Of a stretch of DNA of 24,000 nucleotides, positions 1 through 24,000 are shown piece by piece. The translations under genes were made by a program, and so were the position numbers. Position 1 is the stretch's first letter; the number at the start of each line of letters is the position of its first letter. A model generated the notes under the pieces. That model saw only the letters and a list, made by a program, of their open reading frames with translations, did no database searches and was not told the DNA's origin. This stretch comes from Methylocaldum szegediense (GTDB lineage Bacteria; Pseudomonadota; Gammaproteobacteria; Methylococcales; Methylococcaceae). Location: the NCBI RefSeq assembly GCF_949769195.1, contig NZ_OX458334.1, positions 1,723-25,722 of the forward strand, given 5' to 3'.

Positions 1-115
1 TGGACGGGCCTGATTTGGACCGTAATCCAGCGATGAGAACATTGGTGTCGAGCACTACTCGCATACTCTGACAATATCACTTTTGATGTGATATTGCATA
101 TGGTGTTCCATGCTT

Positions 116-1072
116 TTACCGCTCATCCTCGCCCTTGTCCTTCGGCTTCCTGGCGCGTCTGACTGGCGGCTGCTCTCCCCGCGGCTGGTCCGAAGGCACG
201 ACGGCCGCCAACCGGCCGCGCAACTCCGCCGCCTCTTCTTCCGACTTCCTGGCCCGTTCTTCCGCCTCGGCCCGATCCCTACGCAATTGCTCGATCTCCC
301 GCGCGGCGCTTTCGAGTCGGGCTTGCGCGGCCTGCTCGGCAAACCTGGCCGACTCGGCTTCCCGTCTGGCCTGGCCGGTCTCCTGCTCGGCCTTCGAGGC
401 GCGGGCCTCGGCATCGGACGCGCGGCGCTCGCTGGCGGCGAGCTCGGCGGTCAGGCGGGCCACGTCCGCGCGCACCGCGTAGGCGTCGGCTTCCGCTTCC
501 TGGCGCGCGGCCTGTTCCTCCCGCAGCAGGCCGGTCAGCTGCTCGACCCTTGCCTGTAACTCGGCGCGCGAGGCCTCGGCGATGTCGGCGCGGTGAGTGG
601 CCGCGTTCAAGGCCTCGGCATTGGCGGCGAGTTCCCCCCGCAGCCGCTCGATCTCAGCGGCGCCAGCGGCGAGCTGCTCGGCCTGCTGCCGGAGGGTGGC
701 GCGGGCCTGGTCGAGCTCGGCGGCGATCTGGTCGGCCAAGTCCGCCGCTTCCTGCCGGGTCTGCTCCGCTTCGTGCCGGGCTTGTTCGAGGGCTTCCCGT
801 TCCGCGCTCAACCTGGCGTTGGCCAGTTCCAGGGCCGCGGCCCATATCTCGCCGGCGAGCTCGCCCAGCTTCTCGGTGATCGCCGCCGGCGCGGGCTCCC
901 GGATCGGCGCGGCCGCCGCCTGCCGGTTCGCGCGCCAGACTTGCATGGCCGCGCTGATGTCCGTGTAGCTGCCCCCGCCCAGGCGTTCGCGCACGTTCGC
1001 CAACGTGGGGTTCTTGCCCTCGGCGGCCAGCTCGTCGGCCGCCGCCCATACCTGTTCTTTCGTCGTGGCCAT
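116..1072 (-). CDS. kfrA: KfrA-like plasmid DNA-binding / coiled-coil protein
   Basis: The N-terminus (MATTKEQVWAAADELAAEGKNPTLANVRERLGGGSYTDISAAMQVW) matches the KfrA_N winged-helix pattern. It is followed by ~250 aa of A/E/R/Q-rich heptad-like coiled coil and a basic tail. The many overlapping ORFs in other frames are GC-rich shadows. Confidence 0.7.
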   Translation of the reverse strand: MATTKEQVWAAADELAAEGKNPTLANVRERLGGGSYTDISAAMQVWRANRQAAAAPIREPAPAAITEKLGELAGEIWAAALELANARLSAEREALEQARHEAEQTRQEAADLADQIAAELDQARATLRQQAEQLAAGAAEIERLRGELAANAEALNAATHRADIAEASRAELQARVEQLTGLLREEQAARQEAEADAYAVRADVARLTAELAASERRASDAEARASKAEQETGQARREAESARFAEQAAQARLESAAREIEQLRRDRAEAEERARKSEEEAAELRGRLAAVVPSDQPRGEQPPVRRARKPKDKGEDER

Positions 1073-1086
1073 CTATTTACCCTCGA

Positions 1087-1117
1087 ATTGTAATAGTATG
1101 TTGTATAATATTACAAT
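1087..1117. promoter_or_regulatory. Perfect 9-bp inverted repeat upstream of kfrA (candidate operator)
   Basis: ATTGTAATA (1087-1095) and TATTACAAT (1109-1117) are separated by 13 nt in the AT-rich region just upstream of the kfrA start. KfrA proteins are known autorepressors that bind promoter inverted repeats. Confidence 0.4.
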
Positions 1118-1325
1118 ATAATACAAAAAAATACGGCTTTCTAAGCTTGAACTGGTCTATATCCTCTGGAAATGAGAGCTGCAGTCTTGCGGTTCAAAAA
1201 GGAATCGTTGTCGTATGCCAATTTGTTTTTTTCTACTTATTACTTGAACCGCGCTTGCTAGTCCTAGTCAAAATTAGTGTTCAAAAAACTTCTTGGTATA
1301 CGGACATTTGCAGAAGGAGAGGCAA

Positions 1326-1703
1326 ATGAGCGATCCAACAAATTCAACTCAGAGAGAACTCCTATCCCCGGAGGACATATCAAGGTCAGTGGAGCCGCCA
1401 CTGAAGCCTGTGGCTCGCGACGCCGGTGAACCTCGCATTGTGGACTTAACCTGGTTTCAGTTTGCCGACCATCATGGGTTCGAGAGGCGATTGGAGCTGG
1501 GACGCGTTGTCAATTCCAAGAGCATAGTGCTTGTATCGATTTCCGAGATCGGTGTGTTCGGCGGTGAGTGGAAACCTTTTCAGGGCGCCGCCAGCGCGGA
1601 GGTCCATAATATCGTGCCTCATGACGACGGGACAGTCATCGTCCGCGGATACATTGGCTGGGAGCGGGACATCAATGTGCGTCTTTCGGTCCTTGTAGCG
1701 TAA
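1326..1703 (+). CDS. Hypothetical protein
   Basis: ATG at 1326 is preceded by GGAGAG (aaggagaggcaaATG). The ORF-track start at 1293 lacks an RBS. No recognisable motif. Confidence 0.5.
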   Translation: MSDPTNSTQRELLSPEDISRSVEPPLKPVARDAGEPRIVDLTWFQFADHHGFERRLELGRVVNSKSIVLVSISEIGVFGGEWKPFQGAASAEVHNIVPHDDGTVIVRGYIGWERDINVRLSVLVA

Positions 1704-1743
1704 CGTCTGGCTACCACCGACCAGCGCCGGCGATTAAAAACGG

Positions 1744-2346
1744 TCAGCCTGACATAGTCGCCTTGATCCGCTGCACGACCGACGTACCCACGCCGTGCGT
1801 CCTGGCGGTCTTGAGCACGCCGACGCCCGCCCGCAACGATGCGCGGACGGCCTCCTCGATCTCCAGCCCGATCTGCGGCCGGCCGAGGCGCTTGCCGTTC
1901 GCCCGGGCGCGGGCGAGGCCTGCGTTCACGCGCTCCCGGATCATGGCCCGCTCGAACTCCGAGAAAACCCCGAGCATCTGAAACATGGCCTTTCCGGCCG
2001 GCGTGGTGGTATCGATCCCCTGCTGATGCAGATAAAGGTCGATCCCGTAACCGTGGATGTCGTCCAGGAAGTGGATCAGGTGCTGGAGGCTTCGGCCCAG
2101 CCGATCAACCGACCAGGCGGCGACAATATCAAAGCGGCGGCGGGCCGCATCCTTGCAAAGCTTGTCGAACGCCGGGCGTTTGTCCCGGCCCTTGGCGCCG
2201 GATATGCCGGCGTCCTCGTAAACCTCGACGATCAGCCAGCCGGCCCGCTCCGCGACAGCAGTCAATTCCAGGCGTTGGCTCTCGGTGGTTTGGCCATCGG
2301 TCGATACGCGAAGGTAGAGCGCGGCTCGGCGCAGTGTGGTATTCAT
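1744..2346 (-). CDS. Serine recombinase (resolvase/invertase family)
   Basis: N-terminal catalytic motif AALYLRVSTDGQTTESQ, a central DRLGRS motif, and a C-terminal HTH (VLKTARTHGVGTSVVQRI). Confidence 0.85.
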   Translation of the reverse strand: MNTTLRRAALYLRVSTDGQTTESQRLELTAVAERAGWLIVEVYEDAGISGAKGRDKRPAFDKLCKDAARRRFDIVAAWSVDRLGRSLQHLIHFLDDIHGYGIDLYLHQQGIDTTTPAGKAMFQMLGVFSEFERAMIRERVNAGLARARANGKRLGRPQIGLEIEEAVRASLRAGVGVLKTARTHGVGTSVVQRIKATMSG

Positions 2347-2351
2347 GTAGA

Positions 2352-2678
2352 TTAGTCTTCTGCTTCTTCTTCAGAAGCCTGTAGATACTGACGGACCAAC
2401 CGTATCGGAACCTCGCGGTAGTTCTCGAAAATGTCATTCTTGATGACGACGAAATAAGTTCTTTTCTGCGAGTCGTCGGATCTATTAAATGTAAAGCCGC
2501 GATCGAACATTTCTTCTCTTAATGGCTCGAGAAAGCCTTCGACTTGCAAATTAGAGCGCGTGGCTAGATATGCCAGATTGTCCTTCGAAATTTTGTAACG
2601 GCCGCGGAGTTTTCCACCGAACCGCTCTCCATACAACTTGACCAAATCATCCGCGACGTCATTAATTCTTCTTGGCAT
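2352..2678 (-). CDS. Hypothetical protein (low-GC gene)
   Basis: Clean 108-aa ORF with ordinary amino-acid composition in a low-GC island. It ends 5 nt upstream of the recombinase start. Confidence 0.5.
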   Translation of the reverse strand: MPRRINDVADDLVKLYGERFGGKLRGRYKISKDNLAYLATRSNLQVEGFLEPLREEMFDRGFTFNRSDDSQKRTYFVVIKNDIFENYREVPIRLVRQYLQASEEEAED

Positions 2679-2877
2679 GCTGATCTCCTTAAAATTGGCG
2701 CGAGATTATTATTTATTCTTGAGATTTAAAAATAAACTATAGATATTTTTGTGGAGCTAAGATCTTTATTGATGTATACGAAAAACGTTTGTTTACCGTA
2801 TAGCTAAAGCCGCGCCCCGGAAATCCCGATTTTCGTGGCTTCCAGGGCGGCGTTTTTCGATGGGTTTTCCGTATAGG

Positions 2878-3114
2878 TCAAAGCCTTTCCAAATACCGCT
2901 CGAATTCGGCCTTGCCGAACCAGTCCACCAGCGGCCTGTCGCGCCCGGGCAGATCCCACTGGATCGCCACCGTGTACCCGTCGCGGCTTGACTGGTCGGC
3001 TTTCGCGACAGTCCCGGCCGTTCCCCTCGGCACGCCGGAAAATTGGACCGTCGTCCGTATCCGAACCCCTTGTAAGGCCTCGGCTTCCCCTTTTGTGAAA
3101 TATCTCTCTGTCAT
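2878..3114 (-). CDS. Hypothetical protein, coupled to the upstream XRE regulator
   Basis: The start at MTERYFTKGEAE (ATG 3112-3114) overlaps the stop of the XRE gene as ATGA (3111-3114). The longer track ORF (to 3177) would run antisense through the XRE gene. Confidence 0.5.
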   Translation of the reverse strand: MTERYFTKGEAEALQGVRIRTTVQFSGVPRGTAGTVAKADQSSRDGYTVAIQWDLPGRDRPLVDWFGKAEFERYLERL

Positions 3115-3350
3115 GGCTGTTTCCTTGAGGCGGCAATCCGCTTGTCCTCTTCGGGCAGTAGGTCGACGGAGGCGCAATTCAGGGCGCGCGCGATGAGGCG
3201 CAATGTCTCCATTCTGACGGAAGAATCCTGCCCCGACTCGATCTTTGATATCGCCGCCTGCGTGACCTTGCCTTGCGTGTACCTGGCCAAATCTCGCTGA
3301 GACCAGCCTCGCGCTTCACGCTTTGCTTTAATAATTTGTCCGATGCCCAT
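3111..3350 (-). CDS. XRE-family helix-turn-helix transcriptional regulator
   Basis: Typical Cro/C1 HTH: GQIIKAKREARGWSQRDLARYTQGKVTQAAISKIESG....METLRLIARAL. Confidence 0.8.
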   Translation of the reverse strand: MGIGQIIKAKREARGWSQRDLARYTQGKVTQAAISKIESGQDSSVRMETLRLIARALNCASVDLLPEEDKRIAASRKQP

Positions 3351-3485
3351 TCTTCATAACCGTTGTGAGTAGCACTCCGATAATTGTAGTTATCAGGCCG
3401 CAACGGACGAAAGCAAAACCTTAAGGCGCGCATCAGACTGGGTTTCCGGGAACCTGGGCGGGAGGGCACCGCCCTCCCGCTCCGG

Positions 3486-3980
3486 CTACCGAATCGAAAG
3501 CCGCGTGCCATTGACCATCCGGGCACCGGGAACTTCCCGGCCGGCATTGATCGCTTCCTTGATCGCCGCCTTGTCGATCCTGACAAGGATTTCGGTTTCC
3601 TTGAACTCGTCCGGGACCGCCGCCTCGTCGAATATGTCCACGGCGGGCGGGTTCTTCTGGACCGAGAGCACGAACCAGGGCGAAGGGATTTTCTTCATGC
3701 CCATCACCTCCATCCCGGTTTTTAAGTAGTCCCGCAGCCAGCGGGCGCGGTTTTCCAATGCCTTCCGGCGCTTGGCCATTTTCTCTTCCGCTTGCTTGAT
3801 CGCCTCCGCCTCGGCTTCCATCTGGCGGGCGAACGCGGCGACATTCACGGCCTTCCGCTCGAATTCGCCCTCGATCGCTTCCAAGGTGTCGGCCACGGTT
3901 TCCGGCGGAATGTCGGCATCCGGATCGGTGAAGACGTCCAGGGCCTCGAGATATTTTCTTTCGATTTCGTAGAGCTTCAT
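3486..3980 (-). CDS. Siphovirus Gp157-like protein
   Basis: MKLYEIERKYLEALDVF...IEGEFERKAVNVAAFARQMEAEAEAIKQAEEKMAKRRKALENRARWLRDYL matches the Gp157 family pattern. The start was moved to ATG 3978-3980. The 337-aa track ORF carries an R/G/P-rich N-terminal extension that overlaps the next gene. Confidence 0.65.
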   Translation of the reverse strand: MKLYEIERKYLEALDVFTDPDADIPPETVADTLEAIEGEFERKAVNVAAFARQMEAEAEAIKQAEEKMAKRRKALENRARWLRDYLKTGMEVMGMKKIPSPWFVLSVQKNPPAVDIFDEAAVPDEFKETEILVRIDKAAIKEAINAGREVPGARMVNGTRLSIR

Positions 3981-4030
3981 GGCATCCCTCCTTCGTAGCG
4001 GCCGGAACGGCCCGGCCGCTCCGGTCGCGA

Positions 4031-4948
4031 TCAGAACGGGCACTTGTCGGTTTCGGCGTCGGCTATCTGGGCGTTTTCGTAGGCCAGGCGCTGCGCCTCC
4101 TCGTCGGCCCACTGCCTGAGCTTGACCAAGAGCTTTTCGAACTGGGCCGGCGAAAGATCGGGGAAGTGATCCACCTTGCACGCCTTTCTGACCCATTCCT
4201 TGACCCGCTCCCGGTCCAGGCCGTAATCCCGGATCGTAGCCTCCAGGCGCCGGTGATCGGCGGCGCTGATGGTCGGCCTTGCCGTCCGATCGGCCGGCGG
4301 TTCCGTCTGTTCCGGCTTCATGTCCTCCAGATCCTGCGTGAACACTTCGCTTAAGCCAGCCATGCGCAAGGTCGCATCGATATGCGCCGACTTCTCGGCC
4401 ATCTTGAGCGCCTTGTTCAAATCGCCGCAGTCCTGGGCAATGCCGCGGGCGCCTACGCCGTCGGCCACCACTCGCCCGGATGCGTCCCGGATCTCGCACC
4501 GGATAATGACGTGCTTGAGGTCCACGCCCCGGAGCGCGGCTTGCTCGTAGTCATGGAGAGTGGGGAACGTCACGGAAACGCCAAGCATGCCGCAAATCTT
4601 CTCCGCCCCCGGCTTCCAGAGGCTCGGCTTGCTCCAGTGCCGCGGGTCGGCGCACTCATGCGCGCGGCCGTGGGCCGCGAGCTGGCACTTTTGCTTGCTC
4701 GCCGTGTGGATGCGGCCGTAGTCGGTGCCTTCGACGAGCGCCGAGCGTATCCACTCCATAAGCGCGGCGCGGTTCGCCTTGCGACGGTCGAGTCCCGCGC
4801 GGAAGACTTCCGTAGGCAAGTCCAGCGGGGATGCCGGGGCGCCGTGCAGCGCGACCACGTTCCTGGATTCCTGGGCCGCGGCCGGGATGCCGGCTTGTAC
4901 CGGCTCCGAAGAAACAGGGGCGGGTTGTTTTCTTTCTCTTGCTGCCAT
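4031..4948 (-). CDS. Phage-type recombination-module protein (possible ERF/Rad52-like single-strand annealing protein)
   Basis: 305-aa ORF immediately upstream of the gp157-like gene. Segments SLWKPGAEKICGMLGV and LNKALKMAEKSAHIDATLRMAGL resemble annealing-protein motifs. The function call is tentative. Confidence 0.45.
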   Translation of the reverse strand: MAARERKQPAPVSSEPVQAGIPAAAQESRNVVALHGAPASPLDLPTEVFRAGLDRRKANRAALMEWIRSALVEGTDYGRIHTASKQKCQLAAHGRAHECADPRHWSKPSLWKPGAEKICGMLGVSVTFPTLHDYEQAALRGVDLKHVIIRCEIRDASGRVVADGVGARGIAQDCGDLNKALKMAEKSAHIDATLRMAGLSEVFTQDLEDMKPEQTEPPADRTARPTISAADHRRLEATIRDYGLDRERVKEWVRKACKVDHFPDLSPAQFEKLLVKLRQWADEEAQRLAYENAQIADAETDKCPF

Positions 4949-5072
4949 ACTCTGACTGCTCCTAGTGTGCCACTGGGAACCACCGTTGCAGGGGTGCCGC
5001 CCTGCAACGGCAGCGTTTTCGAACGTTGAAACCCGAGAGTTCGAGGGGTGCCGCCTCCCGAACTCTCACCCT

Positions 5073-5381
5073 TTAGCCGCCGGTGCGGCTTTCGTATAAG
5101 TCCCTCTCGTTTTCTTCCATCTGGCTTTTCCACGCTTTCTCCATGGCGAGCCTGACCAATCCTTGCGCGGCTTCGGCATACCCCGACATGAGGTTGTCAA
5201 TGATCTCGTCGACATCCATTTGGGCCTTGCCGATGAGCTGCGTCCACGTATGGCTTTCGAAGAAAGCGGCCTTTGCTGTTTCCCGCTCCTCGCGAGCCAT
5301 GTAACCGGCCAAATCAGCTACAACCGGATCGCCGTAGGCGGGTCCTAAAGCGCGGGCCAGATCGCCGAACAATCCGCTCAT
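5073..5381 (-). CDS. Hypothetical protein
   Basis: 102-aa ORF with normal composition. Its start overlaps the stop of the upstream ORF by 4 nt. Confidence 0.5.
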   Translation of the reverse strand: MSGLFGDLARALGPAYGDPVVADLAGYMAREERETAKAAFFESHTWTQLIGKAQMDVDEIIDNLMSGYAEAAQGLVRLAMEKAWKSQMEENERDLYESRTGG

Positions 5382-5581
5382 GCCGCGGTCCTCTCGCTTT
5401 CCCGTTCATACACGGTAACCGGTATTCCGGCTACGTCTCCATAAATATAAAACTGGTATTCCGTTCCATCTTTAAACGTTATATTTACCACGCGCGCCGA
5501 GAACTGAATATCCGTTTTGAATACCATCTCCTCTCCGATGGTGACATCTTTTACACGATGAAAACCGAGATTTATAGACAT
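5378..5581 (-). CDS. Hypothetical small protein
   Basis: 67-aa low-GC ORF, 4-nt overlap with the downstream gene, with an AT-rich promoter-like region upstream (5582-5820). Confidence 0.5.
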   Translation of the reverse strand: MSINLGFHRVKDVTIGEEMVFKTDIQFSARVVNITFKDGTEYQFYIYGDVAGIPVTVYERESERTAA

Positions 5582-5829
5582 AACAAATACTCCTATTTAT
5601 CTATTTCAAAATAGGGCTTCTTTTGTTCCTGGATAGCGACTCCAGGAACCCGCAAAAGCCCGTCGCGGCTGCTGGTTTCTCCCTTTTACGTGCCGAGCCT
5701 ACCAGCAAAAGAGCACGGTATAATGATAACTAAAGTTATCACTCTGGGCAACAAAAAAACACGTTTAAATTCGATAATAAATACCCTCCTTATACTGCGC
5801 TCAAACACTTCCATTAAACCATTAGATAC

Positions 5830-6429
5830 TCAGAAAATACCCGCTTGACCGGAAACCCACCGGAAAGCCCCGGCCCACACGCCGGAGCCAGAAATCGGAA
5901 CCCACGCCCCCGCCCCCAAGGGCGGGAGCAACCGGCCGGCGAACCCGACCGGGAAGGCGAACACCGGCAGGCCGCGCGAAACCGCGCAACTGGCGGCCAG
6001 CAGGGAACCGCGCGAGACAGGCGAAGCGAAGAACACCACGCACCCCGCCGAGGCCTGCGCCACCACCGCCCGAGTGCGCGCGACAAGGCGGGCGGACAGA
6101 GGCACGGACGATGGGCCGCCGGCCCACCACGCCACCGAACCGCCGGCGGCCGCGAAGGCCTCCACGGCGGAAACCGCCGAAGCCGGGCCGGCGCCCGCGC
6201 CGCCGGGGCCGAAGGCGCACAGGCACGAAACCCGCGCGGCAGGGACGCCGCGCCCCGACGGAGCCACGGCGCAGCCAAGGACGGCGGCATCGACGCCAAC
6301 ACAGCAGCCCACCGCGAGCGAACGCCCCGACGCCATCAGCGACCGGCACACGGCCGCGACCAAAGCGGAGGCCTCCGGCGGCAGCGAGCGCGAACCCGCC
6401 ACCGATACGACGGCGCGAGGACTAGCCAC
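5830..6429 (-). CDS. DprA/Smf-like Rossmann-domain protein encoded almost without adenine
   Basis: The frame of track ORF 5830..6858, with a proposed GTG start at 6427-6429 overlapping the upstream stop (GTGGCTAG). It aligns by eye to the E. coli Smf core: VSVAGSRSLPP / IVGSRNPSPYG; GCCVGVDAAV / SGLARGIDGVA; ARTRAVVAQASAGCVVFFASPVSRGSLLAASCAVSRGLPVFAFP / [42 protein letters not shown]. Only 15 A occur in 600 coding-strand nt. Confidence 0.5.
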   Translation of the reverse strand: MASPRAVVSVAGSRSLPPEASALVAAVCRSLMASGRSLAVGCCVGVDAAVLGCAVAPSGRGVPAARVSCLCAFGPGGAGAGPASAVSAVEAFAAAGGSVAWWAGGPSSVPLSARLVARTRAVVAQASAGCVVFFASPVSRGSLLAASCAVSRGLPVFAFPVGFAGRLLPPLGAGAWVPISGSGVWAGAFRWVSGQAGIF

Positions 6430-6893
6430 GGCCGAACACCCCAGCCAGGCAAGCCAGCGGCCGGAGCAAGCCGCGGGCCACGGCCACCGACACGCCGGGA
6501 GGCAAGCACACCTTGACCGCGCAGACCGGCACGGGCAGGCCGACAGCCGAGAAGACCGGCGAACCGGCGGAACCAGGACGGGCCACGGCGCGCCACCCGA
6601 GCCGCGACGCCACCAAGGCCGCGAACAGCCCGGCCGCGGCCGGAGACCGGACCGGAACGAAAAGGCAGGCGGGCGCCGCCGAGAAACAGGACGAAGCCGA
6701 GAACACCCGCACCGCCCACACAAGCCGGCCGCAGCGACGAGCCACGACAGGCGCCGAGCGCCGGACGGCGGGAACGGAAACGAAACCGGAACGAGCCATG
6801 ACACACCCCCAAAACCGAGAACCAAAACCGCCCCGCCAACCCCGGCGGGACACCCCAAAAGAGAGAAAAACCGGAAAAAAGAGAGAAAACGCC
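5847..6893. other. Extreme strand-composition tract: + strand nearly T-free, - strand nearly A-free
   Basis: A hand count finds 14 T in 1047 nt on the + strand (about 1.3%). There is no T at all from 6515 to 6798 (284 nt). The flanks have ordinary T content. Confidence 0.9.
6422..6799 (-). CDS. Adenine-starved ORF (125 aa), unknown function
   Basis: ATG at 6797-6799 is preceded by GGGGGTGTGTC. The coding strand has only four A: one in the ATG start, two in a single AAG codon (6512-6514), and one in the TAG stop (6422-6424). The product consists of G/A/V/L/F/S/P/R/C/W, apart from the initiator Met and one Lys. Coding status is unproven because A-free sequence cannot contain stop codons. Confidence 0.35.
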   Translation of the reverse strand: MARSGFVSVPAVRRSAPVVARRCGRLVWAVRVFSASSCFSAAPACLFVPVRSPAAAGLFAALVASRLGWRAVARPGSAGSPVFSAVGLPVPVCAVKVCLPPGVSVAVARGLLRPLACLAGVFGRG

Positions 6894-7101
6894 TTCAGAA
6901 CAGACCGGGGCGAGCACGGCCGCAAGGGCAGGCGCGCCGTACTGCGACGGTGGGAGGTTGGTGGACTGGCTACGGAGAGACTAGCGACTGGTTGCAGCGA
7001 ACCTTGAGCGGCGCGCCTGGCGAAGCGAACCCTTGCGGCCGCGCGCAGTCCCCGGCTACAAACCGGGCGTTTTCTCTCTTTTCCGGTTTTTCTCGTGGGG
7101 T
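6851..7101. promoter_or_regulatory. Long imperfect hairpin (~250 nt) upstream of the A-starved ORFs
   Basis: Outer stem: 6863-6893 pairs with 7066-7094, about 29 bp with a 2-nt bulge. Inner stems: 6905-6910/7050-7055 (6 bp), 6918-6928/7030-7040 (11 bp perfect), 6929-6938/7010-7019 (10 bp perfect). A GCGAAGCGAA bulge sits at 7020-7029. Confidence 0.6.
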
Positions 7102-7909
7102 ACTCCCCACGCCTTTGTCCGAGCCGCAGCGAAGCCGGAGGGCGCGAGCACGGCGACCCGGAGCCATGCGGAGGGGCCGCGCGCAGCGACTGGAGGCGAA
7201 GCGGAGGCGAGTTCTCGCGTCTGGCGTCAGCCAGTCGCGCAGTCAACCCGGAGCCGAGCGGAGCTGGGCGAGCACCTTGGATGGATGGCGAAGCGCAGGG
7301 AAAGCGACGCCGGGTCTCGCTTCGGCGCTCGGATCGTCAGTCCAAGCCGGACAGGCGGGAGCATGGATACTGCCAATCCGTTGTCGGATCTACCGTGGGG
7401 TGAGCGCGAAGGGCGCGGCGTCGCGAGCTTGCGAAGCTCGAGAGCAGAGCCGCGCGCCTTCGGTACCGATACCCGACTTCTGACCGGGCTGGGAGCCAGG
7501 GACGGCGGCAAGGGACGTGACGGCAGGGATGCCGGCGCGGTCCCTTGCGGGTGGGAGATGGACTTTACGGGTTTCGCGTGTGAAAGCCGCCCCGGAAGCA
7601 TAGCGTGCTCCGGCTGGCGCGCGAGCTGCGAGGAGCGCGGGCATGCCCTAAGCATGCCCATAAGCGCGACGTAGCGGCTCGGCGAGCGCCTGTCGGGATG
7701 CAGCGCGTGCGTGAGGGGGCGGTTTTGTTGAGCGAAAGGGATTCCGTTTGGGGGGGCGGAAAGGGGGGAACGCCGAGCGCGGCTTCCTCTGGAAGCAAGC
7801 GAGGCGGGGGATGTAACGCGTCAAATGGCCGTGGTTATCAACACTTTTGTCTTTTTTACCAAGGATCACATCGGATTTCCACTTCCGTTTTCTCGACTCA
7901 ATTTGAGCC

Positions 7910-8997
7910 GTCTTCGTCTCTTCTTCATCAGGTCTCAGTTCAAACGCGAGCCGACCACTGCCTTTGAAAAGGTTCAGGCGTCTTAATCCCTTCTTAATCA
8001 GGTCTCGTTTCAAACGTCATCGAGTACTCGACGTGTGAGGAAAACACTCACGTCTTAATCCCTTCTTAATCAGGTCTCGTTTCAAACACGACTCGGTGGT
8101 TCGGAATGGCTCAGGACCAGGTCTTAATCCCTTCTTAATCAGGTCTCGTTTCAAACCCAAAAGCGCCCAGGAATTGTTGTTGCAATACGCAGTCTTAATC
8201 CCTTCTTAATCAGGTCTCGTTTCAAACCAATCAAGCAAGCAAGAACCGATAGGAGAATATCGTCTTAATCCCTTCTTAATCAGGTCTCGTTTCAAACTCG
8301 CCGGACTACTCACTGGCTAATGATCGAAAAGGTCTTAATCCCTTCTTAATCAGGTCTCGTTTCAAACGATCGAACAACTTCAAAAACAATTTCCTTTGGT
8401 CCGTCTTAATCCCTTCTTAATCAGGTCTCGTTTCAAACCCATGAAGATTATCAACCTGACTCCTCACCCAATGTCTTAATCCCTTCTTAATCAGGTCTCG
8501 TTTCAAACATGTATACCCGTCAGAGCCTCCTGTCTGCGGCAGTCTTAATCCCTTCTTAATCAGGTCTCGTTTCAAACATGGGCTCATACTACGAAACTGA
8601 TTTAGGCCTGCGGTCTTAATCCCTTCTTAATCAGGTCTCGTTTCAAACGCTAAGGTAGGTAAAAAAATGGCTAAAAAAGAAATGTCTTAATCCCTTCTTA
8701 ATCAGGTCTCGTTTCAAACAAATGGGAAGTCAACTTTGGCAAAGAATAAGGTCTTAATCCCTTCTTAATCAGGTCTCGTTTCAAACGGGGCAGATAATGG
8801 CAGATAAAAATTCGGATTGGTCTTAATCCCTTCTTAATCAGGTCTCGTTTCAAACCAATCCAGAAGCCGAACTCGAGGTCTACAGCCCCGTCTTAATCCC
8901 TTCTTAATCAGGTCTCGTTTCAAACAGAATTTGCCCTTGCGGTTGCTTATAACTGGGGGCAGTCTTAATCCCTTCTTAATCAGGTCTCGTTTCAAAC
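7910..8997 (-). CRISPR. CRISPR array: 15 identical 36-nt repeats, one degenerate terminal repeat, 15 spacers (31-36 nt)
   Basis: The + strand repeat GTCTTAATCCCTTCTTAATCAGGTCTCGTTTCAAAC starts at 7980, 8052, 8121, 8192, 8262, 8332, 8403, 8473, 8542, 8613, 8684, 8751, 8820, 8890 and 8962. A degenerate copy with 6 mismatches lies at 7910-7945. The - strand call is inferred from the degenerate repeat marking the trailer end, and from the - strand reading ending in ATTAAGAC (compare ATTGAAAC-type tags). The array itself is near certain. The strand call deserves about 0.6. Confidence 0.9.
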
Positions 8998-9108
8998 AGC
9001 TCGCGTCTAAAACACCCTCATATTCAATGTCTTACAAAGGGGGTTGTAGAAAATTCTCCGTTCGGAAAAGTTACGCTCATTCTCCCGAGAGTTCATCGTT
9101 TGCCTCTA

Positions 9109-9471
9109 TCAGGCGCTAACCTTCCTCTTGGTTCTGGTCTCGTCCTGCTGGCGCTCGATAATGGCGCGGCTCCGTTCAAGCTCGAAGATTTCGACTCCCT
9201 GCTCGCGGGTAATCTTCCCTTCCTCGATCAACATACACAAGCCTTTCCGCATCGCGTACATGCGGATCACGAGCGGATCGCTCGGCGCCTCTTGGCGCAG
9301 TCTTTCGATGCCGTCCCATGCCTCCTGCTGGTAGCAGTAGTTGTCTGGGTCAGTTCTCGGGTCAGGAGGAGGGTTCTCTTCCGCCGCAGTTACGCTGATC
9401 GGAATCGAGAAGAAAAGCAACGCGGCGAGCGCCGGCGGAATCGCTACATTTTTAAGGTCCGGAATCGTCAT
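9109..9471 (-). CDS. Small secreted protein, unknown function
   Basis: The start at MTIPDLKNVAIPPALAALLFFSIPISVTA looks like a signal peptide. Its ATG (9469-9471) overlaps the recombinase stop as ATGA. Confidence 0.55.
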   Translation of the reverse strand: MTIPDLKNVAIPPALAALLFFSIPISVTAAEENPPPDPRTDPDNYCYQQEAWDGIERLRQEAPSDPLVIRMYAMRKGLCMLIEEGKITREQGVEIFELERSRAIIERQQDETRTKRKVSA

Positions 9472-10112
9472 GTTTTCTTGCCTCCCTTGGTTGTCCTGCG
9501 CTTGATATATCGGCTCATGTTGTTGGCCTCCATCCACTGATAAAGGGTGTTTGGCGAACAGCCCACGATCCTCGCGATCGAGGTCTTGTGCACGCCCTTG
9601 ACGAGCAGGTCCTTGATCTCGTCCTTGCGCTTATCAAGCTTGCGCTCGTCGCTGGTCCTCCCCTTCGGCCTCCCGAGCGGCAGTCCCGCCGCCTTCCGCC
9701 GCGCCAAGGCCTCGGTGGTCCGCGCCGAGATAAATTCGCGCTCGATCTCGGCTGCGAGGCCCAGCACCGTTGCGGTGATCCTGGCGTGTAGGCTCCCGTC
9801 CATCACCATCCGGTTCTTGACCACGTGCACGGCGATTTCCTTCTCGGCGGCGTGCTGGAGGATCTCCAAAACCTGAAGCGTCGAGCGGGCTAATCGTGAG
9901 ATTTCCGCCACCAATAGAATGTCGCCTTTCCTAGCCTGATCGAGCAGCTTGCCGATGTCCCGCTCCCGCCAGTTTTTCTTGCCGGTAACCGTGTCGTCGA
10001 AAAAGGTCAGGGGTTCTAGGCCATGCTGCTTGGCGTACTCAATGACGCCGTGGCGCTGGTTGTCCAGGTCCTGCCGGTCGGTGGATACCCGTATGTAAGC
10101 GTAGGTGGTCAC
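9468..10112 (-). CDS. Serine recombinase (resolvase/invertase family)
   Basis: YAYIRVSTDRQDLDNQ catalytic motif, a LARS motif, and a C-terminal HTH (KTSIARIVGCSPNTLYQW). GTG start. Confidence 0.85.
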   Translation of the reverse strand: MTTYAYIRVSTDRQDLDNQRHGVIEYAKQHGLEPLTFFDDTVTGKKNWRERDIGKLLDQARKGDILLVAEISRLARSTLQVLEILQHAAEKEIAVHVVKNRMVMDGSLHARITATVLGLAAEIEREFISARTTEALARRKAAGLPLGRPKGRTSDERKLDKRKDEIKDLLVKGVHKTSIARIVGCSPNTLYQWMEANNMSRYIKRRTTKGGKKT

Positions 10113-10142
10113 AGTGGATTTGGAAGGATTCCGGACTAAAAT

Positions 10143-10176
10143 TTATCCTGATTAAACGTCCGTTTTTTTAGGATAA
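10143..10176. promoter_or_regulatory. 7-bp inverted repeat in the divergent region beside the recombinase gene (possible res/operator site)
   Basis: TTATCCT (10143-10149) and AGGATAA (10170-10176) are separated by 20 nt, just upstream of the recombinase start. The repeat is short, so the evidence is weak. Confidence 0.25.
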
Positions 10177-10273
10177 CATGCTCTTGGGTGGCTTACCCCT
10201 TGTCTCCCCCATAGCTTTGAATAAATTCGCTGTATAAACGTGACGTTTTTTCGGATGTTTTCAGGAGACGGGA

Positions 10274-10987
10274 ATGCTGTTTTTAAGGATCAAAAACCGC
10301 AATCGGAAACGGGCCGACGGGCGGCCATGGGCGGAAGCGCGGGTCATCCGCAAGACCCGGAAGTTTGGACAGGTCATCGAGGACCGGGGAATTTCAACCA
10401 AGCGCCCCGTGCTCGTCACCGGCGCGCACGCCTCCGGCAAGACCTACTGGCTGGAGCGCCTCCGGGCGAACGCCGGGCGCGTGTGGCCCGGCATCGGCGC
10501 CGAGCCGCTTCACCTCGCCGCGACACGCCCTCTCTCGGCTTGGACCGACGTCAAGCACCTCGAACTCTGGTGGGCGGGGCGCGAGAACTGCGACGACGAC
10601 CGCCATTGGTCCAAGCTCAAGGCCTGGGAACGGGTGGACGCCCTGCCGCTTTACCTCCAGGAAACCGGAGCCGTGCTGTTCGTCGACGACGCCCACGGGC
10701 TCAGCGGCCGGAAGCTCAAAGTCGCGCAGGAATGCGTCCGGGCCGCCAAGGTCTGGGTCATGGCCGCGGCCGACGAGGGCCGGATCGCGCCGGGCCTGCG
10801 CAAGGACGTCATGGCCGCCGAACCGCAGATATTCAGGCTCGATACCGAAGTCGCCTACGACGCGACCCCGATACTCATGTGGATCCTCATCACCCTGGCC
10901 TTCGCCGCCGGCTCGTGGGAACTCGGCATGGCCTTGGCGGGGCTCAAATTCCTAGGGAGCGGACGCCGTGCCGCGAAACAGACCTGA
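10274..10987 (+). CDS. P-loop NTPase with C-terminal transmembrane helix
   Basis: Walker A VLVTGAHASGKT, Walker B-like AVLFVDDAH, and a C-terminal hydrophobic helix ILMWILITLAFAAGSWELGMALAGL. Confidence 0.65.
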   Translation: MLFLRIKNRNRKRADGRPWAEARVIRKTRKFGQVIEDRGISTKRPVLVTGAHASGKTYWLERLRANAGRVWPGIGAEPLHLAATRPLSAWTDVKHLELWWAGRENCDDDRHWSKLKAWERVDALPLYLQETGAVLFVDDAHGLSGRKLKVAQECVRAAKVWVMAAADEGRIAPGLRKDVMAAEPQIFRLDTEVAYDATPILMWILITLAFAAGSWELGMALAGLKFLGSGRRAAKQT

Positions 10988-11717
10988 TCCCGATTTCTGG
11001 CAATGGCTGCCCTTGGCGGCGCTCAACCTGCTCTTGGCGATGGCGGTTCTGATATTCGTCGTCGTGATTTCCGTCGCGGTCAGTACTACGCAAGCCGCCG
11101 AGGCGCCGGCGATCCCGCCGTACCAAATCCCCACATTCGACGGCTCGAACCGCGATTTCAGGGCCCCGATTCCGCCGATGTCCCCGGCCCCGGAAGTGGA
11201 TGGAGACGCGATTTTCCGCATGGTCGTGAACTGCTTCCCCGAGCGGGTCGCCTGGGGGCTGGAGGTAGATGCCGTCGCCGGCTCCCGCTGGGTCGACGAC
11301 AGCGGCATCAGCACATTCGACACGAGCGGACTCGCCCGGCACTACGTCGGGATCGTGGCCAAGATGCCCCTGTACTCGGCAACCGAGATCAACCGGGAAC
11401 GGCAGACCGAGTACCAGCGGCGCGAGCAGGTAGCGAAAAACATCAAGGCGCTGCTCTCCGGCCTGGCCGACCGCAGGCGCGCGCAGCGCGAGCTCGGCCT
11501 GTACTCTTCGCTCGAAGCCCGATCGCAAAAGCGGGTCGCTCTCGGCCTGGCCGAGGCCACCGAGCAAGTCGGCTATCTGGAAAAAGTCGCTCAAGCTCAG
11601 TCGAAGCTTGACGACGCTAACGCGCAGATCGAGGGCGCGCGCCTGGCGCTGGTCGGCCAATGCCGCGACGAAGTGGCAAATGAGGTCAACAGCTACTTGA
11701 AAGAAGTCATCCGGTAG
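10968..11717 (+). CDS. Membrane-anchored protein with C-terminal coiled coil
   Basis: N-terminal TM segment WLPLAALNLLLAMAVLIFVVVISVAV, a P-rich linker, and a coiled-coil-like C-terminus. GTG start, 20-nt overlap with the ATPase gene. Confidence 0.5.
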   Translation: MPRNRPDPDFWQWLPLAALNLLLAMAVLIFVVVISVAVSTTQAAEAPAIPPYQIPTFDGSNRDFRAPIPPMSPAPEVDGDAIFRMVVNCFPERVAWGLEVDAVAGSRWVDDSGISTFDTSGLARHYVGIVAKMPLYSATEINRERQTEYQRREQVAKNIKALLSGLADRRRAQRELGLYSSLEARSQKRVALGLAEATEQVGYLEKVAQAQSKLDDANAQIEGARLALVGQCRDEVANEVNSYLKEVIR

Positions 11718-11737
11718 AAGGCATGAGGACATGAAAC

Positions 11738-11965
11738 ATGACACCATCCTGTGAAGCGATCCTGAACGATCCCGCGGCCTCCGAATGGCTCAAGCTGGCG
11801 CTGGTGTCGGCGCTCGAACGCGATCCGGTGGACGCGGCGAACGATGCCGAGGTTTTGGCGGCCGTCCTGCGCGGACGCTGCGACGCCGTGCTGTTCGCCG
11901 GCGAGTCCGTCAACAATCTTCTGGACGCGCTTCAAGATGAACTGCGGAGGAACAGCGATGAATGA
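11738..11965 (+). CDS. Hypothetical small acidic protein
   Basis: 75-aa ORF in operon context. No recognisable motif. Confidence 0.45.
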   Translation: MTPSCEAILNDPAASEWLKLALVSALERDPVDAANDAEVLAAVLRGRCDAVLFAGESVNNLLDALQDELRRNSDE

Positions 11966-12317
11966 AGATAAGCTTTTCGGTCGGGGATGGGCGTTCTTTA
12001 CCGGCGGCGGTTCGAGAAATGGGAGTTCCCTGCCGGCGCTCGACGATCCGCTCGATCTCCTCGAATGGATGCGCGGCTTCGGCGCGGCGATGGCCGATTA
12101 CGATCTCGACGGCCGCTATCCGAGCGTCCAGGCGGCGCTGCTCGACTGCGGCGTGGACGGCGATCTCCTCGAGGATCTGCTCCAGGCCACCGAAGTGATC
12201 CGCGACGGCGAGGAATGGCACCGATGGCCTGCCGATCGGCCGATCCGGGGATTCGAACATGCCGGCTTCGGGCGGACCAGCGTTAAGGACACGTACTTAA
12301 GGACAGTTCCGCCATGA
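11958..12317 (+). CDS. Hypothetical protein
   Basis: Starts at ATG 11958 (MNEDKLFGRGW...). It overlaps the upstream ORF by 8 nt and the downstream ORF by 4 nt. Confidence 0.45.
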   Translation: MNEDKLFGRGWAFFTGGGSRNGSSLPALDDPLDLLEWMRGFGAAMADYDLDGRYPSVQAALLDCGVDGDLLEDLLQATEVIRDGEEWHRWPADRPIRGFEHAGFGRTSVKDTYLRTVPP

Positions 12318-12838
12318 AATGGGTCAATCACGTCGCCATCGCGGGTTCCGCCGCCGCCGTTTGGCGCCCCGAGCTGGTCCCGGTCGCGGTGCTCGGCTCC
12401 ACCGCCCCCGACTGGATGGAGTGGGGCTTGCAGCTGCTCGGCCGGCGCGTGAAACACCGGACGGTCACTCACTACGTTTCGTCCTGGGCGTTCGGGCTGG
12501 CCTTCGGTCTTTTGGTCTGGGACTGGCACTACGCGCTTACCGCCTTTGCCGCCGGCGGACTCTCGCACGTCCTCTGCGATGCACTTACGGTGCAAGGTGT
12601 GCCGCTCGGCTGGTGGTCGGATCGGCGGTTCCACTTATTTGGTGGGCGATTCCGCACCGGACAGATGGGCGAGTATTGGTTTGCCGGCGGCTTCGTCCTA
12701 GTCTGTTTCGGCGTGGCCATGCTTACGCGGCATTGGGGCGGCGAGTACAGCCCGTTTTTCTTCGACTGGGCGGAGTATTACAAGGAAGGGCTAATCGATG
12801 CGGCGGAGTGGAAGGCGAATCGGTTTAGATGGTTGTGA
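12314..12838 (+). CDS. YdjM-like membrane-bound metal-dependent hydrolase (DUF457-type)
   Basis: Hydrophobic protein with HRTVTHY and GGLSHVLCDALTVQGVPL motifs, typical of the YdjM family. Confidence 0.6.
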   Translation: MKWVNHVAIAGSAAAVWRPELVPVAVLGSTAPDWMEWGLQLLGRRVKHRTVTHYVSSWAFGLAFGLLVWDWHYALTAFAAGGLSHVLCDALTVQGVPLGWWSDRRFHLFGGRFRTGQMGEYWFAGGFVLVCFGVAMLTRHWGGEYSPFFFDWAEYYKEGLIDAAEWKANRFRWL

Positions 12839-12870
12839 TGGTTCATGACCAGAAATGTATCTTTTCACAT

Positions 12871-12895
12871 GAAAAAGCCCCTCCGGAGAGGGGAC
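12871..12895 (-). terminator. Intrinsic terminator downstream of the tRNA-like gene
   Basis: Read on the - strand: a CCCCTC/GAGGGG stem (12878-12883 / 12888-12893) with a 4-nt loop, followed by a run of five T (12872-12876). Confidence 0.5.
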
Positions 12896-12906
12896 TTTCG
12901 TAATAA

Positions 12907-13019
12907 TGGGAGCAACGGCAGGACTTGAACCCGCACCCTTCCTGCCCATATCATGAAGCTTCCGAGGTCTCCATAATATGTAGAAAGCAGGATGCTCTAT
13001 CCGGTTGAGCTACGCTGCT
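12907..13019 (-). tRNA. tRNA-like gene (113 nt) with a ~36-nt insertion in the anticodon arm; anticodon not assignable
   Basis: The - strand reads AGCAGCG-TA-GCTCAACCGGATAGAGC-A-TCCTG-[43 nt]-CAGGA-AGGGT-GCGGGTTCAAGTCCTGC-CGTTGCT-C-CCA. The acceptor stem, D arm, T arm (GTTCAAGTC) and encoded CCA are canonical. The anticodon loop is replaced by 43 nt that contain a 12-bp stem (CATATTATGGAG / CTTCATGATATG) with a 10-nt loop. Confidence 0.6.
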
Positions 13020-13031
13020 ATAACCCTTCGA

Positions 13032-13535
13032 CTATTCCAATTCATCTGGGGTTGAGGTTTTGACCAGTTTGAGTTCGGGACGCCCTTTCCTTTTTATCCT
13101 GCGCTCATCTTCTTCTTTACGCTGTTGACGAATCTCGATTTTTTCCATGGCGAAAGGCGTCGCCTCCTTTATTAATCCATCGAAGTGGTAAAGGTTAGGT
13201 AAGCTCCCCTCCTTAGTGACTCGACGTTCCTCGCGTCGGATAAGACCAGCTTTTTCTAGTGCGGCAATCCGCCTTTGCACTGTTCTTGGTGTTACGCCTA
13301 TGGCCTCTGCAATGGTGCTTTTCTTTGGATGCGGCTTGTTCTCAGCCGTCCACCAATAACTTGCCAAATGCATGATGATGTTCATGTCTATAGCGTCTAA
13401 ACCAAGGGCTTTTTGCTTCTCCAGCAGAATACTGGGGAAAGCCACCCATCCAGCATCCATCAACGGTTTCGACCATTTCTTTTCATTGGTGCGAAGGGTG
13501 GTTAGTGCATGCTTTTCTTTGGATGGCGCGGTCAT
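13032..13535 (-). CDS. Winged-helix DNA-binding protein (plasmid/phage replication- or regulation-type)
   Basis: PSILLEKQKALGLDAIDMNIIMHLASYWW....STIAEAIGVTPRTVQRRIAALEKAGLIRRE is a typical wHTH, followed by a basic C-terminal tail. Low-GC gene. Confidence 0.6.
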   Translation of the reverse strand: MTAPSKEKHALTTLRTNEKKWSKPLMDAGWVAFPSILLEKQKALGLDAIDMNIIMHLASYWWTAENKPHPKKSTIAEAIGVTPRTVQRRIAALEKAGLIRREERRVTKEGSLPNLYHFDGLIKEATPFAMEKIEIRQQRKEEDERRIKRKGRPELKLVKTSTPDELE

Positions 13536-13845
13536 GATCTCTCCCCAAAATGTCTGGTTATGATTATTGCGGCGAAACAGGCCAGTTTCAACGTTTCAGG
13601 GGAGACGCAGCGGTCTGGGGGACAACTTTGTTCTATGCGTTTATCGCGGTTCGTCTACGATGTTCGTTTGTATCGCGTATGTGTATTTTGGGAGACTCAA
13701 AAGTCTAGGGATGGGAAGACGATCGTGTCATCCGGGGATGATATTACCGTCTCCGCCGGGCGACTCTAGAGCCCCCCGATACAGTGAATTTAAATTTATT
13801 TGTCTCCGCTAGACAGTTCCATTTGCCAAAGACCGATTTTGTGTG

Positions 13846-13874
13846 TTGACAAAATAGTAAAGTTTTTATATTAT
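13846..13874 (+). promoter_or_regulatory. Sigma70-like promoter
   Basis: TTGACA (13846-13851), a 17-nt spacer, then TATTAT (13869-13874). Confidence 0.5.
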
Positions 13875-13880
13875 TCAAAT

Positions 13881-14166
13881 ACTTAAATATTTCCTAGATA
13901 ATCAGGTCAATTCTGAAGCGCTAACCAGTTTCTCAAGCAGCATCTTAGATTCCTTACCACTTGATTCAAGAATTAAGAGTCTTATTAAGATGCCTTTGAA
14001 ACTAGCTATTAAGGTGCTCATGTGAAATACAGTGTAGTAGCGAACGCCGTGTCAATGGGGTTTAGGCCTAGCTGCTTGAGATACTGGTTTCGTTTTTCTT
14101 TTTGACTTGATTGGAAAATTGACACCCCCACCAATTTTAAAAAGGCTGCCATGTGGCAGCTTTTTT
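13881..14166 (+). ncRNA. Candidate ~285-nt non-coding RNA carrying CRISPR-repeat-derived words
   Basis: Bounded by the promoter at 13846-13874 and the terminator at 14139-14166. No credible ORF (only an 11-codon micro-ORF). It contains ATTAAGA-5nt-ATTAAGA-4nt-TTTGAAAC at 13972-14002. Confidence 0.35.
14139..14166. terminator. Bidirectional intrinsic terminator
   Basis: AAAAAG-GCTGCC-ATGT-GGCAGC-TTTTTT. The stem is flanked by an A-run and a T-run, and sits between the convergent candidate ncRNA (+) and the 14196..14720 gene (-). Confidence 0.65.
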
Positions 14167-14195
14167 ATGCCCATTAGTATGGGCGAGTATGCTAT

Positions 14196-14720
14196 CTACT
14201 CCAGTGCCCCTTCGATCAACTGTGCCACTTCCTGCGAAATCCGCCGGTTCATCTCTTTGGATAGCCCAAGCTGGTCGTGCAACAGGTTCATGTAGCCGAA
14301 CAGCGTCTCCACCGTCGCCGAAAGCTGCCCCATATCATCGAAGCGCCACCCGACCATACCGCCCTCGATCCGCTCAACGTGCCCCTTGCACAGCAAGCGG
14401 AGCACGTGAAAGAAGGTATCGCCCTCTTTCTCGATAAAGTGAAGCCAATACGGGAAGTCGGCCGTAAGATCGGAGAACCACTGCCGGATTTCGGGAATCT
14501 CCGCCGTCTCGCGCGGGTCCTCGTCCCACCCGGAAAAGAAGAACGTCAGTCGCCCCTCGAACTGTTCGGCGTTTTCCCGAGACTCTGCTAGCGGCGCAAG
14601 CACTTCGAGCATGGGAGCGATATTGCCGGTCACAACCTGTTCGCGCGGAAAGTCGATGACCAGCAGTTCTTGCTTGGCCTGGGATAGGCGGGCGAGTGGA
14701 TACTTGATGCGGTATGGCAT
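14196..14720 (-). CDS. Hypothetical protein
   Basis: 174-aa ORF with normal composition. It is preceded by the partition-type repeat motif and followed by the bidirectional terminator. Confidence 0.6.
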   Translation of the reverse strand: MPYRIKYPLARLSQAKQELLVIDFPREQVVTGNIAPMLEVLAPLAESRENAEQFEGRLTFFFSGWDEDPRETAEIPEIRQWFSDLTADFPYWLHFIEKEGDTFFHVLRLLCKGHVERIEGGMVGWRFDDMGQLSATVETLFGYMNLLHDQLGLSKEMNRRISQEVAQLIEGALE

Positions 14721-14770
14721 GATGGTTCAAATAATATGAAATGGTATGATATGAAATGATTTCAAATCAT
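14721..14770. promoter_or_regulatory. Partition-type repeat cluster C
   Basis: ATATGAAATGGTATGATATGAAATGATTTCAAATCAT shares ATGGTATGA and the TGATTTCA(T/A)A word with the sites at 15646-15688 and 16411-16546. Confidence 0.5.
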
Positions 14771-15010
14771 TACTGGTTCATACCCCCGCCTTTTCCGCTG
14801 GCTCTGCACGGCGGTTAATTGCTTCATGGCCTCCGCGTAACATTCAAATGGGGCGCGCCTCACCTGCCCCATGGGCGACCCACGACGCCCCCATATCCGG
14901 GTCAACACCCAACTGCCCCACAGGTCTTGTTGCAGGTGGATCTCGTAGTAGCGGGTCTCCTTCTCCCAACGGAGGCGGAGCGGTTCCTCGGCGGCGATGT
15001 CGTTACTCAT
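14762..15010 (-). CDS. WGR-domain protein
   Basis: Starts at MSNDI (ATG 15008-15010). RYYEIHLQQDLWGSWVLTRIWGRRGSPMGQ is a typical WGR motif. Confidence 0.7.
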   Translation of the reverse strand: MSNDIAAEEPLRLRWEKETRYYEIHLQQDLWGSWVLTRIWGRRGSPMGQVRRAPFECYAEAMKQLTAVQSQRKRRGYEPVMI

Positions 15011-15440
15011 GGCTACCGAGCGTGGACTTAAGAAATGACAAACAGGTCGGTGAACTGACCCGCAAGACCGATTCCTGATCGAACTTTTCCCGATATCGCT
15101 TCGCAACATCGCGGATTGCGGGTTCGACCGACTCGGCATCCGGATGGACGACTTGCAGGACATAGGCTCTCTCCCGCTCAATGACGCCGGCATCGTTCCG
15201 CCATTGGCCTTGGGCTTTCCACCAGGTCAGCCCTTGCGGGAACCGCGGCGTGACGACTTGACTCATGAATTCCCGCCATTCTTCGCTGGCCACCGGATCG
15301 GCTCCTTTCCTTCCCGTGCCAAAGTAGAGGGTTTCGATAGTCGCTGCCAGTTCTCCAGGCCGGCAAACCCGGCCCGCATCGGTTGCACAGCCTTCAATGG
15401 CGAAACTTAGAACAGCCGCCATGACAGCGCCCAGGCGCAC
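15003..15440 (-). CDS. DUF3574-like secreted protein/lipoprotein
   Basis: Signal-like N-terminus with a Cys (AVLSFAIEGC). LYFGTGRKG....EEWREFMSQVVTPRFPQGLT...GQW....ESVLRV matches the DUF3574 pattern. GTG start. Confidence 0.7.
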   Translation of the reverse strand: MRLGAVMAAVLSFAIEGCATDAGRVCRPGELAATIETLYFGTGRKGADPVASEEWREFMSQVVTPRFPQGLTWWKAQGQWRNDAGVIERERAYVLQVVHPDAESVEPAIRDVAKRYREKFDQESVLRVSSPTCLSFLKSTLGSHE

Positions 15441-15443
15441 AAT

Positions 15444-15770
15444 TCAGTCTTTCCCTTTCAGAATCTGCTCGATTTTCGCGTCGATCGCCGGCAACAGCGC
15501 GTCGAGGCAAAACTTCTGCATGCTGTCCGGCGTGTGCTCGGCGATGTACCTCAGCTTGAGAAGATAGGGCTCCGGAAGGCGCAGGTTGTAGACCTTGAGC
15601 ACGTCGTCGCGGATACCGGGCTGGTTCCATGGCAGCGCGGCGGATTCATACGATATGGTATGAGATGATTTCATATCATCCGATATTTCGCTGCGCCGCT
15701 CGGCGCCGGCGATGAAGTCCTCAACTCCCGGCATCGTGTGCGCCTTCGGCTTGCGGGTGAACTTACTCAC
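15444..15770 (-). CDS. ParG-like ribbon-helix-helix partition adaptor (start uncertain: 15770 GTG, 15734 ATG or 15674 ATG)
   Basis: Immediately downstream of parA. The C-terminus VYNLRLPEPYLLKLRYIAEHTPDSMQKFCLDALLPAIDAKIE has a strand-helix-helix pattern. The N-terminal region is basic. Confidence 0.55.
   Translation of the reverse strand: MSKFTRKPKAHTMPGVEDFIAGAERRSEISDDMKSSHTISYESAALPWNQPGIRDDVLKVYNLRLPEPYLLKLRYIAEHTPDSMQKFCLDALLPAIDAKIEQILKGKD
15646..15688. promoter_or_regulatory. Partition-type repeat cluster B
   Basis: Contains CGATATGGTATG (15651-15662, identical to 16533-16544) and ATGATTTCATATCAT (15665-15679, identical to 16432-16446). Confidence 0.5.
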
Positions 15771-16410
15771 TGAACACCTCCTGATACAGTGCTTCGATTT
15801 CCTCCGAGGCCTTCGGGTCCTTTGGCTTGAGCTCGTCGACACAAAGACCGTCGCGGGCTGCCTTTCGATACGCGATCCGGTCCCGAATCACTACACCTGA
15901 CAAGATCAGGTGCGAGAACTCAGCCAGGATGTCCTGGGCATCCTGGGACTCGTGAACCGAAGGGTTGGTCGAAACTCGGCTGATCACCACCCATGCCCGA
16001 AGATTCGGGTTGAACCCCTGGGCGCTGCTCACCAGCTCGTCCATGCGGTCGAGGGTCCAGATATCGAACTGGCTCGGCTGGATCGGGATATAAGCCTTGT
16101 CGGCCACCACCAGGCCGGCTCGCAGCTCCACCGAATCGCGACCGCCGGCATCGATGATGATGTCCTGGTATCGCTTGGCCAGGTCCTGAACCTCCGACTG
16201 GAGGCCTTTTCCGAACTTCTGCACGCAGGCCACCCGCCGCGGCTTCGCTTCGGACTCGTCCCGGCTCTGCGCCCAATAATTCGCGCTGCCCTGCTGGTCG
16301 GTGTCGATCAGCAGCACATCACGGCCCGCCAATGCGCGCTTCGCGGCTAGGTTGGTAGCCAGCGTAGTCTTGCCGGTGCCCCCTTTCTCGCCGCCGATTA
16401 GTATGATCAT
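15763..16410 (-). CDS. parA: ParA/ParF-type partition ATPase
   Basis: Deviant Walker A GGEKGGTGKTT, then LLIDTDQQGS. The small (215 aa) type Ib size class. Confidence 0.9.
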   Translation of the reverse strand: MIILIGGEKGGTGKTTLATNLAAKRALAGRDVLLIDTDQQGSANYWAQSRDESEAKPRRVACVQKFGKGLQSEVQDLAKRYQDIIIDAGGRDSVELRAGLVVADKAYIPIQPSQFDIWTLDRMDELVSSAQGFNPNLRAWVVISRVSTNPSVHESQDAQDILAEFSHLILSGVVIRDRIAYRKAARDGLCVDELKPKDPKASEEIEALYQEVFSE

Positions 16411-16546
16411 GATACCCTCATACGGTATTGAATGATTTCATATCATATCATTTCGCATGATACCTAAATTCGCAATATCGGGGATTCAGGAAACTACCGC
16501 GCCGATCATTTCTGATTTCATACCATACCATTCGATATGGTATGTC
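16411..16546. promoter_or_regulatory. Partition-type repeat cluster A (parA operator / centromere candidate)
   Basis: TGATTTCATA at 16433 and 16513. ATACC/GGTAT inverted repeats (16412-16428). CATACCA-N7-TGGTATG (16520-16544). Confidence 0.55.
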
Positions 16547-16876
16547 TCAGTGCCGCAACCTTGCCCATAGTACCCGGATAATGAGCCCGGACGCATCGTC
16601 CGGATCCATGGACAAGCAACTATCCGCGGCATCTCCATATTTGATCCGTTGGCAGTCCATCAACAGGTCGCGATTGTCATGCCATAGCCCGAACTCGTTT
16701 CGGATCCGCATACCAAGGCCGAAATGCAAATCAATCAAGTCGCCTTCGATCAGAGCCGCGATTTCTTCTTTCTCCGCTTGGCTCAGCATGAACGCCAACC
16801 GGTCTACCGCTTCGTTGAGGGTTCGGGGCAAATCTCGGTCGGCATCTGAATCGGACGGCTGTAACAACTTGGTCAC
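16547..16876 (-). CDS. Hypothetical protein (conserved-looking LHFGLGMRIRNEFGLW motif)
   Basis: 109-aa ORF with a GTG start. Motif recognised only loosely, so no family is asserted. Confidence 0.5.
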   Translation of the reverse strand: MTKLLQPSDSDADRDLPRTLNEAVDRLAFMLSQAEKEEIAALIEGDLIDLHFGLGMRIRNEFGLWHDNRDLLMDCQRIKYGDAADSCLSMDPDDASGLIIRVLWARLRH

Positions 16877-16936
16877 TTTCTTTACACCAGGCGGAAAACC
16901 AGGGAAATAGGGATTATTTACGGTCTAGCCACAAAG

Positions 16937-16959
16937 TTTTCCACAAAAATTGTGGAAAA
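16937..16959. promoter_or_regulatory. Perfect 10-bp palindrome (candidate operator) in a divergent intergenic region
   Basis: TTTTCCACAA-aaa-TTGTGGAAAA, between the 16876 (-) and 17104 (+) gene starts. Confidence 0.5.
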
Positions 16960-17103
16960 CCACCGACTCGATCGTACTGAATTCAAAGGAAGCCACAGCG
17001 GAAAATCGGAACGACTATCTCCTGGCGGAAGAATAAAATTCTGTTTTTTCAACCTCAAATGTGGTAAAAAAAACGGAAATTTAACCGTTACGGGAGTTCG
17101 AGC

Positions 17104-17736
17104 GTGAGCGTCAGCGTCTTTGTTGAAACTAGGGATGTCCACGACCGCCTGGAAGCTTTAGGCCTCAATGAAACCGCGTTGTGCAACGCGGTCACGCAAG
17201 GGTATCTGGCCCGCGCGAGACTGACCCAGAATCACCCTCGAATCTTCCATGGCTACGCGGCCTGGGCCGAAACGGTTGCCTCGCTCCGGGATCAACTACG
17301 TCCCCACGGGTGGGAAAAATTCGACAAAGGCAACTACGAACTGACGGTCCATGCGGAACGCGAACTCGCGATCACCGCGGCAACCGGCGACGAGGGGACA
17401 GGTTTGGCTGATGCAACCCCATCGAACAAGTGTCCGAAGGGCAGCAATACGATCGAGGCTATCAATCTCAACAACCAAATCGATCTCTTTCAAGACCTAA
17501 TGCCGCTACCATCCACCGAGAAAGCACCCTTCACAACCTGGATTCTCCTCTATCACTTCGCGCAGGACGAGATTCGGAGCGAGTTGTCCTTACCGTCGTA
17601 TATAGACGCCCACGGAAAAATCCGCGGCTGGAAGGAGCGAATCATATTGCGCTCGATCCCGCTCGATGCGCGCCCCGTCGATGTACGGCCTCCAAAACTA
17701 CCGGACATCAATATCGAAATCAGGCGGCGTGCGTGA
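17104..17736 (+). CDS. Hypothetical protein upstream of the XRE-ImmA fusion
   Basis: 210-aa ORF with a GTG start that ends 9 nt before the next gene. No recognisable motif. Confidence 0.5.
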   Translation: MSVSVFVETRDVHDRLEALGLNETALCNAVTQGYLARARLTQNHPRIFHGYAAWAETVASLRDQLRPHGWEKFDKGNYELTVHAERELAITAATGDEGTGLADATPSNKCPKGSNTIEAINLNNQIDLFQDLMPLPSTEKAPFTTWILLYHFAQDEIRSELSLPSYIDAHGKIRGWKERIILRSIPLDARPVDVRPPKLPDINIEIRRRA

Positions 17737-17745
17737 CGAGAGGCT

Positions 17746-18858
17746 ATGTTCAACCCAACGCGCTTCGCTCTCGCCCGCAAACGGCGTGGCATGAAAAAGA
17801 AGGAATTGGCACAACGGGTCGGGATATGTGAGAAATCCGTTTCCGCTTACGAGAAAGGCGCCCAGGAGCCGGAACGGGATACGCTTGACCGGATTGCCCT
17901 CGCGCTTGGATTCCCGCCGGCTTTTTTCATGGGCGACGACATCGACGAGTTGACTCCCGATGTCGCGAGTTTCCGCGCGCTCACGAAAATGACGGCTGGG
18001 CGGCGAGACATGGCTCTCGGCGCGGGAAGCATCGCGCTTCTGTTGAACAAGTGGATCGAGGAACGGTTCGTGTTGCCAGAACCCGATCTTCTCGATCTAG
18101 GACGCGAACCGGGCGAGGCCGCGGGAGCCGAAGGACCGGAAGCGGCGGCAGAGGCATTGCGCCGCCATTGGGGACTTGGAGAACTGCCGATAAAGAACAT
18201 GATCGCCCTTCTAGAATCGAAGGGCGTCCGCGTCTTTTCTCTCGCGATCGACGCCAAGGAAGTCGACGCCTTTTCCATGTGGTACGGCGGCAAGCCGTTC
18301 ATGTTCCTAAACACCCTCAAGTCCGCCGAACACTGCCGATTCGACGCCGCCCACGAACTAGGCCATCTCATAATGCACAAGCATGGCGATCCGCGCGGAC
18401 AAGGGATTGAACGTGAAGCAAACGCCTTCGCGTCGGCATTCTTGATGCCGCGCAGGAGCGTCCTCGCAAACGCGCCGCGCTTGCCAACGCTACCGAATCT
18501 GATTTCAGCCAAGAAATATTGGACCGTTTCGGTCGCGGCCCTCAACTACAGGATGCACGCGCTGGGACTCACGACGGACTGGATCTATCGGACGCTGTGC
18601 ATGCAGATTGCCGAGGCTGGATACCGCACCCTCGAACCCGAGGGCGCGCCGCATGAAACGTCTCAATTGCTCCCCAAGGTGTTTGCCGCCCTTCGAGAAG
18701 AGGGTGTCACCAAGGATGACGTTGCGCGCGAATTATCAATTAGCCCGACCGAAATCGAGCAGTTGACGTTTGGGTTGATGCTGAACGCGCTCAGCAATAC
18801 GGGTCGGACTGTATCTCCCAGGCGGAGTAAAAACGCACATCTCCAAGTTGTGAAATAA
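17746..18858 (+). CDS. XRE HTH - ImmA/IrrE (COG2856) zinc-metallopeptidase fusion protein
   Basis: N-terminal HTH (LARKRRGMKKKELAQRVGICEKSVSAYEKG). Central HExxH (AAHELGHLIMH) with downstream EREANAFASAFLMP, typical of ImmA/IrrE. Confidence 0.85.
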   Translation: MFNPTRFALARKRRGMKKKELAQRVGICEKSVSAYEKGAQEPERDTLDRIALALGFPPAFFMGDDIDELTPDVASFRALTKMTAGRRDMALGAGSIALLLNKWIEERFVLPEPDLLDLGREPGEAAGAEGPEAAAEALRRHWGLGELPIKNMIALLESKGVRVFSLAIDAKEVDAFSMWYGGKPFMFLNTLKSAEHCRFDAAHELGHLIMHKHGDPRGQGIEREANAFASAFLMPRRSVLANAPRLPTLPNLISAKKYWTVSVAALNYRMHALGLTTDWIYRTLCMQIAEAGYRTLEPEGAPHETSQLLPKVFAALREEGVTKDDVARELSISPTEIEQLTFGLMLNALSNTGRTVSPRRSKNAHLQVVK

Positions 18859-18873
18859 CCAAGAGTCTGAAAC

Positions 18874-19119
18874 ATGAGCAAAGGCAGAGACCGCACTGTC
18901 TATCGCAGCGGTGACAAATGGATCAACAAGCGGAATGACGCCGATCGAGCATCAAGCAAGCACGACACCCAGAAGGAAGCCATCGATGCGGCGCGCCGCA
19001 TGCTGCGAAACCAGGGCGGCGGCGAGCTGACCACGAAAGGCTTGGACGGCAAAATTAGAAGCAAGGACACCATCCCCCCCGGGCGCGATCCGAATCCGCC
19101 ACGGGACAAGGAACACTGA
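18874..19119 (+). CDS. DUF2188-like small protein
   Basis: GDKWINKRNDADRASSKHDTQKEAIDAARRMLRNQGGGELTTKGLDGKIRSKDTIPPGRDPNPPRDK fits the DUF2188 pattern. Confidence 0.6.
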   Translation: MSKGRDRTVYRSGDKWINKRNDADRASSKHDTQKEAIDAARRMLRNQGGGELTTKGLDGKIRSKDTIPPGRDPNPPRDKEH

Positions 19120-19164
19120 CTTTTCAGCCAGCAGCCATCTCGTTTAAAAAGCCGTAGCGTCGAG

Positions 19165-19587
19165 ATGGTCGATACCCTCACTCCTGCGGAGCGTAGCGAA
19201 CGCATGGGACGCGTCCGCGGCAAGGACACCAAACCGGAAATGAAAGTACGTCGCCTTGTGCATGGCATGGGCTACCGTTACCGCCTACATCGGCGTGACT
19301 TGCCGGGTTGCCCCGATCTTGTCTTTCCTCGGCTTCGCAAGGCGATTTTCGTGCATGGGTGCTTCTGGCACCGGCACCCGGATCCGGAATGTAAGCTCGC
19401 CCGCCTACCGAAATCCCGTCTGGACTTTTGGTGGCCAAAGCTGGAAGGGAATCGCCGTCGCGACGAGGCAAATCAGGCCGCCCTGCTAGCCCTTGGCTGG
19501 CGGTTTCTTGTAATTTGGGAGTGCGAAACAAAAAAAACACAATATCTAGTGATCAAAATAAAAAATTTCCTAGAGGAGGACGAATAG
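19165..19587 (+). CDS. vsr: Very-short-patch repair endonuclease
   Basis: RSERMGRVRGKDTKPE..R..LH..G.RYRLH...LPG.PD.VF......IFVHGCFWH.H matches Vsr. Confidence 0.9.
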   Translation: MVDTLTPAERSERMGRVRGKDTKPEMKVRRLVHGMGYRYRLHRRDLPGCPDLVFPRLRKAIFVHGCFWHRHPDPECKLARLPKSRLDFWWPKLEGNRRRDEANQAALLALGWRFLVIWECETKKTQYLVIKIKNFLEEDE

Positions 19588-19590
19588 AAT

Positions 19591-20775
19591 ATGCGGGCGA
19601 TTGAGTTGTTCGCCGGGGCTGGCGGCTTGGGAATCGGCGTGAGTCGCGCTGGATTCAATCCCGAGGCGGTCATCGAATGGGATGATTATTGTTGCGATAC
19701 CATCCGCGAGAATCAGGCACGTAAACTAGACCCCATCGTGCACTGGCCTCTCTTCCACGGCGATGTGCGGGACTTCGATTTCCGTAGCGTCCGCGGCGAC
19801 GTTGACCTTGTATCGGGCGGTCCACCCTGTCAGCCTTTCTCGCTTGGCGGCAAGCACCGCGGTCCCCTAGATGATCGGGATATGTTCCCGCAAGCCATCC
19901 GCGCGGTGCGTGAATTGAAGCCAAAGTCCTTCATATTCGAGAACGTCAAAGGACTGACCCGCGCTAGTTTCGCTAATTACCTTGAATATATCCGCTTGCG
20001 TCTCACATACCCTGAACTTGTCGAGCGACGAGCCGAGGCTTGGGAAGATCACCTTGCTCGCCTTGAGCGGCATCATACCCGCGGAAAACATAACGGCTTG
20101 CATTACCACATCGTCATGCGGACCCTGAACGCCGCGGATTACGGCATTCCGCAGCGCCGCGAGCGTGTCTTCCTGGTTGGCTTCCGCGCCGATCTCGGCA
20201 TTAAATGGAATTTTCCAGACAAAACGCACGATCAAGACGCCCTTCTGTGGTCGCAATGGCGGACGGGTGAGTATTGGGAGCGGCACAAGGTAGCCAAACG
20301 CCACCGACCGGAAGGCGGTAAGGGCAAGGCTCGCGCCTTCGCGTTGAAGGAACCGCCACGACTCGCGCCGTGGCGCACGGTGCGCGATGCTATTTCCGAC
20401 CTGCCAGACCCGGAGAAAAACCCTGATGCGGCCGCGGCCTTCCATAATCACCGCTTCCAACCCGGAGCCCGCAGCTACCCCGGCCACACTGGCAGCCCCT
20501 TGGACGAACCCGCAAAGACATTAAAAGCCGGAGATCATGGCGTTCCTGGTGGCGAAAACATGCTTTTGCGCCCGGATGGATCCGTTCGTTATTTCACGGT
20601 GCGCGAGAGCGCCCGCCTACAAACATTCCCAGATGAATTCCTATTCCATGGATCGTGGACTGAAACCATGCGCCAGCTTGGAAACGCTGTTCCCGTTGAC
20701 TTGGCTTACATCGTCGCTAGTAGCGTCAAAACACACCTTGATCTTACCGCCACGCCAGCCAAGAACAAACCATAA
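19591..20775 (+). CDS. dcm: DNA (cytosine-5)-methyltransferase
   Basis: Motif I ELFAGAGGLG, motif IV GGPPCQPFS, motif VI ENVKGL, motif VIII QRRERVFLVG, motif X GNAVPV. Confidence 0.95.
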   Translation: MRAIELFAGAGGLGIGVSRAGFNPEAVIEWDDYCCDTIRENQARKLDPIVHWPLFHGDVRDFDFRSVRGDVDLVSGGPPCQPFSLGGKHRGPLDDRDMFPQAIRAVRELKPKSFIFENVKGLTRASFANYLEYIRLRLTYPELVERRAEAWEDHLARLERHHTRGKHNGLHYHIVMRTLNAADYGIPQRRERVFLVGFRADLGIKWNFPDKTHDQDALLWSQWRTGEYWERHKVAKRHRPEGGKGKARAFALKEPPRLAPWRTVRDAISDLPDPEKNPDAAAAFHNHRFQPGARSYPGHTGSPLDEPAKTLKAGDHGVPGGENMLLRPDGSVRYFTVRESARLQTFPDEFLFHGSWTETMRQLGNAVPVDLAYIVASSVKTHLDLTATPAKNKP

Positions 20776-21533
20776 TGCCAGGCTATCTTGAATTTGAATT
20801 CGACCTTCCCGGAGCGCTTCTTGCTAATCTCACGCATCTCTTTGACAGCATGAGTTCCGCCGCGCTATTGCCAAAGAACCTAATTGACATCCCTGATGCG
20901 CAGGGGGTGTATCAACTCCATCTTCGCGGTTCGTTGGTATATATCGGCAAAACGGACGCCGAAGCTGGGCTACGCAAGCGACTTGAACGCCACGCCCGTA
21001 CCATTCAGCACCGTTGCAACCTCGATCCTAACGAAGTCAGCTTCAAAGCCGTGCGAGTGTTCGTCTTCACTGCCATGGACCTTGAATTTCAACTTATCAA
21101 GCATTACAGCGCTATTTCTCCGGTCCCTTGGAACAATAGCGGGTTTGGATCGAACGATCCAGGTCGACGCCGTGACCATTCCAAGGTTAAACCCAATGGC
21201 TTCGACGAACAGTATCCCGTTGATATCAATCGGGAGATTGATTTATGCCTTTCATCGCCCATCAGCGCCGCTGATGCTCTAGCCGCGCTTAAGAAAACTC
21301 TACCCTATACCTTTCGTTTCGAGACTAAAGACGACCGTAGCCGAAAACCACACCCCGATTTAGTTACCACGCAAGTAAATCTTCCCGCAGCCCCCTACAC
21401 TACGCGTCGTTTCCTTGAAAACCTGACATACCAGCTACCCACTGGTTGGCAGGCGACGGCTCTTCCAAGCCGCGTTCTCCTGTATAAGGAGAACGAGGAC
21501 TACGAATTTGGAACGATAATCGCAAGATCATAG
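20775..21533 (+). CDS. GIY-YIG-type restriction endonuclease (Eco29kI-like)
   Basis: GVYQLHLRGSLVYIGKT....LRKRLERH is a GIY-YIG core. The start ATG overlaps the last base of the methyltransferase stop codon. Confidence 0.6.
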   Translation: MPGYLEFEFDLPGALLANLTHLFDSMSSAALLPKNLIDIPDAQGVYQLHLRGSLVYIGKTDAEAGLRKRLERHARTIQHRCNLDPNEVSFKAVRVFVFTAMDLEFQLIKHYSAISPVPWNNSGFGSNDPGRRRDHSKVKPNGFDEQYPVDINREIDLCLSSPISAADALAALKKTLPYTFRFETKDDRSRKPHPDLVTTQVNLPAAPYTTRRFLENLTYQLPTGWQATALPSRVLLYKENEDYEFGTIIARS

Positions 21534-22178
21534 GCCCCGCAATAAAAAGCGAACCCATGGGTGAAGAGTTTGGCGCGGACTGCCAGGTGAACCGCGACGG
21601 TCGGTTTTTCTGATCCTTCATCTCCAACCAACCGTTGTGATGGTTTTTGTTATCGTGATCCCACGATGCCATCCACAGTAGCCCCTTCCCTGTTGATCGG
21701 TTAGGCCATACAGCGAAGCGCGATGGCCGTTGTCTAATTACTGCCGGCAGGGATGCCGGCTTCCTTGTAATTTCTAGCGGGGGCTGGATGGGGGCCGGCA
21801 ATGAGGCCCCCGTGGGAAATACACTGCGAAGCTTCCTTTTTGTGTTTTGTACTGATAAATGGTTCTGAATAAGCACAGCCACTTAACCGCTTTGCTCTCC
21901 GTCACTTAACGGCATTGCCTCGGAAAGATTCCCGACACATATTTTCCGGCCATGAAACGCCGTAGAAGGCCGCCCGACAGTTAATTCCCTCCTACCCAGG
22001 CTGAGCCGATTCCGGAGCCTGGATCGGCCGTTCGCGGGCGAATCACCGGCCTTGTGGGTTATATCAACAGGGCTTCGAGGGGCGGTTTTAGCCCGTTCCG
22101 GGAGCGACGCGTGAAAGGGTCTTTCTCTGGCTGGGTGGCGGAGGCTGGAAATAAAGGAGGATAGGGGAGGGAAAGGAG

Positions 22179-22898
22179 TTAGGACGGCGGGCCGGTGCTT
22201 TTCAGGCTGGCCTTGATGCTGGCGAGGATCGCGCCCACGGCCGTTGGCCCGCCGGTCCGGGTCTCGATGGCCGCGGCACCGTCTTGCGGCCCGGCCTTGC
22301 GCTCCGGACCGCGCTTTCCGGCCATGGTCATTTCGATGTGAGGGTTGGCCTTCCGCGCTTTCTTCTCCCGGCGCTTGACGGCCTTCTCCCGCTCGTGCCG
22401 GAGCCATTTCCCAAGACCGAAGGCGTCGAACAGCGAGCGGGACACGGCGCGGATCGCCGCGAACCCCTTGTAAGCGCAATCGTCCAGGCGCTTCGCGATC
22501 GGATGGATCGAGACGATACCGGCGGCCGCCAAATCGTGGATGGCCCGCTCCGCCCGCCGGAGTCCGAGGCCGGAGGTTTTGGCCAGGAATTCCATGGTCA
22601 GGCCCTGAAACGATCCGTCGGACTGAGGAATGCCGACGCGGAGCGTCACGAGGTCTGTGTAGTGCAATAGGCAGCCGAGAAGGCAAATGCACGCCTCGCG
22701 GCGTTCGCTGCGCTGCTGGCGATCGGACTCGTTGACCGCGTTGAGACCGGGGAGAGTTTTTTGGGGGGACGAATAATAGTCGCGGATGCGCTCGATGAGC
22801 TTCCGCAACACGTGAGGCCTGTCGGCGTGTTTCTGAGGCGGATCGAACCAGCGCGGTTTCGCCGGATTGTGGCCGCAACGATTGCCCACGCCGATCAT
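22179..22898 (-). CDS. repA: IncFII-RepA-like plasmid replication initiator
   Basis: RREACICLLGCLLHYTDLVTLRV....LAKTSGLGLRRAERAIHDLAAAGIV....SRSLFDAFGL...REKAVKRREKKARK is collinear with R1 RepA (RRRAIDALLQGLCFHYDPLANRV...LAIECGL...RATRALTFLSELGLI...TSALFAALDV). The 331-aa ORF in another frame (21883..22878) is an R/P/G-rich shadow. Confidence 0.65.
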   Translation of the reverse strand: MIGVGNRCGHNPAKPRWFDPPQKHADRPHVLRKLIERIRDYYSSPQKTLPGLNAVNESDRQQRSERREACICLLGCLLHYTDLVTLRVGIPQSDGSFQGLTMEFLAKTSGLGLRRAERAIHDLAAAGIVSIHPIAKRLDDCAYKGFAAIRAVSRSLFDAFGLGKWLRHEREKAVKRREKKARKANPHIEMTMAGKRGPERKAGPQDGAAAIETRTGGPTAVGAILASIKASLKSTGPPS

Positions 22899-23100
22899 AG
22901 CGCTATAATGCGGTCGATCGTTCTCATCCCTATGCTACCCAAGAGAATGATTCCGGGCCGGCGAGTGTTGCCGCACTCTCCGGCCTTTCCATTTCCCTAA
23001 ACCGTTAAGCCACGCTCGATGGTAGCAGCATAAAAATTTACAGGCGCGGTTATTATCATTTTTATCCCCATTAAAAAAGTAAGGTTTCTGTCACTTTCTT

Positions 23101-23976
23101 TCATTTTGTGACCAGGTTCACAATTTGTTCCCCGTCCGCGGGCACCGCCGCCGGGAAGCCTTGATCGGCTTCCGTTTCGGCCCTCTCGAACTCGAGAACA
23201 ATGTCCTTCGCGCGCCAATTCCTCACTTCGCCGAGGGCCTCCAGTTCCCCCATCGCTTCTCGCAGGCGCTGCCGAAACTCCCGAACGCTCTTGCTCTCGG
23301 AGCCGCAGAGATGGAGCAGCCCGTCAATGCCGACACGGTGACTGACTCCGGGCGGATGCGACCGGACGAAACAGTGGATCCACTTCGCCAAATCCGAGCG
23401 CAGTGCGCTTCGGGTCTGCCACGCCAGCAGCGAATAGCCGTCGTCGAACAACATGGCGAGGCGGGGATTCACGGTCAGCACGTACTCATTAGTGTCGCCG
23501 TCGTGAAAGAACTCGTGCACCAGGGAACCCGTGTAGCTGCGGTTCCCGACGCCAATCTCGACGGCGCAGGCGGTCAGTCGCGTGAGCACCGCTTTCAGCC
23601 ATTCGCGGTTTTGCTTGCCTTTCGATCGTCCGATGCCGTTCAAAAAACCGTACGCGCTGAAGCGGACCTGCGAGCCGAGGGTGTGGTGTCGGGCAAGATG
23701 AACGGCGAACAGCCATACATCGAGATCGGACTGGTCCAGCTTCATCCCGGTGTAGCGGATCGTGACGCCGGGCCAGCTGGCGATCAGCTCCTTTTCGGCA
23801 TACCGGCGCCGCCCGCGGCGAACTACGCCGAACAAGGCCGATCGGACAATCGCGTTGGGAACGCCGCGATTGGGTTCGGGCCACAGCGGCAATTGAATGA
23901 AAGACTTCGAAGGAGAGGACGGGCGTCTACGCTGGCGAAGCGCCAGCGCGGCGGTTTGACTGTCCCGCGGATCCAC
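23101..23976 (-). CDS. trfA: TrfA-family plasmid replication initiator
   Basis: QLPLWPEPNRGVPNAIVRSALFGVVRRGRR is the characteristic TrfA N-terminal motif. GTG start near the window edge. Confidence 0.75.
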   Translation of the reverse strand: MDPRDSQTAALALRQRRRPSSPSKSFIQLPLWPEPNRGVPNAIVRSALFGVVRRGRRRYAEKELIASWPGVTIRYTGMKLDQSDLDVWLFAVHLARHHTLGSQVRFSAYGFLNGIGRSKGKQNREWLKAVLTRLTACAVEIGVGNRSYTGSLVHEFFHDGDTNEYVLTVNPRLAMLFDDGYSLLAWQTRSALRSDLAKWIHCFVRSHPPGVSHRVGIDGLLHLCGSESKSVREFRQRLREAMGELEALGEVRNWRAKDIVLEFERAETEADQGFPAAVPADGEQIVNLVTK

Positions 23977-24000
23977 GTTTTCGGCCAGTTGTTCTTTTTT

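Follow-up and report, generated by a model that had tools for sequence, protein, structure and literature searches.

We found that a tract of about 1 kb that is almost free of T on the plus strand is the template strand of a compact unit encoded on the minus strand, made up of an A-free leader, a gene for a small basic protein (orfA) and an overlapping gene for a DprA-like protein (orfB). Comparison with related loci indicates that sense-strand adenine is selected against across a large family on plasmids and other mobile elements of several phyla. The tract codes for protein and reflects neither an artefact nor a burst of mutation, and we are nearly certain of the descriptive part as a whole, that is, of an A-poor minus-strand DprA-like unit whose family selects against A on the sense strand. 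The overall explanation that we favor joins this unit to an A-free message that would be insensitive to adenine-directed attack, and we hold that combination at slightly better than even confidence.

A tract depleted of a single base

The window, i.e., the whole stretch of DNA that was analyzed, is 24,000 nt long. A recount of the plus strand at positions 5847-6893 gave A 265, C 417, G 351 and T 14 in 1047 nt, the same number of T that the initial annotation had reported. The 284-nt T-free run at 6515-6798 that had been singled out proved to be the longest one, and the counts in the 100-nt sample at 5851-5950 (C 45 and G 29, with A 25 and T 1) were identical. At the window T frequency of 0.216, the probability of finding 14 or fewer T in 1047 nt is ~8e-88. 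The maximal T-poor segment is slightly longer, spanning 5847-6939 with 16 T in 1093 nt. The tract is the sole strong single-base-depleted segment of the window, as had been claimed; the depletion scan flagged one other, much weaker segment, the antisense strand of the KfrA gene at 126-1070 with 74 A in 945 nt, and found neither C nor G depleted in any segment of the window. All six frames had been described as open, and this was nearly but not entirely the case, with 5 stops across the six frames where ~41 were expected at the stop density of the flanks. As originally suggested, the depletion accounts for the overlapping ORFs piled up over the tract. An assembly or chemistry artefact, which had been raised as a possibility, is excluded because the tract is kept in four independently finished plasmids and in dozens of metagenomic loci. 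The original view of the tract as real and unlike ordinary GC-rich sequence was thus borne out.

Organization and coding capacity of the minus-strand unit

The unit begins with a minus-strand leader (6800-6893) that has 0 A in 94 nt. The leader contains a conserved T-rich motif, GGCGTTTTCTCTCTTTTTTCCGGTTTTTCTCTCTTTTGGGG, at 6853-6893, a terminator-like G/C hairpin with a T-rich tail at 6829-6852, and a Shine-Dalgarno-like GGGGG, composed of G only, that precedes the ATG. The T-rich motif is not coding, since its reading frame relative to the following ORF differs between the window and the related locus L002. orfA (6422-6799, minus strand) encodes a very basic protein of 125 aa (net charge ~+15) in A-poor codons; its sense strand has only four A's, located in the ATG start, the AAG codon of a conserved residue, Lys96, and the TAG stop. 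orfB (5830-6429, minus strand), with 11 A in 600 nt and similarly A-poor codons, encodes a predicted DprA-like Rossmann-fold protein of 199 aa. Its GTG start overlaps the orfA stop (GTGGCTAG) and its own stop is TGA. Beyond this stop, a predicted sigma-70-like promoter on the minus strand (TTGCCC-17-TATCAT, 5723-5751) overlaps a palindromic operator, GATAACTAAAGTTATC (5725-5740). The promoter belongs to the next operon, which is of normal composition, and delimits the A-poor unit; in many loci an equivalent promoter-plus-operator element follows the orfB stop directly. The plasmid is of the TrfA/ParA/KfrA kind, and the unit lies upstream of a recombination/establishment module that has its own promoter and includes Gp157.

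Substitutions between N. halophilus and N. watsonii showed a 3-nt periodicity (6/13/36, 9/17/27 and 8/42/12 per phase), which was also present in the orfA block. The pN/pS of the minus frame was 0.21-0.46 and in every case lay below that of the matching plus frame. In two-fold codon families, none of the 31 third-position changes was non-synonymous when read on the minus strand, while 48 of 85 were non-synonymous on the plus strand. Judged by these substitution patterns, the two overlapping minus-strand genes are real protein-coding genes.

Two other readings of the tract were rejected. The plus strand, one frame of which is open to 7483, would encode a hydrophilic disordered protein; this was discarded on the higher pN/pS of the plus frame, and stops in the Nitrosococcus homologues as well as the non-synonymous two-fold changes noted above also spoke against it. 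A non-coding RNA was rejected because the substitution periodicity shows translation; no Rfam 15 covariance model matched the tract or its flanking sequence, either at the gathering score or at E<=1.

Predicted products of orfB and orfA

The product of orfB is predicted to be a stand-alone DprA-like Rossmann domain. Its AlphaFold2 model had a pLDDT of 93.4 and a pTM of 0.89, and the top 11 Foldseek matches were all DprA or ShosA chains (E = 4e-5 to 3e-4), with a TM of ~0.57 and an rmsd of ~3 A across ~165 columns. The best PDB matches were DprA of H. pylori and R. palustris (5mll, 4ljk, 3maj) and ShosA (8zva, E = 1.7e-4). When a profile of 30 family members was searched against PDB, DprA was again recovered (3maj, E = 5e-5; 3uqz, E = 2.6e-4), and the DprA motifs GSR, G-x-D-x-x-A, R-x-R, (S/R)GSL-x-A and PV-x-A-x-P aligned in order. 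Against Pfam PF02481, orfB scored 24.9 bits (E = 1.3e-5), below the gathering cut-off of 29.6; many of its homologues carry a precomputed PF02481 match. A word-indexed search found 357 homologues, of which the closest, P0001, is 91% identical and has a GTG start as well. The Rossmann core occupies all 199 aa, so that there is neither a SAM domain nor a C-terminal domain. The net charge of ~+10 (13 Arg, no Lys and 3 acidic residues) is partly forced by the A-free alphabet. By analogy with DprA, orfB probably binds ssDNA; we only assume this, since the PF02481 score is sub-threshold and the SAM and C-terminal domains are absent.

The reading frame of orfA is kept in the Nitrosococcus plasmids and other loci, and an alignment with its nine protein homologues has 22 invariant columns. 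The AlphaFold2 model was moderately confident (pLDDT 76.6) and had no structural match in PDB; searches of Pfam, PADLOC and PHROGs with orfA gave no match. PADLOC had no match for orfB or four neighboring ORFs either.

Distribution of the family

Plasmids of Nitrosococcus and Methylomagnum carry the A-poor unit at the syntenic position, and in four related finished plasmids, all of which are typed as non-mobilizable in PLSDB, the T-poor tract there measures 1.2-1.3 kb. A-poor segments centered on orfB were found at 43 genome loci and 13 IMG/VR loci, with hosts among the Proteobacteria, Chloroflexota and Rubrobacterales. In most loci the orfB-centered segment is the sole strongly depleted one, and any others are mostly weaker. 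Clustered at 50% identity, the family comprises 988 clusters at E<=1e-3 and 579 at E<=1e-10. The tract is directly adjoined by hicAB in the N. watsonii and N. oceani plasmids and by hicB in N. halophilus. In the stretch inspected of one IMG/VR locus (L057), only replication and partition-type genes were present. No relaxase, oriT or type IV secretion gene was recognized in the window, the window ORFs scanned against Pfam included no transfer gene, BLAST of the tract against a phage collection gave no match, and an exact search of reference genomes with the neighboring CRISPR repeat gave none. Minus-strand coding, the DprA-like fold and the membership of the tract in a mobile-element family were all absent from the initial annotation.

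Sense-strand adenine is avoided at synonymous and non-coding positions

At fourfold sites of the unit in the window, A3 is 1-2% as compared to 12% in the other genes, and T3 is raised. Pooled over 32 loci, A occupied 204 of 4478 fourfold sites (4.6%) while T3 stood at 24%, and in hosts of 44-55% GC (L012, L018, L022, L036) the values were 1-2% for A3 and 44-56% for T3. At fourfold-degenerate third positions, A is 10- to 40-fold scarcer than T. Across the family, the proteins of such units consist almost exclusively of A, V, G, S, R, L, P, F, C and W; in most members, these ten amino acids, which can be encoded without A, make up 90-99% of the residues, with hardly any Lys. Ser and Arg are almost always encoded by the A-free codons TCN and CGN and not by AGY or AGR. 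The avoidance extends to the Shine-Dalgarno-like sequence, to some leaders and to A-free intrinsic terminators in L012, L018 and L045, and in L022 and L006 the A-poor zone begins within a few nt of the +1 predicted by a sigma-70-like -10 box. In the window, 12 of the 14 leftover A's are non-synonymous or lie in start or stop codons, and across the family the leftover A's fall mainly in start/stop codons and at several conserved residues (Asp47, Thr119, Lys96).

The fraction of residues from the A-free alphabet runs from 0.47 to 0.99 across the family, with L014, L011 and L017 among the relaxed loci. Since the avoidance is graded in this way, it is not essential for the protein. The depletion often ends exactly at the orfB stop codon, and the leaders of L016, L015 and L033 contain A's; therefore the whole transcript is not always A-free.

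Relaxed and strict members also allowed mutation to be weighed against selection. At positions where relaxed members have A3, strict members have G in 118 cases, T in 91 and C in 82, against a background of 718 : 613 : 701. Because all three other bases took the place of A, at ratios close to those of the background, we conclude that selection, and not A-to-G mutation, has removed it. The residue swaps from relaxed to strict members were the most conservative A-free ones available (I>V, Y>F, K>R, M>L and T>A). The initial annotation had proposed that replacement by all three bases with a conserved protein would speak for selection, and this was the pattern obtained. Its suggestion that an A-free sense strand or mRNA is the selected state also agrees with the removal of A at synonymous sites and from non-coding pieces of leader and terminator.

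Possible purpose of the adenine-free message

The constraint appears to act on the nucleic acid, most simply on the mRNA, and we tentatively propose that the message would present no target for adenosine-dependent RNA attack. Candidate attackers would be ribosome-dependent and free mRNA interferases such as HigB, RelE, YafQ, MazF, ToxN, AbiQ and HicA, and further candidates would be A-specific HEPN RNases and adenine-modifying enzymes. Most of the mRNA interferases that have been characterized depend on an adenosine in the target site, and HigB will cleave practically any codon that contains A (PMC7781912). With such a message the element could still make its basic proteins while attack systems are active, for example while establishing in a new cell. 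The presence of hicAB or hicB beside the tract in three Nitrosococcus plasmids lends plausibility to this proposal. The observation that the transcript is not always A-free fits ribosome-dependent toxins and weakens a general reading of A-free RNA. U is not avoided, and the message would therefore still be open to U-specific RNases.

It is also conceivable, with confidence that falls short of even, that the exclusion of a whole nucleotide serves as a mobile-element counter-defence, in which a first-response module (a DprA-like ssDNA binder and its small basic partner) would be encoded in nearly adenosine-free messages. The message, or a thymine-free template, would then go unrecognized by immune effectors and toxins directed at adenine or thymine, and expression would persist while ordinary transcripts are destroyed or modified. 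A T-free template, an ATP-sparing transcript and an A-free mRNA would leave an identical footprint in the sequence and are inseparable here.

The selected property could instead be the T-free template DNA strand itself, if the unit were transcribed from ssDNA via a hairpin, in the manner of Frpo/ssi, just after entry into the cell. A thymine-less template would escape ADP-ribosylation by DarT or T-containing photodimers. A long inverted repeat at 6860-7095, with outer arms at 6863-6893 and 7066-7094, indeed lies directly upstream of the unit and has a predicted ssDNA fold of -87 kcal/mol (z = -7.95). Its inner stem carries a -35-like box, TTGCGG (minus strand, 6925-6920), and an internal loop at 6894-6904 is found ~17 nt downstream, where a -10 would sit. 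Hairpins of 200-260 nt with the same architecture lie directly upstream of the unit in the window and in L002, L015, L016, L019, L020, L026 and L048; their stems have TTGACA, TTGCAA or TTGCGG with the internal loop ~17 nt on. An alignment of six hairpin loci showed compensatory changes in 12 of 39 pairs. The architecture resembles that of Frpo as described (PMC11541004), a DprA-like ssDNA binder would suit an ssDNA stage, and the next operon has a repressor-type operator, like zygotically induced establishment genes. However, no -10 consensus and no TATAAT-like hexamer was found in the hairpins, the four finished plasmids are typed as non-mobilizable, and neither a relaxase nor a type IV secretion gene was identified in the window. 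L022 and L006 are equally A-poor although they have ordinary sigma-70-like promoters and no hairpin, and T content is normal in the neighboring establishment genes, although these would pass through the same ssDNA stage. The symmetry of the inverted repeat would suit a divergent double-strand promoter or a regulatory cruciform just as well. On balance we consider transcription from a T-free single strand unlikely as the reason for the depletion.

Nucleotide economy seems to us a less likely reason again. Here the transcript would be elongated almost without ATP and the sense DNA made almost without dATP, allowing expression even when a defence destroys or converts the adenine pool. It would account for a depletion that spans synonymous sites, the leader and some terminators, and thus the transcribed region beyond the codons, and for the exclusion of one base of four, C and G being depleted in no segment. 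A toxin that disturbs purine metabolism has been linked to DprA-like proteins of the ShosA type (PMC11961720), though by association only. Aminoacylation in translation itself consumes ATP, however, so ATP-free transcription alone would yield no protein, and the 14 A's left in the window would still demand ATP. The depletion mostly ends at the stop codon and not at the terminator, and orfB has neither a PADLOC model match nor a ShosT-like partner.

A constraint on decoding or on the protein would be directed against the amino acids with A-containing codons (Lys, Asn, Thr, Ile, Met, Gln, His, Glu, Asp and Tyr). Translation could then proceed after the loss of tRNA-Lys, Tyr, Asn, Asp, His, Glu or Gln to anticodon nucleases or, alternatively, the proteins would escape lysine-directed modification. 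The ten-amino-acid composition of most members with its near absence of Lys agrees with this, as does a depletion that in most loci is that of the coding region, ending at the stop codon. Among the aromatic residues, Tyr is lost but not Phe and Trp, and of the basic pair Lys is lost but not Arg, a pattern that follows codon logic. Such a constraint nevertheless leaves unexplained the deficit of A at fourfold third positions, the A-free leader, the G-only ribosome-binding sequence and the A-free terminators, and the use of TCN and CGN for Ser and Arg is a choice of nucleotide and not of amino acid. We therefore rate it as improbable.

That strand-specific A-to-G hypermutation by adenine deamination, as the initial annotation had suggested, or a DGR-like adenine mutagenesis eroded the A's is hardly credible. 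The order of bases on the sense strand (G > C, T >> A) is the direction expected when the exposed strand deaminates, and in one locus, L048, a TadA/MafB19-like deaminase gene is found 2.7 kb from the unit. The spectrum of synonymous replacement contradicts this origin, as the missing A becomes G, T or C at close to background ratios and in AT-rich hosts A3 turns largely into T3. Purifying selection acts on the proteins, which are conserved across phyla. Cytosine deaminates much faster than adenine, and C is not depleted in the tract. As for a diversity-generating retroelement, no reverse transcriptase was found among the window ORFs and no template/variable repeat pair in the window. We also looked for a hypermutated nearby copy by collapsing T into C, A or G in both the tract and the remainder of the window before blastn; only a 30-nt hairpin arm matched. 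Avoidance of restriction sites, of adenine methylation or of photodimers, also put forward initially, fits poorly and was not retained, as only ~1 kb of the replicon is depleted and the depletion respects gene boundaries.

Significance and comparison with known systems

Under the favored explanation, bacterial genes would be selectable for the exclusion of one nucleotide from their message, recasting a conserved enzyme-like fold in a ten-letter alphabet. The constrained family is predicted to yield a confidently foldable Rossmann protein that makes do with about ten kinds of amino acid, lacks Lys and has very few acidic residues, and its hundreds of diverged members, together with relaxed relatives of normal composition, offer a natural test of the minimal amino-acid set for a well-packed alpha/beta domain. 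ORFs depleted of a single base are an easy sequence signature that could reveal early or counter-defence genes of plasmids and phages and could hint at which nucleotide-specific attacks these elements face. The purpose is directly testable by comparing the native genes with synonymously recoded ones. Open-licence papers and preprints contained no prior description of A-free, adenine-poor, lysine-free or DprA-like leading-region genes, an absence that is no proof, and we found no earlier description of the natural exclusion of a whole nucleotide from bacterial genes.

With DprA/Smf (PF02481), the recombination mediator of natural transformation, orfB shares the Rossmann-type core and the order of motifs, and it is basic, as expected of a nucleic-acid binder. 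It differs in its length of 199 aa without a SAM or C-terminal domain, in scoring below the Pfam gathering threshold, and in its location on plasmids and other mobile elements beside DUF932, AAA_24 and Gp157 genes. Moreover, orfB is almost without A-containing codons, unlike canonical DprA. ShosA, the DprA-like antitoxin of the ShosTA/Shosha defence, also has a DprA-like Rossmann domain and was among the best structural matches of orfB. ShosA binds ssDNA and counteracts its toxin (PMC11961720). On the other hand, orfB lacks a ShosT-like phosphoribosyltransferase partner (no PRTase is present in the window), a PADLOC match and the SAM domain, and its genomic context is different.

The upstream element resembles Frpo/ssi in being a long imperfect hairpin directly upstream of genes that likely act early (PMC11541004), whose stem carries a -35-like box and is unpaired where the -10 would lie. 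It differs in its lack of a -10 consensus, in the symmetry of the inverted repeat and in the non-mobilizable typing of the plasmids; a leading-region place beside oriT was not found, and the likeness is one of architecture.

The adenine-poor tracts of ALREX elements reportedly measure tens of nucleotides and lose A through both amino-acid and synonymous codon choice. These elements, the adenine-poor signal-sequence coding regions of eukaryotic secretory mRNAs, were the sole natural A-depleted coding tract that we found in the literature (PMC2100149); they are eukaryotic, function in nuclear export, and are unrelated to the present unit in sequence, organism and mechanism. Engineered MazF-resistant ACA-less mRNAs and cases of natural toxin-motif depletion are alike in that a message is recoded against a sequence-specific RNase while the protein is kept (PMC9102682, PMC7781912). 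Those cases remove a single motif of 3-7 nt by synonymous changes only, whereas in the A-poor unit a whole nucleotide is excluded over >1 kb at a cost to the amino-acid alphabet, and this exclusion is natural and kept across phyla. The A-poor genes may serve as a natural design model for toxin- or RNase-resistant messages.

A conserved T-poor tract codes on the minus strand

We recounted the bases between positions 5847 and 6893 of the window and found 265 A, 417 C, 351 G and 14 T on the plus strand, the same 14 T in 1047 nt that the initial annotation had reported. Its T-free stretch of 284 nt (6515-6798) was reproduced as the longest T-free run, and its sampled 100 nt again gave 45 C and 29 G. 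The probability of 14 or fewer T in 1047 nt was ~8e-88 at the window T frequency of 0.216, and the T-poor segment reached 5847-6939 at its maximal extent. A scan for depletion of any single base returned this tract as the one strong case in the window, as had been claimed, and detected no C- or G-depleted segment across it. The claim that all six frames are open held nearly: 5 stop codons remain in the six frames combined vs ~41 expected. The observation was confirmed in detail, and we regard the finding as real, non-trivial and of high interest.

A blastn search of homologous plasmids, as proposed initially, aligned ~1 kb at 65-71% identity with plasmids of Nitrosococcus halophilus, N. watsonii, N. 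oceani and Methylomagnum ishizawai. All four carried a T-poor segment of 1.2-1.3 kb on the same relative strand and in syntenic position, with 15 T in 1236 nt in the Methylomagnum plasmid. Since the tract is conserved in four plasmids, it is neither an artefact nor a one-off event, and the artefact reading was dropped. Hosts of the relatives included Methylococcales, Chromatiales, Halomonas, Betaproteobacteria, Chloroflexota and Rubrobacterales, and IMG/VR contigs also carried them.

Differences in the pairwise alignments were strongly 3-periodic, with counts per phase of 6/13/36, 9/17/27 and 8/42/12 between N. halophilus and N. watsonii and of 28/60/21 between the window and Methylomagnum. 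Every periodic phase was compatible with one plus and one minus frame; pN/pS was always lower in the minus frame (0.21-0.46), which was free of stops. The coding strand was settled as minus by two-fold codon families: in codons with the first two bases identical, third-position differences changed the amino acid in 0 of 31 cases when scored on the minus strand vs 48 of 85 on the plus strand. Judged by these substitution patterns, the tract is protein-coding on the minus strand. It comprises orfA (6422-6799, minus; ATG start, 125 aa, TAG stop) and orfB (5830-6429, minus; GTG start within the GTGGCTAG overlap, 199 aa), and the adjoining genes share their strand. In the A-free region of three related Nitrosococcus plasmids (L001, L003 and L004), PGAP called 2-3 hypothetical proteins whose frames and boundaries differ; gene callers evidently cope poorly with this region.

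Adenine avoidance is a family trait under selection

Read on the coding strand, an A-poor segment centred on orfB was present in most of 56 related loci (designated L001 and so on). It was the sole strongly depleted segment in most of them, other flagged segments being mostly weaker; a few weak or partial matches had none. The segment extended 0.2-1.2 kb upstream and usually ended at or near the orfB stop, the longest having 7 A in 1714 nt (L045) and 26 A in 2070 nt (L061). The family proteins used almost exclusively A, V, G, S, R, L, P, F, C and W. The share of these ten residues among 145 further divergent representatives from a profile search had a median of 0.91 and spanned 0.47-0.99, so the trait is graded.

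At fourfold-degenerate third positions of the window, A (A3) accounted for 1-2% in the A-poor genes vs 12% in other genes, and T (T3) was raised. Pooled over 32 loci, A3 was 204/4478 (4.6%) vs a T3 of 24%; in hosts with 44-55% GC (L012, L018, L022 and L036) A3 was 1-2% and T3 44-56%. The 94-nt leader of the window has no A, its ribosome-binding sequence being GGGGG, and A-free intrinsic terminators close the units of L012, L018 and L045. In L022 and L006 a sigma-70-like -10 box predicts a +1 that lies a few nt at most from where the A-poor zone begins; the leaders of L015, L016 and L033 do have A. Of the 14 residual sense-strand A's in the window, two are synonymous. The other 12 belong to the ATG start or the TAG stop or sit at non-synonymous sites; among them are A's in the codons of the conserved Lys96 of orfA and of the invariant Asp47 and near-invariant Thr119 of orfB. 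Neither the A3/T3 asymmetry nor the A-free leader and terminators can be accounted for by amino-acid composition plus codon bias. On this compositional evidence, A-avoidance is a family property that acts on the nucleotide, and we infer that the target of selection is nucleic acid.

The initial annotation had proposed either A-to-G hypermutation or selection as the cause. Where members with weak A-avoidance (L011, L014 and L017) have A at fourfold sites, the strict members carried G 118, T 91 and C 82 times, close to their background G:T:C usage of 718:613:701. At the protein level, strict members had exchanged the residues of relaxed members for the most similar ones available without A (I>V, Y>F, K>R, M>L and T>A). 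Hypermutation, which had to be rejected as a highly improbable origin, is contradicted by these replacements, which were not G-only, by cytosine being undepleted in the tract, and by the failure to find a hypermutated duplicate, a reverse transcriptase or a repeat pair in the window. The replacement pattern thus supports the selection reading in outline: as far as the alignments tell, the cause of A-depletion is selection, not mutation. The unit is discrete, conserved, translated and under selection excluding A from its sense strand.

Products of the unit: a DprA-like protein with a small, basic partner

The unit encodes a DprA-like protein with a small basic partner and is carried on mobile elements. 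A word-indexed search gave 357 orfB homologues, and an exhaustive profile search 988 clusters at 50% identity with E<=1e-3 (579 with E<=1e-10). The AlphaFold2 model of orfB, built with 30 homologues as input, was very confident (pLDDT 93.4, pTM 0.89); its closest PDB neighbours were H. pylori DprA, R. palustris DprA and ShosA. In a profile-versus-PDB search with the family, the DprA motifs aligned in order. orfB is structurally related to the DprA core and probably works like it. It was ruled out as a canonical DprA, since it scored 24.9 bits against Pfam DprA/Smf, below the curated sequence threshold of 29.6, and differs in domain architecture: canonical DprA has SAM and C-terminal domains, whereas orfB is a bare Rossmann core with neither. 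It was also ruled out as ShosA, as no PADLOC model matched it and the ShosT partner is absent. Within this known fold, the orfB family represents a new variant.

orfA was conserved among its homologues and very basic; its structure model was alpha/beta with moderate confidence, and no PDB neighbour was found for it. Codons for Asp and Glu contain A, so the basic charge of orfA and orfB is partly forced by the alphabet and is weak evidence for DNA binding. Other loci have an alternative upstream A-poor gene, orfA2. A second, free-standing A-free gene of orfA2 type lies at 8992-9634 (minus) of locus L047, with 7 T in 643 nt of the plus strand, 3 kb from the main unit and on the opposite strand. 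A-exclusion therefore belongs to several gene families and not to one locus layout.

Conserved elements flank the unit

A long inverted repeat lies upstream of the unit (6860-7095), with a dG of -87 kcal/mol (z = -7.95) when folded as ssDNA. The same hairpin architecture occurs upstream of the unit in the window and in seven other loci, and an alignment of six of these eight showed compensatory changes in 12 of 39 pairs. Its inner stem has a TTGNNN box followed ~17 nt on by an internal loop. The outer arms hold a conserved T-rich motif, TTTTCTCTCTTTTTTCCGGTTTTTCTCTCTTTT (6853-6893, minus; 7066-7094, plus), also present in L002, L015, L016, L019 and L026. This motif comes close to a mirror repeat of pyrimidines centred on CCGG. 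Elements of gamma- and betaproteobacteria conserve it as DNA sequence, mostly in the form of a divergent inverted pair, and it could be the first stretch to be transcribed, bind a protein or be prone to triplex formation.

Downstream, A's return immediately past the orfB stop, and the next operon has a predicted sigma-70-like promoter and a palindromic operator. Just past these, at the 5' end of that operon, lies a candidate pseudoknot of ~50 nt (5669-5717, minus), also found in L001-L003, L007, L008, L011, L014-L016, L028 and L047-L049. Its helices (CGTGC/GCACG and CTGGT/ACCAG) interleave, and its loops GGCTCGG and GGAGAAA are nearly invariant. Across 13 loci, 95% of cells pair and 7 of 10 pairs show compensatory changes; the covariation score was 0.547 vs 0.215 in shuffles (0/500), with slid controls at <=0.16. 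It matched no Rfam family, and may regulate translation of the establishment operon that follows (DUF932-AAA_24-Gp157 in relatives) or act as its riboswitch-like leader.

Plasmid context

The window is a plasmid-like replicon with TrfA, ParA, KfrA, two resolvases, a restriction-modification system, an RmrT-type toxin and an orphan CRISPR array. Long contigs have the order A-poor ORFs, orfB, two small ORFs, DUF932, AAA_24 and Gp157; the window keeps Gp157 downstream of orfB, and DUF932 and AAA_24 are not recognisable in it. In L001, L003 and L004 a hicA/hicB toxin-antitoxin pair directly separates the A-free unit from the downstream operon; in L001 hicB alone is annotated. A G-rich stretch of 0.8 kb (7095-7890; 39-46% G on the plus strand) separates the hairpin from the CRISPR array and had no recognisable gene and no Pfam or Rfam match. 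The array (7909-8997) has 15 perfect 36-nt repeats, GTCTTAATCCCTTCTTAATCAGGTCTCGTTTCAAAC, and spacers of 31-36 nt; the window has no identified cas gene, and the reference-genome collection gave no exact match to the repeat. Judging by degenerate repeats at the 7909 end and by the 3' motif of the repeat, the array appears to be transcribed on the minus strand, in the direction of the hairpin and the A-free unit.

A tRNA-like gene (12910-13019, minus) with complete acceptor, D and T scaffold and a 39-nt insert in the anticodon loop scored 47 bits with Rfam tRNA and was not reported by ARAGORN; it adjoins an HTH/DnaD_N replication-type gene. The RmrT-type toxin (PADLOC PDLC03935, E = 1e-63) and the following HTH and ImmA/IrrE (M78 peptidase) protein (17104-18858) probably form a defence or toxin-antitoxin pair. 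The restriction-modification cassette (19165-21533) comprises a Vsr mismatch endonuclease, a C5 cytosine methyltransferase and an Eco29kI/GIY-YIG-like endonuclease. A TadA/MafB19-like deaminase-domain gene was seen in one locus only, a Methylolobus contig (L048, 6710-7312), where the main A-poor zone (8987-10575) follows downstream after ~1.7 kb and orfB after ~2.7 kb.

Possible purpose of A-exclusion and known systems

The purpose of A-exclusion can be approached by inference. The reading we favour, tentatively, is that the mRNA of the unit would be insensitive to adenosine-dependent attack. The majority of characterised bacterial mRNA interferases require A in the site they act on, and HigB can cleave practically any codon with an A (PMC7781912). 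Such attack would fit two features: A is avoided at every codon position, and the depletion mostly tracks the coding region. It seems unlikely that the unit is instead a thymine-free ssDNA template transcribed via a hairpin promoter: the hairpin resembles Frpo-type single-strand promoters (PMC11541004) but has no visible -10 consensus, and related plasmids are typed non-mobilizable. ATP-sparing transcription is less likely again, and a constraint at decoding or protein level is slightly more doubtful still; the sequence footprints of these three and of mRNA protection are nearly the same.

Full-text searches of open-licence papers and preprints found no earlier description of genes or transcripts excluding a whole nucleotide, and within that scope we consider the phenomenon new in kind. 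In eukaryotes, the adenine-poor mRNA regions that encode signal sequences are reportedly short. These regions (PMC2100149) and ACA-less MazF-resistant messages are the nearest conceptual precedents, and both differ from the A-poor unit in scale and kind.

Follow-up and report, generated by a model that had tools for sequence, protein, structure and literature searches.

Two coupled genes, ORF1 and ORF2, lie on the minus strand of the window (the whole 24,000-nt stretch of DNA analyzed here) and are written almost without adenine. Both are real genes under purifying selection, and the product of ORF2 has a DprA-like fold. Comparison of relatives establishes, at the level of sequence, that the avoidance of adenine is family-wide and acts on nucleotides. 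We propose that ORF1-ORF2 is a coupled transcription unit that has been freed of adenine by adaptation at the nucleotide level and is immune to base-specific attack, an explanation to which we give slightly less than an even chance.

Two coupled genes in an adenine-poor tract

The adenine-poor tract spans positions 5850 to 6939 of the minus strand, as seen from AT skew and from thymine-free runs on the plus strand, the template, which is correspondingly thymine-poor. Its 1,090 nt hold 16 A (1.5%), against an average of 21.3% A/T in the rest of the window (binomial P of ~4e-88). The AT skew at 6001-7000 is +0.79 to +0.85, and the longest T-free runs of the plus strand (284, 128, 95, and 94 nt) all fall within the tract; elsewhere in the window, every single-base absence is 49 nt or shorter. 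ORF1 (6422..6799, minus strand) comprises 125 codons and a TAG, with 4 A in 378 nt, located in the ATG, one AAG codon, and the TAG. ORF2 (5830..6429, minus strand) opens at a GTG inside GTGGCTAG, overlapping the ORF1 stop, and runs for 199 codons to a TGA, with 15 A in 600 nt; its product has no Lys, no Asn, two Glu, and one Asp. The third codon position is adenine in 0 of 126 codons of ORF1 and in 4 of 200 codons of ORF2. Every detail of composition and of the ORFs given in the original prediction was confirmed on recount.

Because one strand has no A and the other no T, all six frames of the tract are free of stops, and overlapping ORFs of 162 to 469 aa occur in several frames on both strands. 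Open frames alone are therefore no evidence for a gene here, and it is comparative data that supply such evidence. This caveat was absent from the original prediction. Relatives of ORF1 were found by tblastn at 50 to 57% identity in 8 loci, along with 9 close database relatives. Among relatives of both genes, third-position variation is 2 to 3 times that of positions 1 and 2 (codon-position differences of 0.24/0.17/0.54 for ORF1 and 0.35/0.27/0.62 for ORF2), and the stop/start overlap or near-abutment of the two frames recurs. Median dN/dS, a measure that had been proposed along with the first reading of this DNA, is 0.16 for ORF1 and 0.27 for ORF2. The claim that both frames are real, coupled genes is thus borne out. 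An antisense ORF of 469 aa (6074-7483, plus strand) was rejected, as it has no family match and the codon periodicity fits the minus-strand frames.

The ORF1 product is very basic, with 14 Arg, a single Lys, and zero acidic residues. That Lys (Lys96, in a VKV motif) is kept in nearly all relatives. ORF1 found no match in Pfam, PHROGs, PADLOC, or NCBIfam, and its AlphaFold model (pLDDT of 76.6, pTM of 0.72) matched no solved structure. By its conservation, we take ORF1 to be a real gene under purifying selection whose product is a conserved protein outside known families.

Some other reasons for the composition of the tract were considered. Four-base palindromes are not depleted (91 per kb in the tract versus 80), and restriction-site avoidance was therefore rejected as the reason for the exclusion of adenine. 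A special RNA structure of the message was likewise rejected, as its minimum free energy lies only ~1.8 SD below mononucleotide shuffles; the message folds strongly because of its composition. GGA occurs twice in the A-free unit, and CsrA avoidance was rejected as the reason because avoiding GGA does not call for the removal of all A. There is no enrichment of Chi sites in the window's tract, and no known RNA family was found in 5600-8200 besides weak CRISPR-repeat matches. A connection of the module with the CRISPR array was rejected, as the array is present only in this window.

A stand-alone DprA-like domain on a plasmid

DprA/Smf is the recombination-mediator protein of natural transformation. 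ORF2 had been aligned by eye along the DprA Rossmann core, and profile and structure comparisons both uphold this likeness. Pfam PF02481 (DNA_processg_A) matches ORF2 with an E value of 1.3e-5 (24.9 bits, profile positions 45-189 of 212) and matches 9 of 11 diverse family members, with a best E value of 4.1e-10; a profile of the ORF2 family matches S. pneumoniae DprA at ~1e-4. The AlphaFold model of ORF2 has a pLDDT of 92 and a pTM of 0.88, and its top Foldseek matches in the PDB are the DprA proteins of H. pylori, R. palustris, and S. pneumoniae, with TM scores of 0.57 to 0.61 (H. pylori DprA [HpDprA], E = 4.5e-5 and TM of 0.58; R. palustris DprA, TM of 0.61). Structure prediction and a PF02481 search had both been proposed as checks, and the former came out clearly in favor of a DprA-like fold. 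The latter did so in part, with a significant E value but a score under the gathering cutoff (24.9 versus 29.6 bits). The dprA equivalog models fail on ORF2, with TIGR00732 scoring 21.4 bits (cutoff of 191) and NF008007 scoring 18.7 (cutoff of 495). Going by the predicted structure, ORF2 is a stand-alone DprA-type Rossmann domain and a distant relative rather than a model-passing member of PF02481.

ORF2 shares with DprA/Smf the Rossmann-type domain, the GSR, GxD, and R-x-x-x-R-(N/T)-R motifs, and the base-pocket positions. It differs in consisting of the core only (199 aa), without the SAM-like N-terminal and winged-helix C-terminal domains, and in being plasmid-borne, located behind a small basic partner gene, and written without adenine. 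With the flanking domains missing and the equivalog models failing, it is evidently not a canonical DprA. The ssDNA base pocket of HpDprA consists of Arg52, Pro135, Lys137, Phe140, Arg143, and Asn144; it takes up a thymine, and dT35 is bound much better than dA35 (PMC3950713). In a profile alignment to HpDprA, residues Arg52, Pro135, Phe140, Arg143, and Asn144 correspond to R14, P110, L115, R118, and T119 of ORF2, and Lys137 is the sole pocket position that is variable in the ORF2 family. R14, L115, and R118 are invariant across the family. By this alignment, the ssDNA-pocket positions of HpDprA are kept in ORF2.

The earlier suggestion that adenine is retained where it is needed also holds, as Asp47 of ORF2 is invariant across the family, Thr119 is nearly so, and Lys96 of ORF1 is the conserved residue mentioned above. 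The original prediction had left a choice between a functional reduced-alphabet protein and a decayed dprA relic. The family-wide trait, the purifying selection, and the confident fold show the former to be right and the latter wrong. One-off A-to-G hypermutation was rejected together with the relic, because the whole family has the trait under purifying selection.

A DprA-like domain is also found outside natural transformation in ShosA, the antitoxin of the ShosTA (Shosta) defense system (PMC11961720), and ShosA (8zva, TM of 0.60) is among the best solved-structure matches of ORF2. However, size and context differ, with no ShosT-like phosphoribosyltransferase beside ORF2 and, upstream of it, a 125-aa basic protein without a family match. 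PADLOC gave no match for ORF1, ORF2, or four downstream ORFs.

The ORF1-ORF2 unit sits in a TrfA/KfrA-type plasmid backbone. Megablast comparisons of the tract and of the entire window with plasmids and phages yielded no useful match. Downstream of it lies Gp157 (Mu Gam-like), and relatives have a DUF932 protein and an AAA_24 protein there, AAA_24 being a domain carried by Sak4-type annealing proteins. Together with these neighbors, ORF1 and ORF2 suggest a module for handling ssDNA and DNA ends. The window contains no relaxase, T4SS gene, or recognized oriT, none was found within 10 kb in annotated related contexts, and five related plasmids in PLSDB are typed as non-mobilizable; the proposed placement in a conjugative leading or establishment region thus found no support. 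Annotated contexts of relatives contain no reverse transcriptase and, in a single case, a deaminase gene (~3 kb away in L058).

Adenine avoidance in relatives, leader, and inverted repeat

The ORF2 family comprises ~950 clusters at 50% identity (952 counted), with >357 relatives at 90% clustering, spread over very different bacteria of many phyla. Cultured carriers include Nitrosococcus oceani ATCC 19707, with the genes at 2832-4129 of its plasmid A (NC_007483), and Methylobacter sp. YRD-M1, on plasmid CP091426. In most of 52 loci, the gene contains 0.3 to 8% A, while its flanks contain 15 to 33% A and have a GC content of 36 to 69%; T in the gene rises to 35 to 39% in AT-rich hosts. At four-fold degenerate sites, ORF2 relatives have 0.8 to 5.3% A versus 14 to 32% in neighboring ORFs of the same loci, and T reaches 35 to 56% at these sites in AT-rich hosts, meaning that A is replaced by T and not by G. 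Synonymous divergence is high (dS of 0.2 to 1), and A is still kept out. A ten-letter alphabet (G A V L F S P R C W) makes up a median of 91% of the residues in the family and up to 99.5%; relative P0184 has just one residue, the invariant Asp, beyond it. Exactly the ten amino acids with A-free codons are used, so that the rule is one of nucleotides rather than of chemistry. The conserved codons that do contain A coincide exactly with invariant residues.

Relatives of normal composition also exist, such as P0219, with 47% of its residues in the ten-letter alphabet; the context on record for such relatives is limited to contigs of ≤1.2 kb. The ORF2 genes of L007, L010, and L012 contain 15 to 22% A, yet they are under purifying selection, and third-position A in these loci is 7 to 9% in ORF1 versus 19 to 29% in ORF2. 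A-free coding is thus not required by the protein.

In L008 and L051, the A-free tract begins at a promoter-like island and ends at an intrinsic terminator. Its limits in the window are the right arm of an inverted repeat and the stop of ORF2, and a new promoter follows. This sigma-70-like promoter (TTGCCC-17-TATCAT, 5723..5751, minus strand) overlaps the palindrome GATAACTTTAGTTATC (5740-5725) and lies just past the end of ORF2; with it begins the neighboring unit, whose composition is normal. A further A-free gene on the opposite strand was considered for the Chromatiaceae loci and rejected, as the T-poor tracts there are ordinary same-strand Ala/Glu/Arg-rich coiled-coil genes. In the open-access literature searched, we found no description of a whole gene and leader kept free of one nucleotide.

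The leader of ORF1 (6800..6893, minus strand) has 0 A in 94 nt and begins at a conserved GGCGTTTTC after GAAGG. Inside it are a small GC hairpin with a T-run (6852-6829, minus strand) and an A-free Shine-Dalgarno sequence (6810-6806, minus strand), 6 to 10 nt upstream of the ORF1 ATG, which reads GGGGG, not GGAGG, in the window and most relatives. Leaders contain 0 to 2 A per 100 nt in six loci (the window, L003, L004, L043, L058, and L059), 7 to 13 in the partly depleted L005, L044, and L062, and 21 to 33 in the undepleted L007, L010, L012, L034, and L047.

A large inverted repeat (6860..7095) forms a ~235-nt hairpin on either strand, with a predicted DNA folding energy of -95 kcal/mol (z = -7.6). 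On the gene strand, its left arm is rich in A and its right arm, which continues into the leader, is rich in T; an internal bubble of 8 nt is found at the -10 position. The architecture recurs in relatives (72 consensus pairs, 25 of them with compensatory changes, in 5 loci), and a large hairpin is present in a Chloroflexia locus too (z = -9.3) and absent in L046, L050, and L051. Hairpin presence was judged from individual folds, an automatic scan at tract starts being too crudely centered for a census.

One arm of the repeat contains -35/-10-like elements (TTGCGG, 18 nt, TACAAA; 7033..7062, plus strand) that in duplex DNA are oriented away from ORF1. In a plus-strand hairpin, they would form the non-template side of a promoter directed into ORF1. 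Equivalent elements were read from the sequence of L007 and L010 (TTGATG/TTGATT-N16-TATCAT). On the operon side, the arm offers a good -35 (TTGACN in relatives) and no -10 recognizable by promoter scan or by reading of relatives; the left arm has a good duplex promoter facing the opposite way, toward a region of GGA hairpins. The inverted repeat may, by analogy, be a candidate Frpo-like single-strand promoter. Alternatively, it may be two mirror-image copies of a promoter plus leader, i.e., two divergent promoters. The secondary structure of Frpo imitates duplex DNA, and early genes are driven from it (PMC11541004). The likeness to Frpo/ssi sequences would be one of architecture, with a long hairpin bearing -35/-10-like elements directly upstream of putative ssDNA-handling genes, whereas the missing oriT and relaxase and the non-mobilizable typing set ORF1-ORF2 apart from leading regions. 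Two papers on leading regions (PMC13478746 and PMC11541004) make no mention of adenine.

Explanations for the exclusion of adenine

In the explanation that we propose, the exclusion of adenine is an adaptation of nucleotides that extends to every part of the transcription unit (the leader with its ribosome-binding site, the two ORFs, and their synonymous sites). The scarcity of A is not a by-product of the proteins; rather, the ten-letter alphabet is the price paid, with A left only where function demands it (the start and stop codons and those for Asp47, Thr119, and Gln195 of ORF2 and for Lys96 of ORF1). An A-free message made from a T-free template would be untouchable by agents that need those bases, and so the unit could be expressed when other messages are not. 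The selective agent, the early expression, and the single-strand promoter are elements that we infer. We favor, tentatively, attack on RNA by adenine-directed RNases or by RNA-modifying toxins such as CmdT, which ADP-ribosylates the adenine N6 in GA dinucleotides of ssRNA, Shine-Dalgarno sequences included (PMC11618068). It is less probable that protection acts on DNA, where a T-free single-stranded template would be spared by thymine-preferring ssDNA binders or by DarT-type enzymes; DarT modifies single-stranded DNA (PMC11618068).

Several observations count against the immunity explanation. The selective agent is a guess, and an RNA-level agent leaves unexplained why this family should have the trait; our survey covered this family only. 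Depletion of the leader is partial in three of the loci listed above and missing in five. A U-rich, strongly structured message would not escape U-directed RNases. For the template version, a large hairpin is missing from the extremely A-free L046, L050, and L051, and the promoters of L046 and L051 look ordinary. The absence of oriT and relaxase, the non-mobilizable typing, and the divergent-promoter reading of the repeat also weigh against it.

Selection could instead act on transcription from ssDNA, which we consider rather unlikely. The unit would be a T-free template and the repeat a Frpo-type promoter active only on the single-stranded plus strand, as it exists after conjugation, transformation, or replication; being T-free, the strand would not be bound by the unit's own DprA-like product, SSB, RecA, or DarT in a way that blocks RNA polymerase. 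This would account for the occurrence of the trait in a DprA-like gene particularly, and it is consistent with the thymine in the HpDprA pocket (PMC3950713), the residues of which are kept in ORF2. It also fits a large hairpin that is conserved as far as the Chloroflexia locus, with compensatory changes and a bubble at -10, an operon-side arm without a usable duplex -10, and the precedent of Frpo promoters as hairpins mimicking duplex promoters (PMC11541004). However, the objections just raised against the template version and from the plasmid context apply here as well, the good duplex promoter of the left arm points away from ORF1, and C, likewise a pyrimidine, still makes up 41% of the template. 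Selection at translation seems improbable. A-free codons are read by tRNAs without an anticodon U, so that ten amino acids would suffice to make these proteins despite the loss of Lys/Asn/Asp/Glu/Gln/His/Tyr tRNAs or of U34 wobble tRNAs through anticodon nucleases or tRNA-depleting defenses. Known anticodon nucleases do target tRNAs reading NAN codons, the avoidance of A extends to every codon position (as the third-position counts illustrate) and to four-fold sites, and some lineages show stronger depletion in the ORFs than in the leader. Against this, the untranslated leader and Shine-Dalgarno sequence are equally A-free in six loci, and the promoter-to-terminator tracts of L008 and L051 take in untranslated sequence.

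The remaining alternatives fare worse. A mutational bias specific to the gene, by A-to-G deamination or adenine-specific error-prone copying of the sense strand as in diversity-generating retroelements, would produce a protein rich in Ala/Val/Gly/Arg/Cys/Trp, like ORF2, and the tract does coincide with a transcription unit. Nevertheless, we regard it as very improbable, as the trait persists with sharp boundaries across ~950 clusters and many phyla, A gives way to T and not G in AT-rich hosts, the cistrons of one transcript differ in L007, L010, and L012, conserved A-containing codons fall exactly on invariant residues, and annotated contexts offer no reverse transcriptase and the lone distant deaminase gene. 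Selection on the protein for a reduced alphabet, for instance one lacking Lys or acidic residues and so escaping modification or a protease, would make the nucleotide bias a by-product; the extreme alphabet and the strongly basic proteins agree with this. It is largely refuted by the avoidance of A at synonymous sites and in the leader, and scarcely credible given that the amino acids used are exactly those with A-free codons and that normal-composition relatives are also under purifying selection. Finally, the ORFs could be artefacts of a non-coding, strand-biased DNA element or of a decayed dprA relic, since six frames are open by composition alone and the Pfam score is under the gathering threshold. 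Codon periodicity, dN/dS of 0.1 to 0.3 in the proposed frames, the invariant motif residues, the confident DprA-like fold, and the conserved stop/start junction refute this possibility, which we put at practically nil.

Immunity to base-specific attack would resemble the avoidance of restriction sites in mobile elements or of ACA in engineered mRNAs, where removal of the recognized sequence gives immunity to a sequence-specific enzyme; ACA-less genes are used in MazF expression systems and survive MazF (PMC9102682). There, however, a motif of 3 to 8 nt is removed, whereas here a whole nucleotide is missing over ~1.1 kb, naturally and at a cost of ten amino acids. It is possible, though we would not expect it, that ORF1-ORF2 exemplifies widespread natural "three-letter" genes, in which selection keeps whole units free of a single nucleotide and so hides a plasmid's message or single-stranded template from base-specific immunity. 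If such a class is real, base-directed attack on RNA or ssDNA would be a major force during plasmid establishment. The constraint on composition has been held over hundreds of lineages with 36 to 69% GC, pointing to an agent that reads single bases and not motifs. If that agent is a defense enzyme, A-free units would mark what a plasmid must express first, and base-free ORFs would be a simple computational signature for finding further such genes.

Designed reduced-alphabet proteins are known from the literature on protein design and on the origin of proteins. ORF2 resembles them in being a folded alpha/beta domain of about ten amino acid types; it differs in that its family is natural, widespread, and under purifying selection, with an alphabet set by A-free codons and not by prebiotic availability. 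The family would show, by an example from nature, that G A V L F S P R C W plus one Asp are enough to make a Rossmann-type fold that binds nucleic acids, and it offers a natural series, tested by evolution, from a normal 20-letter protein to an 11-letter one in which the fold and a few functional residues are kept throughout. As a minor observation, gene callers mishandle these stop-free tracts, and many entries are fused to upstream open sequence (250 to 450 aa) or are called in other frames.

Two genes in an adenine-poor tract

Between positions 5850 and 6939, the minus strand of the window contains 16 adenines in 1090 nt; with A/T averaging 21.3% in the rest of the window, the binomial probability of such a tract is ~4e-88. 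The T-free runs of the plus strand (284, 128, 95, and 94 nt) all lie within it, and outside it the longest absence of any base is at most 49 nt. ORF1 (6799-6422, minus strand) has 125 codons and 4 adenines, 1 in the ATG, 2 in the single AAG codon, and 1 in the TAG. ORF2 (6429-5830, minus strand) starts at a GTG within GTGGCTAG and has 199 codons with 15 adenines; its product contains no Lys or Asn, two Glu, and one Asp. On recount, all coordinates and counts in the original prediction were correct.

Because an A-free strand and its T-free complement cannot hold stop codons, all six frames are open, and overlapping ORFs of 162 to 469 aa are listed in several frames on both strands. An ORF in this tract is thus by itself no evidence of a gene. 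Spurious long ORFs arise from the stop-free composition, such as an antisense one of 469 aa (6074-7483, plus strand), and many database entries of the ORF2 family are 250 to 450 aa long, with N-terminal extensions of the same origin, which makes public database annotations of the family unreliable.

An ORF2 protein search returned more than 357 relatives of ~190 to 200 aa at 55 to 91% identity, and an exhaustive profile search gave 952 clusters (50% identity) at E ≤0.001 and 571 at E ≤1e-10. DNA of relatives came from 42 genomic loci, 10 IMG/VR loci, and several contigs. In codon alignments, mean pairwise differences at positions 1, 2, and 3 were 0.24, 0.17, and 0.54 for ORF1 and 0.35, 0.27, and 0.62 for ORF2, with median dN/dS values of 0.16 and 0.27, respectively. 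The ORF1 protein is kept in eight loci at 50 to 57% identity, its sole Lys (motif VKV) is kept in nearly all relatives, and relatives likewise have an overlapping or nearly abutting stop/start junction. Judged from these sequence comparisons, ORF1 and ORF2 are real genes, which bears out the original prediction.

Residues of the ten-letter alphabet that has A-free codons (G, A, V, L, F, S, P, R, C, and W) make up a median of 91% of ORF2-family proteins (range, 47 to 99.5%). In the 192-aa member P0184, the lone residue outside this alphabet is an invariant Asp. Relatives of normal composition, such as P0219, which uses Lys, Glu, Gln, Ile, and Asn freely, keep the invariant G41, C42, G45, D47, S84, R114, L115, R118, F133, S139, G141, G174, and W176. 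In three loci from hosts of 36 to 38% GC (L007, L010, and L012), ORF2 has regained A (15 to 22%) and is still under purifying selection (dN/dS, 0.23 to 0.34). The protein alphabet is a consequence of adenine avoidance, and A is kept where needed, as had been proposed and as the P0184 Asp and the ORF1 Lys illustrate. Of the two earlier suggestions, a functional reduced-alphabet protein or a decayed dprA relic, the former is supported by purifying selection across the family and by the retained invariant residues; the same selection speaks against the latter, and we find it next to inconceivable that the tract is an artefact or relic. The initial observation is thus confirmed and its interpretation supported.

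A DprA-type domain and its partner

ORF2 matched the Pfam DprA profile (PF02481) at E = 1.3e-5 across profile positions 45 to 189 of 212, although its score of 24.9 bits is below the gathering score of 29.6. This profile was matched by 9 of 11 diverse family members (best E, 4e-10), and comparison of family profiles with solved structures retrieved the DprA proteins of S. pneumoniae (~1e-4) and R. palustris (3e-4). An AlphaFold model of ORF2, with 30 family members as input, reached a pLDDT of 92 and a pTM of 0.88. Among PDB entries, it best matched the DprA proteins of H. pylori (E = 4.5e-5; TM, 0.58) and R. palustris (TM, 0.61) and also ShosA (TM, 0.60). The pocket of H. pylori DprA takes in one thymine of single-stranded DNA, its key residues include Arg52, Lys137, Phe140, Arg143, and Asn144, and it binds dT35 much better than dA35 (PMC3950713). 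Four of these five residues align with R14 (in the GSR motif), L115, R118, and T119 of the ORF2 family, and R14, L115, and R118 are invariant in it. The Pfam and profile matches, the model, and the aligned pocket residues support the predicted DprA-like character of ORF2 and show it to be a stand-alone DprA-type domain. ORF2 has none of the flanking domains of canonical DprA and fails the dprA equivalog models, so it falls outside canonical DprA. It represents a new and distant branch of this fold.

The 125-aa ORF1 product has 14 Arg, 1 Lys, and no acidic residues. Its alpha/beta model, of moderate confidence (pLDDT, 76.6), matched no solved structure, and ORF1 had no match in Pfam, PHROGs, PADLOC, or NCBIfam. 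At L008 (1880-2240) and L051 (9480-10001), the search for ORF1 relatives did not recover the A-free cistron that precedes the DprA-like gene; the reading of this cistron is hydrophobic in L008 and ~175 aa long in L051. The partner gene may vary across lineages while the A-free rule is kept.

Adenine avoidance and its possible causes

Adenine avoidance is a robust and widespread phenomenon. The coding strand of the DprA-like gene contains 0.3 to 8% A in most of 52 loci, the flanks of which have 15 to 33% A and 36 to 69% GC. The L049 to L051 tracts are more extreme than that of the window, with 16 to 18 A in 1.3 to 1.5 kb. Four-fold degenerate sites contain 0.8 to 5.3% A in ORF2 relatives versus 14 to 32% in other ORFs of the same loci; the window is uninformative for this comparison, as its GC-rich neighbors are also low in third-position A. 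In the window, L003, L004, L043, L058, and L059, the untranslated leader 5' of ORF1 contains 0 to 2 A per 100 nt, and the Shine-Dalgarno sequence of the window and most relatives is GGGGG in place of GGAGG. In L008 and L051, the tract is bounded upstream by a promoter-like island and downstream by an intrinsic terminator, with normal composition immediately beyond. The window tract reaches from the right arm of an inverted repeat to the ORF2 stop, beyond which lies a sigma-70-like promoter with a palindromic operator. The leader, Shine-Dalgarno sequence, and tract limits indicate that the avoidance belongs to the transcription unit and not to the protein alone.

The data require a constraint on single bases that covers the leader, both cistrons, and, where seen, the terminator, and that acts in many hosts without being needed for the protein to work; selection at the protein level is an extremely unlikely source of it. 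Mutational bias is very unlikely. In L007, L010, and L012, ORF1 has only ~5% A in the same transcript as the A-richer ORF2, and in AT-rich hosts, where T in the DprA-like gene rises to 35 to 39%, A is still excluded and is replaced by T, not G. Both observations argue against a transcript-wide mutational process and fit selection on each cistron. It seems improbable to us that the unit is adapted to being translated solely by tRNAs whose anticodons lack U.

Many toxin RNases require A, and we infer, as a tentative but preferred reading, that an A-free message would escape cutting or modification by adenine-directed enzymes. CmdT, for example, ADP-ribosylates adenine N6 in GA dinucleotides of single-stranded RNA, including the Shine-Dalgarno sequence, which blocks translation (PMC11618068). 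It is rather unlikely that the advantage lies instead in a thymine-free template for transcription from single-stranded DNA, spared by DarT or by T-preferring binders such as the DprA-like product itself, SSB, or RecA. Such a template would explain why the trait occurs in a DprA-like gene and why a hairpin promoter is common, but the A-free members without a hairpin speak against it. Escape from adenine-directed enzymes fits all members, hairpin or not.

In the literature searched, we found no description of a natural transcription unit that excludes one nucleotide, nor of a natural series of 10- to 11-letter proteins, and a term search of papers on leading-region composition and content (PMC13478746 and PMC11541004) found no mention of adenine. 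ACA-less messages and restriction-site avoidance involve the removal of short target motifs, and the A-free unit differs from them in kind, as the ORF2 family does from the near idea of designed reduced-alphabet proteins.

In L051 (9375-9440 and 10840-10900), the motif TCTCATCTTATTTTAATGTTCC, followed by a -10-like TATTCT or TATACT, precedes the A-free unit and recurs before the next unit, which suggests a regulator common to both.

Upstream hairpins and plasmid neighborhood

The inverted repeat (6860-7095) forms a hairpin of ~235 nt with a DNA folding energy of -95 kcal/mol (z = -7.6 for each strand), and its right arm continues into the A-free leader. Relatives share this architecture (72 consensus pairs, 25 with compensatory changes, in five loci), as does a distant Chloroflexia locus (z = -9.3). 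On the operon side, the arm offers a good -35 without a usable -10; the opposite arm has a -10-like element in a conserved bubble (TATCAT in L007 and L010, TACAAA in the window). Frpo-type single-strand promoters have the same look (PMC11541004), and by its sequence the repeat is a candidate for one. However, the extremely A-free L046, L050, and L051 have no such hairpin (promoters in L046 and L051 look ordinary), and, read as duplex, the opposite arm is a plausible promoter directed away from ORF1, both of which call for caution. The repeat may be two mirror-image copies of a promoter plus leader.

Beyond the opposite-arm promoter lie 2 to 8 short hairpins per locus, in a single orientation, that vary in their stems and share a conserved CA-NGGA-TG core (window 7064-7900, plus strand). 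In the relatives (L003, L004, L007, L010, L012, L043, L044, L058, L059, L062, and L063), this array is on the minus strand, upstream of the large hairpin; in all these loci the array and the A-free genes occupy opposite strands. The array would be transcribed from a sigma-70-like promoter within the repeat's left arm. In the L062 RNA fold, several of eight motif copies show GGA in the loop, a likeness to CsrA/RsmA-sponge small RNAs; an Rfam search of the array gave no significant match. A CRISPR array follows in the window (7910-8998; 16 copies of a 36-nt repeat spaced 67 to 72 nt) with no cas genes visible there, and no other locus was found to have one beside the module. Its plus-strand repeat is GTCTTAATCCCTTCTTAATCAGGTCTCGTTTCAAAC, the copy nearest the inverted repeat being degenerate, and the minus-strand repeat end, GAAGGGATTAAGAC, may resemble that of type VI-A repeats.

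The window is part of a plasmid, carrying a TrfA-type initiator (23101-23976), ParA (15763-16410), and KfrA (116-1072), all on the minus strand, two resolvases, and a compact plus-strand restriction-modification cassette (19165-21533) of a Vsr mismatch endonuclease, a C5 cytosine methyltransferase, and a GIY-YIG Eco29kI-like endonuclease. On the minus strand, ORF2 is followed by small ORFs, a gene for a 305-aa protein (4031-4948), and Gp157, listed in PHROGs as "Mu Gam-like end protection." The order ORF1, DprA-like gene, two small ORFs, DUF932, AAA_24 protein, and Gp157 recurs in Nitrosococcus halophilus and N. oceani plasmids, Methylobacter sp. YRD-M1, a Methylolobus aquaticus contig, and metagenomic contigs, followed in several plasmid-like contigs by an HTH regulator and RepA. 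The AAA_24 domain is present in Sak4-type annealing proteins, and the neighborhood looks like a module that acts on DNA ends and single-stranded DNA. Neither the window nor any relative context inspected had a relaxase, a T4SS gene, or a recognized oriT, and PLSDB typed five related plasmids as non-mobilizable, so this is at most a putative leading region.

Directly after the DprA-like gene, N. oceani plasmid A (L045, 2201-2807) has a hicA-hicB toxin-antitoxin pair inserted in the same orientation, and the N. halophilus plasmid (L043, 10881-11249) has a HicB-domain gene. In Chromatiaceae, a conserved gene ~2 kb downstream of the DprA-like gene (L023, 11586-12701; L024, 11874-13091; L033, 12199-13494) encodes a protein of 370 to 430 aa with a coiled-coil-like C-terminal half rich in Ala, Glu, Arg, and Gln; it is T-poor only because of that composition.

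Follow-up and report, generated by a model that had tools for sequence, protein, structure and literature searches.

Genes and features of the locus

The window, by which we mean the whole stretch of 24,000 nucleotides that was analysed, belongs to a plasmid whose reconstruction closes into a circle of about 25.7 kb. Two overlapping adenine-poor genes are read on the minus strand, behind an adenine-free leader, and a long imperfect hairpin lies directly upstream of them.

5830..6429, minus strand: DprA-like gene (Smf/DprA Rossmann fold, SLOG), about 199 aa, GTG start, adenine-poor, overlapping the stop codon of ORF-A
6422..6799, minus strand: ORF-A, 125 aa, adenine-poor, with in-frame periodicity, conserved beside the hairpin
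6800..6886, minus strand: adenine-free 5' leader, comprising outer-arm sequence, a small GC hairpin followed by a run of T (6852-6829) and, ahead of the ATG, a Shine-Dalgarno-like GGGGGTG

The ATG at 6799, which a preliminary description of this DNA had taken as the start of the downstream gene, opens a real coding frame, since the three-base periodicity changes frame exactly at the junction between ORF-A and the next gene. ORF-A has tblastn matches in 44 related loci; it matches no Pfam, PHROG or PADLOC family. The DprA-like protein has 317 homologs, some of which carry PF02481, and a PDB profile match to DprA (E = 4.5e-4). Its AlphaFold model has a pLDDT of 91.9, and Foldseek relates it to ShosA and to the DprA proteins of H. 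pylori and R. palustris, with query-normalised TM values of 0.54-0.62. A Gp157 / Mu Gam-like end-protection gene is found farther downstream.

We considered the possibility that the adenine-poor stretch is a pseudogene that has undergone A->G hypermutation, and rejected it. The frames are periodic, the 317 homologs have conserved motifs and the DprA-like model is confident; moreover, the adenines that remain include those of the ATG start, of the TAG stop and of conserved residues (among them the aspartate of GxD and a lysine of ORF-A).

The replication genes of the plasmid code for a TrfA-type initiator and for an HTH_36/DnaD_N protein, with no rolling-circle Rep among them, and no iterons were found from which the direction of the replication fork could be deduced. 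The plasmid also carries two serine recombinase genes. Some of its relatives contain FimT-like pilin and deaminase genes, which are absent from the plasmid.

The preliminary description had likened the hairpin to elements of the Frpo/ssi type and had considered for it the leading region of a conjugative plasmid. The conjugative setting is unsupported: the search for oriT and the relaxase on the ~25.7-kb plasmid returned no known oriT and no relaxase, coupling protein or type IV secretion gene, although an oriT that is used in trans may yet be present. The two complete relatives have no relaxase or type IV secretion genes either, and MOB-suite types them as non-mobilizable. The functional analogy with Frpo/ssi, on the contrary, gains support from the covariation, the folding strand, the promoter-like boxes and the start of the adenine-free run.

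Structure of the hairpin

The hairpin spans about 250 nt (6852-7101) and consists of an outer stem, an internal loop, inner stems and an apical region:

6852..6893, plus strand: left (5') arm of the outer stem, T-free and A-rich (ACCCCAAAAGAGAGAAAAACCGGAAAAAAGAGAGAAAACGCC), paired with 7066-7101
6894..6901, plus strand: 8x8-nt internal loop, side of the template strand (TTCAGAAC), open in the fold of minimum energy (P(unpaired) 0.56-0.99)
6902..6944, plus strand: left halves of the inner stems, including 6920-6925, the partner of a -35-like box
6945..7008, plus strand: apical region of about 64 nt, poorly self-complementary, with weak local pairing alone, variable among relatives
7058..7065, plus strand: non-template-like side of the internal loop (ACAAACCG)
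7066..7101, plus strand: right (3') arm of the outer stem, A-free and T-rich

All the arms given in the preliminary description were recovered by an inverted-repeat comparison, except that one inner stem has 11 bp instead of 10, and the left arm is T-free as it had stated. In the outer stem, the 25-nt arms 6863-6887/7070-7094 are 92% complementary and the 17-nt arms 6877-6893/7066-7082 are 100% complementary, while pairing reaches outward to ACCCCA (6852-6857) and TGGGGT (7096-7101). The inner part is formed by a stem of 6 bp (6905-6910/7050-7055), a stem of 15 nt (6914-6928/7030-7044, 93%) which includes a perfect 11-bp match (GGCCGCAAGGG/CCCTTGCGGCC), and a perfect stem of 11 bp (6929-6939/7009-7019).

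As single-stranded DNA, the plus strand of the hairpin folds at -80.9 kcal/mol, compared to -48.4 +/- 3.9 kcal/mol for shuffled sequences (z = -8.4); none of the 200 shuffles is equally stable, so that the fold that had been put forward stands against its shuffled controls. The minus strand folds at -77.9 kcal/mol (z = -9.1). A strand-symmetric scan for palindromes over all 24 kb ranks the hairpin first, with a score of 44 (26 for the runner-up), and finds a single copy of it in the window.

Conservation and covariation

About 24 of the 32 non-identical related loci have a hairpin of like anatomy immediately before ORF-A, its sequence having turned over. The hairpin is conserved before both ORF-A and the DprA-like gene in about 25 related plasmids and contigs, and the loci that keep its position and orientation come from several gammaproteobacterial lineages. 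Across loci, the part of the element that is best conserved is GGCGTTTTCTYTYTTTTTTCCGGTTTTTCT, the complement of the left arm, and the coding-sense complement of the internal loop at 6894-6901, TGTTCTGAA, is kept as TGTTYTGAA/GTTAGAA. Compared to the closest relative (L056; numbers of this kind designate related loci), the apical region has diverged and the stems are kept.

The structure is conserved with covariation. In the sister group of 10 sequences on which the test was run, and of which the window's own hairpin is not a member, compensatory (double) changes are seen at 30 of the 63 base pairs, compared to 19.1 for the shuffles; paired cells amount to 95.2%, against 81.0% in shuffles, and the covariation score is 0.453, against 0.183. 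None of these three values was attained by any of 500 shuffles, and slid controls did not exceed 0.106.

The element does not correspond to a catalogued RNA family: with the gathering threshold, Rfam 15 gives no match to the hairpin or its surroundings, and none at E <= 1 on 5600-8000. A blastn search (word size 11) with 6800-7150 against 72,556 plasmids returned the Methylomagnum relative as its only match, and no homology to other known plasmid or phage DNA was found. We rejected two kinds of non-coding RNA as candidates. A tracrRNA, or the leader of the adjacent CRISPR array, is at odds with the conservation of the hairpin among relatives, since none of the 83 related loci has that array; for the non-coding RNA of a retron, a DGR or a defence reverse transcriptase, no reverse transcriptase was found in the scanned ORFs or among the genes of the source contig.

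Long terminal inverted repeats around a core of about 170 nt could also be those of a mobile or recombination element that lies upstream of the genes by chance, either a MITE (with terminal inverted repeats of about 40 nt) or a site of the attC or IS200/IS605 kind; the two serine recombinase genes of the plasmid would fit, and attC sites likewise fold on one strand only. We consider this very improbable, since the element is present in a single copy in the window and keeps its position and orientation by ORF-A in about 24 loci, with compensatory evolution, and since the plasmid encodes no integron integrase, tyrosine integrase or Y1/HUH transposase. Sites of the attC type are about 57-141 nt long, fold into an imperfect hairpin that has RYYYAAC/GTTRRRY core sites, and accompany an integron integrase; the 250-nt element is longer than that, and its loop motif GTTCTGA misfits GTTRRRY.

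The strand that folds

The G·T wobbles are almost confined to the strand complementary to the mRNA, which argues that the folded molecule is the template DNA strand, that is, the plus strand of the window. The consensus fold has an energy of -65.75 kcal/mol in the template sense versus -35.26 kcal/mol in the coding sense, and the template-sense pair tables contain about 62 G·U cells versus 3 A·C cells. If only isolated mismatches are counted, with a strand-symmetric definition, there are 29 template-sense wobbles versus 12 in the coding sense. All 13 hairpins that were delimited by hand fold better as the template strand, with a mean advantage of 7.4 kcal/mol. An automatic comparison of strand stability was discounted, because the domains had been picked on the template-sense fold, which biases the result.

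The assignment of the strand rests mainly on the relatives and less on the window's own copy, which shows little asymmetry between the strands: their folding energies differ by -3.0 kcal/mol, the z-scores against shuffles lean slightly towards the coding sense, and a crude count gives 7 G·T versus 2 A·C mismatches. In the outer stem of the high-GC subgroup to which the window belongs, G·U cells number 14 and A·C cells 5. Altogether, the comparison of loci indicates that it is the template strand of ORF-A and of the DprA-like gene that folds. That the folded molecule is DNA rather than RNA is argued by the composition of the locus, since the promoter of an RNA with the whole template-sense hairpin would have to lie within a T-free plus strand that extends over more than 1 kb.

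Promoter-like boxes in the stem

When the right arm is read as a non-template strand, two hexamers and a start zone can be placed on the fold:

7033..7038, plus strand (right arm): -35-like hexamer TTGCGG, fully paired with 6920-6925
7057..7062, plus strand: -10-like hexamer TACAAA, 18-nt spacer from the -35-like box, T7057 paired with A6902, A7058 onward unpaired
6887..6893, minus strand: predicted transcription start zone, about 7 nt past the -10-like box, placed from the fold geometry

The hexamers of the window are weak (TTGCGG-18-TACAAA, 7 of 12 consensus matches), and a generic promoter scan reports no promoter within the hairpin. We set aside a generic best-promoter score on both arms, which is too noisy since T-rich arms give false matches, in favour of a position-specific comparison. 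At the -35-like position, the relatives have TTGnnn (TTGACA, TTGCAA, TTGATG, TTGCTG or TTGCAG). At the -10-like site they have TAGACA, TACCCT, TATCAT, TATCTT, TAGCCT, TATCCT, TACCAT, TACACT, CATAGT, CATCCT or CAGCCT. Judged by eye, about 22 of 26 loci have, on the 3' arm in the template sense, TTGnnn followed after 16-18 nt by a [T/C]AnnnT-like hexamer that precedes the outer stem by 2-3 nt; the pair is missing in L014, L003, L050 and L060. The palindromic counterpart of the -10-like box never has A at its second position and never has TA.

The window's copy has T-12 in the duplex and A-11 to -4 in the open loop, P(unpaired) being 0.28 at 7057 and 0.96-0.99 at 7058-7064, and the A/T-rich outer stem follows immediately after this loop. 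In alignment A3, the helix is closed by the pair 42-171, which contains the hexamer's first T. A paired T-12 with an open A-11 onward resembles a sigma-70 promoter that has been melted in advance, and in the modelled fold the loop side 7058..7065 can be read as a pre-melted bubble. Taken together, these features suggest that the hairpin is probably a single-strand DNA promoter analogous to Frpo.

The adenine-free run and the leader

In the coding sense, an adenine-free run begins at 6893, right after the adenines at 6895 and 6894, and the first A beyond it is that of the ATG at 6799, at an offset of 94. Counted on the plus strand, there is no T at 6800-6893 and there are 14 at 5847-6893. The start of the run coincides with the predicted start site (about 6890, minus strand), where the template C6890 would give an RNA beginning G-UUUUCUCUC. 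The same arrangement is found in relatives, in which the first A past the start of the outer arm is also that of an ATG, at +119 in L001, +62 in L015 and +128 in L018, to be compared with +94 in the window; this ATG is the mapped start of ORF-A in the window and in L001. In L002, whose proposed start codon is GTG, the first A is in a TAG at +489.

No ordinary promoter fits between the hairpin and ORF-A, since there is no place for a sigma-70 -10 box on a coding strand without A. Adenine avoidance is not strictly tied to the hairpin, since the adenine-poor genes of L021, L023 and L029 lie behind an ordinary TTGCAT-16-TATAAT promoter with a small operator. A literature search on adenine-free genes found nothing relevant, and a paper on the composition of leading regions does not mention adenine.

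The strand-specific DNA fold and the promoter-like boxes in its stem would equally be expected of a single-strand initiation site, where RNA polymerase or primase makes a short primer for the complementary strand rather than an RNA for gene expression, as happens at the M13/f1 minus-strand origin, at the sso elements of rolling-circle plasmids and at ssi signals. This explanation is unlikely, in our opinion. A primer requires neither that the hairpin always lie immediately upstream of ORF-A in a fixed orientation, nor that an adenine-free run extend from the predicted start through two genes, and the replicon has a TrfA-type initiator and no rolling-circle Rep. Priming and promoter activity may also coexist, as the title of Masai and Arai indicates for Frpo.

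Slightly less likely still is that the element works as double-stranded DNA or as RNA, being either a large palindromic operator with divergent promoters (TTGCGG-18-TACAAA would then be read rightwards) or, for an mRNA whose start lies upstream of 7101, a structured 5' leader or an attenuator. It is true that the better -35/-10 pair, if considered in double-stranded DNA, points rightwards, away from ORF-A and the DprA-like gene, that divergent genes lie to the right in L002 and L036, and that the small GC hairpin and T run between the big hairpin and the ATG give a terminator-like match, with an operator-like palindrome at this place in L007, L010 and L014. However, the wobbles lie on the strand complementary to the mRNA, and at their positions an mRNA leader would show A·C mismatches. 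Nothing is conserved to the right of the hairpin, as there is no conserved ORF and no protein-level conservation at 7100-7960, and nucleotide similarity goes no farther than about 200 nt for L056 and 54 nt for L074. In L008/L035 and L001, the gene next to the hairpin on the right is co-directional or absent, a divergent promoter has no need of a 250-nt palindrome, and the lack of an Rfam match even at E = 1 does not favour an RNA element either.

Proposed mechanism

Returning to the single-strand promoter, we propose the following sequence of events, in which we infer how the polymerase binds, where it starts, how expression is shut off and what brings the plasmid into single-stranded form. 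When the plus strand, the template of ORF-A and of the DprA-like gene, is single-stranded, 6852-7101 would fold back on itself. The right arm would then act as a non-template strand and present TTGCGG (7033-7038) as a duplex, an 18-nt duplex spacer and TACAAA (7057-7062), the first T of the latter being paired and A-11 onward being already open in the 8x8-nt loop. The host sigma-70 RNA polymerase would bind this fork junction, start near the template C6890 and copy the A-rich left arm (6852..6893), which we propose is the template for the first ~40 nt of the RNA. Downstream of the start site, the right arm 7066..7101 would serve as a stand-in for the non-template strand and re-anneal behind the polymerase: the rU:dA hybrid being weak, the outer DNA stem would snap back and free the 5' end of the RNA. 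The polymerase would continue along a single-stranded, T-free template, across both ORF-A and the DprA-like gene, and make a message devoid of adenine save for the start and stop codons and a few essential codons. Last, the synthesis of the complementary strand would destroy the hairpin and leave only a poor -10 element (TGTTCT) before the genes, so that expression would be limited to the single-stranded stage.

The cargo, a DprA-like protein with an ssDNA-binding fold and a Gp157 / Mu Gam-like protein, suits incoming DNA. A bolder and tentative idea, which we regard as possible rather than probable, is that the hairpin and the ~1-kb thymine-free template form one cassette for a "single-strand stage", combining a pre-melted fork-junction promoter with a T-purged template that gives an A-free RNA. 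Such a cassette would let plasmids without conjugation genes express DNA-protecting proteins from the entering single strand, brought in for instance by natural transformation or by mobilisation in trans. The T-free template could escape a thymine-targeted attack on ssDNA, such as ADP-ribosylation of the DarT type, or keep SSB and RecA off; the A-free message could escape an adenine-targeted attack on RNA, such as A-specific RNases or mRNA ADP-ribosylation.

Comparison with known systems

Frpo is described as a single-strand stem-loop in which -35 and -10 boxes are rebuilt, and which conversion to double-stranded DNA turns off (PMC9849209; PMC11541004). The single-strand promoters in the leading regions of IncF and IncI1 plasmids, Frpo1 and Frpo2 of F and ssi of ColIb-P9, are likewise long imperfect hairpins of the genes' template strand. 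By analogy, the stem described here would rebuild -35 and -10 boxes aimed at the genes, and this structure would be lost in double-stranded DNA. Both kinds of element lie upstream of genes for the handling of ssDNA, ssb and psiB in F and the DprA-like gene here (PMC9849209; PMC11541004).

There are also clear differences. The hairpin has no detectable sequence similarity to Frpo/ssi, and the plasmid is without relaxase, T4SS or recognised oriT; the -10 box is at a fork junction that opens an 8x8-nt loop, the outer stem is an A/T-rich polypurine/polypyrimidine duplex of about 40 bp, and an adenine-free transcription unit follows. As hosts we find Methylococcales, Nitrosococcus and relatives instead of Enterobacteria.

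The minus-strand origin of M13/f1 and ssoA/ssoU of rolling-circle plasmids are also strand-specific hairpins of ssDNA, in which the host RNA polymerase recognises a mimic of a promoter. They differ from the present element in that they give a short primer RNA after which no genes are read from the single strand, and in that they belong to rolling-circle replicons, versus a TrfA-type replicon here. Conjugative plasmids of the pLS20 family are said to have predicted ssDNA promoters for early establishment genes, which are read from the entering strand. That family is Gram-positive, has its own transfer genes and is unrelated in sequence to the hairpin, and we know of no report of adenine-free genes on its plasmids. 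In phage N4, the identity of the promoters of the virion RNA polymerase is set by a hairpin of the template DNA strand; the N4 hairpins have stems of 5-7 bp, are extruded from supercoiled double-stranded DNA and serve a dedicated phage polymerase, whereas here a 250-nt fold carries sigma-70-type boxes.

The single-strand promoters described so far are the Frpo-like sequences of enterobacterial conjugative plasmids, plus a few candidates elsewhere. The present hairpins form, as far as sequence comparison goes, a family unrelated to Frpo, whose folding strand is identified by comparative evidence and whose hosts are environmental gammaproteobacteria (methanotrophs, nitrifiers and sulfur oxidisers) with plasmids that have no transfer genes. 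If our proposal is correct, gene expression from ssDNA would be a more general strategy of plasmids than the biology of conjugation suggests, and the fork-junction geometry would offer a simple rule for finding single-strand promoters. It would also become possible to test the nearly adenine-free genes, of which there are more than 300 homologs, since the adenine-free run starts at the predicted start site.

Hairpin structure and conservation

The preliminary description had proposed a large hairpin (6851-7101) directly upstream of adenine-free ORFs, and had likened it to the fold-back single-strand promoters and priming sites (Frpo/ssi) found in the leading regions of conjugative plasmids. 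The hairpin is present as described, and its arm pairs are recovered by a repeat finder.

Stems of the hairpin
6863-6887/7070-7094, outer arms, 25 nt, 92% complementary (repeat finder)
6877-6893/7066-7082, outer arms, 17 nt, perfect (repeat finder)
6914-6928/7030-7044, inner stem, 15 nt, 93% (repeat finder)
6929-6939/7009-7019, inner stem, 11 nt, perfect (repeat finder)
CCGGGG/CCCCGG, 6-bp stem (seen in folds)
ACCCCA/TGGGGT, outer extension (seen in folds)

Folded as single-stranded DNA, the + strand reaches -80.9 kcal/mol, while its dinucleotide shuffles give -48.4 +/- 3.9 (z = -8.4); the - strand reaches -77.9 kcal/mol (z = -9.1). When the entire window is scanned strand-symmetrically for palindromes, the hairpin ranks first (score 44; runner-up 26). 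The left arm is indeed T-free: the + strand contains no T in 6800-6893 and 14 in 5847-6893, and this arm is the terminus of the T-depleted stretch.

Using the DprA-like protein encoded downstream, 83 related loci were gathered. A palindrome of 130-250 nt lies about 30-120 nt from the start of ORF-A, the first adenine-poor gene, in about 24 of the 32 non-identical loci that have enough upstream sequence, and the folds of 14 palindrome-bearing loci share one anatomy.

Shared anatomy, in order, in coding sense (minus strand)
A-rich T-free outer arm
internal loop
CAAGG stem
variable apex
CCTTGnnn stem
other side of the loop
T-rich A-free outer arm
ORF-A

The consensus of the T-rich A-free arm is GGCGTTTTCTYTYTTTTTTCCGGTTTTTCT (coding sense). 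Sequences diverge widely among subgroups, the outer stems being GAGAAAAACCGG..., AAAAATATAAAAAG... or GGCGGCAAAATAC... depending on the group. Covariation was scored in a well-aligned subgroup of 10 sequences (63 pairs) against 500 shuffles and slid controls: 95.2% of the cells are paired (81.0% in shuffles), 30 pairs are changed on both sides (19.1 in shuffles) and the covariation score is 0.453 (0.183 in shuffles). None of the 500 shuffles attained any observed value, and the slid controls did not exceed 0.106. The centre aligns poorly in the window's own subgroup, so there the outer stem alone was scored. That the hairpin is a mobile or recombination element is very improbable, considering that it occurs in single copy and in fixed synteny.

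Which strand folds

Wobbles distinguish the strands, because what is a G·T pair in one of them becomes an A·C mismatch in its complement. The consensus fold of the 10-sequence subgroup has 63 pairs and -65.75 kcal/mol in template sense (+ strand), compared to -35.26 kcal/mol in coding sense; in the template-sense pair tables, G·U cells number about 62 and A·C cells 3, and one G·U pair is invariant. Isolated in-helix mismatches in the strand-symmetric palindromes of 32 loci comprise 29 template-sense and 12 coding-sense wobbles. The template strand is the more stable in 13 of 13 hand-defined hairpins, by 7.4 kcal/mol on average; an automatic comparison of strand stability was set aside, being biased by the choice of domains. 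The outer stem of the high-GC subgroup, which includes the window, has 14 G·U and 5 A·C cells. In the window's own copy, the strands differ little in energy (-3.0 kcal/mol) and, counted crudely, the mismatches (7 vs 2) even go in the opposite direction; the difference being so small, the assignment of the strand rests on the family.

DNA is more probable than RNA as the folded molecule: for an RNA to carry the whole template-sense hairpin, its start would need to lie within the T-free + strand, which runs for more than 1 kb and cannot accommodate a sigma-70 promoter. An element working in double-stranded DNA or as RNA is quite unlikely: the wobble asymmetry opposes it, and the side of the hairpin away from the genes has no conserved target; it is occupied by 750 nt of GC-rich DNA in which no coding is conserved. 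Protein-level conservation is absent from 7100-7850, and its conserved DNA is limited to a part of about 200 nt adjoining the hairpin (7115-7308) in L056, the closest relative, and to 54 nt (7137-7190) in another related locus, L074. This region, which extends to a CRISPR array, is about 68% GC; its + strand is G-rich and T-poor, with repeated GCGAAGCG-type motifs.

A predicted single-strand promoter

The right arm of the folded + strand carries promoter-like elements.

Promoter-like elements, + strand, right arm
7033-7038, -35-like box TTGCGG, paired in the fold
between TTGCGG and TACAAA, 18-nt spacer, paired in the fold
7057-7062, -10-like box TACAAA, followed by CCG and by the outer stem from G7066

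T7057 is paired with A6902 and the stem resumes at G7066·C6893; in between, the probability of being unpaired is 0.96-0.99 from A7058 to C7064 and 0.55 for G7065. At the -35-like position, the relatives have TTGnnn (TTGACA, TTGCAA, TTGATG, TTGCTG and others), followed after 16-18 nt by TAGACA, TACCCT, TATCAT, TATCTT, TAGCCT, TATCCT, TACCAT, TACACT, CATAGT, CATCCT or CAGCCT. The first T of the hexamer closes the helix in the aligned subgroup, and an A is never seen at the second position of the opposite side of the loop (TGTTCTGAA, TGTTTTGAA or GTTAGAA in coding sense). An open sigma-70 promoter is duplex down to -12 and presents A-11 and T-7 single-stranded; the geometry of the hairpin is that of such a promoter. 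The hexamers of the window are weak (7/12 matches), and a generic promoter scan reported no promoter in its hairpin. In the double-stranded form, the strand facing ORF-A has only TTGCGG-17-TGTTCT.

Frpo is described as a stem-loop formed by the entering strand; it reconstitutes -35 and -10 boxes, drives early genes and is switched off by complementary-strand synthesis (PMC9849209; PMC11541004). The best-supported reading is that the hairpin is probably a single-strand promoter with a mode of action like that of Frpo. Once the + strand is folded, its left arm would serve as template and its right arm in place of a non-template strand, so that transcription would head towards ORF-A. Since the template arm is A-rich and the rU:dA hybrid weak, the DNA stem may then re-form and free the 5' end of the RNA. 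A priming site for complementary-strand synthesis is a rather unlikely explanation, and one with which promoter activity could coexist.

The adenine-poor genes

As the preliminary description had it, the T-poor stretch codes on the minus strand from an ATG at 6799; base periodicity keeps the phase of this ATG down to about 6420, below which it changes to that of the second gene's frame.

Adenine-poor genes
6799->6422, minus strand, ORF-A, 125 aa
GTG ~6429->5830, minus strand, DprA-like gene, 199 aa

The DprA-like gene has 317 homologs (E <= 1e-3), chiefly in Methylococcales, Nitrosococcus, Thioalkalivibrio and metagenomes; Pfam PF02481 is present in several of them, and nearly all residues of the homologs are ones that A-free codons can encode. 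A profile built from 15 of the homologs matches DprA structures of the PDB (E = 4.5e-4), and the AlphaFold model (pLDDT 91.9) resembles ShosA and the DprA of H. pylori and R. palustris (query-normalised TM 0.54-0.62). The residual A's of the minus strand in 5830-6799 include those of the ORF-A ATG, of the TAG and TGA stops and of a few conserved codons, such as those for the GxDAA aspartate and for a lysine kept in the compared ORF-A homologs.

The predicted start of transcription is at about template C6890, 7 nt beyond the -10-like box, and the A-free run (coding sense) starts at 6893, immediately past the loop's two A's. The next A is that of the ATG at 6799, 94 nt on; the first A also falls within an ATG in the related loci L001 (+119, the mapped ORF-A start), L015 (+62) and L018 (+128). 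In L002, where the proposed ORF-A start is a GTG, it is that of a TAG 489 nt downstream. A sigma-70 -10 box requires a coding-strand A, so that in these loci the interval from the hairpin to ORF-A cannot hold an ordinary promoter. The A-free stretch terminates with the DprA-like gene, and thus matches the transcription unit that the hairpin is predicted to drive.

Scarcity of adenine in this stretch characterises the family: it is common to more than 300 homologs, from high-GC and low-GC hosts; coding-strand A amounts to 1-9% in most of the 83 loci and to 15-21% in the three of lowest GC, avoidance being less strict in low-GC relatives. It occurs behind ordinary promoters too: in the Chromatiales loci L021 (~9100-9150), L023 (~9140-9175) and L029 (~9150-9217), ORF-A follows a canonical TTGCAT/TTGAAT-16-TATAAT that overlaps a small AT-rich palindrome (a small operator), with no large hairpin adjoining, and the adenine-poor genes are kept. 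Avoidance therefore belongs to the gene family, and the hairpin alone does not explain it.

The genes downstream of the DprA-like gene, which include a conserved 305-aa protein and Gp157 (PHROGs label: Mu Gam-like end protection), have an ordinary composition and a promoter-like site of their own (5751-5723). The non-coding 5671-5751 contains a 47-nt core (5671-5717) that is 91.5% identical to Nitrosococcus oceani/N. watsonii plasmids, adjoined by the palindrome TGATAACTAAAGTTATCA and a promoter-like TTGCCC-17-TATCAT, upstream of a small gene (5581->5378); it is probably an ordinary promoter/operator for the downstream genes.

The replicon and the comparison with Frpo/ssi

Read in reverse, the public contig ERR11151912_244 (24,506 bp) has the same sequence as the window; it bridges the window's positions 1 and 24000 via 1,724 bp, its own break being inside the CRISPR array. 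By inference, the plasmid is a circle of about 25.7 kb, and the window lacks 1.7 kb of it. The genes of the plasmid encode KfrA, two serine recombinases, TrfA, a second HTH_36/DnaD_N protein, ParA, a Dcm/Vsr/Eco29kI-like restriction-modification set and an ImmA/IrrE-HTH protein. Genes for a relaxase, a coupling protein and type IV secretion are absent from it, as they are from the complete related plasmids pRS11DPr6 of Methylomagnum ishizawai (28.5 kb) and unnamed2 of Methylobacter YRD-M1 (61.8 kb), and five of five PLSDB relatives are typed non-mobilizable.

The mechanism put forward with the Frpo/ssi comparison is plausible and has comparative evidence behind it, but the conjugative setting is unsupported: no leading region can be defined on a replicon without transfer genes. 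The hairpin has no sequence homology to Frpo/ssi elements. It also differs from them in its -10 box, at a fork junction that opens an 8x8 loop, its polypurine/polypyrimidine outer stem, its adenine-free transcription unit, the hosts of its family (methanotrophs, nitrifiers and sulfur oxidisers) and its presence on plasmids typed non-mobilizable. Mobilisation in trans or natural transformation, among other routes, might make the + strand single-stranded.

Other elements

An orphan CRISPR array (7910-8997) consists of 15 perfect 36-nt repeats GTCTTAATCCCTTCTTAATCAGGTCTCGTTTCAAAC and a degenerate copy at ~7911-7946, which suggests that the leader is on the right (~9000-9100). The ~25.7-kb plasmid has no cas genes, and this repeat is missing from all 83 related loci. 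A tRNA-like element at 12910-13019 (minus strand) scores 47 bits with the Rfam tRNA model and has a 39-nt insertion in its anticodon loop; ARAGORN reports no tRNA there. Among the relatives, a CDA-family deaminase gene adjoins the module in L001 (2710-3312), and GspH/FimT-type pseudopilin genes are found on Nitrosococcus oceani plasmid A (L003 4647-5168) and pRS11DPr6 (L082 14435-14869); the present plasmid has neither. The SRAP family shields abasic sites in single-stranded DNA, and a SRAP protein is encoded, together with a PIN_3 toxin-like and an 87-aa protein, in the 1.7 kb that close the circle outside the window (7769-9492 of L084, the public contig).
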